A stretch of 64,000 nt of DNA from an uncultured Acidobacteriota bacterium (lineage in GTDB: Bacteria > Acidobacteriota > Terriglobia > UBA7540): the NCBI GenBank assembly GCA_963804995.1, contig CAWDSK010000005.1, positions 544,001-608,000 of the forward strand. Reading direction: 5' to 3'. The position numbers were made by a program, and so were the translations under genes. Below, one piece after another: positions 1-64,000 of the stretch (positions are counted from its first letter, which is position 1; every line of letters starts with the position of its first letter). The notes beneath the pieces were generated by a model. It did not search any database, was not told where the DNA came from, and saw only the letters and a program-made list of their open reading frames with translations.

Positions 1-102
1 GCGTTCCACGAGAACAGGATTGGCCGCAGCCAGGGCTAACGATGGAACCAAACAAAGCCCCATCGCCAGAAGCAGAGTGATCGTGCGTTGGTAAGACCTC
101 AT
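1..102 (-). CDS. 5' end of a secreted protein running off the window edge
   Basis: Manual translation MRSYQRTITLLLAMGLCLVPSLALAAANPVLVER looks like a Sec signal peptide; GAGGAGG RBS just upstream of the ATG at 102. Confidence 0.7.
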   Translation of the reverse strand, partial: MRSYQRTITLLLAMGLCLVPSLALAAANPVLVER

Positions 103-575
103 GATTTCCTCCTCAAGGTATTGGGCGGGACCTTTCCGTGAAGCCTCCGCCGGTTGGTGATGGACAGGGACCCAGGGCAAGGGCAGAGCCCTGAGCTAGA
201 CTGCGACGCAACCTTGACGCCTTCCGGGGTGCGCCCAGTGATTTCTCAAGCACAACCCCTATATCGGCGGGTGTTCTGCTTCTCGTGACACTAAATTTTT
301 GGGGAGAGGGGATGCCGATTAAGTAGGCTATCTATATAGCTAATTGATGGGTAGGGCCGGGAGGGTGTCGCTCATCGGTTGTGAGCTAAAAATGCAGAAG
401 GGAGGCAGCGGCCTGGGGCGCGAGGGGCGTATTTGCAAAGTTGGCGGGACTTCGGGGGCTGCACTTTATCGAACGCGCCAGTGATTTCTGAAGCTCCAGC
501 ACCCCCTTACGATGCCCTGTGACGAGACGGGTGGCGACAGGCTGACCTAAAAGCAGGGATCGCGCAGGGTGGAAA

Positions 576-1457
576 TCAATGCACATGGTTAGAGCGCTTT
601 CTCAGCATCTCATTAAAGTTGTCGAAAAAGATCTGGTGGCGTTCTTCCTCGGTAAGCTTTGCCGCCAGGATTTTTCCCACCCCGGTTTCGAAATTCTCAT
701 CGGTGGCAAAGAGCAGGCGATGGACTCCGAGGCACTCGACGGCGAAGTCGATCATGCCTTCGTCGGTCACGCTGCCGCTGGTGTCGGCAAAAACCGTGGG
801 CGCGTCGCGCAGCGCTTTGCAAAAGTACTCCCAATCGCCGCCCCCGCCGATGTGGGCAAAGATCAGCATGGCCTCCGGGTAGCGGCGGCCTGCCTCCACA
901 AAGTCTTCGGGCGCCGAGGCGCCGGGCAGGTCAGGGTCACGGTAGTCCTTGCGATACTCCCCTTCGTGGCTCAGCAAGGGCGCTTTCAGCTCGATGCACT
1001 TTTCGATTATGGGGAAGAACTGTGGATCATTAATGCGCACCTGGGTATACAGCTCGCCCAAGCCAATCATGCCGGCGTCAAGGCAACGCTCCATTTCCTC
1101 GAGCGCTTCGCGTCGATAGTGCGGATTGATAAAGCACTGGCCCATAAAGCGGCCAGGAAAATCCTGCATCGCTTTCAGCACCAGATCGTTCGCCGCGCGA
1201 CAGGCCTGGGGCGTCGCTTCGTTGGGCTTCGTGATGGGAATCGATATCGCAACTTTCTCGATTTCCAGCCGGTCCGCTGCGTCGACCAGCCGGCGAGGAT
1301 CCTCGAAGTTGTGGTTGTGGCAATCCAGTTTGCGGTAGCGGTGGATCGCCGCGGGCACGTCGTAGATGCGCTCCGGTTGGGGCGCAGATTTCCAGCCGGC
1401 GAGGACAGGTGCCACACCGGCAGTTGCCAAAAAGCTACGGCGGTCAATCTTGGACAT
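576..1457 (-). CDS. Tat-exported amidohydrolase-family (TIM-barrel metallohydrolase) protein
   Basis: IDRRSFL Tat motif; DCHNH, GLGE, FAHIGGG, DTSGS and LLFATD motifs of the Amidohydro_2 type. Confidence 0.85.
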   Translation of the reverse strand: MSKIDRRSFLATAGVAPVLAGWKSAPQPERIYDVPAAIHRYRKLDCHNHNFEDPRRLVDAADRLEIEKVAISIPITKPNEATPQACRAANDLVLKAMQDFPGRFMGQCFINPHYRREALEEMERCLDAGMIGLGELYTQVRINDPQFFPIIEKCIELKAPLLSHEGEYRKDYRDPDLPGASAPEDFVEAGRRYPEAMLIFAHIGGGGDWEYFCKALRDAPTVFADTSGSVTDEGMIDFAVECLGVHRLLFATDENFETGVGKILAAKLTEEERHQIFFDNFNEMLRKRSNHVH

Positions 1458-1601
1458 AGGGTGTTCTCACCTTATAAGAAGTTTCTGCTGGGATTGCGCA
1501 TCCCGGCCCTGCGGAACAAGCTCAAGTTGCTAGTCACGGTCTACGCGGGTAGCATTCAGCAATCGGCTACCAGCGGCCCCTTAGTACTGGACACGTTGAA
1601 A

Positions 1602-1872
1602 CTAACTCCCTTTCTTTTCATCAACATAATGGGTTAGCGACACTAACTAGCTTATTTTTCATAAACATCATGGGTTAGCGCGAAACTGACATTTTTTCTA
1701 CATGTGTTTTCAACAACATAATGGGTACATCCTTCATTTTTAATTCCCCCTTTTTTTGCTGCACCCACTCCTCGGATCGAACTAAGTTATTTAATTTCAA
1801 ATACATAGGTGTTAGGACATTTTTGCCATTCTACCGCTAAGTACTTTTGTTTTCTGATACATCATGGGTTAG
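1602..1872. repeat. Cluster of five degenerate 34-36 bp AT-rich direct repeats, consensus approx. CTAAnT..TTTTCAnnAACATnATGGGTTAG
   Basis: Copies at 1602-1637, 1643-1678, ~1694-1729, 1782-1815 and 1837-1872, aligned by eye. Confidence 0.8.
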
Positions 1873-2403
1873 ATTGTCCTCTCTGCTCGCTTCTACGGGT
1901 TCCATTTTGTGATCTCGCCGTTTAATCTTCAGCAGCAGATTGGTGAGTCGGTGGACTTCCGGCATTTTGCATTGGGCGCATATGCCACCCATGAGCGGCG
2001 CCGGGCGTGACTTCTGCGGCGTGTTTCGGGTGCTCCTGGTGTGCTCGACTTCACCACGATAGAATCCTCCATTTAGTAGCCTAGCAGGGACCGGCCCATT
2101 GTCAAGAAAGATATATACAATGGGCTACCGGTAGCCCAAAAGGGGGAAAATCTTTTGGCAGGGCGCCTAATTGCCCGAAATTGTTCCTGCGCTTCCTCAG
2201 GTTTCAGCTCCGGAAAAAAAGGGAGCCAACCTCGCCAGGTTGAAGGGGACCCGGGTTCTTTGGGCCTCATAGGCGGGGACGCGGCAGGAAACTCTATTTC
2301 TACATGCGAACCGGTTAATTCAGTTTTGCGTCAGCGCGGTGCGGTCTGCTACGGCCCCCTGGCCCACCGGGTCTTTAGCCGAAGGCTGACAACCTCCGCG
2401 GCA

Positions 2404-2466
2404 GTAGCACAGGCACTCCTGCCTGTAGCACCACTAGCCACTAACCACTGTCCACTAACCACTGCC
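2404..2466. repeat. Single GTAG-type REP half followed by CCACTAA/CCACTGT heptamer repeats
   Basis: GTAGCACAGGCACTCCTGCCTGT matches the REP at 59637 and 62925; the heptamer run lies just 3' of the permease stop. Confidence 0.7.
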
Positions 2467-5183
2467 CTACTCATACCTCAGCGCGACCATGGGATCGACC
2501 TTCATCGCCCGGCGCGCGGGGATGTAGCAGGCGAGCAGCGCTACGACCGTGAGGAGGAGCGAGACGGCGATAAACGTCAGCGGGTCGCTCGGCTTGACGT
2601 CGTAAAGCAGGCTTGTCAAAAGGCGCGTGAGCCCGAGCGCGCCGACGACACCGATGGCGACCCCCATCAGCGTCAGCCTGAATCCGTGCCCCACAACCAT
2701 TCTGAGAATGTCACCCGTCTGCGCCCCGAGCGCCATGCGGACGCCGATTTCGTGCGTCCTTCGTGCCACGTTATAGGCCATGATTCCATAAAGTCCAACG
2801 CAAGCGATGGCAAGACTCAGAATCCCAAAGAAGCCGGTGAGACATGAAATGACGCGCTGTTGTCCCATCGAACCGCTCACCTGCGCGGCGAGCGTCGTAA
2901 CATCGGTTATGGGCAGGTTCGAATCGATATCGTGGATCGCCTGCCGCACTTCTCCCGTGACGCTGGTGGGATTGCCCGCCGTGCGGACTTCGATTTCGTT
3001 GACGGACGTCATGACGGATTGCAATTGAAAGGCGGCGAGAAAGACCATCGGCCCTGCGGGTTCGCGTGCGACTCGATGAACCTTGCGTCTCCGGCCACAC
3101 CCACAATTTCGATTCCCGGCGCTTCGAATTTCGTCCCCGGGCTGAACCGTCTTCCGATGGGTTTGCCGTTAGGGATGAATTTGCGCACAAAGGCCTGGTT
3201 CACCACCGCCACGGGAGATGCGGCTGCGGTGTCCTGCGCGGAGATGGGACGGCCCGCAACGATGTGCATCCCTTCCGTCTCAAAGTATCCCGGCCCCACC
3301 GCGACCACTTGCGGACCGCCTCCGCCTGAGGGCGGCGGCTGGCCCTCCACCGAAACTTGGAACCCGCCCCAACTGCCGCTCATCGGGCTGGTCGTCCCGA
3401 TGCTGGCGGAGCGGACCCCGGGCAGGGCGCCGACTCGATCCAGCAGAGCATGGTAGAGGCTGACCAATTCGTTTGGCTTGTATCCGGCTAGTTCCGGGTC
3501 AATGTTCATCAGCAGAACGTGCTCCGGCATGAATCCAAGGTTCTGATTTTCGACATCGACCAAGCTGTGTACCAGCAGCCCTGCCGCGACCATCAGCACC
3601 AATGAGGCGGCGATCTCGAACACCACGAGGCTCTTGCCCAGCCCCAGTCGAGTCCGCTCCCCGACGCCCGAGAATGGCCCTTCTTTGAGTGCCGGAACCA
3701 GGTTCACGCGTGCCGAGCGAATTGCCGGGGTAAGGCCGGAAAGTAACACGGCGAAGAGCGAAACGCCCGCCGTAAAGGCGAGCACGGCCAGGTCCGGCCT
3801 GACGTTCAACGGAACTCTTGCTGCGACCATGGCCGCCAAAACACGGACCACCCCAAAAGCCAGAATCGCGCCCGCCACGCCACCCGCAATCGCCAGCAGC
3901 ACGCTTTCCGTGAGGACTTGCCGCATTAGCCGCCCGCGCGTTCCGCCGAGTGCCACGCGCGTCGCCATCTCTTTCTGCCGTGCCGTCACGCGCGCCAACA
4001 TCAGGTTGGCGACGTTCGCGCAGGCAATCAACAGCACCAAACCCACAATCGCTAGAAGAATGCGCAGGGGTTCGGAATATTCATGCCGCAACTGGGAAAG
4101 CCCACGTCCGCCGGGGGCGAGCGGCACGTAAGCGTGCTGGATTTGCTGCCGCTCATCCTCTGTAATCTTCAACCCTAAGCGCCCGGTTAGATGTTGGCGC
4201 AACTCGCCGTCGATCTCCGCCCGCGCCGCTTCCAGGCTTACGCCAGGCTTGAGGCGGCCCATCATGTTCAGCCAGTAGATGCTGGGATCGCTCAGCAAAG
4301 ACTTCGCCTGCGGCATCACCGTTAGAGGGAGGCGTGGCCGAAGGTTGAGCGGCATCCAGAAATCGGCTGAATCCGCCTCCATCCTGACTCCAAAGAATCC
4401 TCGCGGCGCAACGCCCACAACGTTCATTGGCACGCCGTCAATGTTCATTGAACGGCCCACAACGGCGGGATCACCACCCAGCCTGTCCTGCCAGAAGTTG
4501 AAACTGACCACTGCAACCGGCGGGGCGGCGGGCTGGTCGTCAGCCGGCATCAGCGTCCGACCCATTGCAGTTCCCACGCCCAGCACGGAGAAGAAGTTTC
4601 CGGAAACAAGTTTCCCGTGTGCCACTTCGGCAGCGCCCCCCCGACCCTCCGTCCGAACCGTCAGCATATCCACGGGCGTTTGAAATGCGCAGATTCCCTG
4701 AAAAAGCCCGCTGTGGTCGCGCACATCGAGATAAAACGGATAAGAGAAGAGAGTTTGCTCGCCCGAAGGAACGTCAGGGCTCATGGACAATCCATCATTG
4801 GGAGTATCCGCGAACAGGACCAGCCCGCCGGGATCTGCGAGGGGCAGGTTCCGGAACATAACGGCGTTCGCCAGGCTGAAGATAGCCGTGTTCACGCCAA
4901 TCCCGAGCGCCAGCGTCACTACCGCCACGGCCGTGAAGCCTGGATTCTTGGCCAGCATCCGAACTGCTTGGCGGAGGTCTTGCCATAGTTGCTCAAGCCA
5001 AACGAAGCTCCACACCTCCCACGTTTCTTCCTTGACCCGCGTCACGTTGCCGAACTTGCGCAAGGCTGCGTACCGCGCTTCCTCCGGCGGCAGGCCGCGC
5101 TCGATGTTGTCCTGAGTCTCCCGCTCGATGTAGTCGCGGATATCCTGGTCGAGGTCCTCCATCATGCGCTTGCGGCGGCTCAT
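2467..5183 (-). CDS. ADOP-type duplicated ABC permease (MacB_PCD/FtsX x2), frameshifted near 3070
   Basis: [14 protein letters not shown]-terminus, [28 protein letters not shown], and C-terminal [14 protein letters not shown]...[10 protein letters not shown] in a second frame; ATG at 5183 overlaps the PadR stop (ATGA). Confidence 0.9.
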
Positions 5184-5542
5184 GATTTGCACCCCGGTTC
5201 GGCGGGCATGAGAATCCGCGCGATGGCTCCCGCCAGTTTTTGCCACTTGCCGGTCTCAACCGCCAATTGACGCCGTCCCCTGGCCGTCAGCCGGTAGAAC
5301 TTGGCGCGGCGATTGTTCTCCGACGTGCCTTCCTGGACGGAAACCCAGCCCCTCTTGATGAGCCGGTGCAGCGCGGGGTAGAGCGAGCCCTGCTCGACCT
5401 GCAGCACGTCGTCGGATCTGAATTCGATGGCCTTGGCAATGGCGTGGCCGTGCGCGGGACCCATCCGCAGAGTGCGGAGAATCAGCAGGTCCAACGTCCC
5501 CTGCAGCAGTTCGATGCGTTCGCGTTCTTCTTTAGTAGACAT
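5180..5542 (-). CDS. PadR-family transcriptional regulator (acidobacterial type)
   Basis: [27 protein letters not shown] and [12 protein letters not shown] motifs; translationally coupled to the permease. Confidence 0.93.
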
Positions 5543-5579
5543 TCTAGGTGAAAGTACCGCCCTTCAAGTAGAATGTCAA
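5538..5579 (-). promoter_or_regulatory. sigma70 promoter with inverted-repeat operator of the padR-permease operon
   Basis: Minus strand TTGACA(5579-5574)-17 nt-TACTTT(5556-5551); inverted repeat GACATTCTA (5538-5546) / TAGAATGTC (5569-5577). Confidence 0.7.
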
Positions 5580-5727
5580 GGTGGAAGTCACTGGCGAATT
5601 CGCGATTACGCCGGTGAGGTGCCCTAAACCCTCGGAAGCGGCTGTACCTCTTTAAGCCTCTGCGCTCGCTCAGGCCTGTCAGGGCCGCCAGCACGTGGCC
5701 CACGGCGGCGATGAGTGTGGCTACTCA

Positions 5728-8319
5728 CTATTTCTCCAGATAGGCGGACAGGTTCTTCTGCTGGAGCTCTCGCACCTGGATACACGCGTTGACCTTGTCT
5801 TTCTCGTTTTTCAGGATGCGTTCGGTCCCGGGCAGTTTCTGGTCTGCAAAAAACTTCTGGGAATCATCCCGCAGCTTCGCGTCGCAGAATAATCCTGTGA
5901 TCTCCGCGAATACCACCCGACTGGGGGCGTCAAGTTTCTTCAAGATCGACGGGAAATTGCTTTTGAACAGCTCCCAGGCCACGGGCTGCGTTTGGTAATT
6001 TGCCAGCAGAAAGTGCAGCACATACATATCCTGGTTCTTCACTTCGTCGCTCAGCACTAGCGCGAACGTACGACGGGTCAATTCCGTTTCCGGAAAGTCA
6101 CCCAGGGCGACCAGGTACGCATAGTATTCTTCCGGAGTTTTTGCGGTCTTCAAGTGCTGGACGTACTGGTCATATAACAACGTGTCCCCATTCCGGGCGG
6201 CCACCACCAGCGAACTCTCCGCCAGCGCCGTGTCCACCGATTCAGGCGCTTTCATGTATTGCTCAACCACGCCGCGCGCCTTCGCCACAAGTTGCGGATC
6301 GCGTCCCGGCCCGGCCAGCACCTCAAATAGATCGGAACGCAGGGCTTGCCGCTCGGCCGGTTCACCCGGCACCGGCGTCTCACCCAAGTCAGTCGCCAGG
6401 GGCTTCAAAAGGTCGCGCACCCATTTCTCAAACGCCGGCCGGTCTGCTTCTGCCACCAGCTTGTCGTGGATATCCTGGATGTTTCCGATCATCTCCTGCA
6501 CCACTTGCCGCGAGCGCTCTCCCTGCATCTTCCGGAGCAGATCCAGATAATCGCCAATGTTCATCCGTCCCACCTGGACCATAGCCCACGCATCGTCTGG
6601 GATGCGCACGCGCTCTTCGGGCGAAAACGTGCTTTCAACCGCAGAGCCCATCTTCTCGAATGCTGCCGGATCGTAGCTGCTGCGGTAGTACCCGCGCGAA
6701 CCGGCGTTGCCATAAACCCAGGCGGAGCAACCTGGCAATTCGAATGCCTCCTCTTTCTTTGTCAGGAGGTGGAAGGTCGGCTGCCGGGTCGCCGAGCGTA
6801 GCAAATTCACGGGAATGGGCCACAGCTCGTTGGAACCAGCAGCCAATTTCGCCGCATCAGAAAAGTAGCGTTCCTGCCGGAGCGTGACCTCGGTCTGATC
6901 GCCGCGGCACGCACTCGTGACCGTAACCAACGGCGCTCCCGGCTGCTCGGTAAAGCTCTGCATAATCTTGTCCACGGGCTTTCCGGAAGTCTCCGCGATC
7001 TGGCTCCAGAAATCTTCTGCCGTGGCATTCCCATACGCGTGTTTCGCAAGATAGGCATTCACACCGTCCTCGAAGACTTCCGCTCCCACATAGGCTTCGA
7101 CCATGCGCAGCACGGAGGCCGCCTTCCCGTACGCGATCCCGTCAAACAACGCCACAATATCGGCGGGCGTTTCCGCGTTCGCCCGGATCGTTCGCACCGT
7201 CGGCAACGAGTCATTCACCAGCGCGTGTAACGTCTGTCCGATCTCCTGTTGCCCCAAATTCCATTCCGGCTTCCAAACCTCCAACGGTTTCAGTTCCATC
7301 CAGGTGGCGAAGCCCTCATTCAGCCAGATATCGTTCCACCACTTCATGGTCACCAGGTCCCCAAACCACTGGTGCGCCATCTCGTGTGCGATCACGCCAG
7401 CCACCTCTTGCTTGGCGTCATACGATGCCGTCTTCTCGTCGATCAGGAGATACAGGTCGCGATAGGTAATCGCTCCAAGGTTCTCCATGGCGCCCGCCGC
7501 AAAGTCGGGGATCGCGATGAGGTCCAGTTTTTCGTAGGGATATTTGATCGCATAATACTTGTCGTAATATTTCAGAATGTTTTCGGCGGCTTCCAACGCG
7601 AAACCGGTCATCGCCTCCTTCTCCGGCAACGTACACACCCGGATGGGAATCCCGTCCGCACCGCCCTCGCGACAGGCAAAATCACCCACCAACATCGCCA
7701 CCAGGTAGCTGGACATCCTCGGTGACGGCGAGAACCTCAAGGTGTGCTTGCCCTCTCCCGGCCCCGGCGTATCGGAAATGATTTTGCTGTTGGAAATGGC
7801 CGTGTCTCCCTTGTCCACGATCAGCGTGATGCGAAACACCGCCTTGTAGGCGGGTTCGTCAAACGACGGAAACGCCCTCCGCGCATCGGTGGATTCAAAT
7901 TGGGTTGCGGCATATCTCCGCCGCGGGGATTTGCTCAGGTAGAAACCACGCAGCTTGTCGTTCAATACCCCCGTAAAATGGATATGGATCTCAGTGGGCC
8001 CGGCCGGCAGTTCCTTGCCGACGGTCAGCGTCGCCTGCTCCTTCGCCGCGTCCAGACTCACCGCTGCCTTCTGCGTTGCTCCGCCCGACGTGATGCCGGT
8101 TTCCTGGAGTTCCAACTCCGCCGCATTTAAGGTGACCGTTGCCGTCGGCTTCAACACCTTCACGCGAATGATTTCGTCCCCAGAGAATGTCGCCTTGACT
8201 AGATTGGGTTCAAGGGTCAGGTCGTAGCTCTCCGGCACAACCGTCACCGGTAGCCTCTGCCCCCAGGCGCTGGCTATGATTCCCAAACAAGACAGTGCAA
8301 ATATCAGTATTCGCCTCAT
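5728..8319 (-). CDS. Secreted M1-family aminopeptidase (aminopeptidase N-like, ERAP1-C domain)
   Basis: GAMEN, HEMAH-x18-E (WLNEG), ARRAFPSFDEP and AYGKA motifs; signal peptide. Confidence 0.95.
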   Translation of the reverse strand: MRRILIFALSCLGIIASAWGQRLPVTVVPESYDLTLEPNLVKATFSGDEIIRVKVLKPTATVTLNAAELELQETGITSGGATQKAAVSLDAAKEQATLTVGKELPAGPTEIHIHFTGVLNDKLRGFYLSKSPRRRYAATQFESTDARRAFPSFDEPAYKAVFRITLIVDKGDTAISNSKIISDTPGPGEGKHTLRFSPSPRMSSYLVAMLVGDFACREGGADGIPIRVCTLPEKEAMTGFALEAAENILKYYDKYYAIKYPYEKLDLIAIPDFAAGAMENLGAITYRDLYLLIDEKTASYDAKQEVAGVIAHEMAHQWFGDLVTMKWWNDIWLNEGFATWMELKPLEVWKPEWNLGQQEIGQTLHALVNDSLPTVRTIRANAETPADIVALFDGIAYGKAASVLRMVEAYVGAEVFEDGVNAYLAKHAYGNATAEDFWSQIAETSGKPVDKIMQSFTEQPGAPLVTVTSACRGDQTEVTLRQERYFSDAAKLAAGSNELWPIPVNLLRSATRQPTFHLLTKKEEAFELPGCSAWVYGNAGSRGYYRSSYDPAAFEKMGSAVESTFSPEERVRIPDDAWAMVQVGRMNIGDYLDLLRKMQGERSRQVVQEMIGNIQDIHDKLVAEADRPAFEKWVRDLLKPLATDLGETPVPGEPAERQALRSDLFEVLAGPGRDPQLVAKARGVVEQYMKAPESVDTALAESSLVVAARNGDTLLYDQYVQHLKTAKTPEEYYAYLVALGDFPETELTRRTFALVLSDEVKNQDMYVLHFLLANYQTQPVAWELFKSNFPSILKKLDAPSRVVFAEITGLFCDAKLRDDSQKFFADQKLPGTERILKNEKDKVNACIQVRELQQKNLSAYLEK

Positions 8320-8450
8320 CTGGTTCCCTCCTCTGGCGGTTCGTATCTTCGTGAGTTGTGTATTACGTCAATGGGCAGGGAGTATAGTCCAGTTTCATCG
8401 TCACAGCAATTCCGCACCAGATGGTGTGAGAGATGCACGATGCGGTCGTC

Positions 8451-8855
8451 CTAGTGCGGTGTCCCGGTTAATATTTGACAAGGCTTCCGACCCCCTCACC
8501 CCCCAGCCCCTCTCCCCCAAAGGGGCGAGGGGAGAGTTAACCTGAATCCGGCGTGATTAACCTCAAGGGCACTACGGAAATACTTGCTAGGAGCCTTGAA
8601 GATGGCTGTTTTGGCCAATGTTGCATAACTTCATTGAAAATGCGGTTCTGCAACAATGGGCGGTGGATCTCCAAAGCGCATTCTTGCACCGTGCACATCG
8701 GGCTCTGCCCGTTTTTCACGCAGGATTCAGGTTAATTCTCTTGCCCTCGCCCCTTTGGGGGAGAGGGTGGCTGGCCGAGGCGTTCTCATCAGCCGAGGCC
8801 AGACGGGTGAGGGGGTTCTACCCATTGTCAACTCTAGCACGGGACACCACACTAG
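8451..8855. mobile_element. CTAG-bounded MITE (~210 bp core), copy 1, interrupted by a nested insertion
   Basis: Ends CTAGTGCGGTGTCCCG...CGGGACACCACACTAG; near-identical to 18105-18315 and 20514-20725 apart from the insert. Confidence 0.85.
8541..8731. mobile_element. Nested 191-bp MITE with TTAA target duplication (IS1380-like ends, tentative)
   Basis: TIRs CCTGAATCCGGCGTGA / TCACGCAGGATTCAGG (15/16); TTAA at 8537-8540 and 8732-8735; the other two host copies have a single TTAA. Confidence 0.85.
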
Positions 8856-8888
8856 AAGCCGTAAAACACTTTCGCTTCGGCCCACAGG

Positions 8889-8940
8889 CGGGTGAGGGGG
8901 TTCTACCCCTTGTCAACTCTAACTTGGGACACCACACTAG
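8889..8940. repeat. Extra right-end fragment of the CTAG-bounded MITE
   Basis: CGGGTGAGGGGGTTCTACCC...GGGACACCACACTAG repeats the right end of 8451-8855. Confidence 0.75.
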
Positions 8941-9221
8941 TGATGCCGCAAGAGGGTTTCGGCTGGGGTCACGAAGGGTACTAAATCATTGTGATTGTGG
9001 TGGAGCATTACATGTGCCCGCAGACCCTCCGCCAATCCAAAATCGAAAATCCAAAATCGCTGTCCCGCCCCGCGGCCGAACGTTTGTCCGCCAAAAAGAT
9101 CGACGGACTTTCAGTCACCGCGACCCCAAAAAGCTTGCTGCGCAGACCCGGTTCTGGTTTACGATGCTGGTGTCTATATCATAGCGAGTGATAATATCCC
9201 GGGAGAGTATGGAGGGTTCTT

Positions 9222-10364
9222 ATGGCGTCTTTGAAGATTGGTTTTTATGGCCACGTTCGGCAATATCACAACCTGAAGAGTGAAATCGATGCGGCCATCC
9301 TGGAAGTTCTGGAAAGCGGCAGCTATGTGATGGGTCCCAAGCTTAAGCAGTTCGAAAAAGACCTGGCGGCGTACTGCAATACCAAGGAAGCCGTGGGCGT
9401 GAACTCCGGTACAGACGCGCTCTGGTTGGTGTTCATGGCGCTGGGAATCGGGCCCGGCGATGAAGTCATCACCACGTCGAACACGTTCTTTGCCACCGCT
9501 GAGGCCATCTGGGTTGCTGGAGCGACGGCGGTGTTCGTCGACTGCGATCCCAAGACTTGCAACATCGATGTGAACTTGATTGAGGCAGCCATCACACCCA
9601 AGACCAAGGCCATCGTACCAGTGCACCTCTACGGCCAGCCTGCTGAAATGCGGGCTGTGGCGGACATCGCCAGGAAGCACAAGCTTTTTGTGATCGAAGA
9701 CAACGCGCAGGCGCTGGGGGCGCGCGGCCCGGACTTCACGCTGGGCGAGCTTTCTGACGCCATGTGCAGCAGCTTCATCATTCAGAAGAATCTGGGCTGC
9801 TTTGGCGACGGCGGCGCGGTAGTCACCAACCGCACTGACATCGCTGAGGGGGTTCGCAAGCTGCGCAATCACGGGTCGGTCAAGCGCTCCGTGCACAGCA
9901 TGGGGTACAACAGCCGCCTGGACGATCTGCACTCGGCGGTGCTGAGCGTCAAGTTAAAGCAGCTCGACAAGTTGAACGACCTGCGCCGCGGCTTCGCGAA
10001 GCAGTACGACGAGGGGCTGAAGGGCACTTCGCTGAAACTGCCCACCGCGCTGCCCGGTTACCGCCACATCTATCACCTTTATATTGTCGAAACCCCAAGC
10101 CGCGACAACCTTCAGGAATACCTGAAGCAACGCGATATCACGGCGCTCACCCATTACCCCATCGCCATTCACCAGCAGGAAGGATTCCCCTGGGGCAAGG
10201 AGGCGCGCCTGGTGGGCTCGCTGAAGAATGCGGAAAACTCAGCGGCGCATGTGCTCTCACTGCCCATGTACCCGGAATTGACCGGCGAAGAAGTGCAGGC
10301 GGTCATCGACGCCATCGTCGCCTGGGATAAGGCGCAGGGCGGGGAATTGAAGGCTGCGAGCTAA
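9222..10364 (+). CDS. DegT/DnrJ/EryC1/StrS-family PLP aminotransferase
   Basis: NSGTDAL, PVHLYGQ, IEDNAQA, KNLGCFGDGG, GYNSRLD and LSLPMYP motifs. Confidence 0.95.
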   Translation: MASLKIGFYGHVRQYHNLKSEIDAAILEVLESGSYVMGPKLKQFEKDLAAYCNTKEAVGVNSGTDALWLVFMALGIGPGDEVITTSNTFFATAEAIWVAGATAVFVDCDPKTCNIDVNLIEAAITPKTKAIVPVHLYGQPAEMRAVADIARKHKLFVIEDNAQALGARGPDFTLGELSDAMCSSFIIQKNLGCFGDGGAVVTNRTDIAEGVRKLRNHGSVKRSVHSMGYNSRLDDLHSAVLSVKLKQLDKLNDLRRGFAKQYDEGLKGTSLKLPTALPGYRHIYHLYIVETPSRDNLQEYLKQRDITALTHYPIAIHQQEGFPWGKEARLVGSLKNAENSAAHVLSLPMYPELTGEEVQAVIDAIVAWDKAQGGELKAAS

Positions 10365-10380
10365 GTTAACCCATCTGGGA

Positions 10381-10457
10381 TTCACCGCAGAGGCGCTGAG
10401 ACGCAGAGAGTGAAACTCTTGCTTGTGCATTCTCTGCGCCTCCGCGCCTCTGCGGTG
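10381..10457. repeat. Intergenic palindrome of the CACCGCAGAG/CTCTGCGGTG class
   Basis: CACCGCAGAGGCG...CGCCTCTGCGGTG inverted pair; related to 41738-41873. Confidence 0.65.
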
Positions 10458-10472
10458 CGGAGGATCTTCGTT

Positions 10473-11501
10473 ATGAGCTCAAATCAAATTTATACCGTGG
10501 TCGTGGCAGGCATGGGTAAGCGCGGAACGCACCATGCCAGTGCTTTCGAGAAGAATGGCCGCTTCAAGCTGGTGGGCCTGTGCGATATCGACGCCGGGCG
10601 TCTGGAAACCGCGGCCAAGAAATTCGGCGTCAGCGAAACCAGTGCCGACGCTGCTGCGCTGGTCAAGAAGACTCACCCTGATATTTTCTGTTTCTGTACG
10701 CTGCCCGACCTGCGCCTGCCCCTGATCCGGGCGGGTGTGGAGGCAGGCGTGAAGCTTATTGCCTATGAAAAACCTACGGCGCTATCGACCGACGAGGCGT
10801 TGGAGATGATGCAGCTTACGCGCGCGGCGGGTGTCAAGACCGTGGTCAGCCACCAGCACCGCTACGGCGAGCATTACCAGAAGGTGAAGGAGATTATAGC
10901 GAGCGGCGCCATCGGCCGGGTGCACACCGTTTATGGCACCGCCACCGGCTGGATGATGCACATGATGACGCACCTGATCGACTACACTCGCTGGTTCAAC
11001 GGTTACGCCGAGGCCGAATGGGTGGTCGGGCAGGCGCACGGGAAATCGAAGTTCGCGGACAATCACCCTTCGCCTGACTACATCGGCGGCCTCGTCCAGT
11101 TTGCGAACGGCGTGCGTGGCATCGTGGAGTCAGGCGACGGCGCTCCCGACGTGCCGGAAGTCGAATACTGGTGGCGTAAGTGCCGCATCGGCGCGCAAGG
11201 CAGTGAAGGTTTTGCCGAAACGCTTACGGGCGGCGGCTGGCGCGCCGTCACACGCAATGGTGTGATGTCCGGCCCCGGCAGCATGGACTACGAACACGAC
11301 ATGGGGCCGTACGTTCAGGAAATGGTCGATTGGCTCGACAACGAGCGAAAGGTTCACCCCTGCAACGGCGAAAGCGCTTACAAGGATTTGGAAATCATGA
11401 TGGCCATGTGCCGGTCAGTCGTCCAGCGCGGCAAAGTGAAGTTGCCGCTGGGCCCCGGCGAACCGGAACTCGAAGCGCTGAAGAGGGTTTTGCCTGATTA
11501 G
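10473..11501 (+). CDS. Gfo/Idh/MocA-family oxidoreductase
   Basis: Rossmann motif VAGMGKRG and EKP motif; GGAGG RBS before the ATG at 10473. Confidence 0.9.
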   Translation: MSSNQIYTVVVAGMGKRGTHHASAFEKNGRFKLVGLCDIDAGRLETAAKKFGVSETSADAAALVKKTHPDIFCFCTLPDLRLPLIRAGVEAGVKLIAYEKPTALSTDEALEMMQLTRAAGVKTVVSHQHRYGEHYQKVKEIIASGAIGRVHTVYGTATGWMMHMMTHLIDYTRWFNGYAEAEWVVGQAHGKSKFADNHPSPDYIGGLVQFANGVRGIVESGDGAPDVPEVEYWWRKCRIGAQGSEGFAETLTGGGWRAVTRNGVMSGPGSMDYEHDMGPYVQEMVDWLDNERKVHPCNGESAYKDLEIMMAMCRSVVQRGKVKLPLGPGEPELEALKRVLPD

Positions 11502-11552
11502 TTTCACTACTGTTTACTTGGCGCCAGTTTTCATATGGACTGGCGCTAGGCG

Positions 11553-11660
11553 CCTTGGACTGCGGTAGCAGCAGCTACCGCCTTGCTTCCCCCTCGCCTC
11601 GCCAATTTGCCGCCCGGACCGAAGGCGGAAGGCGGTAGCTGCTGCTACCGCAGTCCAAGG
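11553..11660. repeat. Inverted REP pair between convergent genes
   Basis: CCTTGGACTGCGGTAGCAGCAGCTACCGCCTT ... AAGGCGGTAGCTGCTGCTACCGCAGTCCAAGG, a perfect inverted repeat. Confidence 0.8.
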
Positions 11661-11718
11661 TGGGCTTCGCCACCAATCAGATTCCCTAATTCGTGGATTA
11701 TTCCCGCACCCATCGAGT

Positions 11719-12927
11719 CTACCGACTCGGTGGACTTGATTTTTCTATTTTCTCCAGCACCTTGCGGTCATAGGCCATGAGCTTTTCGACCGTCCCAAAC
11801 TGGTACCAGTGCAGGATGCGGTCTAGGCCGAAGAAATCCTTTTGAGCTTCCGCGAGTTGCGTTTTGGCGGCTGGCGAAGTTTCCGCCTCCTTCTGAAGCT
11901 TTTTGATCAGCGCGTCTCCATCACGAAGCAGCGTGTCGAGCTCCTTCATGGTCTGCTGGCGCGGGGCGATATTCTTGGGGGAGCCTATCAGGGCTTCAGA
12001 CAGAACCCTGCCGCTCGCGTTCTTGGGTGGCTTCACGCCCATGAGGGAGCATAGGGTGGGTACAATATCAATCTGCTCTGCGTAATCGAAGCGTTGGCCG
12101 GCGCGGATTCCAGGTCCTACCACCACCAGCGGCATCGCCCAGGCCTCTTCGGCATCGAAGGGATGCCAACCGCCATCGGCCTGTCCGTGATCGGCAGTCA
12201 CAAAAAGCAGGGTCTTGTCTTCGAGGCCTAGTGTCTTCAGTTCATTCAAGAATTGTCCAAGGTACTCATCCGCTTTGAGGGCCGATTTGATATATGGAGA
12301 ACCTTCTGCCCAGATGTTGTGTCGCCACGGAACCGAGGGATTCTTCTCCTCATAACAAACGAATCCATCGTTTCCTGTATCTTGCAAATGAATCTTCATA
12401 AAGGTAGGCTTCGCCTGGCGCAGAAACTCGAGGCACCAGTACATGGTCTGATCATCGTGAATGCGGCTCTCATCCGAGCCGTTCAGAAAGCTGAGGTTGA
12501 ACCCGACATTAATGCGCGTGTAGGCCGTGTCGTTGGCGGCGTGGGCGGTGATGCGAGCCGGGAAGAAGGATTGCTGCACGTACTCCTGGTCGATGCGCAG
12601 CATGGTGGTCCCCGCCAGGATGACGGGATTGGGGATCGACGAGGAGTGATACTTTATCCACTCGCCTTCCTTGGGGTCGGCCGGAAGGATGTTATACGAC
12701 TTCTCGTAGTAAGTCCCTTTGGCGATGAGTGACCGCAGGTTTTTTATATTCAGGCGGTCGACCGCCTTGTAGCTTAACCCATCGATGATAAGAATGATGG
12801 CGTGCTCGGGTTTGGCGCCGCCACTCTGCGGCCGGAGGTTGATGCTGCCGAGTGCGGCAAGGCTTGCGCCGGTCTGGGCACTGGCCGTGAAGAATTCCCG
12901 TCGATTCAGTCCCGACTCTTTAGACAT
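11719..12927 (-). CDS. Tat-exported alkaline phosphatase/phosphodiesterase superfamily protein
   Basis: LNRREFF Tat motif; IIDGL, TADHG, PLVVVGPGI and DIVPTL motifs. Confidence 0.8.
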   Translation of the reverse strand: MSKESGLNRREFFTASAQTGASLAALGSINLRPQSGGAKPEHAIILIIDGLSYKAVDRLNIKNLRSLIAKGTYYEKSYNILPADPKEGEWIKYHSSSIPNPVILAGTTMLRIDQEYVQQSFFPARITAHAANDTAYTRINVGFNLSFLNGSDESRIHDDQTMYWCLEFLRQAKPTFMKIHLQDTGNDGFVCYEEKNPSVPWRHNIWAEGSPYIKSALKADEYLGQFLNELKTLGLEDKTLLFVTADHGQADGGWHPFDAEEAWAMPLVVVGPGIRAGQRFDYAEQIDIVPTLCSLMGVKPPKNASGRVLSEALIGSPKNIAPRQQTMKELDTLLRDGDALIKKLQKEAETSPAAKTQLAEAQKDFFGLDRILHWYQFGTVEKLMAYDRKVLEKIEKSSPPSR

Positions 12928-13289
12928 GAGAATGAAACTCCTTTCGCGTTTTGCCGATGATTGTACTCCCTCATCACGACAAAAACGGGAGGAATTGTAA
13001 GGCTCGTTTGGGATGAGCGTTCCACTGAGGTCCAAGAGATACCGGAAGGGGTGCAAGTTTCCATCCCAGCCTGATAAATCTCCATGAGAGGAACATGGTT
13101 CCGGCTCTCGCCGAGTGCTTTTGGGTGCCAAGCTTTCTACCATCAGAAAAGCTCTTGAAGTACCTGGCTAAGCCCATCCGTGCTAGGGGTGCCGAATCCC
13201 TGGCGTTGAACGAAAAACATGCAAGTGGCAGTTCACGCGAGTATTATCGGCTTCGGTGGAGCAATTCTGTTCCAACGAGGAAATAAGCA

Positions 13290-15535
13290 ATGGTTGCAAA
13301 CCGTGAAGGTGGTTATCTGAATGTTATCCTCGTCATCCTAGTGGCGATTATTCCAGCGCCGGTGATAACCCGGGGAGCGTCAAGCCCGGGAGGCCGTCCA
13401 CAGACAGGCCCTGTGACTGCCCGGGCGGCGGATCCAGCCGCGAATGATCTGGCGCTGATCTTGCAGCGTATGAAGGTGGACTTCGCCAATCCCAACGCCA
13501 CCTATCCCCACGACGTACGCGCTTCCAGCAGCCCCAGCACGCAGGACTGGCTTCCCTCCTTGGCGGCGGACGGGCATTGGCCTGATCTCTCATACGAGAA
13601 CGGGAAGCCTCCGGCGGCGGGCGCCTATTCCAATCCTGCCACCCCGAACTTTCACTCGAATGCGCACTTAATCCGGCTGGCCCAGATGACAAGCGCATAC
13701 GCCAATTCTGGCTCCCCGGACTATCACTCGGCGAAAATGCTGGAGGGAATCGAGCACGCGCTCGCGTATTGGTATAAGAACCATACCCTCTCAGATAACT
13801 GGTGGGATAACACCGTCGGTGAGCCGCAATTGCTATCACTCACCCTGGTGCCGCTCGCGGATGTTTTGCCGCCCGACCTTCTCCGCCAGGGCTTGAGCTA
13901 CTACGTCATTCCTCAAGTTAAAGATCCCAGCTATTCCCGCGCTGCTCTCTCGTACCCACAACAGCAACTGATTCGCGGGGTGCTGACGCGCTCTGACGTT
14001 GACGTGGCCGAAGCCAGTGCAGAGATGCAGAGGATCATCCGCATCCGGACCGACGAAGGCATTCAGCGGGATTTCAGTTTCCACCAGCATGGGCCGCAAC
14101 TTTACAACGGTGGATATGGCCTCACTTTGCTGATTGATATGTGTAATTACGCTACGGTCCTGCGAGGTACCCGTTATGCCTTTGCGCATGACAAATTGTC
14201 GTTGCTGGCCGATCACCTATTGGAGGGCGACGGGCACATGATTCGAGGCAAGGCGCTTGATTACAGCGCTTTCGGCCGCACTCTGCTGCGCAGGAACGCC
14301 GGCCAATCCGCCGTGGAATTGGAAGCCGTGTGCGATCAGCTCGCCGCCCTGCTTCCTGAGCGTGCCGGCGAGTTGATTGCGCTGAAGAAGCACATCGAAG
14401 GAACCGGGGCGCCTTTTAGCTACCTGGGCAACCGGTACTTTTGGAACTCCGATTTCATGACCCACCAGCGGGAGGCGTACTACATTTCCGTCAAAATGGT
14501 GTCTTACCGCACCGTGGGCACGGAAACCATCCATGCGGAGAATATGAACGGACGCTGGCTTCCCTTCGGCGCCACCTGGATACTCCGGCGTGGCGATGAA
14601 TACAATAGTATTCTCCCCGTCCTGGATTGGGCACGCTTGCCCGGTGTGACCTCACCGCACGAGATCATGCCGCCCGTCAGAAACGTTAGCCAGCCGGAAG
14701 GCTTTGTCGGAGGGGTCTCCGACGGCACCGATGGCGCCGCCGCCATGGTCTTCACCCAAAGTGAACCCACCCCCTTGGTTTCCGTGTTCGAAATCATGAC
14801 GCAGGGACGCAAAGCGTGGTTCTTTTTCGACCGGGAGATGGTGGCGCTGGGCGCCGGCATTACGTCCGTGCGTGACGAACCCGTGGGGACAACCCTCAAC
14901 CAAACGCGGCTGAACGGGCCGGTGCTGATCGATGGCCATGCGGTCGACCCGGGCGAATCGAAGGTCTCGCAAGGGTCATGGGTGCTGCACGACGAGGTCG
15001 GCTACGCATTTCTGGGGCCAACTGCCGCCAGGGTTAAAGTGGGTCCCCAAACCGCAGTATTCGAAGTCCACCAGGACGTCGGAGGTACCCGATAACTGAA
15101 CCGGTTTTTTCGCTCTGGATTGACCATGGGGTGCGCCCACGCGACGCGCAATATGCTTACGCGGTTCTGCCCGGCATCAACGCGCAACAGGTTGCGGAAT
15201 GGCAGGCGCATCCGCCCGTGCGGGTTATAACCAACACCCCAGCGCAGCAGGCCGTCATCAACGACCAACTCGGCGTGGCGGAAATCGTGTTTTACCGGTC
15301 GGGCAGCGTAGTGCTGATGCCAGGGTTGATGGTAAAAGTCGATCACCCGTGCCTGGCGCTGTTGGTGAAACATGGAAATTCAACACGCATCGCGGTGTCG
15401 AGTCCGGGCGGGGAGTTCTTTACGGTGCATCTGACTCTCACGACCCCCAAAAAAGAGCAGAACGTGACCTTCGAATTGCCGGACGGAGATATGGCGGGAA
15501 AAAGCCAAGTGATGGAAGTTCCCGTCCGCTGGTAA
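13290..15535 (+). CDS. Polysaccharide lyase family 8 (chondroitinase AC/hyaluronate lyase-like), paralog 1, frameshift ~15050-15092
   Basis: NWW, EGIQRDFSFHQHGPQLYNGGYG, DWARLPGVT and KAWFFF motifs; the C-terminal part (15131-15535) aligns with paralog 2. Confidence 0.88.
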
Positions 15536-15676
15536 AAGGGTGCGCGGCGGTCAGCGACTGATAGGGCGGGTTAAGGGCTTGCCTTACCCGGCCGTTCAGC
15601 GACGCTGAAGCGCGCCGAGCAGCGGGGCGCATGCAGACCGTCCCGGCCACAGCAATTCACCGGGAGGAGACAAGCA

Positions 15677-17944
15677 ATGAGTGTATACCGTGAAAGTTCG
15701 TCATGTGAATGCGTCATCATCTTCATCATATCGGCGTGCATTCTGGCGTCGGTGGGAACCTGGGGAGCTTCACGCCCGGTAGGACGACCACAGGCCAAGC
15801 CTGTGGCTTCCCCCTCGGCGGAGCCCGTCGCGGATGAACTGGCGTTGATCCTGCGGCGCTTGAAGGTGCAAATCGCCACGCCCAACTATCCCAACTACTC
15901 GCACGACGCGCGCGAACCCAACTACCCGCGCGCCAAGGAGTGGCTTGCATCCCAGGCGGCGGACGGGCATTGGCCTGATATCGAGTACGAGGGCGGCCAG
16001 CCTGGCTGGAATAATGCGCACTTGGGCCGGCTGGCCCAGATGGCAAGCGCCTACGCGAGCCCCGCCAGCCCGGACTATCACTCCGCGAAGATGCTGGAGG
16101 GAGTCGAGCACGGGCTCCCGTACTGGTATACGAAAAGGCATCCCGTCTTGAACCATGTGGTGGGAGAACACCATCGGTCAGCCGCTGCTGCTTACGCGCA
16201 CCCTGGTGCCGCTCGAAGATGTTTTGCCGGCCGACTTTCTCCGTCAGGGCTTGACCTACTACACCGTGTCCAACGGAAGTCGATCCCCGCTATGCCACCG
16301 GTGCAAAACCTGGTCTGGTTCGCACAGCAACAACTGATTCGCGGGATACTGGCGCGCTCCTCCGAGGACATTGCCGCAGGCAGTGAAGCGATCCAGAGGG
16401 AAATCCGCATCAACACCGGCGAAGGCATTCAACGGGATTTCAGTTTTCACCAACACGGTCCGCAACTCTACAACGGCGGATATGGCCACGACTTCATGGT
16501 CGATACGTGCAAATATGCCGTGCTCCTTGCAGGAACCCGTTACGCCTTCACGCCTGAAAAGCTTTCCTTGCTCGCTGATCACCTGTTGGAGGGCAGCGGG
16601 CATATGATTCGCGGCAAGTTGCTCGATTACAGCGCCTACGGCCGCACTCTGGTCCGAAGAGATGCCTCAGAAGGGGCCGTGGAATTCGAGGCGGCGTGCG
16701 ATGGACTTGCCGCCTTGCTGCCGGAGCGTGCCGCCGAGTTGGGTGCGCTCAAGGAACACATTCGAGGGTCCGGAGCCCCGGCCAGCTTTGTGGGCAACCG
16801 GTATTTCTGGAACTCCGATTTCATGACGCACCAGCGCGACGCGTATTACATGTCCGTCAAAATGATTTCCAACCGGACCGTGGGTACAGAAACCATCAAC
16901 GGTGAGAACGTGAAAGGGTGCTGGCTCCCCTTCGGCGCCACCTGGATTGTCCGGCGCGGCGATGAATATAAGGATATTTTCCCCGTCCTGGATTGGGGTC
17001 GTTTGCCCGGCGTGACTTCTCCGCACACGACCGATGCGTTCACCAAAGACGTTCGGCAGCCGGAGCCCTTCGTCGGGGGAGTCTCCGATGGCGCCTATGG
17101 CGCCGCCGCCATGGTCTTCGGCGAAAGCGAAACCCAGCCCCTCGTTCCCCTGTTTAAGGCCTTAACGCACGGCCAGAAAGCATGGTTCTTTTTTGACCGC
17201 GAGATTGTGGCGCTGGGGGCCGGTATTACTTCCACGCGCGATGCGCCCATCGGAACGACCTTGAACCAGACGCTGCTGCATGGGCCGGTGCTGATCGATG
17301 GGCACGAGGTTGGGGCGGGTGAATCGAAAGTGCCGCAAACGTCGTGGGTGCTGCATGACGACGTCGGCTATGCATTCCTCGGACCCACAGACGCCAGCGT
17401 CAAAGTCGGACCTCAATCCGGCGATTGGAAGTCGATCAGCACGTCGAATCCGCCGACTCCGGCAACTGAACAAGTGTTTGCACTCTGGATTGACCATGGC
17501 GTGCATCCGCAAGACGCGCAATATGCTTATGCCGTTCTGCCCGGCATTAATGCACAGCAGCTTGCGGCATGGGTGGCGCACCCGCCCGTACGCGTGATCA
17601 CCAACACCACAGCGCAGCAGGCCGTGATCAACGACCAGACCGGTGTCGCGGAGATTGTATTTTACCGGCCCGGCACTGCCGCACTGGGCGCAGGCGTAGC
17701 GGTGAAAGTCGATCACCCCTGCCTGACGTTGTTGGTGAAACATGGAAATTCAACACGCATCGCGGTGTCGAGCCCGGGCGGGGAAGTTTCGCTAGTGCAC
17801 CTGACCCTCTCGACTCAACAAGAAGAGCAGCGCGTGATCTTCGAATTGCCGGGCGGAGATCTGGCGGGAAAAAGCAAGGTGAAGGAGGTTTCCGCTACGC
17901 TCCCGGAAGTTCACCCGCCATCCGCCAAGCCCGGAGGCCGGTAA
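15677..17944 (+). CDS. Polysaccharide lyase family 8, paralog 2 (three compensating +1 indels, ~16150-16305)
   Basis: Same PL8 motifs; WWENTIGQP and DPRYATGA/NLVW segments are recoverable in alternative frames. Confidence 0.88.
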   Translation: MSVYRESSSCECVIIFIISACILASVGTWGASRPVGRPQAKPVASPSAEPVADELALILRRLKVQIATPNYPNYSHDAREPNYPRAKEWLASQAADGHWPDIEYEGGQPGWNNAHLGRLAQMASAYASPASPDYHSAKMLEGVEHGLPYWYTKRHPVLNHVVGEHHRSAAAAYAHPGAARRCFAGRLSPSGLDLLHRVQRKSIPAMPPVQNLVWFAQQQLIRGILARSSEDIAAGSEAIQREIRINTGEGIQRDFSFHQHGPQLYNGGYGHDFMVDTCKYAVLLAGTRYAFTPEKLSLLADHLLEGSGHMIRGKLLDYSAYGRTLVRRDASEGAVEFEAACDGLAALLPERAAELGALKEHIRGSGAPASFVGNRYFWNSDFMTHQRDAYYMSVKMISNRTVGTETINGENVKGCWLPFGATWIVRRGDEYKDIFPVLDWGRLPGVTSPHTTDAFTKDVRQPEPFVGGVSDGAYGAAAMVFGESETQPLVPLFKALTHGQKAWFFFDREIVALGAGITSTRDAPIGTTLNQTLLHGPVLIDGHEVGAGESKVPQTSWVLHDDVGYAFLGPTDASVKVGPQSGDWKSISTSNPPTPATEQVFALWIDHGVHPQDAQYAYAVLPGINAQQLAAWVAHPPVRVITNTTAQQAVINDQTGVAEIVFYRPGTAALGAGVAVKVDHPCLTLLVKHGNSTRIAVSSPGGEVSLVHLTLSTQQEEQRVIFELPGGDLAGKSKVKEVSATLPEVHPPSAKPGGR

Positions 17945-17989
17945 GTGGAGATATTGGTGGGACAAAGGCCGCTTAGGGCCGCGTTGAGC

Positions 17990-18420
17990 TACATGTGGGA
18001 CAGCCGGGGTTTCCAATTCGGTAATCAAGTCCGCATCCTCGCCGCCAGCCATCCAGACATTTAGCCTGGATTTCTCCGCACTCGACCTCAATTCGACGTG
18101 GTAGCTAGTGTGGTGTCCCGGTTAATATTTGACAAGGCTGTCCGACCCCCTCACCCCCCAGCCCCTCTCCCCCAAAGGGGCGAGGGGAGAGTTAATTCTC
18201 TTGCCCTCGCCCCTTTGGGGGAGAGGGTGGCTGGCCGAGGCGTTCTCATCAGCCGAGGCCAGACGGGTGAGGGGGTTCTACCCATTGTCAACTCTAGCAC
18301 GGGACACCACACTAGCCTCGAAGCTTTCCGCTGGCGCTCAGGTGTTTTTCGAGCGGGATGTGTCTCTCATGCCGCCGCGACCGGGTAACCAGCACGTCTT
18401 TGATGTCCTCCCCAAGCGCC
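17990..18420 (-). pseudogene. Decayed antitoxin/RelE-like TA pair split by the MITE
   Basis: Removing the MITE gives ...EDIKDVLVTRSRRHERHIPLEKHLSASGKLRG* overlapping (E)ASYHVELRSSAEKS..., a RelE-like N-terminus. Confidence 0.45.
18105..18315. mobile_element. CTAG-bounded MITE, copy 2 (211 bp)
   Basis: Perfect TIR CTAGTGTGGTGTCCCG / CGGGACACCACACTAG; internal CCCCTCACCC...GGGGAGAGGG hairpins. Confidence 0.88.
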
Positions 18421-18441
18421 CTGTGCTACTTCCCGAAAGTG

Positions 18442-18514
18442 ACCCCTCACCCGTCCCGCGCCGGCTGGTGAAAACGCCGGCCGCGGTCCACCCTCTCCCC
18501 TGCGGAGAGGGCTA
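18442..18514. repeat. CCCCTCACCCGTCCCG...CCCTCTCCCC..GGAGAGGG palindromic repeat
   Basis: Same motif as at 49926-49996; reverse-complement relatives at ~29275-29345, ~34553-34623 and ~57306-57380. Confidence 0.75.
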
Positions 18515-18609
18515 TGATTCTCTTTTGGTTGCGGCTCCGCCGCGCTGTGCTTCTTGAGATTGATGATTGTCGCCTTGCGGCCTTTCACATCAGTGGAGAC
18601 GGATTCTGA

Positions 18610-20427
18610 TTAGCCCTGCTTTTGTTCCAGTTCAGCCCATCGAGCATACAGCTTATCCACTTTCTTCTGGGTCGTTTCCATCTGTGCGCATGTGATCTGA
18701 AGCCGTGAGGCGTCGCTCATGACGGCGGGGTCTTCCAGTGTCGCGCGCAAGGCGTTCAGCTCCAGTTCAGCCTCGGCGATCTTTTCTTCGATGGCGGCAA
18801 ACTCACGCGCCTCAAGGTAGGAGAGCTTCCGTTTTGCCGCGGCGGGCGGGGCGCCGTCCGGAGCGACGGGCGTGTGGGGGGCACTGGCCGCGACGTTGCG
18901 TGCGGCTTTCGCTTGCTGCGCGCGCTGCCAAACTTCCCATTGTGAGTAGTCGCCGAAGCGTTCCGCTCCGCCCAAACCATCCAGGCCCAGCACCACGGTT
19001 GAGACCCGGTCCAACATGAAGCGATCGTGCGTGACCAGCACCAGGGCCCCACGATATTCCAGCAGGCTCTCTTCCAGGATTTCCAGAGTCGGGATATCCA
19101 AATCGTTGGTGGGTTCATCCAGCAACAGGACGTCCGCCGGTTGGAGCATAAGCTGTGCGATTAAGACACGCGCCCGTTCGCCTCCGGAAAGCCTGCCCAC
19201 CGTCTGACTGAGGTTGTCCGGGTCAAAGAGAAACCTTGCCGCCCAGGAGGCGACGTGAATCACCTGCTCCTGATAAACGACCGAATCGCTATCCGGCGCC
19301 AGGGCTCGGCGTAAAGTAAGGTCAGGGTCAAGCTCGCGATTTTGGTCGAAGTAGACTATCCGCAACGCCTCAGCCCGGCGAATCTCGCCGCTGGTAGCTT
19401 GAATGTCGCCGCGCAGCAGACGGAGGAGTGTGGTCTTGCCGCTCCCATTCTGTCCCACCAGCCCCACGCGCATTCCCGCCCTGACGATAAAATTCAGGCC
19501 TTGCAACAGGGTGCGACCAGCGATGGTGTAGGCAACGCCATCGAGCGCGATCAACTGTTTGGTTTGGCGGTCCGTGGCGGAAAAGTCAATCTTGGCGGTA
19601 GCAGTGCGGCGGCGGGCGTTCAGGTCCGCCAACTCGCCGATCAGTTCGTGGGCTTTATCGATGCGCGCCTTGGCCTTGGTCCGACGGGCCCGGGGACCCC
19701 GGCGCAGCCATTCCAGTTCCGTATGCACGCGATTGGTAAGGGCTTCCTGCCGCTTCCCCTGCGCCGTGAGGTACTCTTCTTTCTTCTCAAGAAACCTGCT
19801 GTAGTTCCCATTGACCCGAAACAAGCCATCCACATAGACGCGACTAAGCTCCACCACCTCGCTCGCAATATTCTCAAGAAAGTAACGATCGTGGCTTACC
19901 ACCACGCACGCGAACGCTGCGTTCTGAAGCACGGATTCGAGCCACTGAATCCCCGCAAAGTCCAAATGGTTGGTGGGCTCATCGAGAAGCAGGATGTCTG
20001 CCCGCTCGACCAGTCCCTCGGTGATCATCAGGCGTTTGCGCCAGCCACCTGACAAGGCGGTGGTGGGGGTTTCAAAGTCGATAAAACCGGCGCGGCCAAG
20101 GGCCTCGGCGGTGCGGGACACCCGCTCCGCCTGGGGTGCTGCGGTCCGTTCAAGGGCCTTCTCGACGACCGACCTGACCGTCTCCCCTGGCGCAAATTCG
20201 GCCACCTGTGGGACATAACTGACCCTGCTGCGTTTGCGCGTTGCAACCTCGCCACTATCCGGTTTTACGCGCCCGCAGAGAATCTCCAGCAGAGTCGACT
20301 TGCCTGACCCGTTCGGCCCAATCAGGCCAATCCGGTCGCCCTCCGACACGGTGAAGGAAATGTTCTGGAATAGGGAGGTGATCCCGTATCGCTTCGATAG
20401 TCCCTGGGCATTGATGATGGGGGCCAA
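18610..20427 (-). CDS. ABC-F family ATP-binding protein (Uup-like)
   Basis: Two Walker A (GPNGSGKS, GQNGSGKT), LSGG and DEPTN motifs, no TM segments, C-terminal KLSY..coiled coil..RWAELE. Confidence 0.93.
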   Translation of the reverse strand: MAPIINAQGLSKRYGITSLFQNISFTVSEGDRIGLIGPNGSGKSTLLEILCGRVKPDSGEVATRKRSRVSYVPQVAEFAPGETVRSVVEKALERTAAPQAERVSRTAEALGRAGFIDFETPTTALSGGWRKRLMITEGLVERADILLLDEPTNHLDFAGIQWLESVLQNAAFACVVVSHDRYFLENIASEVVELSRVYVDGLFRVNGNYSRFLEKKEEYLTAQGKRQEALTNRVHTELEWLRRGPRARRTKAKARIDKAHELIGELADLNARRRTATAKIDFSATDRQTKQLIALDGVAYTIAGRTLLQGLNFIVRAGMRVGLVGQNGSGKTTLLRLLRGDIQATSGEIRRAEALRIVYFDQNRELDPDLTLRRALAPDSDSVVYQEQVIHVASWAARFLFDPDNLSQTVGRLSGGERARVLIAQLMLQPADVLLLDEPTNDLDIPTLEILEESLLEYRGALVLVTHDRFMLDRVSTVVLGLDGLGGAERFGDYSQWEVWQRAQQAKAARNVAASAPHTPVAPDGAPPAAAKRKLSYLEAREFAAIEEKIAEAELELNALRATLEDPAVMSDASRLQITCAQMETTQKKVDKLYARWAELEQKQG

Positions 20428-20513
20428 GTTGATCGAGGTTCCTCCGGATTTAATAGGGAGGACTAGTGTGACAGATATTTGTCGTTTTGCAGTGATCTAA
20501 TTCGATTACAGCT

Positions 20514-20725
20514 CTAGCGTGGTGTCCCGGTTAATATTTGACAAGGCTGTCCCGACCCCCTCACCCCCCAGCCCCTCTCCCCCAAAGGGGCGAGGGGAGA
20601 GTTAATTTTCTTGCCCTCGCCCCTTTGGGGGAGAGGGTGGCTGGCCGAGGCGTTCTCATCAGCCGAGGCCAGACGGGTGAGGGGGTTCTACCCATTGTCA
20701 ACTCTAACACGGGGCACCACACTAG
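20514..20725. mobile_element. CTAG-bounded MITE, copy 3 (212 bp)
   Basis: CTAGCGTGGTGTCCCG...CGGGGCACCACACTAG, near-identical to copy 2. Confidence 0.88.
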
Positions 20726-21055
20726 CTGGATTCCTCAGCCCGTGGTTGGAAGCGTGGGGCAAGGGAACAATCATGAAGGCCTTGGGGCGTCAGAGGTAGC
20801 GCAGGGCTCGCTTTCCGGCCCCTTCGTTTACCTCGGGGCAGGCTTTGCCGCCCTTCCAGCGCGATGCGATTGTGGCGGCGCGGGCGCAGCCAAGATGTGT
20901 GGGAGAACGAGTTCCGTTAAACCTCAGGCCAACGGCCGGGAAAACGGCACCAACCATTTCGACCTTTGCGCCCTGGAGGGTCGCCTGACTAGTAATCAAT
21001 TGGCTGTACGCCCCCGACGACCTTTTCAACTTCCTTGTCGGCGAGCTGGTTCTTA

Positions 21056-21964
21056 GAGCTTATCCGTAAATAATAATCGTCTGTCGCCAGCAGATCATGG
21101 CCGCGGCTAAGGTTAGTAGGGCGACGTAGCTTTCCTCGGTCTTTTCAAAGCTCACCAACACCTTACGGTATCGGTTGAGCCAGGAATGGGTCCGCTCGAC
21201 CACCCAGCGGCGCGCCTTGTAACCGGGGACGAGGAGCTTTGCTTTCATCTCTTCTCGCCGTTGCTTGATATGCGGCCGGTAGTGGCGGTTCGTGGCCGCT
21301 TGCCGAGCGCGGGATCCCTTGTAACCCGCATCGGCGCAGAGGTGCTGGGGCTTTCTCGGTCTCGGCGCCGGTCGCGCTCTCACCACCTGGTCGAGGGTGG
21401 TGGCCAGCAGCTTCACATCATGGACGTTGGCTCCGCTGACGGCGAGCGACAGTGGGACGCCACGCCCGTCGACTAACAAACTTCGCTTGCGCCCATTTTT
21501 TTCCCCGATCCGTGGGATTCGGTCCCACACACGCCAAGGCCAGAGGGGCTTTCACCAAGGCCCCGTCGATGCTTTGCCAGTCCCAGGCAATGCCCTCCAG
21601 ATCATCGTACTCAGCCAGCCCCGACCGCCACAGCGCCAGAAAGAAACCCGCCCGCTGCCACTGTTGAAAATGCTTGTGGATCGCGCTCGCGCTGCCGAAT
21701 TCCTTGGGCAAGGCCCTCCACTGACACCCCGTGCGTAGCACATACACAATGGCCGAGAAGATCCGGCGCGCCGGCATCGGCTTCCTCCCACCCCCCGGCT
21801 TCCGTCTATACTTTCGACCTTTCGACCGCTGTCGAACGGGAATCAGCGGTTCGACTTTCACCCAAAACTCGTCGGATACTTCCCAAGATTTTATCTGCGG
21901 CATCTTGGGTCATAATCATGCATCAAATTGTAGCAGGCTTCAACTATTATTTACGGATAAGCTC
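21056..21964 (-). mobile_element. IS5-family insertion sequence, 909 bp
   Basis: Perfect 20-bp TIR GAGCTTATCCGTAAATAATA; TTA duplicated at 21053-21055 and 21965-21967. Confidence 0.95.
21060..21903 (-). CDS. IS5-family DDE transposase in two ORFs joined by a -1 frameshift
   Basis: orfA LRTGCQWRALP..SIDG; orfB LCADAGY, RWVVERTHSWL; GGGGAAAAAAA at 21506-21496 in the overlap. Confidence 0.92.
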
Positions 21965-22434
21965 TTAACCTCTGGCGCCCCTTTTTTGGGTTCGTGGTCC
22001 CTCTCAATTACCTTTTCGTTTTCTTCTGCCATAGCGATTCTCCTTTTCAAAGAATAAAGATGCCGACGAGACCGCAAGTGACAAAAAGCCCCCAACGTCC
22101 ACCGTGAAGCCACCGAGCGCCACAAACTCCGCTTGCTGCCTATTCAATCTGCGGTTAGGCGCGAGGGATATGGAGACCCCCTGGATGAACATCATCCGCC
22201 TTCCGTTGCTCTGTCCTGGTTGCACCTGAGACCCTGAGATCCTACAATTTCGTGAGCTTACTTAGCCAACTACCGCTTGGAAGACAGGCAGTCTTTCTAA
22301 CATCGACAATTTGTCACAATCTTAGCACCGGCGGCTGCGGAGTCAAGGCCAATTTTCCTCATTTGTCCGCACTAGTCGCCTTCAATGGCCTGGGGCTCAT
22401 TTTCTGACTTGTGCGCTGATTAGCGGTTTAGTCA

Positions 22435-24249
22435 TCACGGGCGCGCTCCCGATATGACCGGATTAAAGTCCATTTTGTAAATATGGACCTCGTACTCTTT
22501 GCGAATGTCGTCCTGAAAAGTACCATTCGTAATCTCAATCTGCCGGTTCTCATCCAGAACGACTGCGGTCGCATGCGGGGGGAAGTCGCGCAGCGTGAAG
22601 GTGGCGGTCGTTGGCCCACCGGCACGCGCGGCGACAGTAAACATGTAGGTGTTGCCCTGCCACCGCTTGAGCATCATGTCCACGGGCGTGTTTCCATTCG
22701 ACGAGGAGACTCGCACGCCATTGGCGACCGAAGGCGTATTGAGCACGGGGGTGACGGAGGAGATTTGGCGGTTGAGAGCACCCACCATATCCGCCATGGC
22801 CGGATCATGGAGCATGCCGGCGGGATCCAGCTTAGGGGTGATGATATGACAAAAGTAGATGACTCCCAGGCCCCCATGGATAATCAGCATCCACACCTCT
22901 GACTTAACCTGCTCAGGCGTCGGTTTGCCGGCGTTGGTGGCGATAGCCGTCGTCTCCACAGCCTCATAGACGGGCTTCCGGTAATTGGCCCACGCCCTTA
23001 ATTCATCCATCCCTTTGGCCACGTACCACAAGGGCTTGGAGACATTGATCGGATAGCTATCGTAAGAGACGATGTCCGAGCCCTGGATGTAGACAGGGTA
23101 ATCTTCGTAACGGCCGTTGCAGACGCCCCGCAGCGGGTGCCGGTAGTGCTTCTGAGTAAAGTCATCCACCGACTTCCCCACGCCCAGGTACACCGGCCGC
23201 GTCGGTTCGTTCTCTCTGTACTTCTTGTAGACCTCGATGACTTCCGGTGGAGGAACGCAGGGACCGTATCCCTGTCCCTCCTCGAGTTCCTGCGCGTTAT
23301 CGGGTTCATCAATCTGGCCCCAGGCTTTGGTGATGGGCCCCCAGGTGGCGAGGATTTTGTTGCGCTGGTCGGCAACCTCCATTTGTTTGTGCACGCCTAA
23401 GTAAAAAACTCCCATCCCGGCAGCAGCCAGTTCGCTTTCTGAAGCTCGCCGGGGCAGCGCCACGAAGAGGTTGATGCCGAGTTTCTTGTAGGCCTCGGCG
23501 TCGGAAGAATTCTGATACCAGACGCCCAGCGGGAAATAGTTCGGATCACCGTTGGGCGAAGGGCCGTTCGACCACTGTTTGTAGTAGGCCGAACCACCTT
23601 CCCAGGGAAGATAGGTGTCCCCCTTGGGAACATGCGAGGGCACAAACACCACGTCCACCCAATAGTTTGTTCCTTTCTGGGTTTTAGAAGGAAAGGTGCT
23701 TTGGGCCGTGTACTCATAGACGCCGTTCCCTCGGTCCGCCGCATTCTGGAGCACTTCGAGCGTTCCGTTATCGCGGCCCGCGACGAAGTAAAGAGGGTCT
23801 GCCGAATAGTGCCCTGTGTCCGTATGATATGAGGCAACGTAGGTTGTGTCGGCGTTGACAGCTACGCGCCGGGAGAACGTAACTTGCTGCCAGCCTGAGG
23901 CGGTCTCACCCGTGAACGCCGCACTGGCCAGTTTGGCTCCGGTTTCTGACCACAGGGTTCCCACGTGGCTGCCCGTATTCGCGTCCGCTTTATAAAAGCG
24001 GATACCTGTAATCCAGCCGTTCACATGGGCCCGAAACTTGACGCCCACTTCAATGGCTGCGGCATCGCCACTATCCGGGACCTCCGGCAACGATTGTGAA
24101 CCCCAGATGCTCGTTTCGGCCCACGGCGAGTCGTGCGGCGAGCTGGCGGCGCGCGCTGCCCGCCAGTTTCCCAGGGTCGAAATCCCCAACACTGCAACCG
24201 CCAGGGTTACGAGAAGCCGCCAGCCCTTGCATCCGCCCTTCCCAACCAT
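22435..24249 (-). CDS. Secreted DUF4082-domain protein with a putative glycoside hydrolase-like TIM barrel
   Basis: EVGVKFR, GIRFYK, SGWQQVTF and NYWVDVVF (DUF4082); C-terminal DEPD, YDSYP and IHGGLGVIYF; GGAGG RBS before 24249. Confidence 0.8.
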   Translation of the reverse strand: MVGKGGCKGWRLLVTLAVAVLGISTLGNWRAARAASSPHDSPWAETSIWGSQSLPEVPDSGDAAAIEVGVKFRAHVNGWITGIRFYKADANTGSHVGTLWSETGAKLASAAFTGETASGWQQVTFSRRVAVNADTTYVASYHTDTGHYSADPLYFVAGRDNGTLEVLQNAADRGNGVYEYTAQSTFPSKTQKGTNYWVDVVFVPSHVPKGDTYLPWEGGSAYYKQWSNGPSPNGDPNYFPLGVWYQNSSDAEAYKKLGINLFVALPRRASESELAAAGMGVFYLGVHKQMEVADQRNKILATWGPITKAWGQIDEPDNAQELEEGQGYGPCVPPPEVIEVYKKYRENEPTRPVYLGVGKSVDDFTQKHYRHPLRGVCNGRYEDYPVYIQGSDIVSYDSYPINVSKPLWYVAKGMDELRAWANYRKPVYEAVETTAIATNAGKPTPEQVKSEVWMLIIHGGLGVIYFCHIITPKLDPAGMLHDPAMADMVGALNRQISSVTPVLNTPSVANGVRVSSSNGNTPVDMMLKRWQGNTYMFTVAARAGGPTTATFTLRDFPPHATAVVLDENRQIEITNGTFQDDIRKEYEVHIYKMDFNPVISGARP

Positions 24250-24350
24250 GTTCACCCTCCTGGCGCCCGGAGCGCACCACTCCGGCGCTCGGCCCCGATG
24301 ATCAATTTGGAAATAACGCGCTATCGGGGCTCGGCGCGCTACCCTCTGTA

Positions 24351-24460
24351 ACCACCCCGTCGCTCGGAGCGCCACCCCTCCTGAATCAGGAGGGGAGTTC
24401 CTAAGTAACTCCCCTCCTCAGATGAGGAGGGGTGGCGCGCTGAGCGCCGGGGTGGTGCTG
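24351..24460. repeat. ACCACCCC...CCCCTCCT..AGGAGGGG palindromic REP-like element
   Basis: Long inverted repeat; related copy at 46218-46291. Confidence 0.75.
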
Positions 24461-24585
24461 ACACGGAAATAAAGCGTCAGCAATGACAGCGCAAACGCCA
24501 TTTTCCGACGCCCGGCCCTGAGTCTAAGGGGGCGACAGTTCGTATGCAAACACTTAAATGGACCTTAGATTCTCCCTGCTGGGTG

Positions 24586-26454
24586 TCAACGCGACAGCAC
24601 AGTCAGCAGTGCCTGGTATCCGTCCACGAGCAAACCTTCGTAGCCATGGGGTGTCCCGTCCCAGGCTTTCCAATCGTAGCTCTTGCCATTCGGGCCTGAC
24701 CCCTGGAAGCCGCCTTTTTCAAATCCGCGGAGCATGGGGAACAGGATGGCATCGGCCTCTTGGCGCCGACCCAACTGGTATAACGCTTGGAGGGTGAAAT
24801 AGGCAAAGGACGCGGAGGCGCCGCCATTCTGGTAGATCTGGAAGCCATCGGAGCCGTCCGCTTTTACACCCCCACCCGAAGCCAGGATGTGATGGGCGTA
24901 ATCCTCCCGCCGAATGGGCACCAGGTTGCCGGGCAGGCCGTATTCAAAATGTGTGTAGCCCACCTCTTTCATCTTGGCGAGCAGGCGGTCCATGATCTGA
25001 TTCGCTTTATCCTGGGGAACCAAGCCATAGATGATGGCCGCGCCATTCACGAACAGGAAGTAGTAATCGTGCAGCTTCCCGTCGGCGCTGCGCCAGCCGG
25101 CCAGCACTCCCGTGGCAGGATTGTAGAAGGTGTTGAAATAGACGGAGTGGATTTTCTGGGCGCGAGAGGCATAAAGCTGTGCATCTTCTGGCTTGCCGGC
25201 ACGCCGGGCCATTTCCGCCATTCCCAGCAAGGCATGATAGGCGAGGGCATTGGAGTAAGCGTCCTCATGGGCAAAGCCCACGTCGTCCCACCAGTTCGCC
25301 GGGCGCAACGTGAGTTCCTCCGGCCAGGAGCCGGAGTTGCCGCTTGCCGGGTATTCCAGCAACCCGTTTCCCTCCCGGTCCATGGCGAGCATCCTGGTGG
25401 CCCAGCCCTTCAGTCCCGGATAGTTCTTTTCGAGCCACACAACATCATTGCTGCCCCGGACATAATCCCACGCGGCGATCAACAGTGAGGGGTAGCTATC
25501 CAGGTAGTCGTAACGAGTCTTGGCATCATTGGGCATAAATCCCGCCATACCGTATGCCTTCATCCCGCTGAGGTAACGGTCCAGAGTCTGGTGGAGCAGG
25601 TCCAGTGCGGTCAGCCCTGGCGCGAGGGGCGGAGTGCGCTCGGCCATGGAGGAATATTCGAATAAGGTGAAGGCACACGGATCGCTGGCCGCGTTGTTGG
25701 CCAGCACGCGTAACCGGGGGTTCAGTTGAAAAATATCGATCCAGTTGCGGCGGAATCCGTCAAAGCGCGCGTCGCGCGCCAGTTCCGGCGGGCCGGGATA
25801 AATCGCCACCACATCCAGGGTGTAATCGAGGTCGGGCCTGGCAGCGGAGGCCGGGGAAAAGGTCACCTTCACGTAGTCGCCCTCCTGTTTAGACGGCGGC
25901 TTGTCGGGCGACGGCTCCTCAACATTCCGGAAGGCGTCGTACCCCAGCGCCAATCCCTGTGCGGGACTGGAAGAGATTCGGAAGGTTCCCTGATCGGGCA
26001 GATTCAGAAGCGCGGGAAGGCGGACACTGCCGTCATCGTTGATATAGCCCAACAACGTGGCATGGTTGAGGTAGGAATCAAAGTTCAGCACCAACGGGGG
26101 AGGGGGATTCCCCTCGGCAAAATGTGAGCGCAGGTGAATTTTCTGGGCGGAAAACTCGAAGGTCCAGGCGGGCTGGGTTCCGGGCGAGTCGCCGGAGGGG
26201 CGATACTCAAAGGCCGTGCCTACGTGACGCACCACGTAGGTTGTCTTCGCTTTGGCCGGCGGCCGGAGTGCGCTGAGGCTAAGCTTGCTCTTGCCTAGTG
26301 AATCCACCGCCAGGGCTACAAAAGCAGGCTGGTCCGGCGCTAATTCCACACGCAGGAAAGTGGACTGGTATTGCAGTATGTTCTTCTGCTGTCCTGCTGC
26401 GCCTGATACGAACGCTATAAGTGCAGCTATCAAGATCACAACTCTTTTATGCAT
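24586..26454 (-). CDS. Secreted six-hairpin glycosidase-like protein ((alpha/alpha)6 barrel)
   Basis: Signal peptide; DYVRGSNDVVWL, DREGNGLLE, NWWD, DAYSNALAY and YQNGG motifs. Confidence 0.7.
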   Translation of the reverse strand: MHKRVVILIAALIAFVSGAAGQQKNILQYQSTFLRVELAPDQPAFVALAVDSLGKSKLSLSALRPPAKAKTTYVVRHVGTAFEYRPSGDSPGTQPAWTFEFSAQKIHLRSHFAEGNPPPPLVLNFDSYLNHATLLGYINDDGSVRLPALLNLPDQGTFRISSSPAQGLALGYDAFRNVEEPSPDKPPSKQEGDYVKVTFSPASAARPDLDYTLDVVAIYPGPPELARDARFDGFRRNWIDIFQLNPRLRVLANNAASDPCAFTLFEYSSMAERTPPLAPGLTALDLLHQTLDRYLSGMKAYGMAGFMPNDAKTRYDYLDSYPSLLIAAWDYVRGSNDVVWLEKNYPGLKGWATRMLAMDREGNGLLEYPASGNSGSWPEELTLRPANWWDDVGFAHEDAYSNALAYHALLGMAEMARRAGKPEDAQLYASRAQKIHSVYFNTFYNPATGVLAGWRSADGKLHDYYFLFVNGAAIIYGLVPQDKANQIMDRLLAKMKEVGYTHFEYGLPGNLVPIRREDYAHHILASGGGVKADGSDGFQIYQNGGASASFAYFTLQALYQLGRRQEADAILFPMLRGFEKGGFQGSGPNGKSYDWKAWDGTPHGYEGLLVDGYQALLTVLSR

Positions 26455-26684
26455 GAATTACTCCTCGCCTGACGCAATAGTCGTCCCCCGTATACGTTCC
26501 CGAAGATTGTTTGTCAAGGAAAACACAGAATGACCCCGGTAAAACGCCGGGAGACTTTGCCCGGCAGAAGAATTGCTATAGACAGAAGCAGGTGCTTAGC
26601 GGTTAAATCTCAACGATTGAAACGGCGCCATTCACTGATTTCATTATCAGCGTAAATCCACACTTGGCCCCCTGGAGGTATTCA

Positions 26685-29060
26685 ATGTTATCGAAAAAGC
26701 TGCTTATGATCGGCAGTCTCGTGACGGCTCTGCTGTTCTCCCTATGCGGCGTGTATTTTGCACAAGCCGGCAATGATAAGCCTATCTACCTCGACCCCAC
26801 GCGGACGGTTGAGGAGCGTGTCAATGACCTGATGAGCCGCATGACACTTAAAGAAAAGGTCGGCCAACTTAATTTGCCCTGTGTTTACGTGGATGATCTG
26901 GGAAAGACCATTCCCGAAAAGCGCGAGGCGTGCAAGCGATTCACCGCCGGAACCTATACCAATGAAATTGGTCCGGCCTGCGGATTCTTTACCCTCGCCA
27001 ATGAAGTCATGCGTGACGGGAATGCCCGCCACTATGCGGAGTACTTCAACGAGCTCCAGAAGATCGCGGTCACCCAGACGCGGCTGAAAATCCCCGTGAT
27101 GCAAGATGAGGAGGGAACGCACGGCGCCATGTATCCCGGGGCAACAATTTTCCCGGAGGGCCTGGCGATTGGCAGCTCGTTCGATCTGGAATTGGTGAGA
27201 GCAATCTACGCAGCCGCGGCTGCGGAATCCCGCTCCATCGGCATCCACATGCTCTCCACCCTGGTGATGGAATTGGACCGCGATCCCCGCATGGGTCGAA
27301 ACGAGGAAGCCTACACGGAAGATCCCTATCTCTACATGCGGATTGGTGAGGAGATCGTGCATGGCACCCAGGGCACCAACCTGGCCAGCCCGGACACGGT
27401 CATCGCAGTGCTGACGGATTTCCCCACGCAAAGCTCTCCTGCCGCCGGACTGGAGCGCGGGGCGATTGAAGTTTCCGAACGCTCCCTGCGTGAGAACGAT
27501 ATGTGGCCCTGGATTGGTGCGATCACCAAAGCCGGAGGGCTGGGCGTGATGGCGGGTTATCCCGAAGTCGAAGACGTCCCCTCCCACGGCTCGGTGAAAT
27601 GGATGAACGATATTCTTCGCAAGGATATCGGCTTCGAGGGCGTCGTGGAAAGCGAAGGCGGCGGCTTCTCAACATTGCAATACGAGCAGATCGTTCCCAC
27701 TCAGAAAGAAGCCGGGGCGCTGGCGCTCAAGGCTGGAGTCGATTTGAACATTACTTATGAACCCGCCTACATGGGCCCCCTGGTCGAGGCGGTGGAACAA
27801 GGCATGGTGCCGATGGCGCTTGTGGATCGGGCGCTGCGCCGCGTGCTGAAATTGAAGTTCCAATTGGGCCTGTTTGAGAATCCCTACGTCGACGTGGACC
27901 GCGCCGCCAGCATCGTGCATTCGCAGGCGAACCAGGATCTGGCGTTGCGCGCGGGTCGCGAAGGCATTGTGCTGCTGAAGAATGAGAAGGGTGTGCTGCC
28001 CCTCAAAAAGGGCCTGAAGTCGGTGGCGGTGATTGGTCCGGACGCCGACAACCTGATGAATCAACTGGGCGATTATTCGCCCAAGGCGATTCCGCAGCAC
28101 GTGGTGAGCATTCTGGAAGGCATCAAAGCCGCCGCCGGTCCGCAAGCCAAAGTGACCGCGGTGAAGGGCTGCACGGTGTTGGGCGATGATAAGAGCGGAT
28201 TCGCCGAAGCCGTCCGCGCCGCCAAGAATGCCGAGGTGGCGATTGTGGTGGTGGGGGAAAACCAGGGTCAGAATGATGTGGACGAAGAAAAGGACCCGCC
28301 CACGGACGGTGAAGGGCACGACATCGCCAACCTTGATTTGACCGGCGTCCAGGAAGACCTGGTGCGCGCCGTCTACGAAACCGGCACTCCCACGGTGGTG
28401 GTGCTGGTCAACGGCCGGCCGCTGTCCACTCGCTGGACTGCGGAGCACGTGCCGGCCATTGTCGAAGCGTGGCGGCCCGGTGAGCTGGGAGGCACCGCGG
28501 TGGCTGACGTTCTGTTTGGTAATTACAACCCCAGCGGCCGCCTGGCCATCACCATTCCCCGCCACTCCGGCCAGTTGCCCGCTTACTACAACTATAAGCC
28601 CTCCAAGGAGTATTGGATGAGCCAGTCATGGACCAAGAACCGAGGTTACGTGGACATGCCCGGCACGCCGCTGTATCCCTTTGGCTATGGCTTGAGCTAT
28701 ACCAAGTATGAGTATAGTAATCTTCGCATCGATCCTCCCATGATTCGTTCCGGAGGCGAGGCGCGCGTCAGCGTGGACGTCAAGAATACCGGCGACCGCG
28801 CGGGCGTCGAGACCGTGCAACTCTACACGCATGAAAAGTTCGCCCCCGTCTCCACACCCATCAAGCAACTGCACGGGTTTGAGCGAGTGGCGCTGGGCCC
28901 GGGCGAAAGCAAGTCTGTGACGCTGACCCTTACCCCTGAGGATCTCCAGTTACTCGACATCGACATGCAATGGCGTGTGGTGCCGGGCGACTTTGAAATC
29001 ATGGTGGGCAAGTCGTCGGCGGAAATTCCGCTCCAGGGGATCTTGAAGGTAACGCCGTAG
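26685..29060 (+). CDS. GH3 beta-glucosidase-like (BglX architecture with Fn3 domain), atypical active site
   Basis: MTLKEKVGQL, RDPRMGRNEE, IVLLKN, ADVLFGNYNPSGRL, PLYPFGYGLSY and KQLHGF motifs. Confidence 0.92.
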   Translation: MLSKKLLMIGSLVTALLFSLCGVYFAQAGNDKPIYLDPTRTVEERVNDLMSRMTLKEKVGQLNLPCVYVDDLGKTIPEKREACKRFTAGTYTNEIGPACGFFTLANEVMRDGNARHYAEYFNELQKIAVTQTRLKIPVMQDEEGTHGAMYPGATIFPEGLAIGSSFDLELVRAIYAAAAAESRSIGIHMLSTLVMELDRDPRMGRNEEAYTEDPYLYMRIGEEIVHGTQGTNLASPDTVIAVLTDFPTQSSPAAGLERGAIEVSERSLRENDMWPWIGAITKAGGLGVMAGYPEVEDVPSHGSVKWMNDILRKDIGFEGVVESEGGGFSTLQYEQIVPTQKEAGALALKAGVDLNITYEPAYMGPLVEAVEQGMVPMALVDRALRRVLKLKFQLGLFENPYVDVDRAASIVHSQANQDLALRAGREGIVLLKNEKGVLPLKKGLKSVAVIGPDADNLMNQLGDYSPKAIPQHVVSILEGIKAAAGPQAKVTAVKGCTVLGDDKSGFAEAVRAAKNAEVAIVVVGENQGQNDVDEEKDPPTDGEGHDIANLDLTGVQEDLVRAVYETGTPTVVVLVNGRPLSTRWTAEHVPAIVEAWRPGELGGTAVADVLFGNYNPSGRLAITIPRHSGQLPAYYNYKPSKEYWMSQSWTKNRGYVDMPGTPLYPFGYGLSYTKYEYSNLRIDPPMIRSGGEARVSVDVKNTGDRAGVETVQLYTHEKFAPVSTPIKQLHGFERVALGPGESKSVTLTLTPEDLQLLDIDMQWRVVPGDFEIMVGKSSAEIPLQGILKVTP

Positions 29061-29094
29061 CGGTGGAGGGGGCGGGGAGGACGTGGCGGAGATG

Positions 29095-29346
29095 CAAGGG
29101 CAAGGCAAAAGGCAAAGTGTAAAAGGCAAAAGTGAAAAGTCCTTGCGCAGAGTGGTTCTCCGCTGGATCCTACAACCCCCTCACCCCCGGCCCCGCTGTT
29201 GCCGCGGCGACCAAGGGCGGAGTTAATTTGAATCTACTCGGAGGAGGGAAGGAGGTTGATTTGAATCTATAGCCCTCGCCCCTTTGGGGGAGAGGGTGGA
29301 CCGCAGCCGGCGTTCTCATCAGCCGGGGCGGGACGGGTGAGGGGGT
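29095..29346. repeat. Mosaic repeat: CAAAAGG/T heptamers plus CCCCTCACCC/GGGGAGAGGG hairpins
   Basis: Left part matches 52353-52470; right part matches 57243-57381. Confidence 0.75.
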
Positions 29347-29474
29347 CGCCTACGAACTAATTTAGCAGGCAGCAGCGCTACACTCGTGCTCCTGAAGAAG
29401 TTCCGCAGGTTACTGTCCGCGCGTGGCACAGAGACGAGAAATGCACAGCCCAAACCAGATTTGGAGGTATTGAC

Positions 29475-30836
29475 ATGTTTAGAAGGTTAGGCACGCTCAT
29501 CGCTTTTCTAGCGCTCTGCGCCTTCTGCCACGGTCCGGCGGCGAGGGGACAGGATCCTGCCATGAAGCGCCTGACCGCCCGTGGGTTGGACTCCGGTTTC
29601 GAACTCTCGAACGGAACCTTCAACGGGATGTTAGCCGCGAGCAATGGCAAGATCTACTATGTCCTTTGCGCGGCTACGATCGACACAGGCGCGCAGATGT
29701 ATTCGTACGATCCCTCGACGGACAAGATCGAGCACCTGGGCGACCTGACCGAAGCGGCTGGGGAAAAGGGCCTCAAGACCGTTCCGCAAGGCAAGAGCCA
29801 CGTGAACTTTGTGGAATCCAACGGAAAGCTCTACTTCGCTACCCACGTCGACTGGTACAGCGTGCAAGGTGGCCTGGAACTTATGGCGCCGCCCCCGCCC
29901 GGATACAAGCCTTATCCCGGCGGCCACTTTCTTTCGTACGACATGAACTCCGGAAAATTCGAGAACCTGGGGAAAGCGCCGGCAGGGCAGGGAATCATTT
30001 CGATGAGCATGGATACCCAGCGCGGCCGGCTTTACGGTCTCACTTGGCCTTCCGGTTATTTCCTGCGTCTTGACCTGAAGTCCGGCGAGTTGAAGAACCT
30101 CGGCCCCCTGTACAGAGATGGAGAGAATGGTCAGATGACGCGTCGGGTTCTGTGCCGGGCGCTGCCGGTCGATCCGCGGGATGGCTCCGTCTATTTCACC
30201 AACGCCGATGGCGATATCCTGCGCTATAGCTACGATCGCGATGCCATTGAGACCGTCCAGGGAGACAACCTGCGGAAGGATTATTTTGGCGCCTGGGATC
30301 CCTTGTCTGGACAAGACATGGGATACAACTGGCGGCAGGCATTCTGGTACGCTCCTGAAAACGCCATCTACGCCATTCACGGACGCTCCGGCTATGTGTT
30401 CCGGTTCGATCCCCGGGCGGAGCGAGTGGATGTGGTGCAGCGCATTGCGTCAGAAGCCACCATGCGAAGTGGTATGTACGATGATTTCCATTACGGCTAT
30501 CTCAGCTTAACGCTCGGGCCGGACGGTCACACCCTGTATTACCTGACGGAAGGCGCCATCGTCGAGAATGGAAGGCGTGTCGTTGTGTACGCGCGGCCAC
30601 CGGGAGCAAGGCCAGGAGCACGGGGGGAACCGATTGAGGACCTACACCTGATAACCTACGATATTCCGGCCGTGAAATACGCCGATCACGGCGCGGTTTT
30701 CTTCAGCGACGGCGGGCGACCTGGCCTCGTCAACTCGATTGCGGTGGGCAAGGATGGTTCGACCTACTGCCTTACCGAAATTCCCGGCAGCGGTCGGCGG
30801 CACGTGGACCTGGTCCGCATTCCTCCGGTTGAGTAG
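29475..30836 (+). CDS. Secreted hypothetical protein, probable beta-propeller
   Basis: Signal peptide; repeated GKIYY/GKLYF/GRLYG/GSVYF..YD blade-like motifs. Confidence 0.7.
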   Translation: MFRRLGTLIAFLALCAFCHGPAARGQDPAMKRLTARGLDSGFELSNGTFNGMLAASNGKIYYVLCAATIDTGAQMYSYDPSTDKIEHLGDLTEAAGEKGLKTVPQGKSHVNFVESNGKLYFATHVDWYSVQGGLELMAPPPPGYKPYPGGHFLSYDMNSGKFENLGKAPAGQGIISMSMDTQRGRLYGLTWPSGYFLRLDLKSGELKNLGPLYRDGENGQMTRRVLCRALPVDPRDGSVYFTNADGDILRYSYDRDAIETVQGDNLRKDYFGAWDPLSGQDMGYNWRQAFWYAPENAIYAIHGRSGYVFRFDPRAERVDVVQRIASEATMRSGMYDDFHYGYLSLTLGPDGHTLYYLTEGAIVENGRRVVVYARPPGARPGARGEPIEDLHLITYDIPAVKYADHGAVFFSDGGRPGLVNSIAVGKDGSTYCLTEIPGSGRRHVDLVRIPPVE

Positions 30837-30868
30837 CTGGTAGCGGCTACAACAAATCTAACTCAGGA

Positions 30869-32894
30869 TTACATCCGGGGCATTTCGAGATCGATCCAAC
30901 TGGCAATCCCGTCGCGTCCGGCGTTGTTGCGCGGCCAGACCTTCAAGCGATTTCGTCCGGCGTGCAACTTCCAAGGGAAGATTGCCTTTACTGAGGATTT
31001 CTCACCACCATCGATCTCGGCCAGAAAAGTTTCGAACCCGGGGGTCTCGGTGTCCAGGTGGACCACGAATTCGCCCGGCGTTCGAGGTGGGTTCAAGAGC
31101 GAAGTGGGCCTGGTTGAGCGTCCATTCGAAATTGCCGTGCCGCGTGACCAGGTTCGGGTAGAGCAGTTCGGCGGGCACGTCCGCATCGGTCCAGACGTCA
31201 AATCCGTTCCAGGTCCAACCGCCTTTGCCATTGTTGAGCGGCAAGGGCCACTTCTGCTCCAGGAAATTGCTCCTTGGGATAAGCCGCAATTCCGCGAACG
31301 ACATGTCAACATCCAGCCCGCGCCACTGGAGCTTCGGGTCCACATCCGCGATATGCACGATCCGCGTGGGTTCCACTGGTTGGCCGCGAAGCACACGGAG
31401 CTGACGCTGCCGCACCTCATACAAAGAAAGCGGTACGCCGGAGGCCCCGTCTGCTGGGTAATAGGCGGCCGTGCCATCGACCCAGATCCACTTCCGGAAT
31501 TGGTTCGACCAGATCTCCATCGGTTCGTGACCAATGATGGTCGGGCGCCCCAACCTTCCGCAACTGATGGAAATATCCCTGCCCGCGAATCCGAAACTCT
31601 CGCACGCCTGCAAGAACACAAGGTCGTATTGCTGGCAGAAACCCCCGACCGGTTTGCCGTCAGGGCCTTTTTTCAGGATTTCGAGCGCGTCCCAGGCGGG
31701 ATAGAATTGGTCCAGGTGCCACTCCTGCCATTTCCATTGGTGTGATGACCAGGCCGCCAGCTTGGTGATGATGTTGAGTTCGGTCTTCGCGCCGCTTACG
31801 ACGTCGTCAAGCCGGTAACGCGCTCGCAGTTCCTTCAGCTTCGGCTGCGTGAACGGTTCGTAGCGGAAGGGAATGGAGGTGCGCACGATTTCTTCATTGT
31901 GGGAATCGACCACCTTTATGGCCTTCGTCCAATCCTTCGCCAGTTGGGGGTCGGTAGTCAAAGTCATCTCGCGCAGCTTGGGCGTAAACAGCGGGTCCGC
32001 GGTCGAGAGTGCCACCTCAACCTGGACAAAGCGGCCACGCGGCGCTTTGAGAATGCCATCGCGATCGAGCGGCATCCACTGCGACCACGTTTTCGGGCTC
32101 GGCACATACGCCGTTCCAGATCGCACTCGAAGGGTCACGCCGCTCTTGGGGTCGAGCGCAGGGGAAACGGAGACCCGTAGCGGACCGGGCGCGGTAAGCG
32201 GTGGCGCCAGCGGATTCCCCCCCAGGTTGGCGACATCCATCACCGGCAGCAGGATGGAGCCGCGGGAGAGAAAGTGCTCAAGATACACCCGGACGTAGTA
32301 CTCTCCGGCGACATTGCACGCCGGACCGAGGCGGTCCACATTCCAGGACTTTCCCCCATCGGCGCTGCGCGCGCTACGGTGCGGCAATTCCTCGTAAGAA
32401 TCATCGGCGTGCGCGATCCGGACCATCCCGGTGCCCCGGATGACGATGTCGTTCATTCCCGGCTTGAGTGCCGCCGGATCAATCGGGTACGCCTGCCATT
32501 CCCCGTAGGATATCTTTTGGGGTGCTCCGAGATTCTGGGGGTGGCCGTTCACCTCGATTTTCAGGTCGCCACCGGGACCCACCATCAGGACCGCCTTACT
32601 CGCCCGGGGATCGGGAATCAGGAGTTGCTTGCGAATGTCGATGCCGGGTGAAAGCTCCTCGCTGGTTGGCTTATAGGAGAAGCCGGAGGCGGGCCCGTCG
32701 TCCTGGAAAACTTCGCCTGACTTCAGTTGTAGTGTCGCGCCATCTGGTGAGAGGGTAATGTTACTGCTCACGGCGCCTTCGTAAATCTTGGCGGCATCGA
32801 GGCGGAGCGTCGCTGCCTGCGCCGGGCCCAATGCGAAGGCCGCAAGTACCGCTGCTCCGAGCGACTGTCGAGCGATCCGTAACCATAAGGGCAT
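30869..32894 (-). CDS. Secreted transglutaminase-like domain protein, frameshift ~31080
   Basis: GGFCQQY, GHEPMEIWSN and KWIWVD give a Cys-His-Asp triad; the C-terminus TPGEFVVHLDTETPGF... is in a second frame. Confidence 0.75.
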
Positions 32895-33329
32895 ATTTTT
32901 CCTCTTAACAATTTGTGTTGTATTGCGGCCTATGAGAACCGGTCCAACACACGCGGAGAATTGAGGGCGTCATTATAGTAGCGCTTCCAGGAAACATTTG
33001 TTTCCCTTTTTGGAAGGCGTATAGCCGGGGTGCAACCGTGCGCCAGTAGCCCGCGAGGTGTGTGGAAGGCCGTAGCACAGGTCGCAAGAAGCCGTGAAAA
33101 ATCGGCATCCTTGCCGCCGAGGCGCTGAGACGCAGAGTAAGGGTCTTTGGCTTTCAAATCTCCGCTCCTCCGGGGCATGGACAGCCAGAGGCAACGCCGC
33201 AATTGTATTATTCTAAGGCCGCCGCACGGGGGTGGTAACGCAAAATCGCCGCAAGGATTGGCTCTCTCGTCCCGGGGCCCCTCGGGTATCTGCCGAGCGT
33301 TCCAGCGCGTCACGAGGTCTTATGTTCCA

Positions 33330-33367
33330 TTGACATACTCCCACTTCTTGTTAAACTCAAAGTGGGA
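33330..33367 (+). promoter_or_regulatory. TA promoter with inverted-repeat operator
   Basis: TTGACA-16 nt-TAAACT (extended TG); TCCCACTT / AAGTGGGA inverted repeat. Confidence 0.65.
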
Positions 33368-33393
33368 TTTAGAAATCACTATGGAGAGGAATC

Positions 33394-33660
33394 GTGAACA
33401 CAAAACGCACTCACATTGTCATTCCTGAGCAGTTGGTAACTCGAATTGACATCATCGTGGGCAAACGAGGCCGGAGCAAATTCCTGACCCAAGCCGCTGA
33501 AAAAGAGCTCATGCGCCTCGGCCAGCTCAAGGCCCTTGAAGCTGCCGCCGGTTCCTGGAAAGACAAGGATCATCCCGAGCTGAAACGCGGAGCAGCGAAG
33601 TGGGTAGACAAGTTACGCCGCCAGGACGAGAAGCGCTTCGAGAAAGTGACAGCCCGCTAA
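33394..33660 (+). CDS. RHH-type antitoxin (VapB-like)
   Basis: KRTHIVIPEQL..ID...GKRGRSKFL; directly upstream of a PIN gene. Confidence 0.8.
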   Translation: MNTKRTHIVIPEQLVTRIDIIVGKRGRSKFLTQAAEKELMRLGQLKALEAAAGSWKDKDHPELKRGAAKWVDKLRRQDEKRFEKVTAR

Positions 33661-33661
33661 C

Positions 33662-34049
33662 ATGGCCACTTACCTTCTCGATTCGAGTGTCATTATTGAC
33701 GCTTTGAACGGCAAGCACAACCGGGACCAACTCTTCAAAGCACTCCTAGAACGGGGTCACCTGCTGGCCTGCTGTCCAATCAACGTGACAGAAGTCTACG
33801 CCGGTCTTCGGTCCCACGAGGAAACTCGGACGAGGGAACTTCTCGAAGAGCTTGCAGTACTTTCCGATCGTGTGGCCAGTTGCCCGTTTGGCGGGCCTGC
33901 TGAAATGTGACTATGCCCGCAAAGGCACTACCCTGGCAACCACCGACGCTACCATTGCAGCGGTCGCCATCCACCACCAACTTACTCTTATCACCGGTAA
34001 TCTTAAACACTATCCGATGAAGGAACTGAGCATCTACCCCCTGCCTTGA
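33662..34049 (+). CDS. vapC: VapC/PIN toxin, frameshifted ~33848
   Basis: YLLDSSVIID and VTEVYAG, then DATIAAVA..LITGNLKHYP in the +1 frame. Confidence 0.85.
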
Positions 34050-34068
34050 TCCCGACAATGATGACAGC

Positions 34069-34320
34069 TCACACCCGACAGCTTACGTCTTGTGACGGGC
34101 GGGTAGCCTCGGTGGCGCTGCGGCGGAAATAGTCCAGCCAAAAGGCGGGATCGTAGTTGCCCGGATCGTCCTCTACGAAGGCGAGTTGCGCCCAGCGCAT
34201 CGGAAGGTCGTACCATCCTTTTTGATCTGACCCGGCCACTTCCCAAGCAATGTCAGGGCTGCCCGTGGCTAGCAACGACCCGATGGCGACCGTCTGCAAA
34301 AAATCACGTCGGTTTACCAT
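34069..34320 (-). pseudogene. 5' fragment of a Tat-exported glycoside hydrolase-like protein
   Basis: VNRRDFL Tat motif and WYDLPMRWAQLAFVEDDPGNYDPAFWLDYFRR, then an abrupt end next to vapC. Confidence 0.65.
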
Positions 34321-34409
34321 GACCCAAACCTCCTTCGACCTAAGAGTCGAAACTCCAGGCGGGAACTACTGATGTGCGTTGCAGGTAACGATACTTGAAG
34401 CGCCGCCCT

Positions 34410-34707
34410 TATGTTTTCTAATTCATAAGTTATAAATTGTTCCGACGCCCCGCGCGTATAAGTAACCCCTCATCCGGCCTCATACGTCGGCCACCTTCTT
34501 CCGCCACGGCGGAACTGCGACCCCTGGAACAAGGCTGGGATTTAGGATGCCTAGCCCTCTCCGAGGGGAGAGGGTGGACCGCCGCCGGCGCCCTCATCAG
34601 CCGGGGCGGGACGGGTGAGGGGGTACGTGGGCGTTTGAGAATTCTACAAGTTAGGAATTCAAAAAACATTCGCGAGGCACATGCCGGGCTAAAGCCCGGC
34701 GCTTCAA
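34410..34707. repeat. ~300-bp composite MITE-like repeat, inverted copy of 49843-50168
   Basis: Shares AT-rich sub-terminal arms (TTCATAAGTTATAAA / TTCTACAAGTTAGGAATTCAAAAA) and central CCCTCTCC..GGAGAGGG hairpins. Confidence 0.75.
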
Positions 34708-34812
34708 AATCGACCTTTAGGAAGTCCGCCGCGCGGGATGAAGATTTATACGCAGCATTGCGATCCGGTGTTAAATTGCTGCTTCGAATTGCCTTAAAGA
34801 AAGGCCGCCCCG

Positions 34813-37041
34813 ATGAAATTCTACCAGCTTGTCTTGATGTTGGTTCTCGAATCCAGCCTGGCGCTGGGCCAAGGCTTGGAATGCGACCTCCGCGAATATA
34901 AGCCGCTCGATGGGTTAAAAGCCGAGGTCGTCGCTGGAGAATTGCAGGTCTCCTGGCAGGGGGAGCGCGACCAGCAGTTGCGCGCCGTCTTCGCCGTGGT
35001 GAAGGGTCAGCCCTGGGTGAGGGAACTCGCGGTTCGCAAAGGACCGGACCCTTGGAGGGTGCTGGGGCGCAATCTTTACCCAGAGTTCGATGTGGTCAGC
35101 GGCCGGCGGCGTCTTTCTGAGCAGCAAGCTGCGCCCATGCGCGCACTGGGAATCGCCCTGACGCCCGATGTCATCGAACGGGAAAAGTGGAATGCTTTTT
35201 GGGATGCGCCGCTCGAGGTTCCGGGAAATCCCGGTACCAATCTCAACTTGCCGCGAGCAGCGCAGGAAATTCGCCGGGCCACGGCTACTTACCAAGTGAC
35301 CGGGTGCCGGGTGAAGACCGAGGGGGCGCGTCTGGAAATCACTTTTCCCGGCCTCTCCTTGGGGATTTTTGCGGGAGATTTGCGTTTCACGGTTTATCGC
35401 GGAGCTAACCTTCTGCGCCAGGAGGCCATCGCCAAGACCGACGAGCCTTCCGTGGCCTACAAATACAATGCAGGTCTGAAGGGTTTTGCCATCAAAACTG
35501 CGCCACGCGTCGTCTGGCAGGACGTGTCCCGCACCTGGCAGCAGTACGAATTTGGCGGGGGTGTCAACAATGACCCGGTGGCCCTGCGTGCCCGCAACCG
35601 CCTGATGATTGTGGAAACTGCGGGTGGGTCACTCGCCATCTTTCCGCCCTCCCACAAATTCTTTTTCGCCCGCGAAATCGAGCTGAACCTCGGCTACGTT
35701 TGGTATCGCAAAGATGACGACCAGACGTTTTCCGCCGGCGTGCGGCAGGCCGAGCACGAAGAAGAGGAGCGGCCGTTCGGAGTTTCAGAGAACGAGTGGC
35801 GGCGGCGCGCCTCGGAATCGCGTGGCAATCTGGGAAACTTCGCGCTTTACAACGCTCCGCCGGGAACCTGGCAGCGCATGCCGGTTTATTATTACTTGAG
35901 TGCCGGCGATGGCCGCTCAACGCAGGGCAAGGTCCTGGCCTTTACCCACAACGACACCTTCAAACCGCTGCCGGGCTACCAGGTTATGGTCAGCCATTTT
36001 CACACGCGCTTCACCGAAATGTTGGAGGACGCAGGCACTCTTGATCTACAACCGGGCTTTTTACCGGTCTTCCGCGGGCTGGGGATCAATATCGCGATGA
36101 TGTCGGATTTCCACGGCAGCGAATTGCACCCCAAAGATCCCGGTCCCATTCGCTTCCGGGAGCAGAAGGATTACTTCGACGCCTGCCGCCGTTTTTCCGA
36201 TCGTAGCTTCCTGATCATGCCGGGTGAGGAGCCGGACGGCGCCCTGGGCGGCCACTACACCTTCGTGTTCCCCAAGCCTGTCTATTGGAGCCGCGTGCGG
36301 GAAGCCGGCCAGCCTTTTACGGAGCAGGATCCCAAGTACGGCAAGGTGTACCACCCGGGTTCGGCGGCGGAGGAATTGCAGTTGCTTCAAGACGAGCAGG
36401 GTTTGATGTGGCAGACGCACCCGCGGACGAAAGGCTCCACCGGTTACCCCGATGCGGTGCGAGCTTGGGACCATTTCAAAAGCGACCGGTTCCTGGGCGC
36501 CTCCTACCAATCCTTGCCGGTGGATCTATCCGAACCCCGCATTTGTGAGAAGCGCTGCTTCGGCGTTCTGGACGATATGAATAATTGGGCCGGCCCGAAG
36601 TTCATGATAGCCGAGGGTGACACCTATTTGAAATATCCGGACGATGAGACCTATCCGCACCTGATCGTGAATTACGTCAAGCTGGCTCACCTTCCGGGTT
36701 TCGACGAGGACTGGAGCCCGATTCTCCACGCCATGCGGGCTGGCGATTTCTATGTGAGCACCGGCGAAGTCCTCTTGCGGAATTACGCCATTGAAGGCAC
36801 GGGCGCGACGCGAACTTTCACAGCAGACGCGGAATGGACCTTCCCCCCGGAATTTGTGGAGTTGGTTTGGAGCGATGGGACGACCGTCGACCGGAAAGTT
36901 ATTTCGGAAACAGAACTTGCGCCCTTCGGCAGCCAGCGCTTTTCAATCCCCTTTGACGCCACCGGCAAAAAGTGGGTTCGGTTTGCCATCTGGGATTCAG
37001 CCGGCAATGGAGCCTTTACCCAGCCTACCCATCTGCGGTAG
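34813..37041 (+). CDS. Secreted hypothetical protein with a C-terminal PHP-like metallohydrolase domain
   Basis: Signal peptide; SHFH, SDFH, PGEE..GH and THPR motifs. Confidence 0.65.
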   Translation: MKFYQLVLMLVLESSLALGQGLECDLREYKPLDGLKAEVVAGELQVSWQGERDQQLRAVFAVVKGQPWVRELAVRKGPDPWRVLGRNLYPEFDVVSGRRRLSEQQAAPMRALGIALTPDVIEREKWNAFWDAPLEVPGNPGTNLNLPRAAQEIRRATATYQVTGCRVKTEGARLEITFPGLSLGIFAGDLRFTVYRGANLLRQEAIAKTDEPSVAYKYNAGLKGFAIKTAPRVVWQDVSRTWQQYEFGGGVNNDPVALRARNRLMIVETAGGSLAIFPPSHKFFFAREIELNLGYVWYRKDDDQTFSAGVRQAEHEEEERPFGVSENEWRRRASESRGNLGNFALYNAPPGTWQRMPVYYYLSAGDGRSTQGKVLAFTHNDTFKPLPGYQVMVSHFHTRFTEMLEDAGTLDLQPGFLPVFRGLGINIAMMSDFHGSELHPKDPGPIRFREQKDYFDACRRFSDRSFLIMPGEEPDGALGGHYTFVFPKPVYWSRVREAGQPFTEQDPKYGKVYHPGSAAEELQLLQDEQGLMWQTHPRTKGSTGYPDAVRAWDHFKSDRFLGASYQSLPVDLSEPRICEKRCFGVLDDMNNWAGPKFMIAEGDTYLKYPDDETYPHLIVNYVKLAHLPGFDEDWSPILHAMRAGDFYVSTGEVLLRNYAIEGTGATRTFTADAEWTFPPEFVELVWSDGTTVDRKVISETELAPFGSQRFSIPFDATGKKWVRFAIWDSAGNGAFTQPTHLR

Positions 37042-37179
37042 GGTTATGCGGAAGTCAGCAATCTCACTCTTACCCAAGAGACGCTGGGGAGCATCGCGCC
37101 GCGGCGCTCTGCATACTTGCCACGCACGCGGATGGAACGGACTTTCAAACCAAAACAAGAGGGGAGCGGAGTTTGCCTT

Positions 37180-38604
37180 ATGAACAAGATATCACGACGT
37201 AGTTTCGCACAGGCCCTCGCGGGCCTAAGCGCGTCTTCGCTGGCGGCGGCTGCGGGCGCCCCGAAATCGTTCCCAAGCACCCACGGGAACGCTGCTTCTA
37301 CCGCTGGGCTCAACGTGGCCGCCTTCTCCTGTGACATCACGCCTCCCATCGGGAGCCCCTTGCAGTACTGCCAGCCGCCGGTGGCGACCAGCGTAGAGAG
37401 TCCGCTCCTGGCCAAGGGGATCATCTTGTCGGACGGGAGCACCCGCTACTGCCTCTGCGCCTTTGACTATTGTGAGATTCACACGGGCGCCCACGATCTA
37501 TTTCGCCGGGGAATTGCGGATGCCCTCGGCGTGAATGAGCTGCAAGTCGAGGTGCACTGTATCCACCAGCACGATGCGCCCATGAACGACTCCGATGCCG
37601 AAATGCTTTTGGATTTGATGCCGTCGCCTCCCCATATTACGGATCTTGCTTTTCTCAAATTGGCTGCCGAAAGGGTTTCCTCTGCCGCCCGCAATGCCCT
37701 GGACCGCCTCACGCCTTTGACGCACATTGGTTGCGGCAAAGCGGAGGTGGAGAAGGTCACCTCCAACCGGCGCGTCCCGATGCCGGACGGCTCCATCGGA
37801 GTGCGATACACGGCCTCGACCGATCCCGTACTGATCGCCGCGCCGGAAGGCCTGATCGATCCCTGGCTGCGAACCATCACCTTTTTCGATCGGGAGCGGC
37901 CCCTCGCGCGGCTGCATTACTACGCCTCGCACCCCCAAAGCCACTATGGTCAGGGGCATATGACCCCGGACTTCCCCGGCTTGGCTCGGGAGCAATTGGA
38001 GAAGGAAGAAGGTGTGCCGCAGATTTACTTTACCGGCTGTGGCGGCAATATCGGCGCCGGGAAGTACAACGATGGTTCTCCGGAAGCCCGCGTGCAATTG
38101 ACGGAGCGGATGTATCAGGGCATGAAAGGAGCCATCGCGGCGACCCGCAAGGAGCCTTGCTCTGGTATTTCCTGGAAGACTGACGAAGTCAGGTTTGCCC
38201 TGCGCACCGAGCCGGATTTTTCAGAATCTCACCTTCGCGAAGTGCTTCGAGACCCCAATCAACCCTATGGGGAGCGGACGAAGGCCGTGTTAGCTTTGGC
38301 ATGGTACAACCGTGTGAAGGTGCGGCCCACGGTCGACGTGAGTCTCTATCGCCTGGGACCCGCCCGCATTCTGCATCTGCCGGGCGAATGCTTTGTAGAG
38401 TATCAACTCTATGCCCAGGGGCTCCGGCCTGATGACTTCCTTGCAGTAGCCGCATACGGCGAGCTCGGCCCCGTATACATCTGTACCGATAAGGCCATTA
38501 CCGAGGGGGGATACGAACCAACGGATTCCTTCGTGGGGCCGCCCAGTGAAAGGCTCTTGAAAGATGCCATCGCAAGACTGCTGGCGGATCAGCGCACAGG
38601 CTGA
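37180..38604 (+). CDS. Tat-exported neutral/alkaline ceramidase-like protein
   Basis: ISRRSFA; DITPP, HQHDAP, YYASHP, GCGGN, LPGE and EGGYE motifs. Confidence 0.8.
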   Translation: MNKISRRSFAQALAGLSASSLAAAAGAPKSFPSTHGNAASTAGLNVAAFSCDITPPIGSPLQYCQPPVATSVESPLLAKGIILSDGSTRYCLCAFDYCEIHTGAHDLFRRGIADALGVNELQVEVHCIHQHDAPMNDSDAEMLLDLMPSPPHITDLAFLKLAAERVSSAARNALDRLTPLTHIGCGKAEVEKVTSNRRVPMPDGSIGVRYTASTDPVLIAAPEGLIDPWLRTITFFDRERPLARLHYYASHPQSHYGQGHMTPDFPGLAREQLEKEEGVPQIYFTGCGGNIGAGKYNDGSPEARVQLTERMYQGMKGAIAATRKEPCSGISWKTDEVRFALRTEPDFSESHLREVLRDPNQPYGERTKAVLALAWYNRVKVRPTVDVSLYRLGPARILHLPGECFVEYQLYAQGLRPDDFLAVAAYGELGPVYICTDKAITEGGYEPTDSFVGPPSERLLKDAIARLLADQRTG

Positions 38605-38731
38605 GCGTGTCAGACTACCCACGGCGGGAGCAGATTGGGATCACCCGAACGACCACGGTACCCGAAGCGAAGTCATGGGTGAGTACAGGTACCCAGGGAT
38701 TTAAGGACATCCTTAATTCCGAGGAGGGGAT

Positions 38732-40087
38732 ATGCACATCGGCAAGGTATCAACACTGTTTATCTGCTTGGCTCTCACCGCAGGCGCGCAGGCCCAGGCC
38801 GCTTGGAAGGCTGGCGTGGCCAAGGTTGATATTACGCCCACGGAGCCAATTTGGATGGCCGGGTACTCATCGCGCGTGAAACCATCAGAGGGCATACGGA
38901 AGAATCTGTACGTCGTTGCACTCGCCCTCGAGGATGAGACCGGCGCAAAATCTGTGCTCGTCACGTTCGATCTGGTCAAAATCGGGCGCGATTGGGGGAA
39001 GGCTATCACCGACCGCAGCCAACAGGAGTTCGGGGTGACGCGCGACCACATCGTGTTGAATTGCTCGCACACCCATAGCGGGCCGGTGACCGGCGAGGTG
39101 GCTCCCTATTACGCTTCCCTGACTCCTGCGCAGGTGGAGGTGGAACGGCGCTACACCCACGCCATGGTCGACAAGGCGGTGGGGGCGGTGGGGCAAGCGA
39201 TCCGGAATATGTCACCGGCCACGCTGGAATTTGAACAGGGACTGGCAGGCATTGGCGTGAACCGCCGGCGGGTGCGACTGCGCTCGCTGCCTGGCGCGGT
39301 GGACCAGGACGTTCCGGTGCTGGCCGTACGCGGTGCGAACGGAGAGTTGCGGGCGGTGGTGGTCGGTTACGCTTGCCACGCCACGGCGCTGGGGGATTAC
39401 CAGATCAACGCGGACTGGCCGGGTTACGCCAAAGAAGAAATCGAGAAGGCGCATCCGGGCACGATTGCCCTTTTCGTCCAGGGTTGCGGCGCTGACGAGA
39501 ATCCGCTGCCGCGTTATCAGGGCGAAGATCCCACCCTGCTTCATTACTCGGTGGAGCTGCCGCAAATGTATGGAAAGATCCTCGCGGCTGCTGTCGATCT
39601 GGTGCTGCATGAAAAGATGACGTCGCTCGCGGGGCCCCTCCGCACCGCTTACGAGACGGTGGACATTCCTATCCGCCCGGCGAGCAAGGAGCAGTTGCAG
39701 GCTGCGCTGAACAGCAGCAACAGTGACGAACGCTCCGCGGCGAAGTTGTTGCTGGCCAAGCTGGGCCCGGACGGGAAGCTGCCGGACCACTATGCCTACC
39801 CGGTTGAAGTCTGGCAGTTCGGCCGTGGGTTGAAGTTCATCGCCCTCTCCGGCGAGGTGGTAGTTGATTACTCGCTTCGACTGAAGGCGCAGTACGGGTG
39901 GGATGCGACTTGGGTCGCAGGCTATTCGAATGACGTCTTCGCGTACATCCCCTCGCTGAGAGTTTTGCGCGAAGGGGGCTACGAAGGTGGCGACGCGAAT
40001 AAGGATTTGGGAGGTCCCTTCGGTGCAGCGGTGGAAGAGGACATTGTGGAGAAGGTGGCCGACTTAGTGAAGCGCACCGGAGAATAA
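38732..40087 (+). CDS. Neutral/alkaline ceramidase N-terminal domain protein
   Basis: VDITP..MAGY, SHTHSGP, YACHAT, QGCGAD, GEVV and YIPS..EGGYE motifs. Confidence 0.85.
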   Translation: MHIGKVSTLFICLALTAGAQAQAAWKAGVAKVDITPTEPIWMAGYSSRVKPSEGIRKNLYVVALALEDETGAKSVLVTFDLVKIGRDWGKAITDRSQQEFGVTRDHIVLNCSHTHSGPVTGEVAPYYASLTPAQVEVERRYTHAMVDKAVGAVGQAIRNMSPATLEFEQGLAGIGVNRRRVRLRSLPGAVDQDVPVLAVRGANGELRAVVVGYACHATALGDYQINADWPGYAKEEIEKAHPGTIALFVQGCGADENPLPRYQGEDPTLLHYSVELPQMYGKILAAAVDLVLHEKMTSLAGPLRTAYETVDIPIRPASKEQLQAALNSSNSDERSAAKLLLAKLGPDGKLPDHYAYPVEVWQFGRGLKFIALSGEVVVDYSLRLKAQYGWDATWVAGYSNDVFAYIPSLRVLREGGYEGGDANKDLGGPFGAAVEEDIVEKVADLVKRTGE

Positions 40088-40507
40088 GTGGGGTCGCGCA
40101 GCGGGGCCGAGTCCTTGATGAAAAGTCCTATGGAAAAACGCCAGAGGTTGGGGAAATTGGTGGGACCTCGCTCGCTATGCCCCGCGGAGAGCAACAAGTG
40201 GGACATGTCCCACATTGACGAAACGTCGTGAGCCAATGAAGGTTGAGTAGCCGGGCGCGCCGTACCCACCGGGGCCTGCAGGAGAGACTCAAGCGGCAAA
40301 GGGGACCGGGCAAAAGTGAAAATCCGTACCCCCAATTATCCTTGCTCAAGTAACCAGGAATTATGCCTTGGCATTGCGTCGTTCAGGCTGCTCAACCTCT
40401 GGGCTCGCAGGCTAGCCATCTGTTGCACAGTTTTGAAACGGACCTTCTCATGCTGGTACTGCGGCCTTGTGACGGAAGGAAATCCCATTTGAAATGAGGT
40501 GCGCACC

Positions 40508-41695
40508 ATGAGCAACCTCACGCCCGACGTGGCGAGGGCAGTGGCGGATCGGCCAGAAACATTTTCCGCACCCCCTGCGCGCGCGGTCTTACCCGGCAGG
40601 GTCATGTCGATTGACGCCCTGCGCGGCTTTGACATGTTCTGGCTGATGAATGGCCGCGGCATCGTGCTGGCGTGGGCGGCGCTGGCGGGAGGATGGTGGG
40701 AGGAAGCGGCGCGGGTTCAATTCTCGCATTCCGACTTCATGGGCTCCTGGGTGGGGTTCAATTTTTGGGACTTCATCGCGCCTCTATTCCTATTCGTGAT
40801 CGGGCTCAGCATGCCGTATTCGATTTCGAGGCGCCTGGAGCGGGGTGAGAGTCGCCGCAGGCTGTACCGCCACATCGTGCAGCGCACCGTGGTGCTGATC
40901 GTGCTCGGCTGGCTCATGAACGGCTGGCTGGCGTTCCAGTTGCCACTGCGGCTTAGCGGAGTGCTGCCGCGCGTGGCGCTCTCCTACTTCATCGCTGCCC
41001 TGATTGTCATGGGAGCGAGCCGGCGCGGCCAAGTGGCGTGGACCGCGGGCATCCTGCTGGGCTATTGGGCGGTGATGGCGCTGGTCCCCGTGCCGGGATA
41101 CGGCGCCGGCGTGTACACGGCGGCCGGCAACCTCTCCGGTTACATCGACCGCTTGTTACTGCCGGGCAAGTACTGCTGCGCTCCGTATGTGCCGTACGGA
41201 GATCACATGGGCATTCTCGGCACGTTCCCCTCCGCCATGCACGTGATGCTGGGAGTTTTCTGCGGATACCTGGTGCGGTCCGCGTTGCCACACCGAAGGA
41301 AACTGCTGATCCTCGCGGGCGGCGGGGTGGCGAGCCTCGCCGTGGGCAAGGCCTGGGGCCTGGTGTTTCCCATCATCATGCCGCTCTGGACCAGTTCTTT
41401 CGTGCTTTACAGCAACGGCTGGAGCATGCTGCTGTTCGCGCTTTTCTACTGGATCATCGACGTGCGCGGCTACCGGAAGTGGGCCTTCCCGTTCGTAGTG
41501 ATCGGAATGAACGCCATCGCCATTTATGTCCTGGATAACCAGTTCCCCTTCGGGGACGTTGCGAACATTTTCTTTCGCGGAGTGGTCCTGCACTCGGGCA
41601 GCCTCGCACCGCTCGTTTCCGCGGTGACCCTGGTAGGCACGGAATGGGCGTTCCTCTATTTCTTGTATCGCAAGAAGATTTTCATCAAAGTGTGA
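40508..41695 (+). CDS. DUF5009 / heparan-alpha-glucosaminide N-acetyltransferase-like membrane protein
   Basis: RVMSIDALRGF, DFIAPLFLF, LWTSSF, GMNAI and RKKIFIKV motifs; multiple TM segments. Confidence 0.85.
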   Translation: MSNLTPDVARAVADRPETFSAPPARAVLPGRVMSIDALRGFDMFWLMNGRGIVLAWAALAGGWWEEAARVQFSHSDFMGSWVGFNFWDFIAPLFLFVIGLSMPYSISRRLERGESRRRLYRHIVQRTVVLIVLGWLMNGWLAFQLPLRLSGVLPRVALSYFIAALIVMGASRRGQVAWTAGILLGYWAVMALVPVPGYGAGVYTAAGNLSGYIDRLLLPGKYCCAPYVPYGDHMGILGTFPSAMHVMLGVFCGYLVRSALPHRRKLLILAGGGVASLAVGKAWGLVFPIIMPLWTSSFVLYSNGWSMLLFALFYWIIDVRGYRKWAFPFVVIGMNAIAIYVLDNQFPFGDVANIFFRGVVLHSGSLAPLVSAVTLVGTEWAFLYFLYRKKIFIKV

Positions 41696-41737
41696 AAGCC
41701 GGGTAGCGTGGTGCGGCGGAGCCGCAACCCAGGAAGA

Positions 41738-41873
41738 ATTCACCACAGAGGCCACAGAGGTCACGGAGATCGGACGGAGGAAAAGCTGGGAGTCAAAAAA
41801 CCAGGAACCGTGATCTCTGTCCCGACAGACTGGAATATTTTTCTCTGTGGTCTCTGTGCTCTCTGTGGTGAAT
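41738..41873. repeat. ATTCACCACAGAG...CTCTGTGGTGAAT inverted repeat
   Basis: Terminal inverted arms with nonamer-like subrepeats. Confidence 0.75.
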
Positions 41874-41945
41874 CTTTTCCTTTGCAGCAATCGAAGAGGT
41901 TGGCCCTAAGCAGTAGGTTGTCCTTAACCGTCAACCCCAAAGCGG

Positions 41946-42360
41946 GTAGCCACGGACAGCGCTTTTCTGTCCGTGGGCTTTTCCCTTGAAACCATACCTC
42001 CTGTCGAATATGATTGCAAAGACTGTGCTCTCCGTGGAAGCTTGGAGGACCTGGGCCGTGGTGGTAATCTGCCGGCGTGTCCAACGTCCACCGTTTACGC
42101 CACACGGACTGCATCTTCTTTGTCAGTGTAAACCTGCGCCCACGATTCAGGCGATTCAACGAATCTGAATACGATTTGCTCCTAACCGTATTGGAGGCTT
42201 CGCGGCGACGGTTGGGATTTCTACTCTGCGGCTATGTTCTGATGCCCGATCATTGGCACGCCCTGATTTGGCCGCAGTATCCGTTTGATTACGTAAGATA
42301 GCCTTTGGGATATCGCGCCTGAGAAAAGCCCACGGACAGGAAAGCACTGTCCGTGGCTAC
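41946..42360. mobile_element. REP-flanked RAYT remnant (REPtron-like)
   Basis: GTAG-REP at 41946-41979 and inverted copy at 42327-42360 bracket a truncated HUH transposase; third REP at 42709-42742. Confidence 0.8.
42077..42301 (+). pseudogene. Truncated REP-associated tyrosine transposase (RAYT/TnpA-REP, Y1 HUH)
   Basis: IFFVSVN...GYVLMPDHWHALI HUH motif; ends at 74 aa, before the catalytic Tyr region. Confidence 0.85.
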
Positions 42361-42868
42361 CGGCTAACTCCTGAAGACTCGAAGTTCGCCGAGGTTTCAT
42401 GTGTTAGTTCTTCGTGTGCCAACTGAGCGAAAGTATCGTGGTAAAACAGCCGCCCGGGTTCGGATTTTGAAGAATTATGCGAACGAAGAGCCGCGGACCC
42501 CAAAGTCGGGGGGCCGCGCTACGAAATATGTGACCGCCACGAAATATGCCCGCCCTACACTCGTCGCTAACGATACCAAGGGTGCAAACGTCGTAGCGCA
42601 GACCTCCGCCCTTGAGGTCTGCGGCTCTTCGTGTGCCAATTAAGCAAATTTATCGTTGTGAGGCAGCCGCCGGTATTCGCAACTTGAAGGGATTTGCGAA
42701 CGAAGCGGGTAGCCACGGACAGTGCTTTTCTGTCCGTGGGCTTTTCCCTTGAGACCATACCTCCAGTCGAATACATCTGCAATGACTGCGCTCACCGTTT
42801 ATAAATTCAAAAACCATAAGGTCGGCGCTACATTTGAAATTAGGAGCCTACCGGCCCATCCCATGACC

Positions 42869-42906
42869 TTGACGGATTCGCTTCAATGTAGCTACAATAG
42901 CTACAA
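42869..42906 (+). promoter_or_regulatory. TA promoter with TGTAGCTACA palindrome
   Basis: TTGACG-18 nt-TACAAT; the palindrome and a repeated TAGCTACA overlap the -10 box. Confidence 0.65.
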
Positions 42907-42920
42907 GAGGAGACCAGGCT

Positions 42921-43202
42921 ATGATTTCCGTGGGAGTGCGTGAGCTCAAGAACGGCCTAACCCGCTATCTGCGGCTGGTCGATCAAGGTCACGCGGTGCT
43001 GGTGATGAACCGCAATCGGGCGGTGGCGGTGGTGAAGAAGCCGGACCCCGACTCCGCGTCGACCCTCGAGGAAAGAATCGCCGCCTTGGTGGTGGAGGGA
43101 AGGTTGTTGCGGGCGGAAAAGGCCGGGCCTTGCCTACCGTTCAAACCGGTGCGCGTGAAAGGGAAGCCCGTCTCCAGACTGATTATTGAGGACCGGCGGT
43201 GA
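42921..43202 (+). CDS. Phd/YefM-family antitoxin
   Basis: SVGVRELKNGLTRYLRLV..G..VLV..RNRAVA motif. Confidence 0.9.
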   Translation: MISVGVRELKNGLTRYLRLVDQGHAVLVMNRNRAVAVVKKPDPDSASTLEERIAALVVEGRLLRAEKAGPCLPFKPVRVKGKPVSRLIIEDRR

Positions 43203-43636
43203 TTTTCTTTGATGCCAGCGCCGCGGCCAAAAGATACTTCCAGGAAGCCGGCTCAGACCGGGTCATCCGCCTGTGGAGCGGCACGGAGTTCATCTTTTCG
43301 CTCGCCCTTCTGCCCTGCGAGCTCTTCTCCGCCTTGAATCGAAAACGCCGGGAGCGCGCCTTGCCTCGCGGGGCTTATCCTGCCCTCAAGAAGCAGATCC
43401 GGGAGGATGTGAGCAAGATCCACGCAGTACCCATCCATGCCGAACTCATCGAACTCTCCCTGCGCCTGCTGGATGCGCATCCGCTCAAGACCCTCGATTC
43501 GCTTTACCTGGCGGGGGCATTGGGTTTGCAGCAGGCCCTGAAGGAACCGGTCCTGTTTGTCGCCGCCGACCGGCAAATTCTTCAGGCCGCCCAAGCCGAA
43601 GGGCTGCGCACGCTGAATCCAGAAACTGGGCCCTGA
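43199..43636 (+). CDS. vapC: VapC/PIN toxin
   Basis: IFFDASAAAKRY, E, LKTLDSL and FVAAD motifs; GTGA overlap with the antitoxin. Confidence 0.9.
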   Translation: MIFFDASAAAKRYFQEAGSDRVIRLWSGTEFIFSLALLPCELFSALNRKRRERALPRGAYPALKKQIREDVSKIHAVPIHAELIELSLRLLDAHPLKTLDSLYLAGALGLQQALKEPVLFVAADRQILQAAQAEGLRTLNPETGP

Positions 43637-43881
43637 GCAGGTAGCAGAGGCAGGCGCGGTTTGACAGTTCTACACCGGGAAATGACCGCCGGGGGATGCG
43701 GGTGCAAGGCTTGTCTTTCGGAGTGCGGCGACTCGTCGCCGCTTTTGCTCGCCGCGACTCGTCGCGGCGTACCTTCGCACCGGTGACGAGTCACCGGCTG
43801 CAAAAAGCGGGAACGAGCTCCCGCACTCCGAAAACGAGGCTACCGGTCAGAGCACCGGCGTTGGATGGCCAGGTGAAAGCC
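43636..43881. repeat. 246-bp direct repeat, copy 1 (contains a GGAGTGCG REP pair)
   Basis: Colinear with 44807-45052 at offset 1171, with scattered substitutions. Confidence 0.9.
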
Positions 43882-43938
43882 ATTACACGGGGCCAGATGA
43901 CGAGCCGCGGAGGAGGCCGAAGTACATCCGCCTGTGCA

Positions 43939-44218
43939 TTAGGTTGCAAGCTCACGAGAGCCGTGTTGCAGATGGAGAATTTCCACAAATTTAGGAGATT
44001 CGTTCACGCGGTAATATATCAAGATGGGGGTATGGATCAACTGGCGTACTCCTGGACGCCCCTTAACCAGGCTGCTGATGTAAGGGAAACTCTTGAGGAG
44101 CTCAATGTGATTAAGTATGGCGTCGCCGAACCGCTCGGCGCTGGCGGGAAAGTTGGCCCAAGAATAGGCGAGGATGAAAATCTGCTAACGCGGCTTCTGT
44201 GATTCGAATTTGGGAATC
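43939..44218 (-). pseudogene. ParE/RelE-like toxin pseudogene (no start codon, internal frameshift)
   Basis: Manual translation DSQIRITEAALADF / ILAYSWANFPASAERFGDAILNHIELLKSFPYI..GVRQLIHTPILIYYRV..VEILHLQHGSR. Confidence 0.75.
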
Positions 44219-44358
44219 CTGACGAGCTTCCGAACTTCATCGAGAGGCACGACCCGGCCCGCGTCGGCGTCAGCCGTACCGCGGTCGATCGCTGCCAGGG
44301 TCTTGGCGTCGACTTCAACTTCCTCGACGATGGGTACTTCCAGCTTGAGATCGGTCAT
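44185..44358 (-). CDS. Small antitoxin (partner of the dead ParE-like toxin)
   Basis: LAAIDRGTADADAGRVVPLDEV motif typical of ParE-associated antitoxins. Confidence 0.7.
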   Translation of the reverse strand: MTDLKLEVPIVEEVEVDAKTLAAIDRGTADADAGRVVPLDEVRKLVRIPKFESQKPR

Positions 44359-44502
44359 ACCGTCACAGTACCCCAAGCTGGCGCAGAATGCAAACGCGGT
44401 AGGCGAAGAAAAGATTCACCACAGAGTGCCAGCCCACCGGTGGGCGGGTCCATAGTGGGGGAAACTTGAAGTTTCTGGAGAGGCGCAGAGTAAGAAAGAT
44501 GG

Positions 44503-44718
44503 TCATGGCTGGTGCTCATCATGGCGGGCAGCCACATCGGGTTCGCCGGATTGGTAGCGCTCTCCCAAAATGGCATAAATGCCGTCCAGTTGGCCATTAC
44601 GGTCTTCCGCTTGCGCAACCGGTCGCGGCTCAAACTCCACCTCAGTGCGCTCCGGCAGTTCGACCGTTTCCAGCGGTCGGAATACGCCGCTTTCATAAAC
44701 TGCATGGATCGTCTTCAT
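44503..44718 (-). CDS. AF2212-like (DUF104) antitoxin, orphan
   Basis: MKTIHAVYESGVFRPLETVELPE motif. Confidence 0.85.
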   Translation of the reverse strand: MKTIHAVYESGVFRPLETVELPERTEVEFEPRPVAQAEDRNGQLDGIYAILGERYQSGEPDVAARHDEHQP

Positions 44719-44806
44719 GATCTACTCTTACCATGTCATTTGCGGCAAAGCCAGTTTCTTCTCCGTGTCGTCTCGGTGCCATGACCAGCAGAGTAATGTG
44801 ACTGCC

Positions 44807-45052
44807 AGCAGCTAGCAGAGGTAGGCGCGGTTTGACAGTTCTACACCGGGAAATGACCGCCTGGGGATGCGGGTGCAAGGCTTGTCTTTCGGAGTGCGGC
44901 GACTCGTCGCCGCTTTTGCTCGCCGCGACTCGTCGCGGCGTACCTTCGTACCGGTGACGAGTCACCGGCGGCAAAAAGCGGGAGCGAGCTCCCGCACTCC
45001 GAAAACGACGCCACCGGTCAGACCACCCGCGTTGGATGGCCAGGCGAAAGCC
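44807..45052. repeat. 246-bp direct repeat, copy 2
   Basis: Colinear with 43636-43881. Confidence 0.9.
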
Positions 45053-45083
45053 GCTCCGGACACGGGGCCACATGATGAGCAAG

Positions 45084-45168
45084 GTAGCGCGGACCTGTGC
45101 TTGAGGTCCGCGGCTATTCGTTGTTATGCGGGGAAGAACCGCGGACCTACAAGACAGGTCCGCGCTAC
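45084..45168. repeat. GTAG-type REP pair (REPIN)
   Basis: GTAGCGCGGACCTG..AGGTCCGCGG ... CCGCGGACCT..CAGGTCCGCGCTAC; relatives at ~42489-42626 and ~46304-46387. Confidence 0.75.
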
Positions 45169-45285
45169 ACGTCCTGAAATAATCCCCATTGCCAGGCAAC
45201 GGCCTACTCGAACAATTAGGTTTGGACAGGAGAGGAAGAATGGCCCGCAGGGGCGCGACAGCGCCATTTCTACAGCGCCAGCGAT

Positions 45286-46038
45286 TCAGGCGGGGTGCTT
45301 TTCGGGGCCAGCCTGGGTGGCGCAGGACTCGATGAAGTCATCGATTTCGCTGAGGGAAGCAACCACCCGAGGATAGTTGATCACATGTACGTTAAACGCA
45401 AAGCGGTTGTCGGCGCCAGAAGCATCCAGCAACCGTTCGCGCAGATGCTCCGCCACGCGGTCGGCGTCTTCCTCGAGTATTTCGGGAAGCAGGATCCCCA
45501 AAACTCCCGGAGCGAGCAGATAGACCCTGTCCTTGCCACGGAACATCCGGACCGTAACCTTGGCCGCGTCCGCCAGCACCCGCGAAGTCTCGCCGGACTC
45601 CAGCACCTGCGATGAAGGGCTGAGAACAGTTAGCACCAGTGAGAGCGGCTGCTGGAAAGTCGTCGCATTGGAAAACTCGAGATTCAATCGGGTTCGAAAC
45701 TGCTCGAGGTCTGGCAGGGTTTCGAGCAGGTCGGTGCCCGCCTGGCGGAGCAGGTCTGCCGTCCGCGTTCGTTCTTCCTGGAGCTGCGTGCGCAGGTGAC
45801 GCACGGTCAACTGCCGTTCGACGAGATAGGCGACGAGAAGCAGTGATAGGACACAAAAACTGAAGATAATTTCGTGCGGCGATACCCCCTGGGGGAACGC
45901 AGGACTCCAGTGGGAGGAGAAGTACATCAGCAAGGCCATCCCCCCGGCGAGGATGCCGATCATGGCGATAGCGATTACCCACAACTCCGCGTTGCGCCGT
46001 TCGAGCTGTTGGGGGTCAATATGGTCAAAGACCTGCAA
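45286..46038 (-). CDS. Membrane protein with a degenerate GGDEF-like domain
   Basis: Two TM helices, a coiled coil, then DLLETLP..F..RL..E..PLSLV and RGKDRVYLLAPGVLGILLPE; the GGDEF motif itself is lost. Confidence 0.7.
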   Translation of the reverse strand: MQVFDHIDPQQLERRNAELWVIAIAMIGILAGGMALLMYFSSHWSPAFPQGVSPHEIIFSFCVLSLLLVAYLVERQLTVRHLRTQLQEERTRTADLLRQAGTDLLETLPDLEQFRTRLNLEFSNATTFQQPLSLVLTVLSPSSQVLESGETSRVLADAAKVTVRMFRGKDRVYLLAPGVLGILLPEILEEDADRVAEHLRERLLDASGADNRFAFNVHVINYPRVVASLSEIDDFIESCATQAGPEKHPA

Positions 46039-46217
46039 AGTTCCTCCAGTGGCGATTGTCGGGCGCAGCGTTGTCTTCGAGGCCCTCTCAACCGTGCACA
46101 GGCTATTTTAGCGGGAATTTCGAGCTGAGTCTTTAGGATTGCGAAGCAAGTTAGCGCGGACCGGTTCTTGAGGTTCGCGCGACACGTCTTGACGCTACAT
46201 TCGGCACCATCCCTTTT

Positions 46218-46291
46218 CAGCACCACCCCGGCGCTCAGCGCGCCACCCCTCCTCATCTGAGGAGGGGTGGCGCGCCGAGCGCCGGGGTGGT
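46218..46291. repeat. Palindromic REP-like element
   Basis: Near-perfect hairpin; related to 24351-24460. Confidence 0.75.
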
Positions 46292-46567
46292 TACCAGAGC
46301 AACGCAGCCCGGACCTGTTCTAGGTCCGCGGCTTTTCTTTGTCATGGGGGGAAGAACCGCGGACCTACAAAACAGGTTCGCGCGACACGTCCTGAAACAA
46401 TCCACAAGGCCGTGGGCTCAAAACAGTTCTTGCGCCACGGGCTACTCCTCTGGCTGCTGGTGGGGTATATTGTGTGCCTTGCTCGGAGAAAGTCCGCTGA
46501 TGCTTTGTCAGGAGACGGAACTTTTGGGACGGATCAGAAATGAGGCCTACGCTAGGAGCGATCGGTG

Positions 46568-47612
46568 ATGAACAAGTCAGACCTTCAATCCCCGTTGTTC
46601 TTTGAGCGTAATCGCGTCTTTCGGGTTTACGAGGGAGGCAAGCTCTTTCATGACTTCTTTGGAGACGAAGCGGTGGATGGCAATTTTCCTGAGGAGTGGA
46701 TTGCCTCCGCGGTAAGGGCTTTGAACAAGGAAGTGCGAACGCCGGATGAAGGGCTGTCGAAAATCAGGGGAGAAGAGAACGTCTTTCGCGGCTTTGCTGG
46801 CCGCCTACCCGGAAGAGATGACCGGTGGCAAGGGATTCGACATCCTGGTAAAGATACTCGATAGCGCCGTCCGGCTACCCGCGCAGACCCATCCCGATCC
46901 GGATTTCTCCAGGAAACATTTCGCGAGCAGTCATGGCAAAACCGAGTGCTGGGTCATTCTCGCGACCCGGCCTGGTGCAATGCTTTTTTTCGGCTTCAAG
47001 GAAGGCGTCACCGCGGCCGATCTCCAGGAAGCCGTGGCGAAGAGTGAACAGCCAGGGGACGCGTTTTCCGGTCTGATGCAAGAAGTGGAGGCTAGGGTGG
47101 GAGATGTTTGGCTGATTCCGGCGCGCGTCGCGCATGCTATCGGGGCCGGATGCCTGATTCTGGAGGTTCAAGAACCCACCGACTTCACCATCCAACCGGA
47201 GCGTTGGTGCGATCGCTATCGCCTTTCCGATCAGGAAATGTATTTGGGACTTGCCCAGGATGTTGCCCTCAGTTGTTTCGACTTGCAGCGGGTCGGCCCT
47301 CAGGTTCTGGCACAAGGAAGAAAGCAGCCCTCGCTCGCACAAGAAAACGAAGACTTCAAAAAGGAGGTCCTTATTTCGTTCGAGGACACTCCCTGTTTTG
47401 CCGTGAATCGATATACAGTGCACAAATCCTGTGCCCTGGAGAGTCTGGCTGTCTATGTTGTGACGAGCGGGCAGGGATCTTTAAGGAGCCCCTCCGGTAT
47501 CCAAAGCGTGAAGAAAGGAACGTATTTCTTTGTTCCCTTCGCAGGGAAATCGGTGAAGCTCCAATCCGAAGGTGAGGTTGAACTGGTCGAGTGCCTTCCT
47601 CCCGGCCGATGA
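46568..47612 (+). CDS. Class I mannose-6-phosphate isomerase-like cupin, frameshift ~46775
   Basis: RVYEGGK and PEEWIAS, then LVKILDS..LPAQTHP, GKTECW and HAIGAG..LEVQEPTD in a second frame. Confidence 0.85.
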
Positions 47613-47874
47613 AGCTTGGCTTGGCACAGCACCCCCTGGGTTTGATCGCGAGTGCGCCGTGGGGCAGAGCGAGGTCGCTCCATTCCTGGCTCGCCCACTC
47701 GAAAAGTCGGTTTTGAGTGGTCCGCCGGGTGGATGGTTGTCCCGAAGGGGGTGCGAGGAAACAGGTCCTGCCTTGTCGCCAAGGGGTAGCTGTCGACAGC
47801 CCTTCCCACCATCTAACAGGTGCGTCGCCGAAAGTAGGGTGTGCACCCCTGCGGGCTGCAGAGTGGGCCGGGAG

Positions 47875-48834
47875 TCACAGCAGGCTGAAGGCTTTCTTCA
47901 TGGCCTCGGACGTGCTGCTGCACGCCCGGTCAATGGGCATGGCACGTAGGGCGGCATTGAAAGGCTCGGCTTGGATGGGACCGTCGTAGCCGATCTCGAC
48001 CAGCGCGCCCAGAAACTCCTTTACGGGAATGACACCCGTGGCAACGGGCAGCTCACGGTGGTCGTCCTGGTACTGATCGAGCGTCAGACCGACGGGCGCA
48101 TCGTTCAGGTCCACGGTCAACACCTCGGAGCCGCGCAGCGTCAACAGGTCCTTGCCCGTCTCTTGCGCGTTAAACCAGTGCCAGCTATCGAGCTGAATGC
48201 CCAGGTTGTCTGTGCCGATAGCAACAATCAGTTCTTTCATCTCGCTCAGCGTGTGTAGGAAGGGATGTCGCTGGCTCCGCCAGATGGTGCGTGGCGCAAC
48301 GTACTCCAAGCCGAGTTTCTGCCCGCGGTCGGCAAGAACCTGCGCGCACTGGCGCAACCGGCAAGCGTGCTGGCGGAAATTCTGCAGGTAGGTGAGGTCA
48401 TTGCTGCAAGGGGGAACCCAGGTGCTGACGCGCCGGACACCCGCTCGCATCAGGAGGTCCGCAGCGGCGGGGAGCTTCTTCAACCCGTCGTTAAACGTCG
48501 CCTCATCCTGGCGAAACTCCACCGGCAGACCGGCAGCGCCGAACTTGAGATTCTTGGCTTGCAGGTCGTCAAGGAGCGGCTTGAGTCCCTCCTCCCCCAG
48601 CGAAGCAAAATACTTCGGATCAGGATCCAGGCCTTCGAACCCGTGCTTGACGGCGAGTTCAAGTGACTCCGGGAAACTGGCGTGAAAACCGAGGCGTCCG
48701 AGACTCAGGATTGCATAGAACCTGCGCTTGGGAATCTCCGCGGACGCCTCGAGCCTTCCTGGAGTCGGCTGAGCCGCAAGGCTAGCTGCCGCTCCGGCGG
48801 AGAGGAATTGTCGGCGAGTGATTTCGTTGGTCAT
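47875..48834 (-). CDS. Tat-exported sugar phosphate isomerase/epimerase (xylose isomerase-like TIM barrel)
   Basis: ITRRQFL; LGLEY, LDSWHW, DLND and GYDGPIQAEPF motifs. Confidence 0.88.
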   Translation of the reverse strand: MTNEITRRQFLSAGAAASLAAQPTPGRLEASAEIPKRRFYAILSLGRLGFHASFPESLELAVKHGFEGLDPDPKYFASLGEEGLKPLLDDLQAKNLKFGAAGLPVEFRQDEATFNDGLKKLPAAADLLMRAGVRRVSTWVPPCSNDLTYLQNFRQHACRLRQCAQVLADRGQKLGLEYVAPRTIWRSQRHPFLHTLSEMKELIVAIGTDNLGIQLDSWHWFNAQETGKDLLTLRGSEVLTVDLNDAPVGLTLDQYQDDHRELPVATGVIPVKEFLGALVEIGYDGPIQAEPFNAALRAMPIDRACSSTSEAMKKAFSLL

Positions 48835-48961
48835 GGTCGGCCCCCCGTCGTGCAGTGTAACACGTATAGGCTGGGGTAGTCGGGGAGCGCTGGGTCGGGG
48901 CATCGCGTCGCTCCTGTTTTGAACAATCTTTTGCGGGAATTGAAGCGGGCATCCACGATCA

Positions 48962-49456
48962 CTGGTGTCGTGACGGTGGGTCTTTCTTTTTGGCACATCG
49001 CAAAAGCAAGAGTAGCGCAGAGTCTCGTGCTTTCCGAGACTCTGCGGCTTTTCGTTTCTTGGGCGCGCCCCCGCTTGTCTTTCCTTCTAATTACTCGTCA
49101 CTGGCCCCCATTCACTACTCCCTAATTTCTGTTCCCTATTCCCTGTTCCCTGCTTTTGGTGTGTTAATAATACAGTGCATGTTTATCAGATAAAAAGCCG
49201 CAGAGTGTGAAAGCAAGCGTAGCGCAGAGTCTCGTGCTTTCCGAGACTCTGCGGCTTTTCGTTTCTTGGGCGCGACTTCCTCTCACCCCTTATGACCTCC
49301 TCTTTTCACTATCCCCTGTTCCCTGCCTTCTAGTGTGTTAATAATACAGTGCATGTTTATCAGATAAAAAGCCGCAGAGTGTGAAAGGCACACACTCTGC
49401 GCTACCTGCTGGTGTCGCGACTGTGGGTCTTTCTTTTTGGCACATCGCAAAAGCCC
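48962..49456. repeat. Tandem duplication of a REP-containing ~170-210 bp unit, bracketed by a 46-bp direct repeat
   Basis: GTAGCGCAGAGTCTCG..CGAGACTCTGCGGC at 49011 and 49219; GTGTTAATAATACAGTGCATGTTTATCAGATAAAAAGCCGCAGAGT twice; CTGGTGTCG..TTTTTGGCACATCGCAAAAGC at 48962 and ~49409. Confidence 0.85.
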
Positions 49457-49842
49457 ACAGTCAGAAAATCGCTGACTGTGGCTACCCGCTCCCGGTTACA
49501 TCCCCACAAAAAAAGCTGTTGCCGAAGGGTGGCATGATTACTCCTGGGAGTGGGCGGACCCGCACTCGGCGGAAGATGCCTTGCTGCCCGCCTTGCACGC
49601 GGCGCTGCGAAAATCGTGACCGGTCCGGAGTGAGAGGATGGACTGGTTTGATTATCTTCGCGTGCCTTCTTGCCTGCGCCTCCTGCCGCGGCGGGACATG
49701 GACCAAATCGCCGATGCCGTGCTAGCCACGCCCAAGAACTGGCTCGGCCGAAGTTTGTGCCCGTTCTTTCCCGCCCCGAGATGCACAAGAAATGTGAACG
49801 GGTCGAGCCATCCTAGTGTAGTGTGTCGCAAGCGGTGGCACT

Positions 49843-50168
49843 TGTAGCGCCGACCTTGAGGTCGGCATGTGCTGACCTAATGATTTTTGAATTTTTAACT
49901 TGTAGAACTCTCAAGCGTCGGCGTGACCCCTCACCCGTCCCGCCCCGGCTGATGAAAACGCCGACGGCGGTCCACCCTCTCCCCTCGGAGAGGGCTAGGC
50001 ACTGTAAATCCCAGCCTTCTCCCAGGGGAGAAGGTGGCCGACGTAGGAGGACGGATGAGGGGTTACTTTCACGCGCGGGGCGCCGGAGTCTTTTACAACT
50101 TATAAATTCAAAAACCAAAAGGTCACCGCTACGTCGGCATGCGTCCCGACCTGGTCGGGACGCTACAA
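49843..50168. repeat. Composite MITE-like repeat with GTAG-REP ends, inverted copy of 34410-34707
   Basis: GTAGCGCCGACC.. / ..GACGCTAC ends; TTTTTGAATTTTTAACTTGTAGAA / TTTTACAACTTATAAATTCAAAAA arms. Confidence 0.75.
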
Positions 50169-50226
50169 CAGCGACCCTGACAATCACCCGCACCTCGATT
50201 TGAGACGCGCTGCACCAGGAGGTCTC

Positions 50227-52302
50227 ATGACTTGGAGCCGTCGAAGGTTCAATCGCAATCTCGCGTGCGCGGCCACGGCCGGCTGGGTAGGCGCTTCGCG
50301 CGCGGCCGGCCAGCGGAAGACGGTCTGGTCCATTTCGGCGGAGCGCTTCCCACGAATCGATTATCAGCCGGGAGCGCCGGAGCCGCTGCGCTATGCCGCT
50401 GAGGAACTCGCAACTTACTTGCGAAGAATTCTTGGCCCGGGGAAGCCCGCCCCCGCGCACGGCGGTCCTGCCATAGTGCTCGAACTCGCGGATGATGAGG
50501 GCCTGGGAGACGACGGCTTCGAGCTTGCGTTGCGCGGCGAAACTCTAACCATACGCGGGCACGCGGCCGGCGTGGTCTACGGTGCGTTCGAGTTCCTGCG
50601 CCGGTTCGGTGGCTGTAGTTTTGCCGGGGAGGGGCCGGACTGCGAGTACGTCCCCCGCCGCGAGCAGATCGACGTGGATGTTCCCGTGCTGCGCATGCGG
50701 CCAAAGCTGTGGTACCGCGCCTATCAGTTCTTCTACCCGGAACCGCGTGAGCTTTCTGTACAGCGATTTGACTGGATGGTGCGCAACGGCCTTAATTTTA
50801 TTACCTACAACGCGCGCCCGGACGACGTCCCTGACCACTTCACCGCCGACGATCCCCCCAGTGGCGTGCCCCTGTCCCAAGAGCAGATTTCCTATACCGT
50901 GGGTTGGTTCAACACGAACCTGTTGCCTGAGGCGCTCAAGCGCGGGCTGCAGCTCGACTATAACATCCACAACCTTTACCACTGGCTGCCGCCCTACCGT
51001 TATTTCGACCAGCACCCGGAGTGGTACGCCCTGGTCAACGGTAAACGCGTCGGGGAACTTGGCCAGCAACTCGCCATCTGCACCAGCAACGAGGAGGCCG
51101 TCTCCATGCTGGTCGCGAACGTCAAGCAGTTCCTGCGCGCTAATCCCTACGTAAAGATCGTGGGCGTGATCCCCGAAGACGGCATCGGGATGTGCCAGTG
51201 CGAGCGTTGCGTGCGCGGCGACCTGGACCCCAAGGACGCTTTCCGTCCCTACCTCGGTAACAAGCTCCCCGCAGCCGAGAACAAGAGCAAGAGCCTGCGC
51301 AACGCCCGGCTCGTCAACCATGTGGCGCGCGAGGTTCGCGACGAATTTCCGCACGTTCTGGTTGGCCACGCCGCCTACGTGGACCTCGAATGGCCTCCGG
51401 AGGGTTTGAAACTTGAGCCGAACGTGATCACCTGGTTCGCCATCTACGGGCGCGATGGGGCGCACCCCCTGGCGGCCGACAGCCCGTCACCGACCAACCG
51501 GTTTTTCTTCGACCTTATCCGCAAGTGGCGGCAGGTCCACCCCGGCCATCTTACCGTTTACGAATACTACATGGGCATGGACGCGCAGCGCTCGCTCCCC
51601 TATCCCATGGCCGAAGGGATTTGCCGCGACTGGCCGAACCTGAAACGCATCGGCGTCGAAGGCGCCATCGTCCAGTCCTGGAGTTCCAATCACAATTCGT
51701 ACGGACTGAATAACCTGGCTTTCGCGCGCCTTGGCTGGAACGACCAGGTGGATTTTGAGGGGCTGATGGACGAGTTCCTGCTGGGCATGTTCGGCCGAGC
51801 GGCGAGCGAACTGAAGCCGGTCTTTGTGAGGATGCAGCAGGCCCTCAAGTCCGTGGAGGCCGGCACGGCGGGCGATTCGCTGTATCTATCCACTTACGAT
51901 GTTTCGGATATCACGAAGGGCAGCTTCCTGCCCGATGCCTACAATATCGGATATCTGCTCGAGCAGATCGGCGGGGATTTTCTTGATGGCGCGCTCGGCA
52001 GGGCAAAACAGAAAGCCGCGGACGCCCGGGAACGGCGTCAGGTGGAATACTTCGCCGCCGTGACGGTTTATTGGCGCAAGTCGGCAGAAGCTCTCGGCAT
52101 CGAATTGCGCGCCATGCAGGCCCATAGGAAAGGTGATAAGCCGCGCGCCGCTGAATTGTACCGGCAGGCCCTGGTGAAGGAACAGGAAGCGTCCGACTAT
52201 GCCCGCACCCTGCCTCCGCGTGGCTGGATGTCGGTCACCCTGCCACGCGTCTGGCGCCGCTCCCTGAACGAGTTGAAGGAAAGATTGGCCGAAGTCACTT
52301 AG
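50227..52302 (+). CDS. Tat-exported DUF4838-domain protein (putative glycoside hydrolase)
   Basis: WSRRRF; YAAEELATYL, GVVYGAFEFL, YFDQHPEWYAL, QLAICTSN, CQCERC and VYEYY motifs. Confidence 0.82.
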   Translation: MTWSRRRFNRNLACAATAGWVGASRAAGQRKTVWSISAERFPRIDYQPGAPEPLRYAAEELATYLRRILGPGKPAPAHGGPAIVLELADDEGLGDDGFELALRGETLTIRGHAAGVVYGAFEFLRRFGGCSFAGEGPDCEYVPRREQIDVDVPVLRMRPKLWYRAYQFFYPEPRELSVQRFDWMVRNGLNFITYNARPDDVPDHFTADDPPSGVPLSQEQISYTVGWFNTNLLPEALKRGLQLDYNIHNLYHWLPPYRYFDQHPEWYALVNGKRVGELGQQLAICTSNEEAVSMLVANVKQFLRANPYVKIVGVIPEDGIGMCQCERCVRGDLDPKDAFRPYLGNKLPAAENKSKSLRNARLVNHVAREVRDEFPHVLVGHAAYVDLEWPPEGLKLEPNVITWFAIYGRDGAHPLAADSPSPTNRFFFDLIRKWRQVHPGHLTVYEYYMGMDAQRSLPYPMAEGICRDWPNLKRIGVEGAIVQSWSSNHNSYGLNNLAFARLGWNDQVDFEGLMDEFLLGMFGRAASELKPVFVRMQQALKSVEAGTAGDSLYLSTYDVSDITKGSFLPDAYNIGYLLEQIGGDFLDGALGRAKQKAADARERRQVEYFAAVTVYWRKSAEALGIELRAMQAHRKGDKPRAAELYRQALVKEQEASDYARTLPPRGWMSVTLPRVWRRSLNELKERLAEVT

Positions 52303-52352
52303 CGGATTTTCCTCCTCAGGTGTGGAAGCACGGAGCGAAGGCAGCGGAGCCG

Positions 52353-52500
52353 CAAAGGAAAGTCAAAAGGCAAAGGGCAAAAGTCAAAAGTAAAAAGTCC
52401 CGACTAGTGGTACCTCTCCGCTGGATCCCACAACCCCCTCCCCCCGGCCCCTCTGTCGCCGCGGCGGGAGAAGGTGCTGAGGTACGAAGCGGATGAGGGG
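52353..52500. repeat. Heptamer plus hairpin mosaic repeat
   Basis: CAAAAGG/CAAAAGT run then CTCCGCTGGATCC.ACAACCCCCTC, as at 29095-29210. Confidence 0.7.
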
Positions 52501-52646
52501 TCTCTTGGATGGAAGTCGCGACATTCAACCCTCGCCCCAAAATGTTTGCTAACCAAACAAGAATTCACGGTATTGCAATGCAGACCGCAAAGGTCCGGGG
52601 GCTCAACTACACCCGCCGCCACAATCCGGCAATCGACACGATGATC

Positions 52647-55600
52647 CTACGGCGCCGTGGCGCACACGTAGCGGCGGCCACCGGCGACGGGTTTGAATTC
52701 GTACCATCCCGGTTTGGGCGAAGTGAAATCTACCTTGCCCAGGTTTTTGCCCTCCGGGTCATAGGCCATCACGCTGCTTACCTTGGGGGCGCGGAAAGCG
52801 ATGCGGTCGTTGCCGTATATATCAATCAATTCCCACAGGCCGTTGCCGGTATGGCGCAGGGCCACACTGCCGGTGGCTCCCAGGTTGCCGTTTTCGGTCC
52901 ACTGCCCGCGTCCATCGAGAAATTCATAGTCCGGCGCTTCGACCGCGTCAATGCGATGCCCGGCGAGGTTGGCCGATTCTTCGCGGAAATGGTTCTTGCC
53001 ATTGATTGCCAGCCATCCGGAAACCGGTAACTCCTGCACCGCGCCGGAGGAGTCAGTGACGGACCAGGCGCCGGCGGACGCACGGTTCACCCAGACTTCG
53101 GTTCCGTTTTCGTACGCCACGTGCAGGTGGCCCACCGCCTGAGCCCCGGTTGCCATCGCCTGGCTGGGGGTAAGGAACTTCCCCGAACCATCGGCGTATT
53201 CGATGGCTCTAGGTTCAGTGAAAGCATATTGCTGTTGTAACTGTTGCATCATGTAGTATGACCGTGCCAGGGCCTCGACATAGAAGGGCTCCGAGGAATC
53301 AAAATCGGTGGCCAGCCATCCCATGTTTCCATAGGCAATGGTCGTGGCCAGGAAAAGGTCAAGATATTCGCGCCTTTTCGGCGAGGTGGTCCAGTCCTTG
53401 TCCAACTGCCCCAGGTAGTAGCCGGTGTCGCCCATGCCGTAATCGCACTCCAGGGGCTGAATCTTCCGCAGCTTGAAGGAAACGTCCAGGGGTTCGGTCA
53501 GCAGGTTTGCCTTGGTGTAAACCCAGCCGTAGCTTCCCGACGTCAATCCCGCGTACATCCACTGGTACGTGCCCTCGGACTGGGTGGGTCCATAGACCTG
53601 CTGATCGTTGCGCAGCAATTGTCCGTAGGCATAAAACGTGGAGGCAAAAGTTCCCGCTCCCGGCACGCGCGCGTCGAAGTCACAATAATCCCACGGCGCA
53701 TTGGCGGTGTGCACGTCGGTGTAAGACATCTTCACGCCGAACTTCTCCTTGATGCGTGGGGCGTAGTAATCATCAAACTCCACCGCCTTGGCGGGCTTCT
53801 CGGCATAGTTGCGCGGCCAGGCGCGGCGCCATTCGCCCTCCGGGGTGCGCTGCACATGGTCCGGGTTCCAGTTTTCGTTGACCGTATTGAAGTCGCAGTA
53901 GTTGGAGTAAACGCCCTGCAGCCACCCCATGTCGTTCTGCGCCTGGATGTACCACTTCAGCATGGCATCGCCGCCCTTTTGCGGCGCCGCGTGGAGCTTC
54001 AGCGTGTTGCTGTCGCCCTCGTCGCGCCAGGTGACCTCGTGGCTATGCTGCATGACTTTGTCCAGACCATAGGCGCGAATACGCTGGCAGCGCTCGTGGT
54101 CGCGGACGAACGAGTCCGGCTCGGTCACGGTCCACACAACCTGCTTGCCCTCCGCCTGCCGAATCGAAGGGGGATTGGCCGGGGTGGGCAGCGTCTCCTC
54201 GTAATTGGGCGAATTGGTAATGAAGATCCTCTCGTAAAGGTTGTTGCGCAAACCGTCGGTCCTGGGCAGATAGCGCATTCCGCCGTTGATCTCCGCGCTA
54301 TCGCCGGTCACCTTCGGGTCGGCGGTGAAATAGGGTGCGGAGGCATTCGAGCGGTACCAATCGAACCAGATGGAGGTGAAGACGGAATGGGCCGCGTCGC
54401 CGGAGATCAGCACGCGCGGGTTGGTCGGTCCATAAGTGATGTAGGGGACGGTAATCAGCCGGGGGTGGGCGACGCCGGCGACATGTCCAAAACTCAGTTC
54501 GGTAGCTTCACCGCCTTCCGACCACGCGTTCGAGCACCAGAGACTTTTGCCACAAGCGCATCTGGTAATCCACTAACCGCGATCCCATACGAAAGCGCGC
54601 CTCGACGGCGTCGTTGGCCAGCGCGGCGGAAACCAGTTCACCCTCCGCCACGCTGCCCGACGCGGTGTCGACGAAGCGGACGCCACCGCCCTCGAGAGGC
54701 ACGAACGGCGCACCCCCATTGACGCGCACCGTCAACTCGCCCAGGCGGCCCCTGGCTGGGCGGTATTCGTAGGCGACCGTGCCATCCCGGCCGTCATAGC
54801 GCAGTTCGAAATGTCCCGGCCCGGCTTGCCGCACCACCACCTTGAAATCCTTTTCGAAATTCACCGGCAGGATTGTTTCCTCGCGCGTGGGGAATGGCAA
54901 CGTTCCCGCCCCGGTGTTGGTTCCCACCACTTCGCCGCGATAGGGTTTGAGATTCCGCTGGGGCTGAGGTTTGAAGGTGAGCGGCTTCAATTCTTCCGTG
55001 TAGAACGCTAACGAGTCACAGAAAAAGTAGCGAGCCTGCGGGTTCGCCGCGTTGCCGATTTCGATGCCGGAAAAGCGGGCCGGCAGGACGATTTGGGCCA
55101 GAATCTCGCGGGGGATGCGGCGATGAATCAGCCACCACTGCTTCCATTGGACGTTGGTGAGCTGAACGCGGAATTCCTTTCCCCGCGCATCCTGCAGCAG
55201 GACGGCAACCTCAGCGGGAGGCGTGGTCGCATCGGGCACCCAACTCCAGCGATTGCCATAGCCCCACAAATCAATCGAGTCGAAACTGCCGGGAATGGGG
55301 ACGGGCTGCGGCGGCCGGGCAATCACGTGGCTTTCCGCGCGCCCGCCGGAATAAACAATCTTGGCCACATACTCGCCCCACAACTGCTGCTCACGGCTGC
55401 GCCGCAATTCTCCCTGCGCACCGTCATGGAGTTCCAGGGTCCAGCCCTTGAGGTCTTGAAAATCCACAAGGGTGTGCGGGTCTTGCTGCCGCTCGGTCCA
55501 GGTGAATTCATAAGGCTGCTGCCCGACTTGCTGCCACGGTTCGATTTCATTGATGGCGGGGACAATATTCTGCTGGGCGAAGAGCCCGGCAGGAAGGAGT

Positions 55601-55653
55601 GCGAGGACGGACAGTATTACGATGAATCTGCGCATGGGTTTTGGAATCCTCAC
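52647..55653 (-). CDS. Large secreted hypothetical protein (putative glycoside hydrolase), frameshift ~54530
   Basis: Signal peptide; the two ORFs join with one extra base (..LVLD/AWSEGGEATELSFG..); YTDVH and SEG motifs resemble GH101/GH129-type barrels (tentative). Confidence 0.7.
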
Positions 55654-57167
55654 TTCTTCTCCGCATCAAGCCTGCCACCGGTCCAACGGATGGCGTCCTG
55701 GACCAGCGTGCGGTAGGCAGGGTAGAGATGCGCTCTCTCGCCGTGGCCAAGTTGGATGTAGACCACGCGGGATTTTTCATAAGGACTGATCCAGGCCACG
55801 GGGCCGTCACTCGTAGGCGCATCGGTGCGGAGCAGCACTTTCACGTCCGGAGAGATCCACATGCCCTTATAGGTTTCGTCCCACAGGTGCATGACTCCCA
55901 CATTGGCCGTGATGGGGTGGCGCATGACGGGTCGAACACAAGCCTCTTGATCGTGCAGGTACGTCGAGGCGGGTGTCGCGCCCTCGGGTTTGAGAAGGTA
56001 CTTGCCGCCTACGACCTCCTTATACCACCAATCCCAATCCTGATAATCGGCAATGGCGTGGTGCAGCACCACGATGCCTTTTCCCGCTTCCACGAAGTCG
56101 CGCAAGTTGGCCTTTTCCCGGTCGCTGATCTCCTGGGTAAAGTCGTAGAGCACCAGCACGTCGTACTTTTTACGGAGGTCATCGCGGAAGGCTTCGTGGT
56201 TGGAGAGGGCGTGCACCCAGCCGAGGTCCTTCGCTCCTTCAAAGACCGTGTAGAAGGTGGTGGCGTATTCGTGCCCGCCCGTGACCACCAGCAAGCGAAG
56301 CGGCGGCGGCGCTTGGCTGGCGAGCGTGCCGGCAGGTGAAAGCGTAACGGCGCCCGTGGCCGCCCATTCCACCCCGCGCCCAAACGTGCTCACATAACCC
56401 GATTCCTGCTGAGCCGACACATCGTGGCCCAGAGCTGAGTAAAGGACGCGGCCCCTGCCGTAGTTAACCGTCCAGATAATAGGCTCATCTTTGCCGGTAC
56501 CGCCATTCGCAGGATCGTCGAATGCCGTGGCCAGGATGTGCACGCCGGGCGCCATCTGCGGACTGTGGTAGAGCTCATCGGAAGTGCGGAAAGACTCTCC
56601 TAAACCCTGAGTGACGGGATGCTCGCGGTCGACGAACTTTATGGTGAAGCAATGGCGCGGAGCGTGCGCGGTCTTGGGCGGTCCCTCCGTCCACCACCCG
56701 CCGATCATCTGCAAATATTCGGGCCAGGGCGGCTGCTTGAGGCCGGAGGGATGGTGGTTGTCCGCCAGGACCTCGATACCCGTGAAGGTGTAGTTGGCGC
56801 CGTGGACCGCTACCAGTCCTTTGCCCTGCTTGACGAAATTCACGACGGCTTTTTCCGTGACTTCTCCCCAGCGCGGGCCCTCGTAGTCCAGCACCAGGAC
56901 ATCGTAAGCTGCGAGCGTCGCCGCCGTCACTCCGGCGGGCTCCTCTTCTACACGCACGTCAAACCGGCCGCTCTCCACCAGGACTTTTCGCAGGAACGGC
57001 GTCGTAGTGCGCCAGTCATGATTGTTGCGGCCGGAAAAAATCAGCACACGGATTTTCCCCGGCTGGAAGAAGGGGATGGTGTCTTGGGCGAACATCGTGG
57101 AAACGACCAAAACAAATGTGGCGCAAAGAGCTATGGCACACGTGGTCCAGAATACTTTTCGATTCAT
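55650..57167 (-). CDS. Secreted protein with two ThuA-like domains
   Basis: GRNNHDW, GKGLVAVH, DELY and GRVLYSALGH, repeated as GGHEY, GKGIVVLH, DETY and RVVYIQLGH. Confidence 0.88.
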   Translation of the reverse strand: MNRKVFWTTCAIALCATFVLVVSTMFAQDTIPFFQPGKIRVLIFSGRNNHDWRTTTPFLRKVLVESGRFDVRVEEEPAGVTAATLAAYDVLVLDYEGPRWGEVTEKAVVNFVKQGKGLVAVHGANYTFTGIEVLADNHHPSGLKQPPWPEYLQMIGGWWTEGPPKTAHAPRHCFTIKFVDREHPVTQGLGESFRTSDELYHSPQMAPGVHILATAFDDPANGGTGKDEPIIWTVNYGRGRVLYSALGHDVSAQQESGYVSTFGRGVEWAATGAVTLSPAGTLASQAPPPLRLLVVTGGHEYATTFYTVFEGAKDLGWVHALSNHEAFRDDLRKKYDVLVLYDFTQEISDREKANLRDFVEAGKGIVVLHHAIADYQDWDWWYKEVVGGKYLLKPEGATPASTYLHDQEACVRPVMRHPITANVGVMHLWDETYKGMWISPDVKVLLRTDAPTSDGPVAWISPYEKSRVVYIQLGHGERAHLYPAYRTLVQDAIRWTGGRLDAEKK

Positions 57168-57242
57168 GATTCACCCTCGCATTGAAGGTTTGGAACTGAT
57201 GTTTGGCGTACCCAGGAACGGTTACTCAGTTCGTGCCTGGGT

Positions 57243-57381
57243 GACCCCCTCACCACCGGCCCCTCTGTCGCCGCGGCGACCGAGGGGGGGTGATTTGAAT
57301 CCATAGCCCTCGCCCCTTTGGGGGAGAGGGTGGACCGCCGCCGGCGTTCTCATCAGCCGGGGCGGGCCGGGTGAGGGGGTT
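57243..57381. repeat. CCCCTCACC...GGTGAGGGGG palindromic repeat
   Basis: Matches ~29176-29346 and the interior of the CTAG MITE. Confidence 0.78.
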
Positions 57382-57437
57382 CTAGCGTCGAACAGAGAAC
57401 CGACTTCTAGCCAAAGATTAAGTGAACAGCATTGGGG

Positions 57438-58265
57438 TCAGCCACCCAGCAGCCCGTTGAGATGCTCGAGGCTGCGCGCGGCCTGGGGCTCGGTACCGCA
57501 CTCGACGGAGAGCACGCCGTTGAAGTTCGCGCCCCGCAAGATCGCAATGACGCGTTGCCAATCGATGACGCCATCCCCGCAGGCGCACCCTACTGGTGTC
57601 CCAGTCACCTTGCCGCGTTCCGCGTCCGCGTGCTCAAGAGTTATATCTTTGGCATGGACGTGCACCAGCAAGGCCGAAACAGCCTGCAGTCCCTCGTATG
57701 GGTCGCCGCCCGCCAGGTACACGTTGCCAGTATCGTAATTAACCCGTAAGAGCGGCGAATCCACCAGGCCCACGATCTTCTGTAATCCTTCCGTCGTACG
57801 GGAAATGCTCTGGTGAGGTTCAATGCCGATGAAAATGCCGTAGCGCTCGGCGGTTCGCAGCACCGTCGTGAGCGTGTACTTCATAACCTGAAAGGCTTCC
57901 TCCATGCTCACCCAGGCAGGGCGAATACCCTCATCGGTATTGACGACGGGCGCGCCGATAGCGGCGGCGAGGCGAATGGCCTTCTGCAAATACGGCACGC
58001 TGATTTCCGGCCGCATCAGCGGGCAATGCGCGCTTAAGCCGGAAGCCTTCACCCCGTTTTGATCGAGGATATCCTTCATTTCTCCGGGGTCGTCGTCGAG
58101 GGAGAAGGAGTGAAAATAGCCTGCCTCGCTCAGCAGTTCCCGCCCGTTGTGAACCATCGGCTCCACGTACTTGTAGCCCAGTTTCGCCGCTACCTCCACT
58201 CCGGTGGCAAACGGCTTGTCCTGCGACCGGATGAATTCCATGTTCACGCCGACTGCAATGCTCAT
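57438..58265 (-). CDS. Sugar phosphate isomerase/epimerase
   Basis: IEPH, NYDTGN, HVHAKD and LSVEC motifs; ATGA overlap with the upstream gene. Confidence 0.9.
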   Translation of the reverse strand: MSIAVGVNMEFIRSQDKPFATGVEVAAKLGYKYVEPMVHNGRELLSEAGYFHSFSLDDDPGEMKDILDQNGVKASGLSAHCPLMRPEISVPYLQKAIRLAAAIGAPVVNTDEGIRPAWVSMEEAFQVMKYTLTTVLRTAERYGIFIGIEPHQSISRTTEGLQKIVGLVDSPLLRVNYDTGNVYLAGGDPYEGLQAVSALLVHVHAKDITLEHADAERGKVTGTPVGCACGDGVIDWQRVIAILRGANFNGVLSVECGTEPQAARSLEHLNGLLGG

Positions 58266-59449
58266 AAATCCCACTCCTTCTGCCAGGTCACCCGGCTTCG
58301 CTGTTTGTAGGCAATGTTGCCGATGTGGCAGGCCATCGCGGAATAGTGCCCATTCACCACGTCGGCGTTGGGCTGCTTGCGGCTGCGCACGCAATCCAGC
58401 CAATTGCTCATGTGCGTATCGTTCACTCCGGGCACAGAGACTTCGGGCACTTGCGGATTGCGTTTGCTGGGGATGAATTTGTAGCCGGAGCGGAAGATTG
58501 ACAGCCTACCCCCGGTGCCCAGGAAGACGATGTCCGCGCTGTCCCGGCCGTTCAAATCGGTGAGCGTAGCTTCAAACGTCACGTTGAGCTTCTCAGGGTA
58601 TTCCACGATGAAGTTGACGTTGTCGGGCGTGTCGCGTCCGTCGTCGTAAAGGTAAATCCCTCCGCCGGCCACGGCCGCCAGGGGACGCGTCAGATTCAGG
58701 AACCAGTGAACCACGTCGACCATATGCACGAACAGGCCGCCGGTCTGCCCGCCCGTGGAGAAATCCCAATAGGCGAAGCGGTTGAAATAGCGCTTGGGGT
58801 CCCAGGGGATTTTGGGAAGCCAGCCGAGGCAAGCGTCCCAGTCGAGCCCCGCCGGCTTCTGCTCCATTCCCGGTGGGGGCTGCGTCAAATAACCGCTGTT
58901 GGCGTTCCAGATGGTTCGGACCATGTTGACCGTGCCGATCAGTCCGGTATCGAAATACTTCTGCTTGGCTTCGGCAAAATGGGCCGTGCTGCGCTGCTGC
59001 ACTCCCACTTGCAGAATCCGGTTGTTTTCATGAACGGCCCGCACCAGGGGCGCCCCCTGCTCGGGCAGCGAGGTCATGGGCTTTTCAACGTAAACATCCT
59101 TGCCGGCTTTGCAGGCGTCGATGGATATCTGGGAATGCATGTGATCGAATGTCGCCACGATGACGCCGTCGATGTCCCGGCGATCGAGAAGTTGATGGTA
59201 ATTGGCGTACTTATCGACCTGCGTCTTCGCCACCAGTGCGGCTTGATCCCGCCGGGCGTCGTAGATGTCGGAAATCGCCACCCACTCAATGTTGCCGGCT
59301 TCGTTGGCCCGGGTCATCAGGTATTGCCCACGCTCGCCGGAGCCGATGATGCCGAGCCGGATGCGGTCGTTCGCCCCCCAAACGCGCAGGGCCGCAGCCG
59401 CGGTGGCCGCGCCGACCATAAAAGTTCTTCGGGAAATATGGTTTTTCAC
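58262..59449 (-). CDS. Tat-exported Gfo/Idh/MocA oxidoreductase
   Basis: ISRRTF, GANDRIRLGIIGSGERG, KDVYVEKP and QVGVQQRS motifs; GGAGG RBS before the GTG at 59449. Confidence 0.92.
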   Translation of the reverse strand: MKNHISRRTFMVGAATAAAALRVWGANDRIRLGIIGSGERGQYLMTRANEAGNIEWVAISDIYDARRDQAALVAKTQVDKYANYHQLLDRRDIDGVIVATFDHMHSQISIDACKAGKDVYVEKPMTSLPEQGAPLVRAVHENNRILQVGVQQRSTAHFAEAKQKYFDTGLIGTVNMVRTIWNANSGYLTQPPPGMEQKPAGLDWDACLGWLPKIPWDPKRYFNRFAYWDFSTGGQTGGLFVHMVDVVHWFLNLTRPLAAVAGGGIYLYDDGRDTPDNVNFIVEYPEKLNVTFEATLTDLNGRDSADIVFLGTGGRLSIFRSGYKFIPSKRNPQVPEVSVPGVNDTHMSNWLDCVRSRKQPNADVVNGHYSAMACHIGNIAYKQRSRVTWQKEWDL

Positions 59450-59636
59450 TTCGATAATCCTCCCTTGTCGGATATAAGGCGCTCCGTTATTACAGAGGCG
59501 GGGCGATGCGGGATCCTTAGCTTGCTTGGCGCTTCCTTCCTGGTCCTCAAGCGGGCAAAAGTATACACCTCGGGCGCCCGCTTGCACGTTTTTCTCCTAG
59601 GGAAGGGAAGTGAGTACCCTTTCCTCTCCGCACCGG

Positions 59637-59760
59637 GTAGCACAGGCACTCCTGCCTGTGAATGTGGCATGAGGTTCGAGCGTCAGGACACAGCCAGGAG
59701 TGGCTGTGCTACAACTAAGGCACTCAATCGCAGAGCGGGGCTCGCTCTGCGCCCGCCACC
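59637..59760. repeat. REPIN copy 1 (GTAGCACAGGCACTCCTGCCTGTG..CACAGCCAGGAGTGGCTGTGCTAC plus tail)
   Basis: Four copies in the same orientation at 59637, 60641, 62191 and 62925. Confidence 0.85.
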
Positions 59761-59801
59761 GCTGCGCACGCGCAGCGCCCGCGCCAAAACCAAAACCCTT
59801 G

Positions 59802-60311
59802 CTAATCACCTTTGACGCGGAGACCGAAAGGGCGTGTAGGCCCTTGGGTTTGCGGAGTTGTGAGAGAAATCGTGTAGAGAGCGGTGGACCCTGAGGCGAT
59901 TCCTGTCCCCAGTCCATGCATGACATTGGCAGCCGCATCGAGGTTGGTCAAAGTCTGCGGCGGCCCAAGGCTACCTGAAAGGTTGGATCTGAGGCTGACC
60001 GAAATATCGCCCACATCGTCCTGCGAAACGGAGATTCCAATAGCGTCGTACATTTGCAAGGAGTAGATCGTACTGGGCGGGTTAGTGATCAAGGTGCGGC
60101 CCATCAGCCTCGCTTCGAATGCAATGGGGCACACGAACGCGGCGGGCGGGCCTGGTTGATAAACAAGGGGGCCCGAGGCATAAGCAACCGTCCCCGCCAT
60201 TTCATTCGACGTGAGGCTCACATTCACGGTGACGTACATTGGTGGAGTTAGGTCTCCATATAGCTGGGCCGCGGTTTGGAACAAATCGGAAAAGTAAGTA
60301 AAGTCTCCCAT
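59802..60311 (-). CDS. Hypothetical protein, 169 aa, no family recognised
   Basis: AAGGAGG RBS; Ser/Thr/Gly-rich, beta-strand-like sequence; sits alone between two REPINs. Confidence 0.65.
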   Translation of the reverse strand: MGDFTYFSDLFQTAAQLYGDLTPPMYVTVNVSLTSNEMAGTVAYASGPLVYQPGPPAAFVCPIAFEARLMGRTLITNPPSTIYSLQMYDAIGISVSQDDVGDISVSLRSNLSGSLGPPQTLTNLDAAANVMHGLGTGIASGSTALYTISLTTPQTQGPTRPFGLRVKGD

Positions 60312-60640
60312 TGTAGCTAGCCTCCTTAGAAGAATCGCAGCACACAGCCATCAGGAAATTTAACTAACTTTCTATTTCTCAGTATTGACTCTCTTACACC
60401 TCATGTCAATGGCAGCGCCAAAGGTGGCCAAGTGGCGTCGATGTGGCCCCGTACTCAGCTTTGAGCCTTTCCTTTCTTTTGCGGCTCCCACTCTATGTTT
60501 GTTCCGCGCCCCCCGCCGCTTGCAGCCACAAGCGGCGCGGGGTGCGGATCACGAAAATTATCTGGAACGTCTTGTAACGGCGGGGCTGAAGCCCCGCCCT
60601 TCCGGCAGCCCCCAACACCCTTTAAGCGTGGTGAGAAATC

Positions 60641-60763
60641 GCACAGGCACTCCTGCCTGTGACTGCAGGAATAGGTTCGAGCGTAGGGACACAGCCAGGA
60701 GTGGCTGTGCCATCGCTAGGGCTTACCGGGAAGCGGGCTGGCTCGCCCTGCGCCAGCCACCCG
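60641..60763. repeat. REPIN copy 2
   Basis: GCACAGGCACTCCTGCCTGTG..AGGTTCGAGCG..GACACAGCCAGGAGTGGCTGTGC. Confidence 0.85.
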
Positions 60764-60856
60764 AAAGGACCGAAGTTTCCCCCACCACCGGTTGACACCA
60801 GCGCAGTAGGGCCATAACATTCAAATCACTTGGGGACCCTTACAGGGAGGTGCACT

Positions 60857-62086
60857 ATGATTTCGCGCAGACAATTATTGAGTATGGGCGCCGCGGGATT
60901 AATCCTGCCTTGCAACTCGCGCGCGGCAAGCGGCAACTCTCACTTCTCCGAGGTCGAGCGGCGCATTGCCCACCACGACTTCCGCGGCCTCACCAAGGAG
61001 GACTTGGCCACCCCTTGCCTGATTCTTGAAGAGGCGCTTTTCAAAAAGAATCTTGAAACGATGGCTGCCAGCAACCAAGCCTTAGGCATCAAGCTGCGCG
61101 CCCACCTGAAGGTCCACAAGTGTCCTCAGATTGCCAAACAGCAACTCGCGCTGGGCGCCATCGGGATTTGCTGCGCCACCACCGCCGAGTGTGAGCTCAT
61201 GATGAACGCCGGAATTCATGGAGTCTTCCACTCCTGTCAGCCGGCGGGCCGGAACCAGGTCGCACGAGCCGTGGCTCTGGCGCGCCGCGACCGTACGTTT
61301 ATTGGCGTGCTGGACAACCCGCTCACGGTGGATACCCTGGAGCAGGCGTTGGCTGCGGCTCGCGTGCAGATGAGAGTTTGCGTAGACATTTTCGCAGGCA
61401 TGACGCGCCAGGGGTCGGAACCGGGTGAGCCCGCCCTGCGCCTGGCACAGAAGGTCGATCAGTCGAAACAACTCAAGCTGGTCGGCCTGATGAGCTACTC
61501 GGGCGAAGCCTCCCACACCCACGGGTGGGAGACCCGCCGCAAAAAGTCTGAGGAGCACTTGGCAGGCGCGGTCGCAACCGAGGCGCTCTGCCGAAAATCC
61601 GGGCTGCCCATCGAAATCCGAGCCGGTGGCAGCACCGGAACATACAACATCGACAAGGCGAATGGCCTCACGGAACTCCAGGCCGGCTCCTACGTTTTCA
61701 TGGACACCATCTACCGCAAGATTGGCGGGAAGGCTGACCCGAGCGTTTACACTGATTTCGAACCGGCTCTCACCGTAATGACCACTGTCATCAGCAAGAC
61801 TCATTCCAACCAGTGCGCCGTTGATTACGGCAACAAAGCCACGCTCCGTACCACGGACGAGGTTAAGGGCCGGCCGGGCGTGCGGGTCGAGTCGGGCGGC
61901 GCCGAATACGGCATCTTGCTGTGGAACGAGGGTGATCGCGACATCAAGCTGGGCGAGCTGGTTGAGATCTACCCCTCGAACCTCAACACCAGCGTCAACG
62001 CCTTCGATCGCATCTATGTGGCCCGTGGCGATTCCATCGTCGACGTGTGGCCCATCATGGGCCGCAGCGGTTCCCCGCAACGCTGA
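60857..62086 (+). CDS. DSD1/D-threonine aldolase-like PLP enzyme (fold type III) with Tat-like signal
   Basis: TPCL, LRAHLKVHK, GGSTGT, ELQAGSYVFMD and ALTVMTTVIS motifs; ISRRQLL N-terminus. Confidence 0.88.
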   Translation: MISRRQLLSMGAAGLILPCNSRAASGNSHFSEVERRIAHHDFRGLTKEDLATPCLILEEALFKKNLETMAASNQALGIKLRAHLKVHKCPQIAKQQLALGAIGICCATTAECELMMNAGIHGVFHSCQPAGRNQVARAVALARRDRTFIGVLDNPLTVDTLEQALAAARVQMRVCVDIFAGMTRQGSEPGEPALRLAQKVDQSKQLKLVGLMSYSGEASHTHGWETRRKKSEEHLAGAVATEALCRKSGLPIEIRAGGSTGTYNIDKANGLTELQAGSYVFMDTIYRKIGGKADPSVYTDFEPALTVMTTVISKTHSNQCAVDYGNKATLRTTDEVKGRPGVRVESGGAEYGILLWNEGDRDIKLGELVEIYPSNLNTSVNAFDRIYVARGDSIVDVWPIMGRSGSPQR

Positions 62087-62190
62087 TGCGATATCGCTTT
62101 TAAGCTGGGAACGAACCTGCGTCGCATGGCGCGAAGTCCTTTAGCGCACCAGAGTCAGGCGCAGTTTGTTCTAATCTGCGCCAGCCGGCG

Positions 62191-62316
62191 GGAGCACAGG
62201 CACTCCTGCCTGTGAATGCGGCGCGAGGTTCGAGCCTAACGACACAGCCAGGAGTGGCTGTGCTGCAACTACGGCACTAAACCGCAGATCTGGGCGCGCT
62301 CTGCGCCAACCCACCC
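62191..62316. repeat. REPIN copy 3
   Basis: Same consensus; tail most similar to copy 1. Confidence 0.85.
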
Positions 62317-62333
62317 GTCGTTTGCCTGAGAGA

Positions 62334-62379
62334 TTGACGGGGGGCGCGCATTCGTTTATATTCGTTATGTATACAAATG
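62334..62379 (+). promoter_or_regulatory. TA promoter/operator
   Basis: TTGACG-17 nt-TATATT followed by a TGTATACA-centred palindrome. Confidence 0.65.
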
Positions 62380-62392
62380 ACGGAGCATGATC

Positions 62393-62641
62393 ATGGCTAA
62401 AACACTGACCATGCGGCTGGACGAAAAAACCTATGAGACTTTTGTCCGAGCCGCCCAAGCCGAACGGCGGTCGCTCTCGAACCTGGTTGAAACCGCGGCG
62501 CTGCGGCAGATCCAGGAAAGCCACTTCGTTGACAACGCGGAGATGGCGGAGATCGTCTCACGGCCTGGGCTCGTGAAGCGTCTCAAGGCGGGTTCCCGGG
62601 ATGCCCAAAGGCGAAGAGGCAGGTTCGTTCCAGCCGTTTAG
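62393..62641 (+). CDS. CopG/RHH-type antitoxin
   Basis: KTLTMRLDE..AAQAERRSLSNLVE motif. Confidence 0.85.
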   Translation: MAKTLTMRLDEKTYETFVRAAQAERRSLSNLVETAALRQIQESHFVDNAEMAEIVSRPGLVKRLKAGSRDAQRRRGRFVPAV

Positions 62642-62909
62642 AGTATTCGAAACGCGGCGCTTCCTCGCCGATCTCGCCATCCTGGGAAGCGTTGCACAGA
62701 AGCGGCTTGAAGCCAAGCTGCGTGATTACGTTTACCCCATACTTCGCCAAGCCCCTCACTCCGGCTCGAATATCAAGCGACTGAAGAATTGGGACCCACC
62801 GACTTGGCGCTACCGAGTGGGAGATTGGCGCTTCTTTTACGAGATCGACGAGAGACAGCGCATCGTTTTCATGATCGCCGCCGATCACCGCAAAGAAGCC
62901 TATCGCTGA
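62601..62909 (+). CDS. RelE/ParE-family toxin (true start uncertain)
   Basis: FRVFET..F, NIKRLK, TWRYRVGDWRFFYEID and HRKEAYR motifs. Confidence 0.88.
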   Translation: MPKGEEAGSFQPFRVFETRRFLADLAILGSVAQKRLEAKLRDYVYPILRQAPHSGSNIKRLKNWDPPTWRYRVGDWRFFYEIDERQRIVFMIAADHRKEAYR

Positions 62910-62924
62910 GGCCACAACTGCGCG

Positions 62925-63072
62925 GTAGCACAGGCACTCCTGCCTGTGACTGCGGGGCGAAGTTCGAGCGCGCCGAAACAGCCAGGAGTGGCTGTGCCGC
63001 AGCCAGGGTTTGCCGGGAAGCGGACCGGCTGGCTGGCAAATCGCAGGGCTGGGTTCGCTGTGCGCCACCCGG
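62925..63072. repeat. REPIN copy 4
   Basis: Same consensus; tail most similar to copy 2. Confidence 0.85.
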
Positions 63073-63160
63073 CTGAAGTCACACCCGACCAACGAAGAGC
63101 CGCAGAGTCTCGGAAGGCACGCCGCTCTGCGCTGCTCCTCGTTACCTGCTGAGTTGTAAG

Positions 63161-63178
63161 TATACCCATTTGGATATA
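63161..63178 (+). promoter_or_regulatory. Putative operator of the HigBA-like pair
   Basis: TATACCCA-TT-TGGATATA imperfect palindrome upstream of the toxin start. Confidence 0.55.
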
Positions 63179-63191
63179 TTATGGGAAACGC

Positions 63192-63560
63192 ATGGAGGAA
63201 TCCCCCAAGCTTAGGCGCCTGCATTGGGTAGGGAGCAGCAAGAAGGACTTGCTGGCGCTCCCTGAAGACGTAATTGATGTTTTCGGTTATGCCCTTTACC
63301 TGGCACAAATCGGCAGAAAACATTCCCAAGCCAAGCCGCTGAAGGGATTTGGGTCGGCCGGCGTATTAGAGATCGTAGAGGACTGGGAGGGGAGCACCTA
63401 TCGAGCCGCGTATACCGTGCGTTTTGATCGTGCTATCTACGTCCTTCATGTATTTCAGAAGAAAGCCAAACGCGGCATTGCCACGCCCAAGTCCGATCTG
63501 GATTTAATCCGGCGCCGACTGAAGGTCGCCGAGCTGGCTGCCAAGGAGTTGGAATCATGA
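63192..63560 (+). CDS. HigB-like RelE-superfamily toxin (Gp49/DUF891 type)
   Basis: WVGSSKKDL..P, GYALYLAQ.G, KPLKGFG..GVLEI, TYR and YVLHVFQKK motifs. Confidence 0.9.
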   Translation: MEESPKLRRLHWVGSSKKDLLALPEDVIDVFGYALYLAQIGRKHSQAKPLKGFGSAGVLEIVEDWEGSTYRAAYTVRFDRAIYVLHVFQKKAKRGIATPKSDLDLIRRRLKVAELAAKELES

Positions 63561-63910
63561 AAAGGCAAAGAAACATCGGAGACGTTGGTGTCCAGGAGGG
63601 CAGTGGGAATGTTTACGCTGACTTGGGCTACTCCGATTCTGAGGACATGGCCGTGAAAGCGCAACTGGTCACCAAGATTGCCGACATCATCCGCGAGCGT
63701 GGCCTCACCCAAGAGGAAGCGGCAAAGGTCTTGCGCTTGACCCAACCCAAGATTTCGAAGCTACTCAAAGGGCAGTTTCGGGGAATTTCAGAGCGCCGCT
63801 TGCTCCGCTGCCTGACAAAACTCGGGAGGGACGTCGAGATCGTCGTGAAACCGGCCCCGCGACGGCGCCCTGGCAGGTTGACACTTCTCTTCGCCGCAAC
63901 CGCTCGATGA
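63557..63910 (+). CDS. HigA-like XRE/HTH antitoxin
   Basis: GSGNVYADLG, KAQL, GLTQEEAAKVLRLTQPKISKL and LGRDVEI motifs; ATGA overlap with the toxin. Confidence 0.9.
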   Translation: MKRQRNIGDVGVQEGSGNVYADLGYSDSEDMAVKAQLVTKIADIIRERGLTQEEAAKVLRLTQPKISKLLKGQFRGISERRLLRCLTKLGRDVEIVVKPAPRRRPGRLTLLFAATAR

Positions 63911-64000
63911 GTGAGCGGCTTTCCTGGGTCGCGAGGAGCGGACCGCTGTTGGGGCAGGCTGGCGCAGACCCCAAAAGGCGCGGTCCTGCGCCAGCCTGCG

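Follow-up and report, generated by a model that had tools for sequence, protein, structure and literature searches.

An IS5-family element interrupts a small gene for a double-glycine-leader peptide precursor in the window, the 64,000-nucleotide stretch of DNA analyzed here. The reading that we prefer, with a probability of about 0.6, is that the gene is likely dead, that its intact product would have been exported as the unmodified hexapeptide VQPIDY by a cassette elsewhere in the source genome (contig C3), and that the precursor belongs to a family forming a diversifying peptide library. The genome examined comprises 7.55 Mb and is 92% complete.

The interrupted precursor gene

The following features were assigned in the window.

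21056..21964, minus strand: IS5-family element of 909 bp, with terminal inverted repeats at 21056-21075 and 21945-21964
21418-21903 and 21060-21530: two overlapping frames forming the IS5 transposase, matched by domain profiles
21965..21967, strand not applicable: target-site duplication, copy 1 (TTA)
21053..21055, strand not applicable: target-site duplication, copy 2 (TTA)
22319..22346, minus strand: predicted sigma-70-like promoter, TTGACT-16-TAAGAT with a TG extension (motif scan, alignment A3)
22038..22358, minus strand: upstream module conserved among precursor genes of the family, comprising the promoter and a long 5' untranslated region (blastn, alignment A3, nhmmer)
22040..22045, minus strand: AAGGAG ribosome binding site, spaced 7 nt from the ATG (sequence)
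21968..22032, minus strand: 5' portion of the precursor gene, with codons 1-21 plus two bases of codon 22 (family alignment A2, E 3.3e-4)
21010..21045, minus strand: double-glycine recognition motif from Leu-12 to Gly-1, LADKEVEKVVGG, fitting the motif in PMC6363468
20989..21009, minus strand: predicted core VQPIDY and stop codon (reconstructed ORF)

The element shows the hallmarks of the IS5 family, namely a DDE transposase, terminal inverted repeats and a short target duplication. Its two frames matched DUF4096 and DDE_Tnp_1, both transposase halves matched the IS5 model NF033580, and its 20-bp terminal repeats were identical to each other. Fifteen full-length copies were found in the genome (95.0-100% identical), all 15 flanked by a TTA/TAA duplication, indicating that excision of the element with one triplet is the correct reconstruction. 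This excision yielded a minus-strand ORF of 132 nt encoding 43 aa, exactly as an earlier note on this DNA had claimed; the good ribosome binding site named there was found as AAGGAG. The insertion had also been called recent, and it may be, judging by the perfect ends of the element and the 99.56% identity of its nearest other copy; no empty-site read was found in the public runs described below.

At present, the 5' part of the precursor runs on into the element and gives a 30-aa product without the Gly-Gly motif, whereas the sole in-frame start of the 3' part is a CTG inside the end of the element, without an evident ribosome binding site. The gene is therefore likely dead, and the window copy is likely a pseudogenised family member. 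Rescue of the 3' half by a start inside the element was considered and judged unlikely, the CTG being the only start available. The contigs of seven public runs contained no joint skipping the element; each run contained fewer than half of the query words, suggesting that the source population was probably absent from all seven, and the long pieces listed from them covered only the element and a repeat. No transcript of the window gene was seen in these runs, in which the source population was probably not represented. A 254-nt contig in an RNA library carried the start of a relative, a weak observation for which DNA is not excluded as the source. A DNA query against 28 genomes of the genus found no syntenic intact ortholog.

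The reconstructed ORF is short and neither half matched Pfam or NCBIfam, as a chance product of in silico excision would be expected to behave. However, both halves and 320 nt upstream were homologous to intact family genes. An HMM built from 22 relatives, with the window sequence left out, scored the reconstructed leader at 25.1 bits (E 2.6e-4 over 203,175 stop-to-stop frames), a paralog in the same genome was matched by tblastn (E 5.8e-4), and the DNA of an intact relative (L131) was 74% identical in a 136-nt alignment that runs through the insertion point. This homology refutes a chance origin, which we regard as highly improbable.

The earlier note had made its reading depend on intact homologs, a conserved Gly-Gly motif and a C39 peptidase in the lineage; all three were found, in support of that reading. 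Profile searches returned 184 proteins at E<=0.01 (120 listed) and 247 representatives at E<=0.001 (150 listed); the named records among the matches listed were Terriglobia, one Acidobacteriota and one Bryobacteraceae. In an alignment of 50 rows, G36 was invariant and L26, L31 and G37 were each present in at least 90%. The window leader contains Leu-12, Glu-8, Val-7, Val-4 and Gly-Gly, that is, a double glycine preceded by hydrophobic residues at -4, -7 and -12 and Glu at -8. PMC6363468 gives the recognition motif of double-glycine leaders as Leu-12, Glu-8, Leu-7, Val-4 and Gly-Gly, from which the window leader departs at -7 (Val for Leu).

The gene is flanked by an ABC-F (Uup-like) gene and a DUF4082 gene, in agreement with the stand-alone precursor described earlier. 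Its stop codon sits in a CTAG, and a pair of short dispersed repeats (20795-20983) starts just a few bases past it. A non-coding element (20514-20725) has inverted ends of 31 nt, bordered by CTAG, and contains a long palindrome; it has many genomic copies, including another near 18100-18310. Of two family-8 polysaccharide lyase genes in tandem, the first (13290-15535) lacks its C-terminal domain, which seems to be in the next frame (15131-15535), a possible frameshift.

The upstream module, export cassette and tailoring enzymes

The DNA upstream of the window gene aligned at 69% over 409 nt with locus L143 by blastn. An nhmmer model of the module matched only the window and the C3 paralog in the genome; the model was built from 8 relatives, several chosen by their likeness to the window, and is not independent for the window match. 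Two sigma-70-like sites were found against 1.0 +/- 0.9 expected, and the promoter call is thus weak alone; the -35 hexamer was present in 9 of the 13 rows of alignment A3, including the C3 paralog. Among 46 module matches in the fetched loci (redundant), 33 preceded a precursor, 3 (one gene) preceded a whole orphan hcp and 10 preceded neither, a tally that is biased because most loci were fetched for their precursors. A structured RNA upstream was rejected, with no Rfam match and an RNAalifold result of 5 pairs at -0.52 kcal/mol.

At one locus (L096:7752-9000), the family module lies ahead of an orphan hcp that is whole and belongs to an export cassette locus; a partial second module comes next, then a precursor whose core resembles Hcp, directly before the cassette. 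In another genus (L160, L163, L164), the 5' 200 nt of the module occur with no precursor behind them.

As stated earlier, no transporter lies in the window. The single C39 match of the genome is on contig C3, where an intact exporter cassette with a paralog provides the C39 peptidase expected of the lineage. All genes of the cassette are open: the paralog, a TolC-like protein, TIGR03794 (316 bits; cut-off 156), TIGR03796 (1084; cut-off 853), TIGR03797 (944; cut-off 709) and a cNMP-binding protein, which scored below the TIGR03896 cut-off. The three-gene combination associated with NHLP/Nif11 precursors (TIGR03794/03796/03797) is thus complete. The paralog heading the cassette encodes 42 aa with a core of 4 residues, IKFF. 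The peptidase domain contains Gln33, Cys39, His112 and Asp128, with the triad Cys39/His112/Asp128 intact, and shows the same spacing as Gln21, Cys27, His101 and Asp117 of LahT (PMC6363468). That the sole C39 transporter belongs to an intact cassette whose first gene is a paralog makes processing in trans likely; judged from these genes, the window precursor would probably have been exported in trans by the C3 NHLP-type cassette.

Precursors were found in 11 of the 28 other genomes of the genus, often in tandem. TIGR03796 exceeded its cut-off in 9 of these 11, with two contig-end pieces in one of the others and a fragment in the last, and it occurred in 1 of the 17 genomes without precursors; this co-occurrence is descriptive only, as the genomes are related and many are incomplete. 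A third, divergent precursor stands alone in the source genome (G000:C2:232866-232994, plus strand), with a ribosome binding site and an 11-aa core of the Asn-Pro-Gln-Pro type; the 8-residue form of this motif had no match in a literature search.

Genes for LanM, an MTS methyltransferase, a TPR-GT41 protein, a B12-radical SAM protein and SET proteins lie beside precursors in relatives. In the source genome, which is 92% complete, tblastn detected neither LanM nor GT41, and a family search detected no LanC, GT41 or YcaO, although its LanC control matched nowhere. Just upstream of the paralog, we found a 45-codon methyltransferase remnant (G000:C3:443394-443522, locus L002), 78% identical to the 514-aa MTS-domain methyltransferase encoded ahead of precursors in relatives. 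With LanC, GT41 and YcaO not found and the methyltransferase reduced to a remnant, the core would most likely have been unmodified, and the earlier description of a "signal or RiPP core" is best taken as putative. The export system may be decaying in the source genome. A type VI secretion cluster (G000:C6:339075-360469) has an MTS-type methyltransferase homolog at its edge, which is only distantly related to the precursor-linked methyltransferases.

Variable cores and their likeness to Hcp

The family comprises 281 distinct cores of 3-36 aa (median 11 aa) behind a constant, Lys/Glu-rich leader of 37 aa and a common promoter region, and it is covered by no curated model. Among 50 members, even the strongest matches to NCBIfam and Pfam were weak (E 2.9e-5 and 0.011, respectively), and those of the first member were below cut-off. 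The leader was not of the NHLP or Nif11 type: TIGR03793 matched weakly in 3 of 50 members (best E 0.052) and TIGR03798 in 12 of 50 (best E 0.0071). The best feature scores in the ESM Atlas (0.88-0.89) were to unnamed clusters and serve as leads only. The dN/dS ratio was 0.17 for the last 14 leader codons (13 pairs) and 0.53 for the core (13 pairs, some probably spurious), a value too uncertain to indicate selection on the cores. Cys was present in 48 of 256 cores, some beside LanM; an Asn-Pro-Gln-Pro motif was common to 9 of 281. A second, longer leader type ending in the same Gly-Gly motif was observed at L033, L007, L015/L117 and L030, and SET-domain proteins near it begin, by eye, with a leader-like segment.

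Many family cores resemble Hcp, the tube protein of the type VI secretion system (T6SS). The core set was first cleared of ten proteins showing repeated leaders or read-through and later of three non-family strings. In a first run, 219 cores of at least 6 aa were compared with 161 Hcp proteins; 50 cores outscored each of 20 proteome decoy sets, 42 outscored each of 40 shuffles and 40 passed both comparisons, compared with 3 cores for reversed Hcp. These 40 cores span 140 of the 166 positions of a reference Hcp. In a second run, 256 cores were compared with 37 non-redundant Hcps. At p<=0.01, 54 cores matched, against 3 with reversed Hcp and 2 among natural control peptides; at p<=0.05, the numbers were 71, 17 and 6, leaving approximately 72% of the cores without significance. 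Cores that are related, among them 45 with a Trp-Ile-type motif, do not represent independent captures in these counts. The cores show a family-level excess of Hcp matches, and, independently, the Pfam model T6SS_HCP fell, below cut-off, on the cores of three longer precursors.

No whole leader-Hcp fusion was found; a search of longer proteins, a weak test, returned two, both with mis-called starts. The genome's own Hcp, encoded in a full T6SS cluster, matched no core of at least 8 aa, and among other donors in the genome's own ORFs the best E was 0.022, nothing convincing. At L147:4259-6100, precursor genes are near-repeated in tandem, and two neighbours carry adjacent N-terminal Hcp segments; at L105, an orphan hcp lies behind a possible methyltransferase gene. 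Searches of openly accessible full texts, main articles only, returned no description of double-glycine peptides with cores made of Hcp pieces.

VQPIDY fitted best to the Hcp loop and strand that follow the R-K-x-G motif, a region to which other members also map. Its score was 21 (p=0.36; p=0.10 with Gly-Gly), and reversed Hcp scored 25. At 6 aa, the core is too short to be assigned to an Hcp segment; its origin as a piece of this loop and strand is conceivable, at somewhat less than even odds.

Possible roles and known systems

Prochlorosin precursors are hypervariable and dispersed. For the family described here, we propose that a constant promoter-plus-leader module would be duplicated, dispersing the precursors, and that its copies would capture and trim short segments of other proteins, chiefly of Hcp. 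One cassette would cleave after Gly-Gly and export all cores, which may then function extracellularly as mimics of Hcp strands in competition or recognition. Judging from the sequences, we favor this last step only tentatively, ahead of the signalling and leftover readings below. A more specific version, in which peat and soil Terriglobia export a library derived from almost the full length of Hcp to jam, decoy or report on the T6SS tubes of rivals, with VQPIDY as one such peptide until the insertion, is rather doubtful.

The peptides could instead be pheromone-like signals between cells, with receptors reading short hydrophobic or aromatic cores and the Hcp likeness being a footprint of the source of the cores. 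Cores of 6 aa or fewer make up 36 of the 281, many of them hydrophobic or aromatic; the promoter module is conserved, TPR proteins and kinases lie near some precursors, and the leader matched the ComC and VP1 pheromone models, although weakly and far below cut-off. However, neither the window gene nor the cassette has a receptor or two-component gene as a neighbour, and the cores differ even between tandem copies; we consider such signalling unlikely. We place lower still the idea that the gene was a leftover RiPP precursor of a lanthipeptide, methyltransferase or glycosyltransferase branch, functionless before the insertion because its enzymes had been lost. The enzyme genes kept beside precursors in relatives, together with the lone remnant and the negative enzyme searches in the source genome, would fit such a loss, as would the Cys/Ser/Thr-rich cores carried by the five leaders nearest to that of the window. 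VQPIDY itself has no Cys, Ser or Thr and is thus no lanthipeptide core, its stop codon follows directly in frame, and the cassette, promoter, ribosome binding site and cleavage motif are intact, all of which speaks against a leftover.

The export route is already known, and the precursor family is the new part; the Hcp likeness of its cores goes beyond the earlier note. If the cores act on type VI tubes, they would represent a new kind of secreted factor that protects against contact-dependent killing or senses it; even if they do not, the family shows how peptide cores can arise by capture of protein fragments. The window copy adds little beyond the library being dispersed and turning over.

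The double-glycine leader substrates of peptidase-containing ABC transporters (ComC/ComA, LahT; PMC6363468) share the motif of Leu-12, Glu-8, a hydrophobic residue at -7, Val-4 and Gly-Gly, and the transporter of the source genome has the same C39 Cys-His-Asp triad. The present system differs in its host, a Gram-negative acidobacterium, in a 37-aa Lys/Glu-rich leader below every curated cut-off and in cores of 3-36 aa, many matching Hcp. The NHLP/N11P cassette TIGR03794/03796/03797 has been tied to constant leaders with hypervariable cores (PMC2887384). Our family resembles it in three models over cut-off, a constant leader with a hypervariable core, several precursors per genome and LanM in some relatives, whereas its leader is short and not nitrile-hydratase- or Nif11-like, most cores lack Cys and no tailoring enzyme was found in the source genome among the classes searched. 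Compared with prochlorosins (PMC10783134), the cores here are mostly linear and many match Hcp, rather than being ProcM-cyclised lanthipeptides with Nif11 leaders; the library logic with one common machinery is the same. RaxX of Xanthomonas (10.1101/442517, PMC6637879) is tyrosine-sulfated and plant-hormone-like, and use of a non-cognate transporter has been reported. A RaxX-like sulfation at the terminal Asp-Tyr of VQPIDY is conceivable. The likeness to RaxX lies in a Gram-negative peptide, secretion by a peptidase-transporter and mimicry of a foreign peptide.

Follow-up and report, generated by a model that had tools for sequence, protein, structure and literature searches.

Introduction

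In chromosomal integrons and CALINs, rows of cassettes of one or two genes alternate with direct structured repeats, and among these are TA cassettes with their own promoters. A comparable arrangement without a dedicated integrase is the T4-type PeSL system, in which non-essential single genes lie between direct ~100-bp stem-loop repeats and are shuffled by recombination between the repeats (PMC2839356). REPIN-RAYT systems (REPtrons) consist of GTAG/GTGG-headed hairpins arranged head to head and dispersed in intergenic DNA, with a repeat-flanked gene for an HUH tyrosine transposase. The mobile piece is the REP/BIME unit itself, and the excerpts of these papers do not describe genes that travel between REPINs (PMC3333891, PMC8266576, PMC3733652). 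In E. coli, replacement of the REPtron, BIMEs included, by hicAB has been described (PMC3333891). By what route chromosomal TA modules that lack their own mobile element spread and acquire new neighbours is, as a Photorhabdus study states, poorly understood (PMC13617665).

Here, we analysed a repeat array in a window of 64,000 nucleotides (the whole stretch of DNA under study). As in the PeSL system, its genes lie between direct stem-loop repeats; as in REPIN-RAYT systems, these are dispersed intergenic hairpin pairs of the GTAG/GTGG type, and in congeners they flank a RAYT-like gene. The units of the window and of its congeners were likely swapped by recombination at repeats, not by an integron. 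Module movement through recombination within the repeats, on the model of T4 PeSL cassettes, is given a probability of about 0.5.

REPIN copies and gene units of the window

Between 59637 and 63000, four direct REPINs of 76 nt were located on the + strand, starting at 59637, 60638, 62191 and 62925, which bears out the earlier note's description of four direct REPINs alternating with gene units. The features of the array are as follows.

59637..59712, + strand: REPIN copy 1, GTAG...CTAC intact
59713..59765, + strand: tail 1, linker and second REP hairpin (the latter on the - strand)
59802..60311, - strand: orphan ORF, 169 aa, no Pfam family
60381..60409, - strand: orphan promoter, sigma-70-like match in the promoter scan
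60574..60598, + strand: unrelated hairpin of a very abundant family, between the orphan promoter and REPIN copy 2
60638..60713, + strand: REPIN copy 2, ATCG...CCAT (changed at either end)
60714..60765, + strand: tail 2, linker and partial second REP
60792..60820, + strand: promoter of the DSD1-like gene, sigma-70-like match in the promoter scan
60857..62086, + strand: DSD1/D-threonine-aldolase-like PLP enzyme, 409 aa (Ala_racemase_N and D-ser_dehydrat)
62191..62266, + strand: REPIN copy 3, GGAG...CTGC
62267..62322, + strand: tail 3, resembling tail 1
62334..62362, + strand: CopG-RelE promoter match in the promoter scan
62393..62641, + strand: putative RHH/CopG-like antitoxin (Pfam, below cut-off)
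62601..62909, + strand: ParE/RelE-family toxin (Pfam ParE)
62925..63000, + strand: REPIN copy 4, GTAG...CCGC, 15 nt past the stop codon of the ParE/RelE toxin
63001..63075, + strand: tail 4, linker as in tail 2, plus second REP
63094..63136, + strand: third REP family, a hairpin immediately 5' of the HigBA promoter
63154..63182, + strand: promoter match of the HigBA-like pair in the promoter scan
63192..63560, + strand: Gp49/DUF891 (HigB-like) toxin (Pfam Gp49)
63557..63910, + strand: HTH_37 (HigA-like) antitoxin (Pfam HTH_37)
63936..63998, + strand: hairpin of a fourth REP family, 3' of the HigBA pair

All four copies share one architecture, a head-to-head REP pair with a second hairpin as tail. 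The left arm reads CACAGGCA-CTCC-TGCCTGTG and the right arm CACAGCCA-GGAG-TGGCTGTG, and the loop, GTTCGAGC, is invariant across the four. Each copy folded better on the + strand than its shuffles (z -3.0 to -4.5). The repeats had been called GTAG-type REPs; they are RAYT-type REPINs, but only copy 1 keeps both GTAG and CTAC, the ends being ATCG/CCAT in copy 2, GGAG/CTGC in copy 3 and GTAG/CCGC in copy 4. A GTAG/GTGG 5' tetranucleotide on both palindromes was found in copy 1 and in most dispersed copies. Genome-wide, the variant has 48 deduplicated copies (partial ones included), dispersed and extragenic, and the chance of four of them falling on one strand within 3.4 kb is roughly 1e-5. Recent local duplication was rejected as the source of the four, because they resemble each other (61-68 of 76) no more closely than they resemble the remaining family members (mean 67). 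The REP arm is present in 22 of the 28 congeners. The REPIN-plus-tail composite was found at the window locus only and in 0/28 congeners, so no donor with such a spacer is known. The exact variant had no match in a metagenome scan, and Rfam returned only sub-threshold miRNA hairpin matches at three array loci.

The tails belong to another REP family, placed in reversed orientation, and match the hairpin that precedes two intact RAYTs at other sites of the genome. Their proposed alternation held for tails 1 and 3, which are clearly alike (score 29), but not for tails 2 and 4, whose score of 20 does not exceed that of tail 1 against tail 4 even though a common linker is seen by eye. No fifth REPIN follows the HigBA pair; other REP families occupy 63094-63136 and 63936-63998, and the patchwork of repeats and small genes extends ~3.7 kb past the end of the window. 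In public sequencing contigs, depth was very high at the hairpin at 60574..60598. The same repeat-TA-repeat pattern had also been claimed for 42.7-45.1 kb. There, a third-family direct repeat of 246 nt (235/246 identical) does enclose TA fragments, but the repeats belong to other families, one of which flanks a RAYT remnant, and Phd-PIN is not enclosed by repeats of one kind.

The cargoes, earlier described as unrelated, were compared with Pfam. No family was assigned to the orphan, Ala_racemase_N and D-ser_dehydrat to the enzyme, an RHH-like match below the cut-off and ParE to the third unit, and Gp49 and HTH_37 to the fourth. Promoter or operator signals of their own had been noted in at least three units, and a sigma-70-like match was found in all four (five matches, against 1.3 in shuffles). 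The genes face both directions (the orphan on the - strand, the others on the +), are accessory, and are located at other sites in relatives. The orphan was found in 0/28 congeners; one database homologue is 40% identical, and all Atlas matches were below 0.8. A close orthologue of the DSD1-like gene occurs in 1/28 congeners. Homology to a 90%-identical relative begins ~10 nt upstream of its promoter match; in relatives no REPIN adjoins this unit, and in the 90%-identical one it moved without REPINs. HigBA was likewise found elsewhere without the REPIN variant of the window. These three units may have arrived by other routes.

Across 13 genomes the CopG-RelE pair was found at 15 places, each with an upstream neighbour of its own. 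Congener homology stops at its -35 box or a few bases upstream, and among the window units it is the only one with a repeat-abutting end common with relatives. A constant spacing between REP end and -35 box was not found: it is 12-39 nt where scorable (close relatives) and none in several. This pair is a member of the module pool of the congeners, and within the window array the case for recombination at repeats is firm for this pair only.

Four public sequencing runs (best share 0.07) were also covered, with contigs from distant relatives only. Run X1 gave two short pieces, one of 288 nt with four differences and one of 151 nt with none, which suggests a near strain at low depth. Joints between REPIN copies were seen in public contigs with sides of 20-24 nt and other letters between them; they were rejected as deletions, since such short sides likely stem from other repeat copies. 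No circles, empty sites or close-strain deletions were seen in these contigs of distant relatives.

TA modules and direct repeats in the genome

Four genome-wide Pfam searches gave 73 TA modules, of which 15 are flanked by direct repeats and 3 by inverted ones. Direct flanks were present in 97/8190 shuffled TA pairs, 79/1973 single large genes and 2-6% of other genes; some core-type genes are also direct-flanked. A broader count gave 32/104 direct and 6 inverted, biased upward because its seeds came partly from arrays. The REPIN variant itself showed no TA enrichment genome-wide (3/36 gaps, against a baseline of 255/3761 or 6.8%), and 5 of its 48 copies adjoin a TA gene, most lying beside ordinary genes. 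Thus the TA enrichment between repeats that the earlier note had proposed as a check was found for direct-flanked modules but not for the REPIN variant. For this variant, one half of the outcome that the same note named as refutation, the lack of TA preference, was seen.

The orientation of same-family pairs was counted by distance. Below 10 kb, direct and inverted pairs numbered 14:0 for the REPIN and 22:0 and 16:0 for two TA-linked repeats, and the bias was gone at 10-300 kb, so that replication strand was rejected as its cause. Common REP families are oriented ~50:50 at the short distances, and the families with intact RAYTs in this genome (F87/F94, F63, F71) show no short-range direct bias. 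As to repeat load, more than 200 intergenic repeat seeds were counted, and of 3810 gaps separating large genes, 1567 hold at least one repeat. When the repeats on either side of a TA module were compared, they were each other's best match in 5/22 cases only, and for the three enclosed units of the window the flank matches rank 11, 7 and 20 of ~40. Such seldom mutual best matches are expected for donor and target repeat copies.

TA arrays and RAYT genes in congeners

Congener arrays hold up to ~13 modules, and their spacer combines the REP arm of the window with a 62-bp core. In up to 17 genomes, the gene-containing intervals of these arrays were direct in 83 of 83 cases. The 44 cargo gene clusters present in at least two genomes kept a single polarity in 144/144 placements, 100 of them non-trivial, and module order varies by species. 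The most constant part of the arrays is the 62-bp stretch between hairpins. To its left the DNA tracks the upstream cargo, with mean scores of 14.5 vs 8.4, and to its right it tracks the downstream cargo, with 20.7 vs 8.9. This puts the exchanges in the spacer; SNP linkage within the core gave no single crossover site. The spacing between cassette ends and the GTRG tetranucleotide that they abut is almost constant, and beyond this tetranucleotide the hairpin changes family: behind an identical end, different families follow by species, with ~7 bases in common. Ordinary operon ends of the genus change neighbours as well, and REPs lie at 36/68 of their breakpoints as against 6/26 conserved joints. 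One such end, upstream of the flanking oxidoreductase gene, has nine distinct neighbours of 12 and differs among mapped congeners.

The cognate RAYT was sought by matching REP and RAYT coordinates. A first search of 14 own and 30 congener loci gave none. RAYT-like genes with flanking and in-frame REPINs of exactly the window arms were then located in G002 and G008, and broken ones in G013 and G019. The intact genes carry an HUH-type motif and score 62-69 bits with NF047646, below its cut-off of 80; they are likely the cognate RAYT of the REPIN variant. The search for a cognate enzyme thus succeeded in two congeners, but none was found in this assembly (G000, 92% complete, best matches 26-35%) or in the array-rich congeners G005, G017 and G043.

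Alternative explanations

For the preferred reading, RAYTs would first have spread the repeats, which would then serve as portable homology of 60-200 bp. A unit would excise as a loop together with one repeat and reinsert at a different repeat copy. The exchange could be made by host recombination, through RecA or replication slippage (recA is present in the genome), and might be primed by RAYT nicks. Addiction would slow the loss of modules between deletion-prone repeats, which may account for the TA pile-up. Against this reading stand the lack of TA enrichment for the REPIN variant, the composite spacer confined to the window locus, the direct flanks of some core-type genes, the changing neighbours and the REPs at ordinary operon ends, and the DSD1-like unit with no adjoining REPIN in relatives. 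It also explains poorly the succession of different hairpin families behind one cassette end with ~7 common bases. That succession, and the GTRG at a nearly fixed distance, would rather suit a RAYT acting in trans, peeling off single-stranded cargo between same-strand REPs and pasting it beside another, so that domesticated RAYTs and their REPINs would form an integron-like system in this genus, assembling and reordering chromosomal arrays of a dozen or more TA cassettes, each running from promoter to stop. Such a system would also predict direct orientation and fixed polarity; moreover, TnpA-REP cleaves and transfers strands near REPs in vitro (PMC3333891, PMC8266576), and both the genes of G002 and G008 and the RAYTs behind the tail hairpin tie the repeats to such enzymes. 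However, the families with intact RAYTs in this genome lack the direct bias, and the most constant array part lies between the hairpins and not in them. The REP/RAYT cassette capture of the earlier note therefore stands in its direct-bounded TA modules, reordered in arrays, but not in a RAYT that moves cargo, which is unsupported because the cognate RAYT was not found here or in three array-rich congeners and three of the four copies have damaged ends. We regard it as rather unlikely.

The array could instead be a by-product of plain colonisation, in which genes reached an accessory hotspot by unrelated routes and REPINs hopped in later, short-range hops keeping their orientation. The dispersal of the REPIN family beside mostly ordinary genes, the repeat load, the variable site upstream of the oxidoreductase and the occurrence of the DSD1-like unit and HigBA without the REPIN variant are all in its favour, and TA modules are known to cluster in high-turnover spots (PMC13617665). 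It leaves unexplained the 83:0 orientation together with a species-specific order drawn from a common module pool. Local hops should also have left the four copies closer to each other than to the family, and common REP families are not biased at those distances. We consider it about as unlikely as the RAYT reading. By far the poorest prospects are those of an integron or CALIN array on the chromosome whose attC sites would be unusual.

The layout and TA-rich cargo of the array do resemble superintegrons. However, no IntI exceeded the cut-off in the genome, which is 92% complete (TIGR02249: 12 partial matches, the best at 78 bits vs 265), and no RYYYAAC...GTTRRRY pair 40-150 nt apart was found on either strand of 59600-64000. 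Moreover, the repeats match a RAYT-flanking REP and the cargo genes face both ways. That the repeats are not attC sites, as had been stated, is thus upheld by the missing motif pair and the RAYT-associated REP match.

Comparison with known systems

The arrays tie the spread of TA modules to the role of REP/RAYT in the host in a testable way, since they offer named modules, a defined spacer and a candidate enzyme. If a RAYT cassette system were true, RAYTs would gain a job, and chromosomal TA modules would gain a route of movement that requires no transposon belonging to them. In the full-text literature, which leaves most subscription journals outside, REP composites as cassette joints of chromosomal TA arrays were not found.

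Compared with integrons and CALINs, the array has no IntI, no attC core sites and cargo in both orientations. In Pseudomonas, REP deserts are where mobile and strain-specific genes are located, the opposite of what is seen here (PMC3390384). In Photorhabdus, as here, each genome has dozens of TA modules, which form clusters in short-lived neighbourhoods (PMC13617665). The pdif (XerC/XerD) dif modules of Acinetobacter plasmids are also drawn from a common pool, shuffled and TA-rich; they undergo inversion and are bounded by short Xer sites whose orientation alternates (PMC13141974), whereas here the spacers are hairpin composites of 130-200 nt in one orientation and no inverted module was seen. 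PeSL repeats hold both promoter and terminator; in the present arrays a REP composite forms the spacer, and the promoter matches are located within the cargo. PeSLs belong to phages, their cargo consists of ORFans and their mini-circles have been demonstrated, while the present arrays are chromosomal, hold mostly TA modules and are known from sequence. Direct-repeat-flanked genes reordered among relatives, the hallmark of the PeSL type, are found in the 62-bp-core arrays; in the window, only CopG-RelE was traced in this way. By analogy, PeSL shuffling is most likely what the arrays work like.

Repeats and cargo of the array

The window (G000:C5:544001-608000) lies in a genome, G000, assembled to 7.55 Mb in 9 contigs (58% GC, 92% complete); a group II intron-like element is present across this whole genome in ~39-40 near-identical copies. 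Four REPINs of 76 nt each, all on one strand, were located between accessory units, confirming the layout described in the earlier note:

59637, REPIN copy 1, followed by the orphan ORF
60638, REPIN copy 2, followed by the DSD1-like PLP enzyme gene
62191, REPIN copy 3, followed by the CopG-RelE (RHH-ParE) pair
62925, REPIN copy 4, followed by the HigBA-like (Gp49-HTH) pair

Arms and loop motif were invariant across the four copies, which folded far better than shuffled sequence. The tail of each consists of a linker and a second REP family, reversed, resembling the hairpin 5′ of an intact RAYT (HUH tyrosine transposase) at C2:467478. The repeats had been called GTAG-type REPs; they are RAYT-type REPINs, but both terminal tetranucleotides were kept in copy 1 only. 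A promoter match was present for all four cargo units; the earlier note had seen promoter or operator signals for at least three. The HigBA pair is flanked by two REP families other than the window's REPIN, and the repeat patchwork continues ~3.7 kb beyond the window end.

The region at 42.7-45.1 kb, previously read as the same pattern, is built of three other repeat families and is therefore a parallel instance with different repeats. There, a 246-nt direct repeat (43636-45052, 235/246 identical) encloses ParE and antitoxin fragments, and its family also flanks a RAYT at C6:1617148. A 175-nt direct repeat at 18142-20726 (98% identical) encloses an ABC-F-like ATPase gene, and direct repeats also surround a hemB-like gene at C6:1795773; enclosure is thus possible for core-type genes too.

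Direct repeats around TA modules

Genes in G000 were called with a simple custom script (6695 genes), and repeat families (F numbers) were profile models from 235 abundant intergenic 16-mers; both are rough, and dependent counts share this caveat. The 103 toxin matches from four Pfam searches were merged to 101 toxin-antitoxin (TA) modules. A GTAG-type repeat was found in 60/84 toxin-holding gaps between large genes versus ~30% of comparable gaps, with the excess present in four of five length classes. Non-coding flanks were also aligned model-free for the 73 modules with both flanks of at least 100 nt, the 28 short-flank modules being left out. Direct-repeat flanks were observed in 15/73 modules, which are not independent events because TA modules of one array have repeats in common, and inverted-repeat flanks in 3/73. 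Controls gave 97/8190 for shuffled pairs, 79/1973 for single large genes, 23/1012 for multi-gene blocks and 41/657 for other small genes.

The TA-flanking direct repeats came from many families. A TA gene adjoined the gap in 13/19 cases for F227, 16/31 for F111 and 9/12 for F134, but in only 3/36 for the right arm of the window's REPIN and 7/43 for its left arm (baseline 255/3761). The expected enrichment of TA genes between direct repeats appeared across families and not for this REPIN variant. Same-family pairs less than 10 kb apart were direct or inverted in ratios of 14:0 (window REPIN), 22:0 (F227) and 16:0 (F111); at 10-300 kb their orientation was near even, as it was at every distance for the commonest REPs.

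TA arrays in G000 and congeners

Several rows of TA modules were found in G000, each with a single repeat type as spacer. Among 14 close pairs of the window's REP arm in congeners, hand-picked by spacing, 7 enclosed a TA pair, TA-like or defence gene (Pfam). The spacer of one array type has three parts: a GTRG-headed hairpin or REPIN, often the window's REP arm; a core of 62 bp (F227); and a closing hairpin. Such arrays hold ~13 modules in 11 kb (G005), ~8 (G017) or 6 (G013), and locus maps showed no recognisable integrase or RAYT beside them. MazEF, three ParDE types, Uma2, MNT-HEPN, RelE-HTH and others recur among arrays in differing order. Because loci were chosen for having the repeat or a module of the arrays, their content is biased but their orientation is not: in F227 arrays, 83/83 gene-containing intervals were direct (up to 17 genomes, duplicate genome labels merged). 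All 144 placements of the 44 shared cargo clusters (144/144) kept a single polarity per cluster, some clusters facing one way and some the other. The left flank of the spacer tracks the upstream cargo and the right flank the downstream cargo, while the core tracks neither. The distance from cargo end to the GTRG of the next hairpin was near-constant, even across hairpin families.

The clearest TA arrays, which have the 62-bp F227 core as spacer and are better suited to testing than the array in the window, are at loci L217 (G005:C17:403000-418000), L207, L206, L209, L322, L329 and L106 (G000:C2:349900-354300). Further arrays in G000 are L109, L110 (C6:1495-1499 kb; C2:228-231 kb), L112, L115 and L121, with their own repeat type each (F111/F134, F36, F42/F88/F112, F5/F74). 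An insertion-sequence-like element ends at TTAA just 5′ of the 62-bp core at both G000:C2:21701 and C2:354288, and thus may target the spacer. Many spacers hold the last 60-70 bases of one module's HTH antitoxin gene (L158, L159, L206, L210; G000:C1:276711, C2:759478), indicating that cargo pieces are copied together with the repeat.

The REPIN family and its likely RAYT

The window's REPIN family has 48 deduplicated copies in G000, mostly solitary. The left arm is present in 22/28 congeners, and the exact variant matched in 0/28 at E 1e-10. The repeat core common to the window gave 49 matching stretches in the genome collection, all Acidobacteriota, Acidobacteria or Terriglobia. None of 14 Y1_Tnp genes or remnants in G000 was flanked by the window's REPIN. 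By matching REP and RAYT coordinates in four congeners, a RAYT-like gene was located with REPINs of both arms flanking it and in frame inside it, open in G002 (L319:641-1294) and G008 (L320:5290-6027) and broken in G013 and G019; it was found neither in the other 24 congeners nor in G000. The search for a cognate RAYT therefore yielded a candidate outside G000, and the window's repeats are RAYT-type REPINs whose enzyme seems to have been lost or left unassembled in G000.

The gene adjoins type I restriction-like genes in G008 and G002, which in G008 also hold REPIN inserts. At G000:C9:29369-29775, a gene-less tandem array, in which the window's REPIN recurs three times together with another REP and a linker (period ~166 nt), adjoins a RAYT fragment. 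In several congeners (L091, L098, L326, L336), REPINs of this family lie in direct orientation between tandem MacB/FtsX permease paralogues.

Possible mobility of the cargo

The ThuA-isomerase-oxidoreductase block left of the array is conserved in ~15 congeners, none of which has the array, and the DNA at this position differs among them. The orphan was found in 0/28 congeners. For the DSD1-like gene, a close orthologue (74%) was seen in 1/28, with no REP adjoining; homology to a 90%-identical metagenome copy, which has different neighbours and no REPIN, runs from just 5′ of the promoter to ~19 nt after the stop. CopG-RelE was located at 15 sites across 13 genomes, with a different upstream neighbour at each of the 15. 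Ordinary operon ends in this genus swap neighbours too (9 distinct of 12; 11 of 13), so changed neighbours by themselves are weak proof of mobility. CopG-RelE adjoins the 62-bp-core spacer type in five congeners, and its right end meets the hairpin 13-14 nt past the stop in two of these, G007 and G022, and 15 nt past it in the window. HigBA was found at 6 places in 6 genomes; in two cases (L022, L029; G013, G008) it adjoins the opposite end of the ThuA block, which suggests a local hop or circular permutation.

Probable mechanism of exchange

Units that loop out and re-enter at the repeats would yield the constant polarity, altered order and uniformly direct spacers seen in the arrays. TA modules may be retained through addiction, as known type II TA behaviour suggests. 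Independent hopping of repeats would produce mixed orientation instead. For the window's array, repeat-abutting ends were traced for only one of the four units and no donor of the spacer composite is known, so plain colonisation of a hotspot keeps real weight. The two flanks of a module were mutual best matches in 5/22 cases (1.8 expected by chance), and the window's four REPINs were no nearer to one another than to the rest of the family. Recent local duplication is accordingly the poorer fit, and copies of donor plus target would fit these comparisons better.

Host recombination is the likelier agent of exchange, though by a modest margin; recA was found in G000. The cassette capture and shuffling by REP/RAYT proposed in the earlier note is supported in part, by the direct-repeat TA enrichment and the reordered arrays. 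Swapping of hairpins where only a 7-base end is shared points to an enzyme or to microhomology. A RAYT-driven system is less likely, since the cognate enzyme was not found in G000, the ends of REPIN copies 2-4 are damaged and families with intact RAYTs have no direct bias.

Comparison with known systems

Integrons are recognised by an integron integrase and attC sites. No integrase match reached the cut-off in G000, and a motif scan of both strands at 59600-64000 likewise turned up no attC core pair, in line with the earlier view that these repeats are not attC sites; the arrays are not integrons. Nor are they dif modules as described in PMC13141974. Comparison drew on PMC3333891, PMC3184786, PMC8266576, PMC3733652, PMC3390384, PMC13141974, PMC13617665 and PMC2839356. 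Full-text search, with supplements that may hold REP or TA lists outside its scope, found no description of TA arrays with REP-composite spacers. Such arrays are apparently undescribed so far, while the repeats themselves belong to the known REPIN class. PeSL cassettes, as portrayed in PMC2839356, differ in carrying a promoter inside the repeat, but their modular shuffling is most like the arrays' likeliest way of working.
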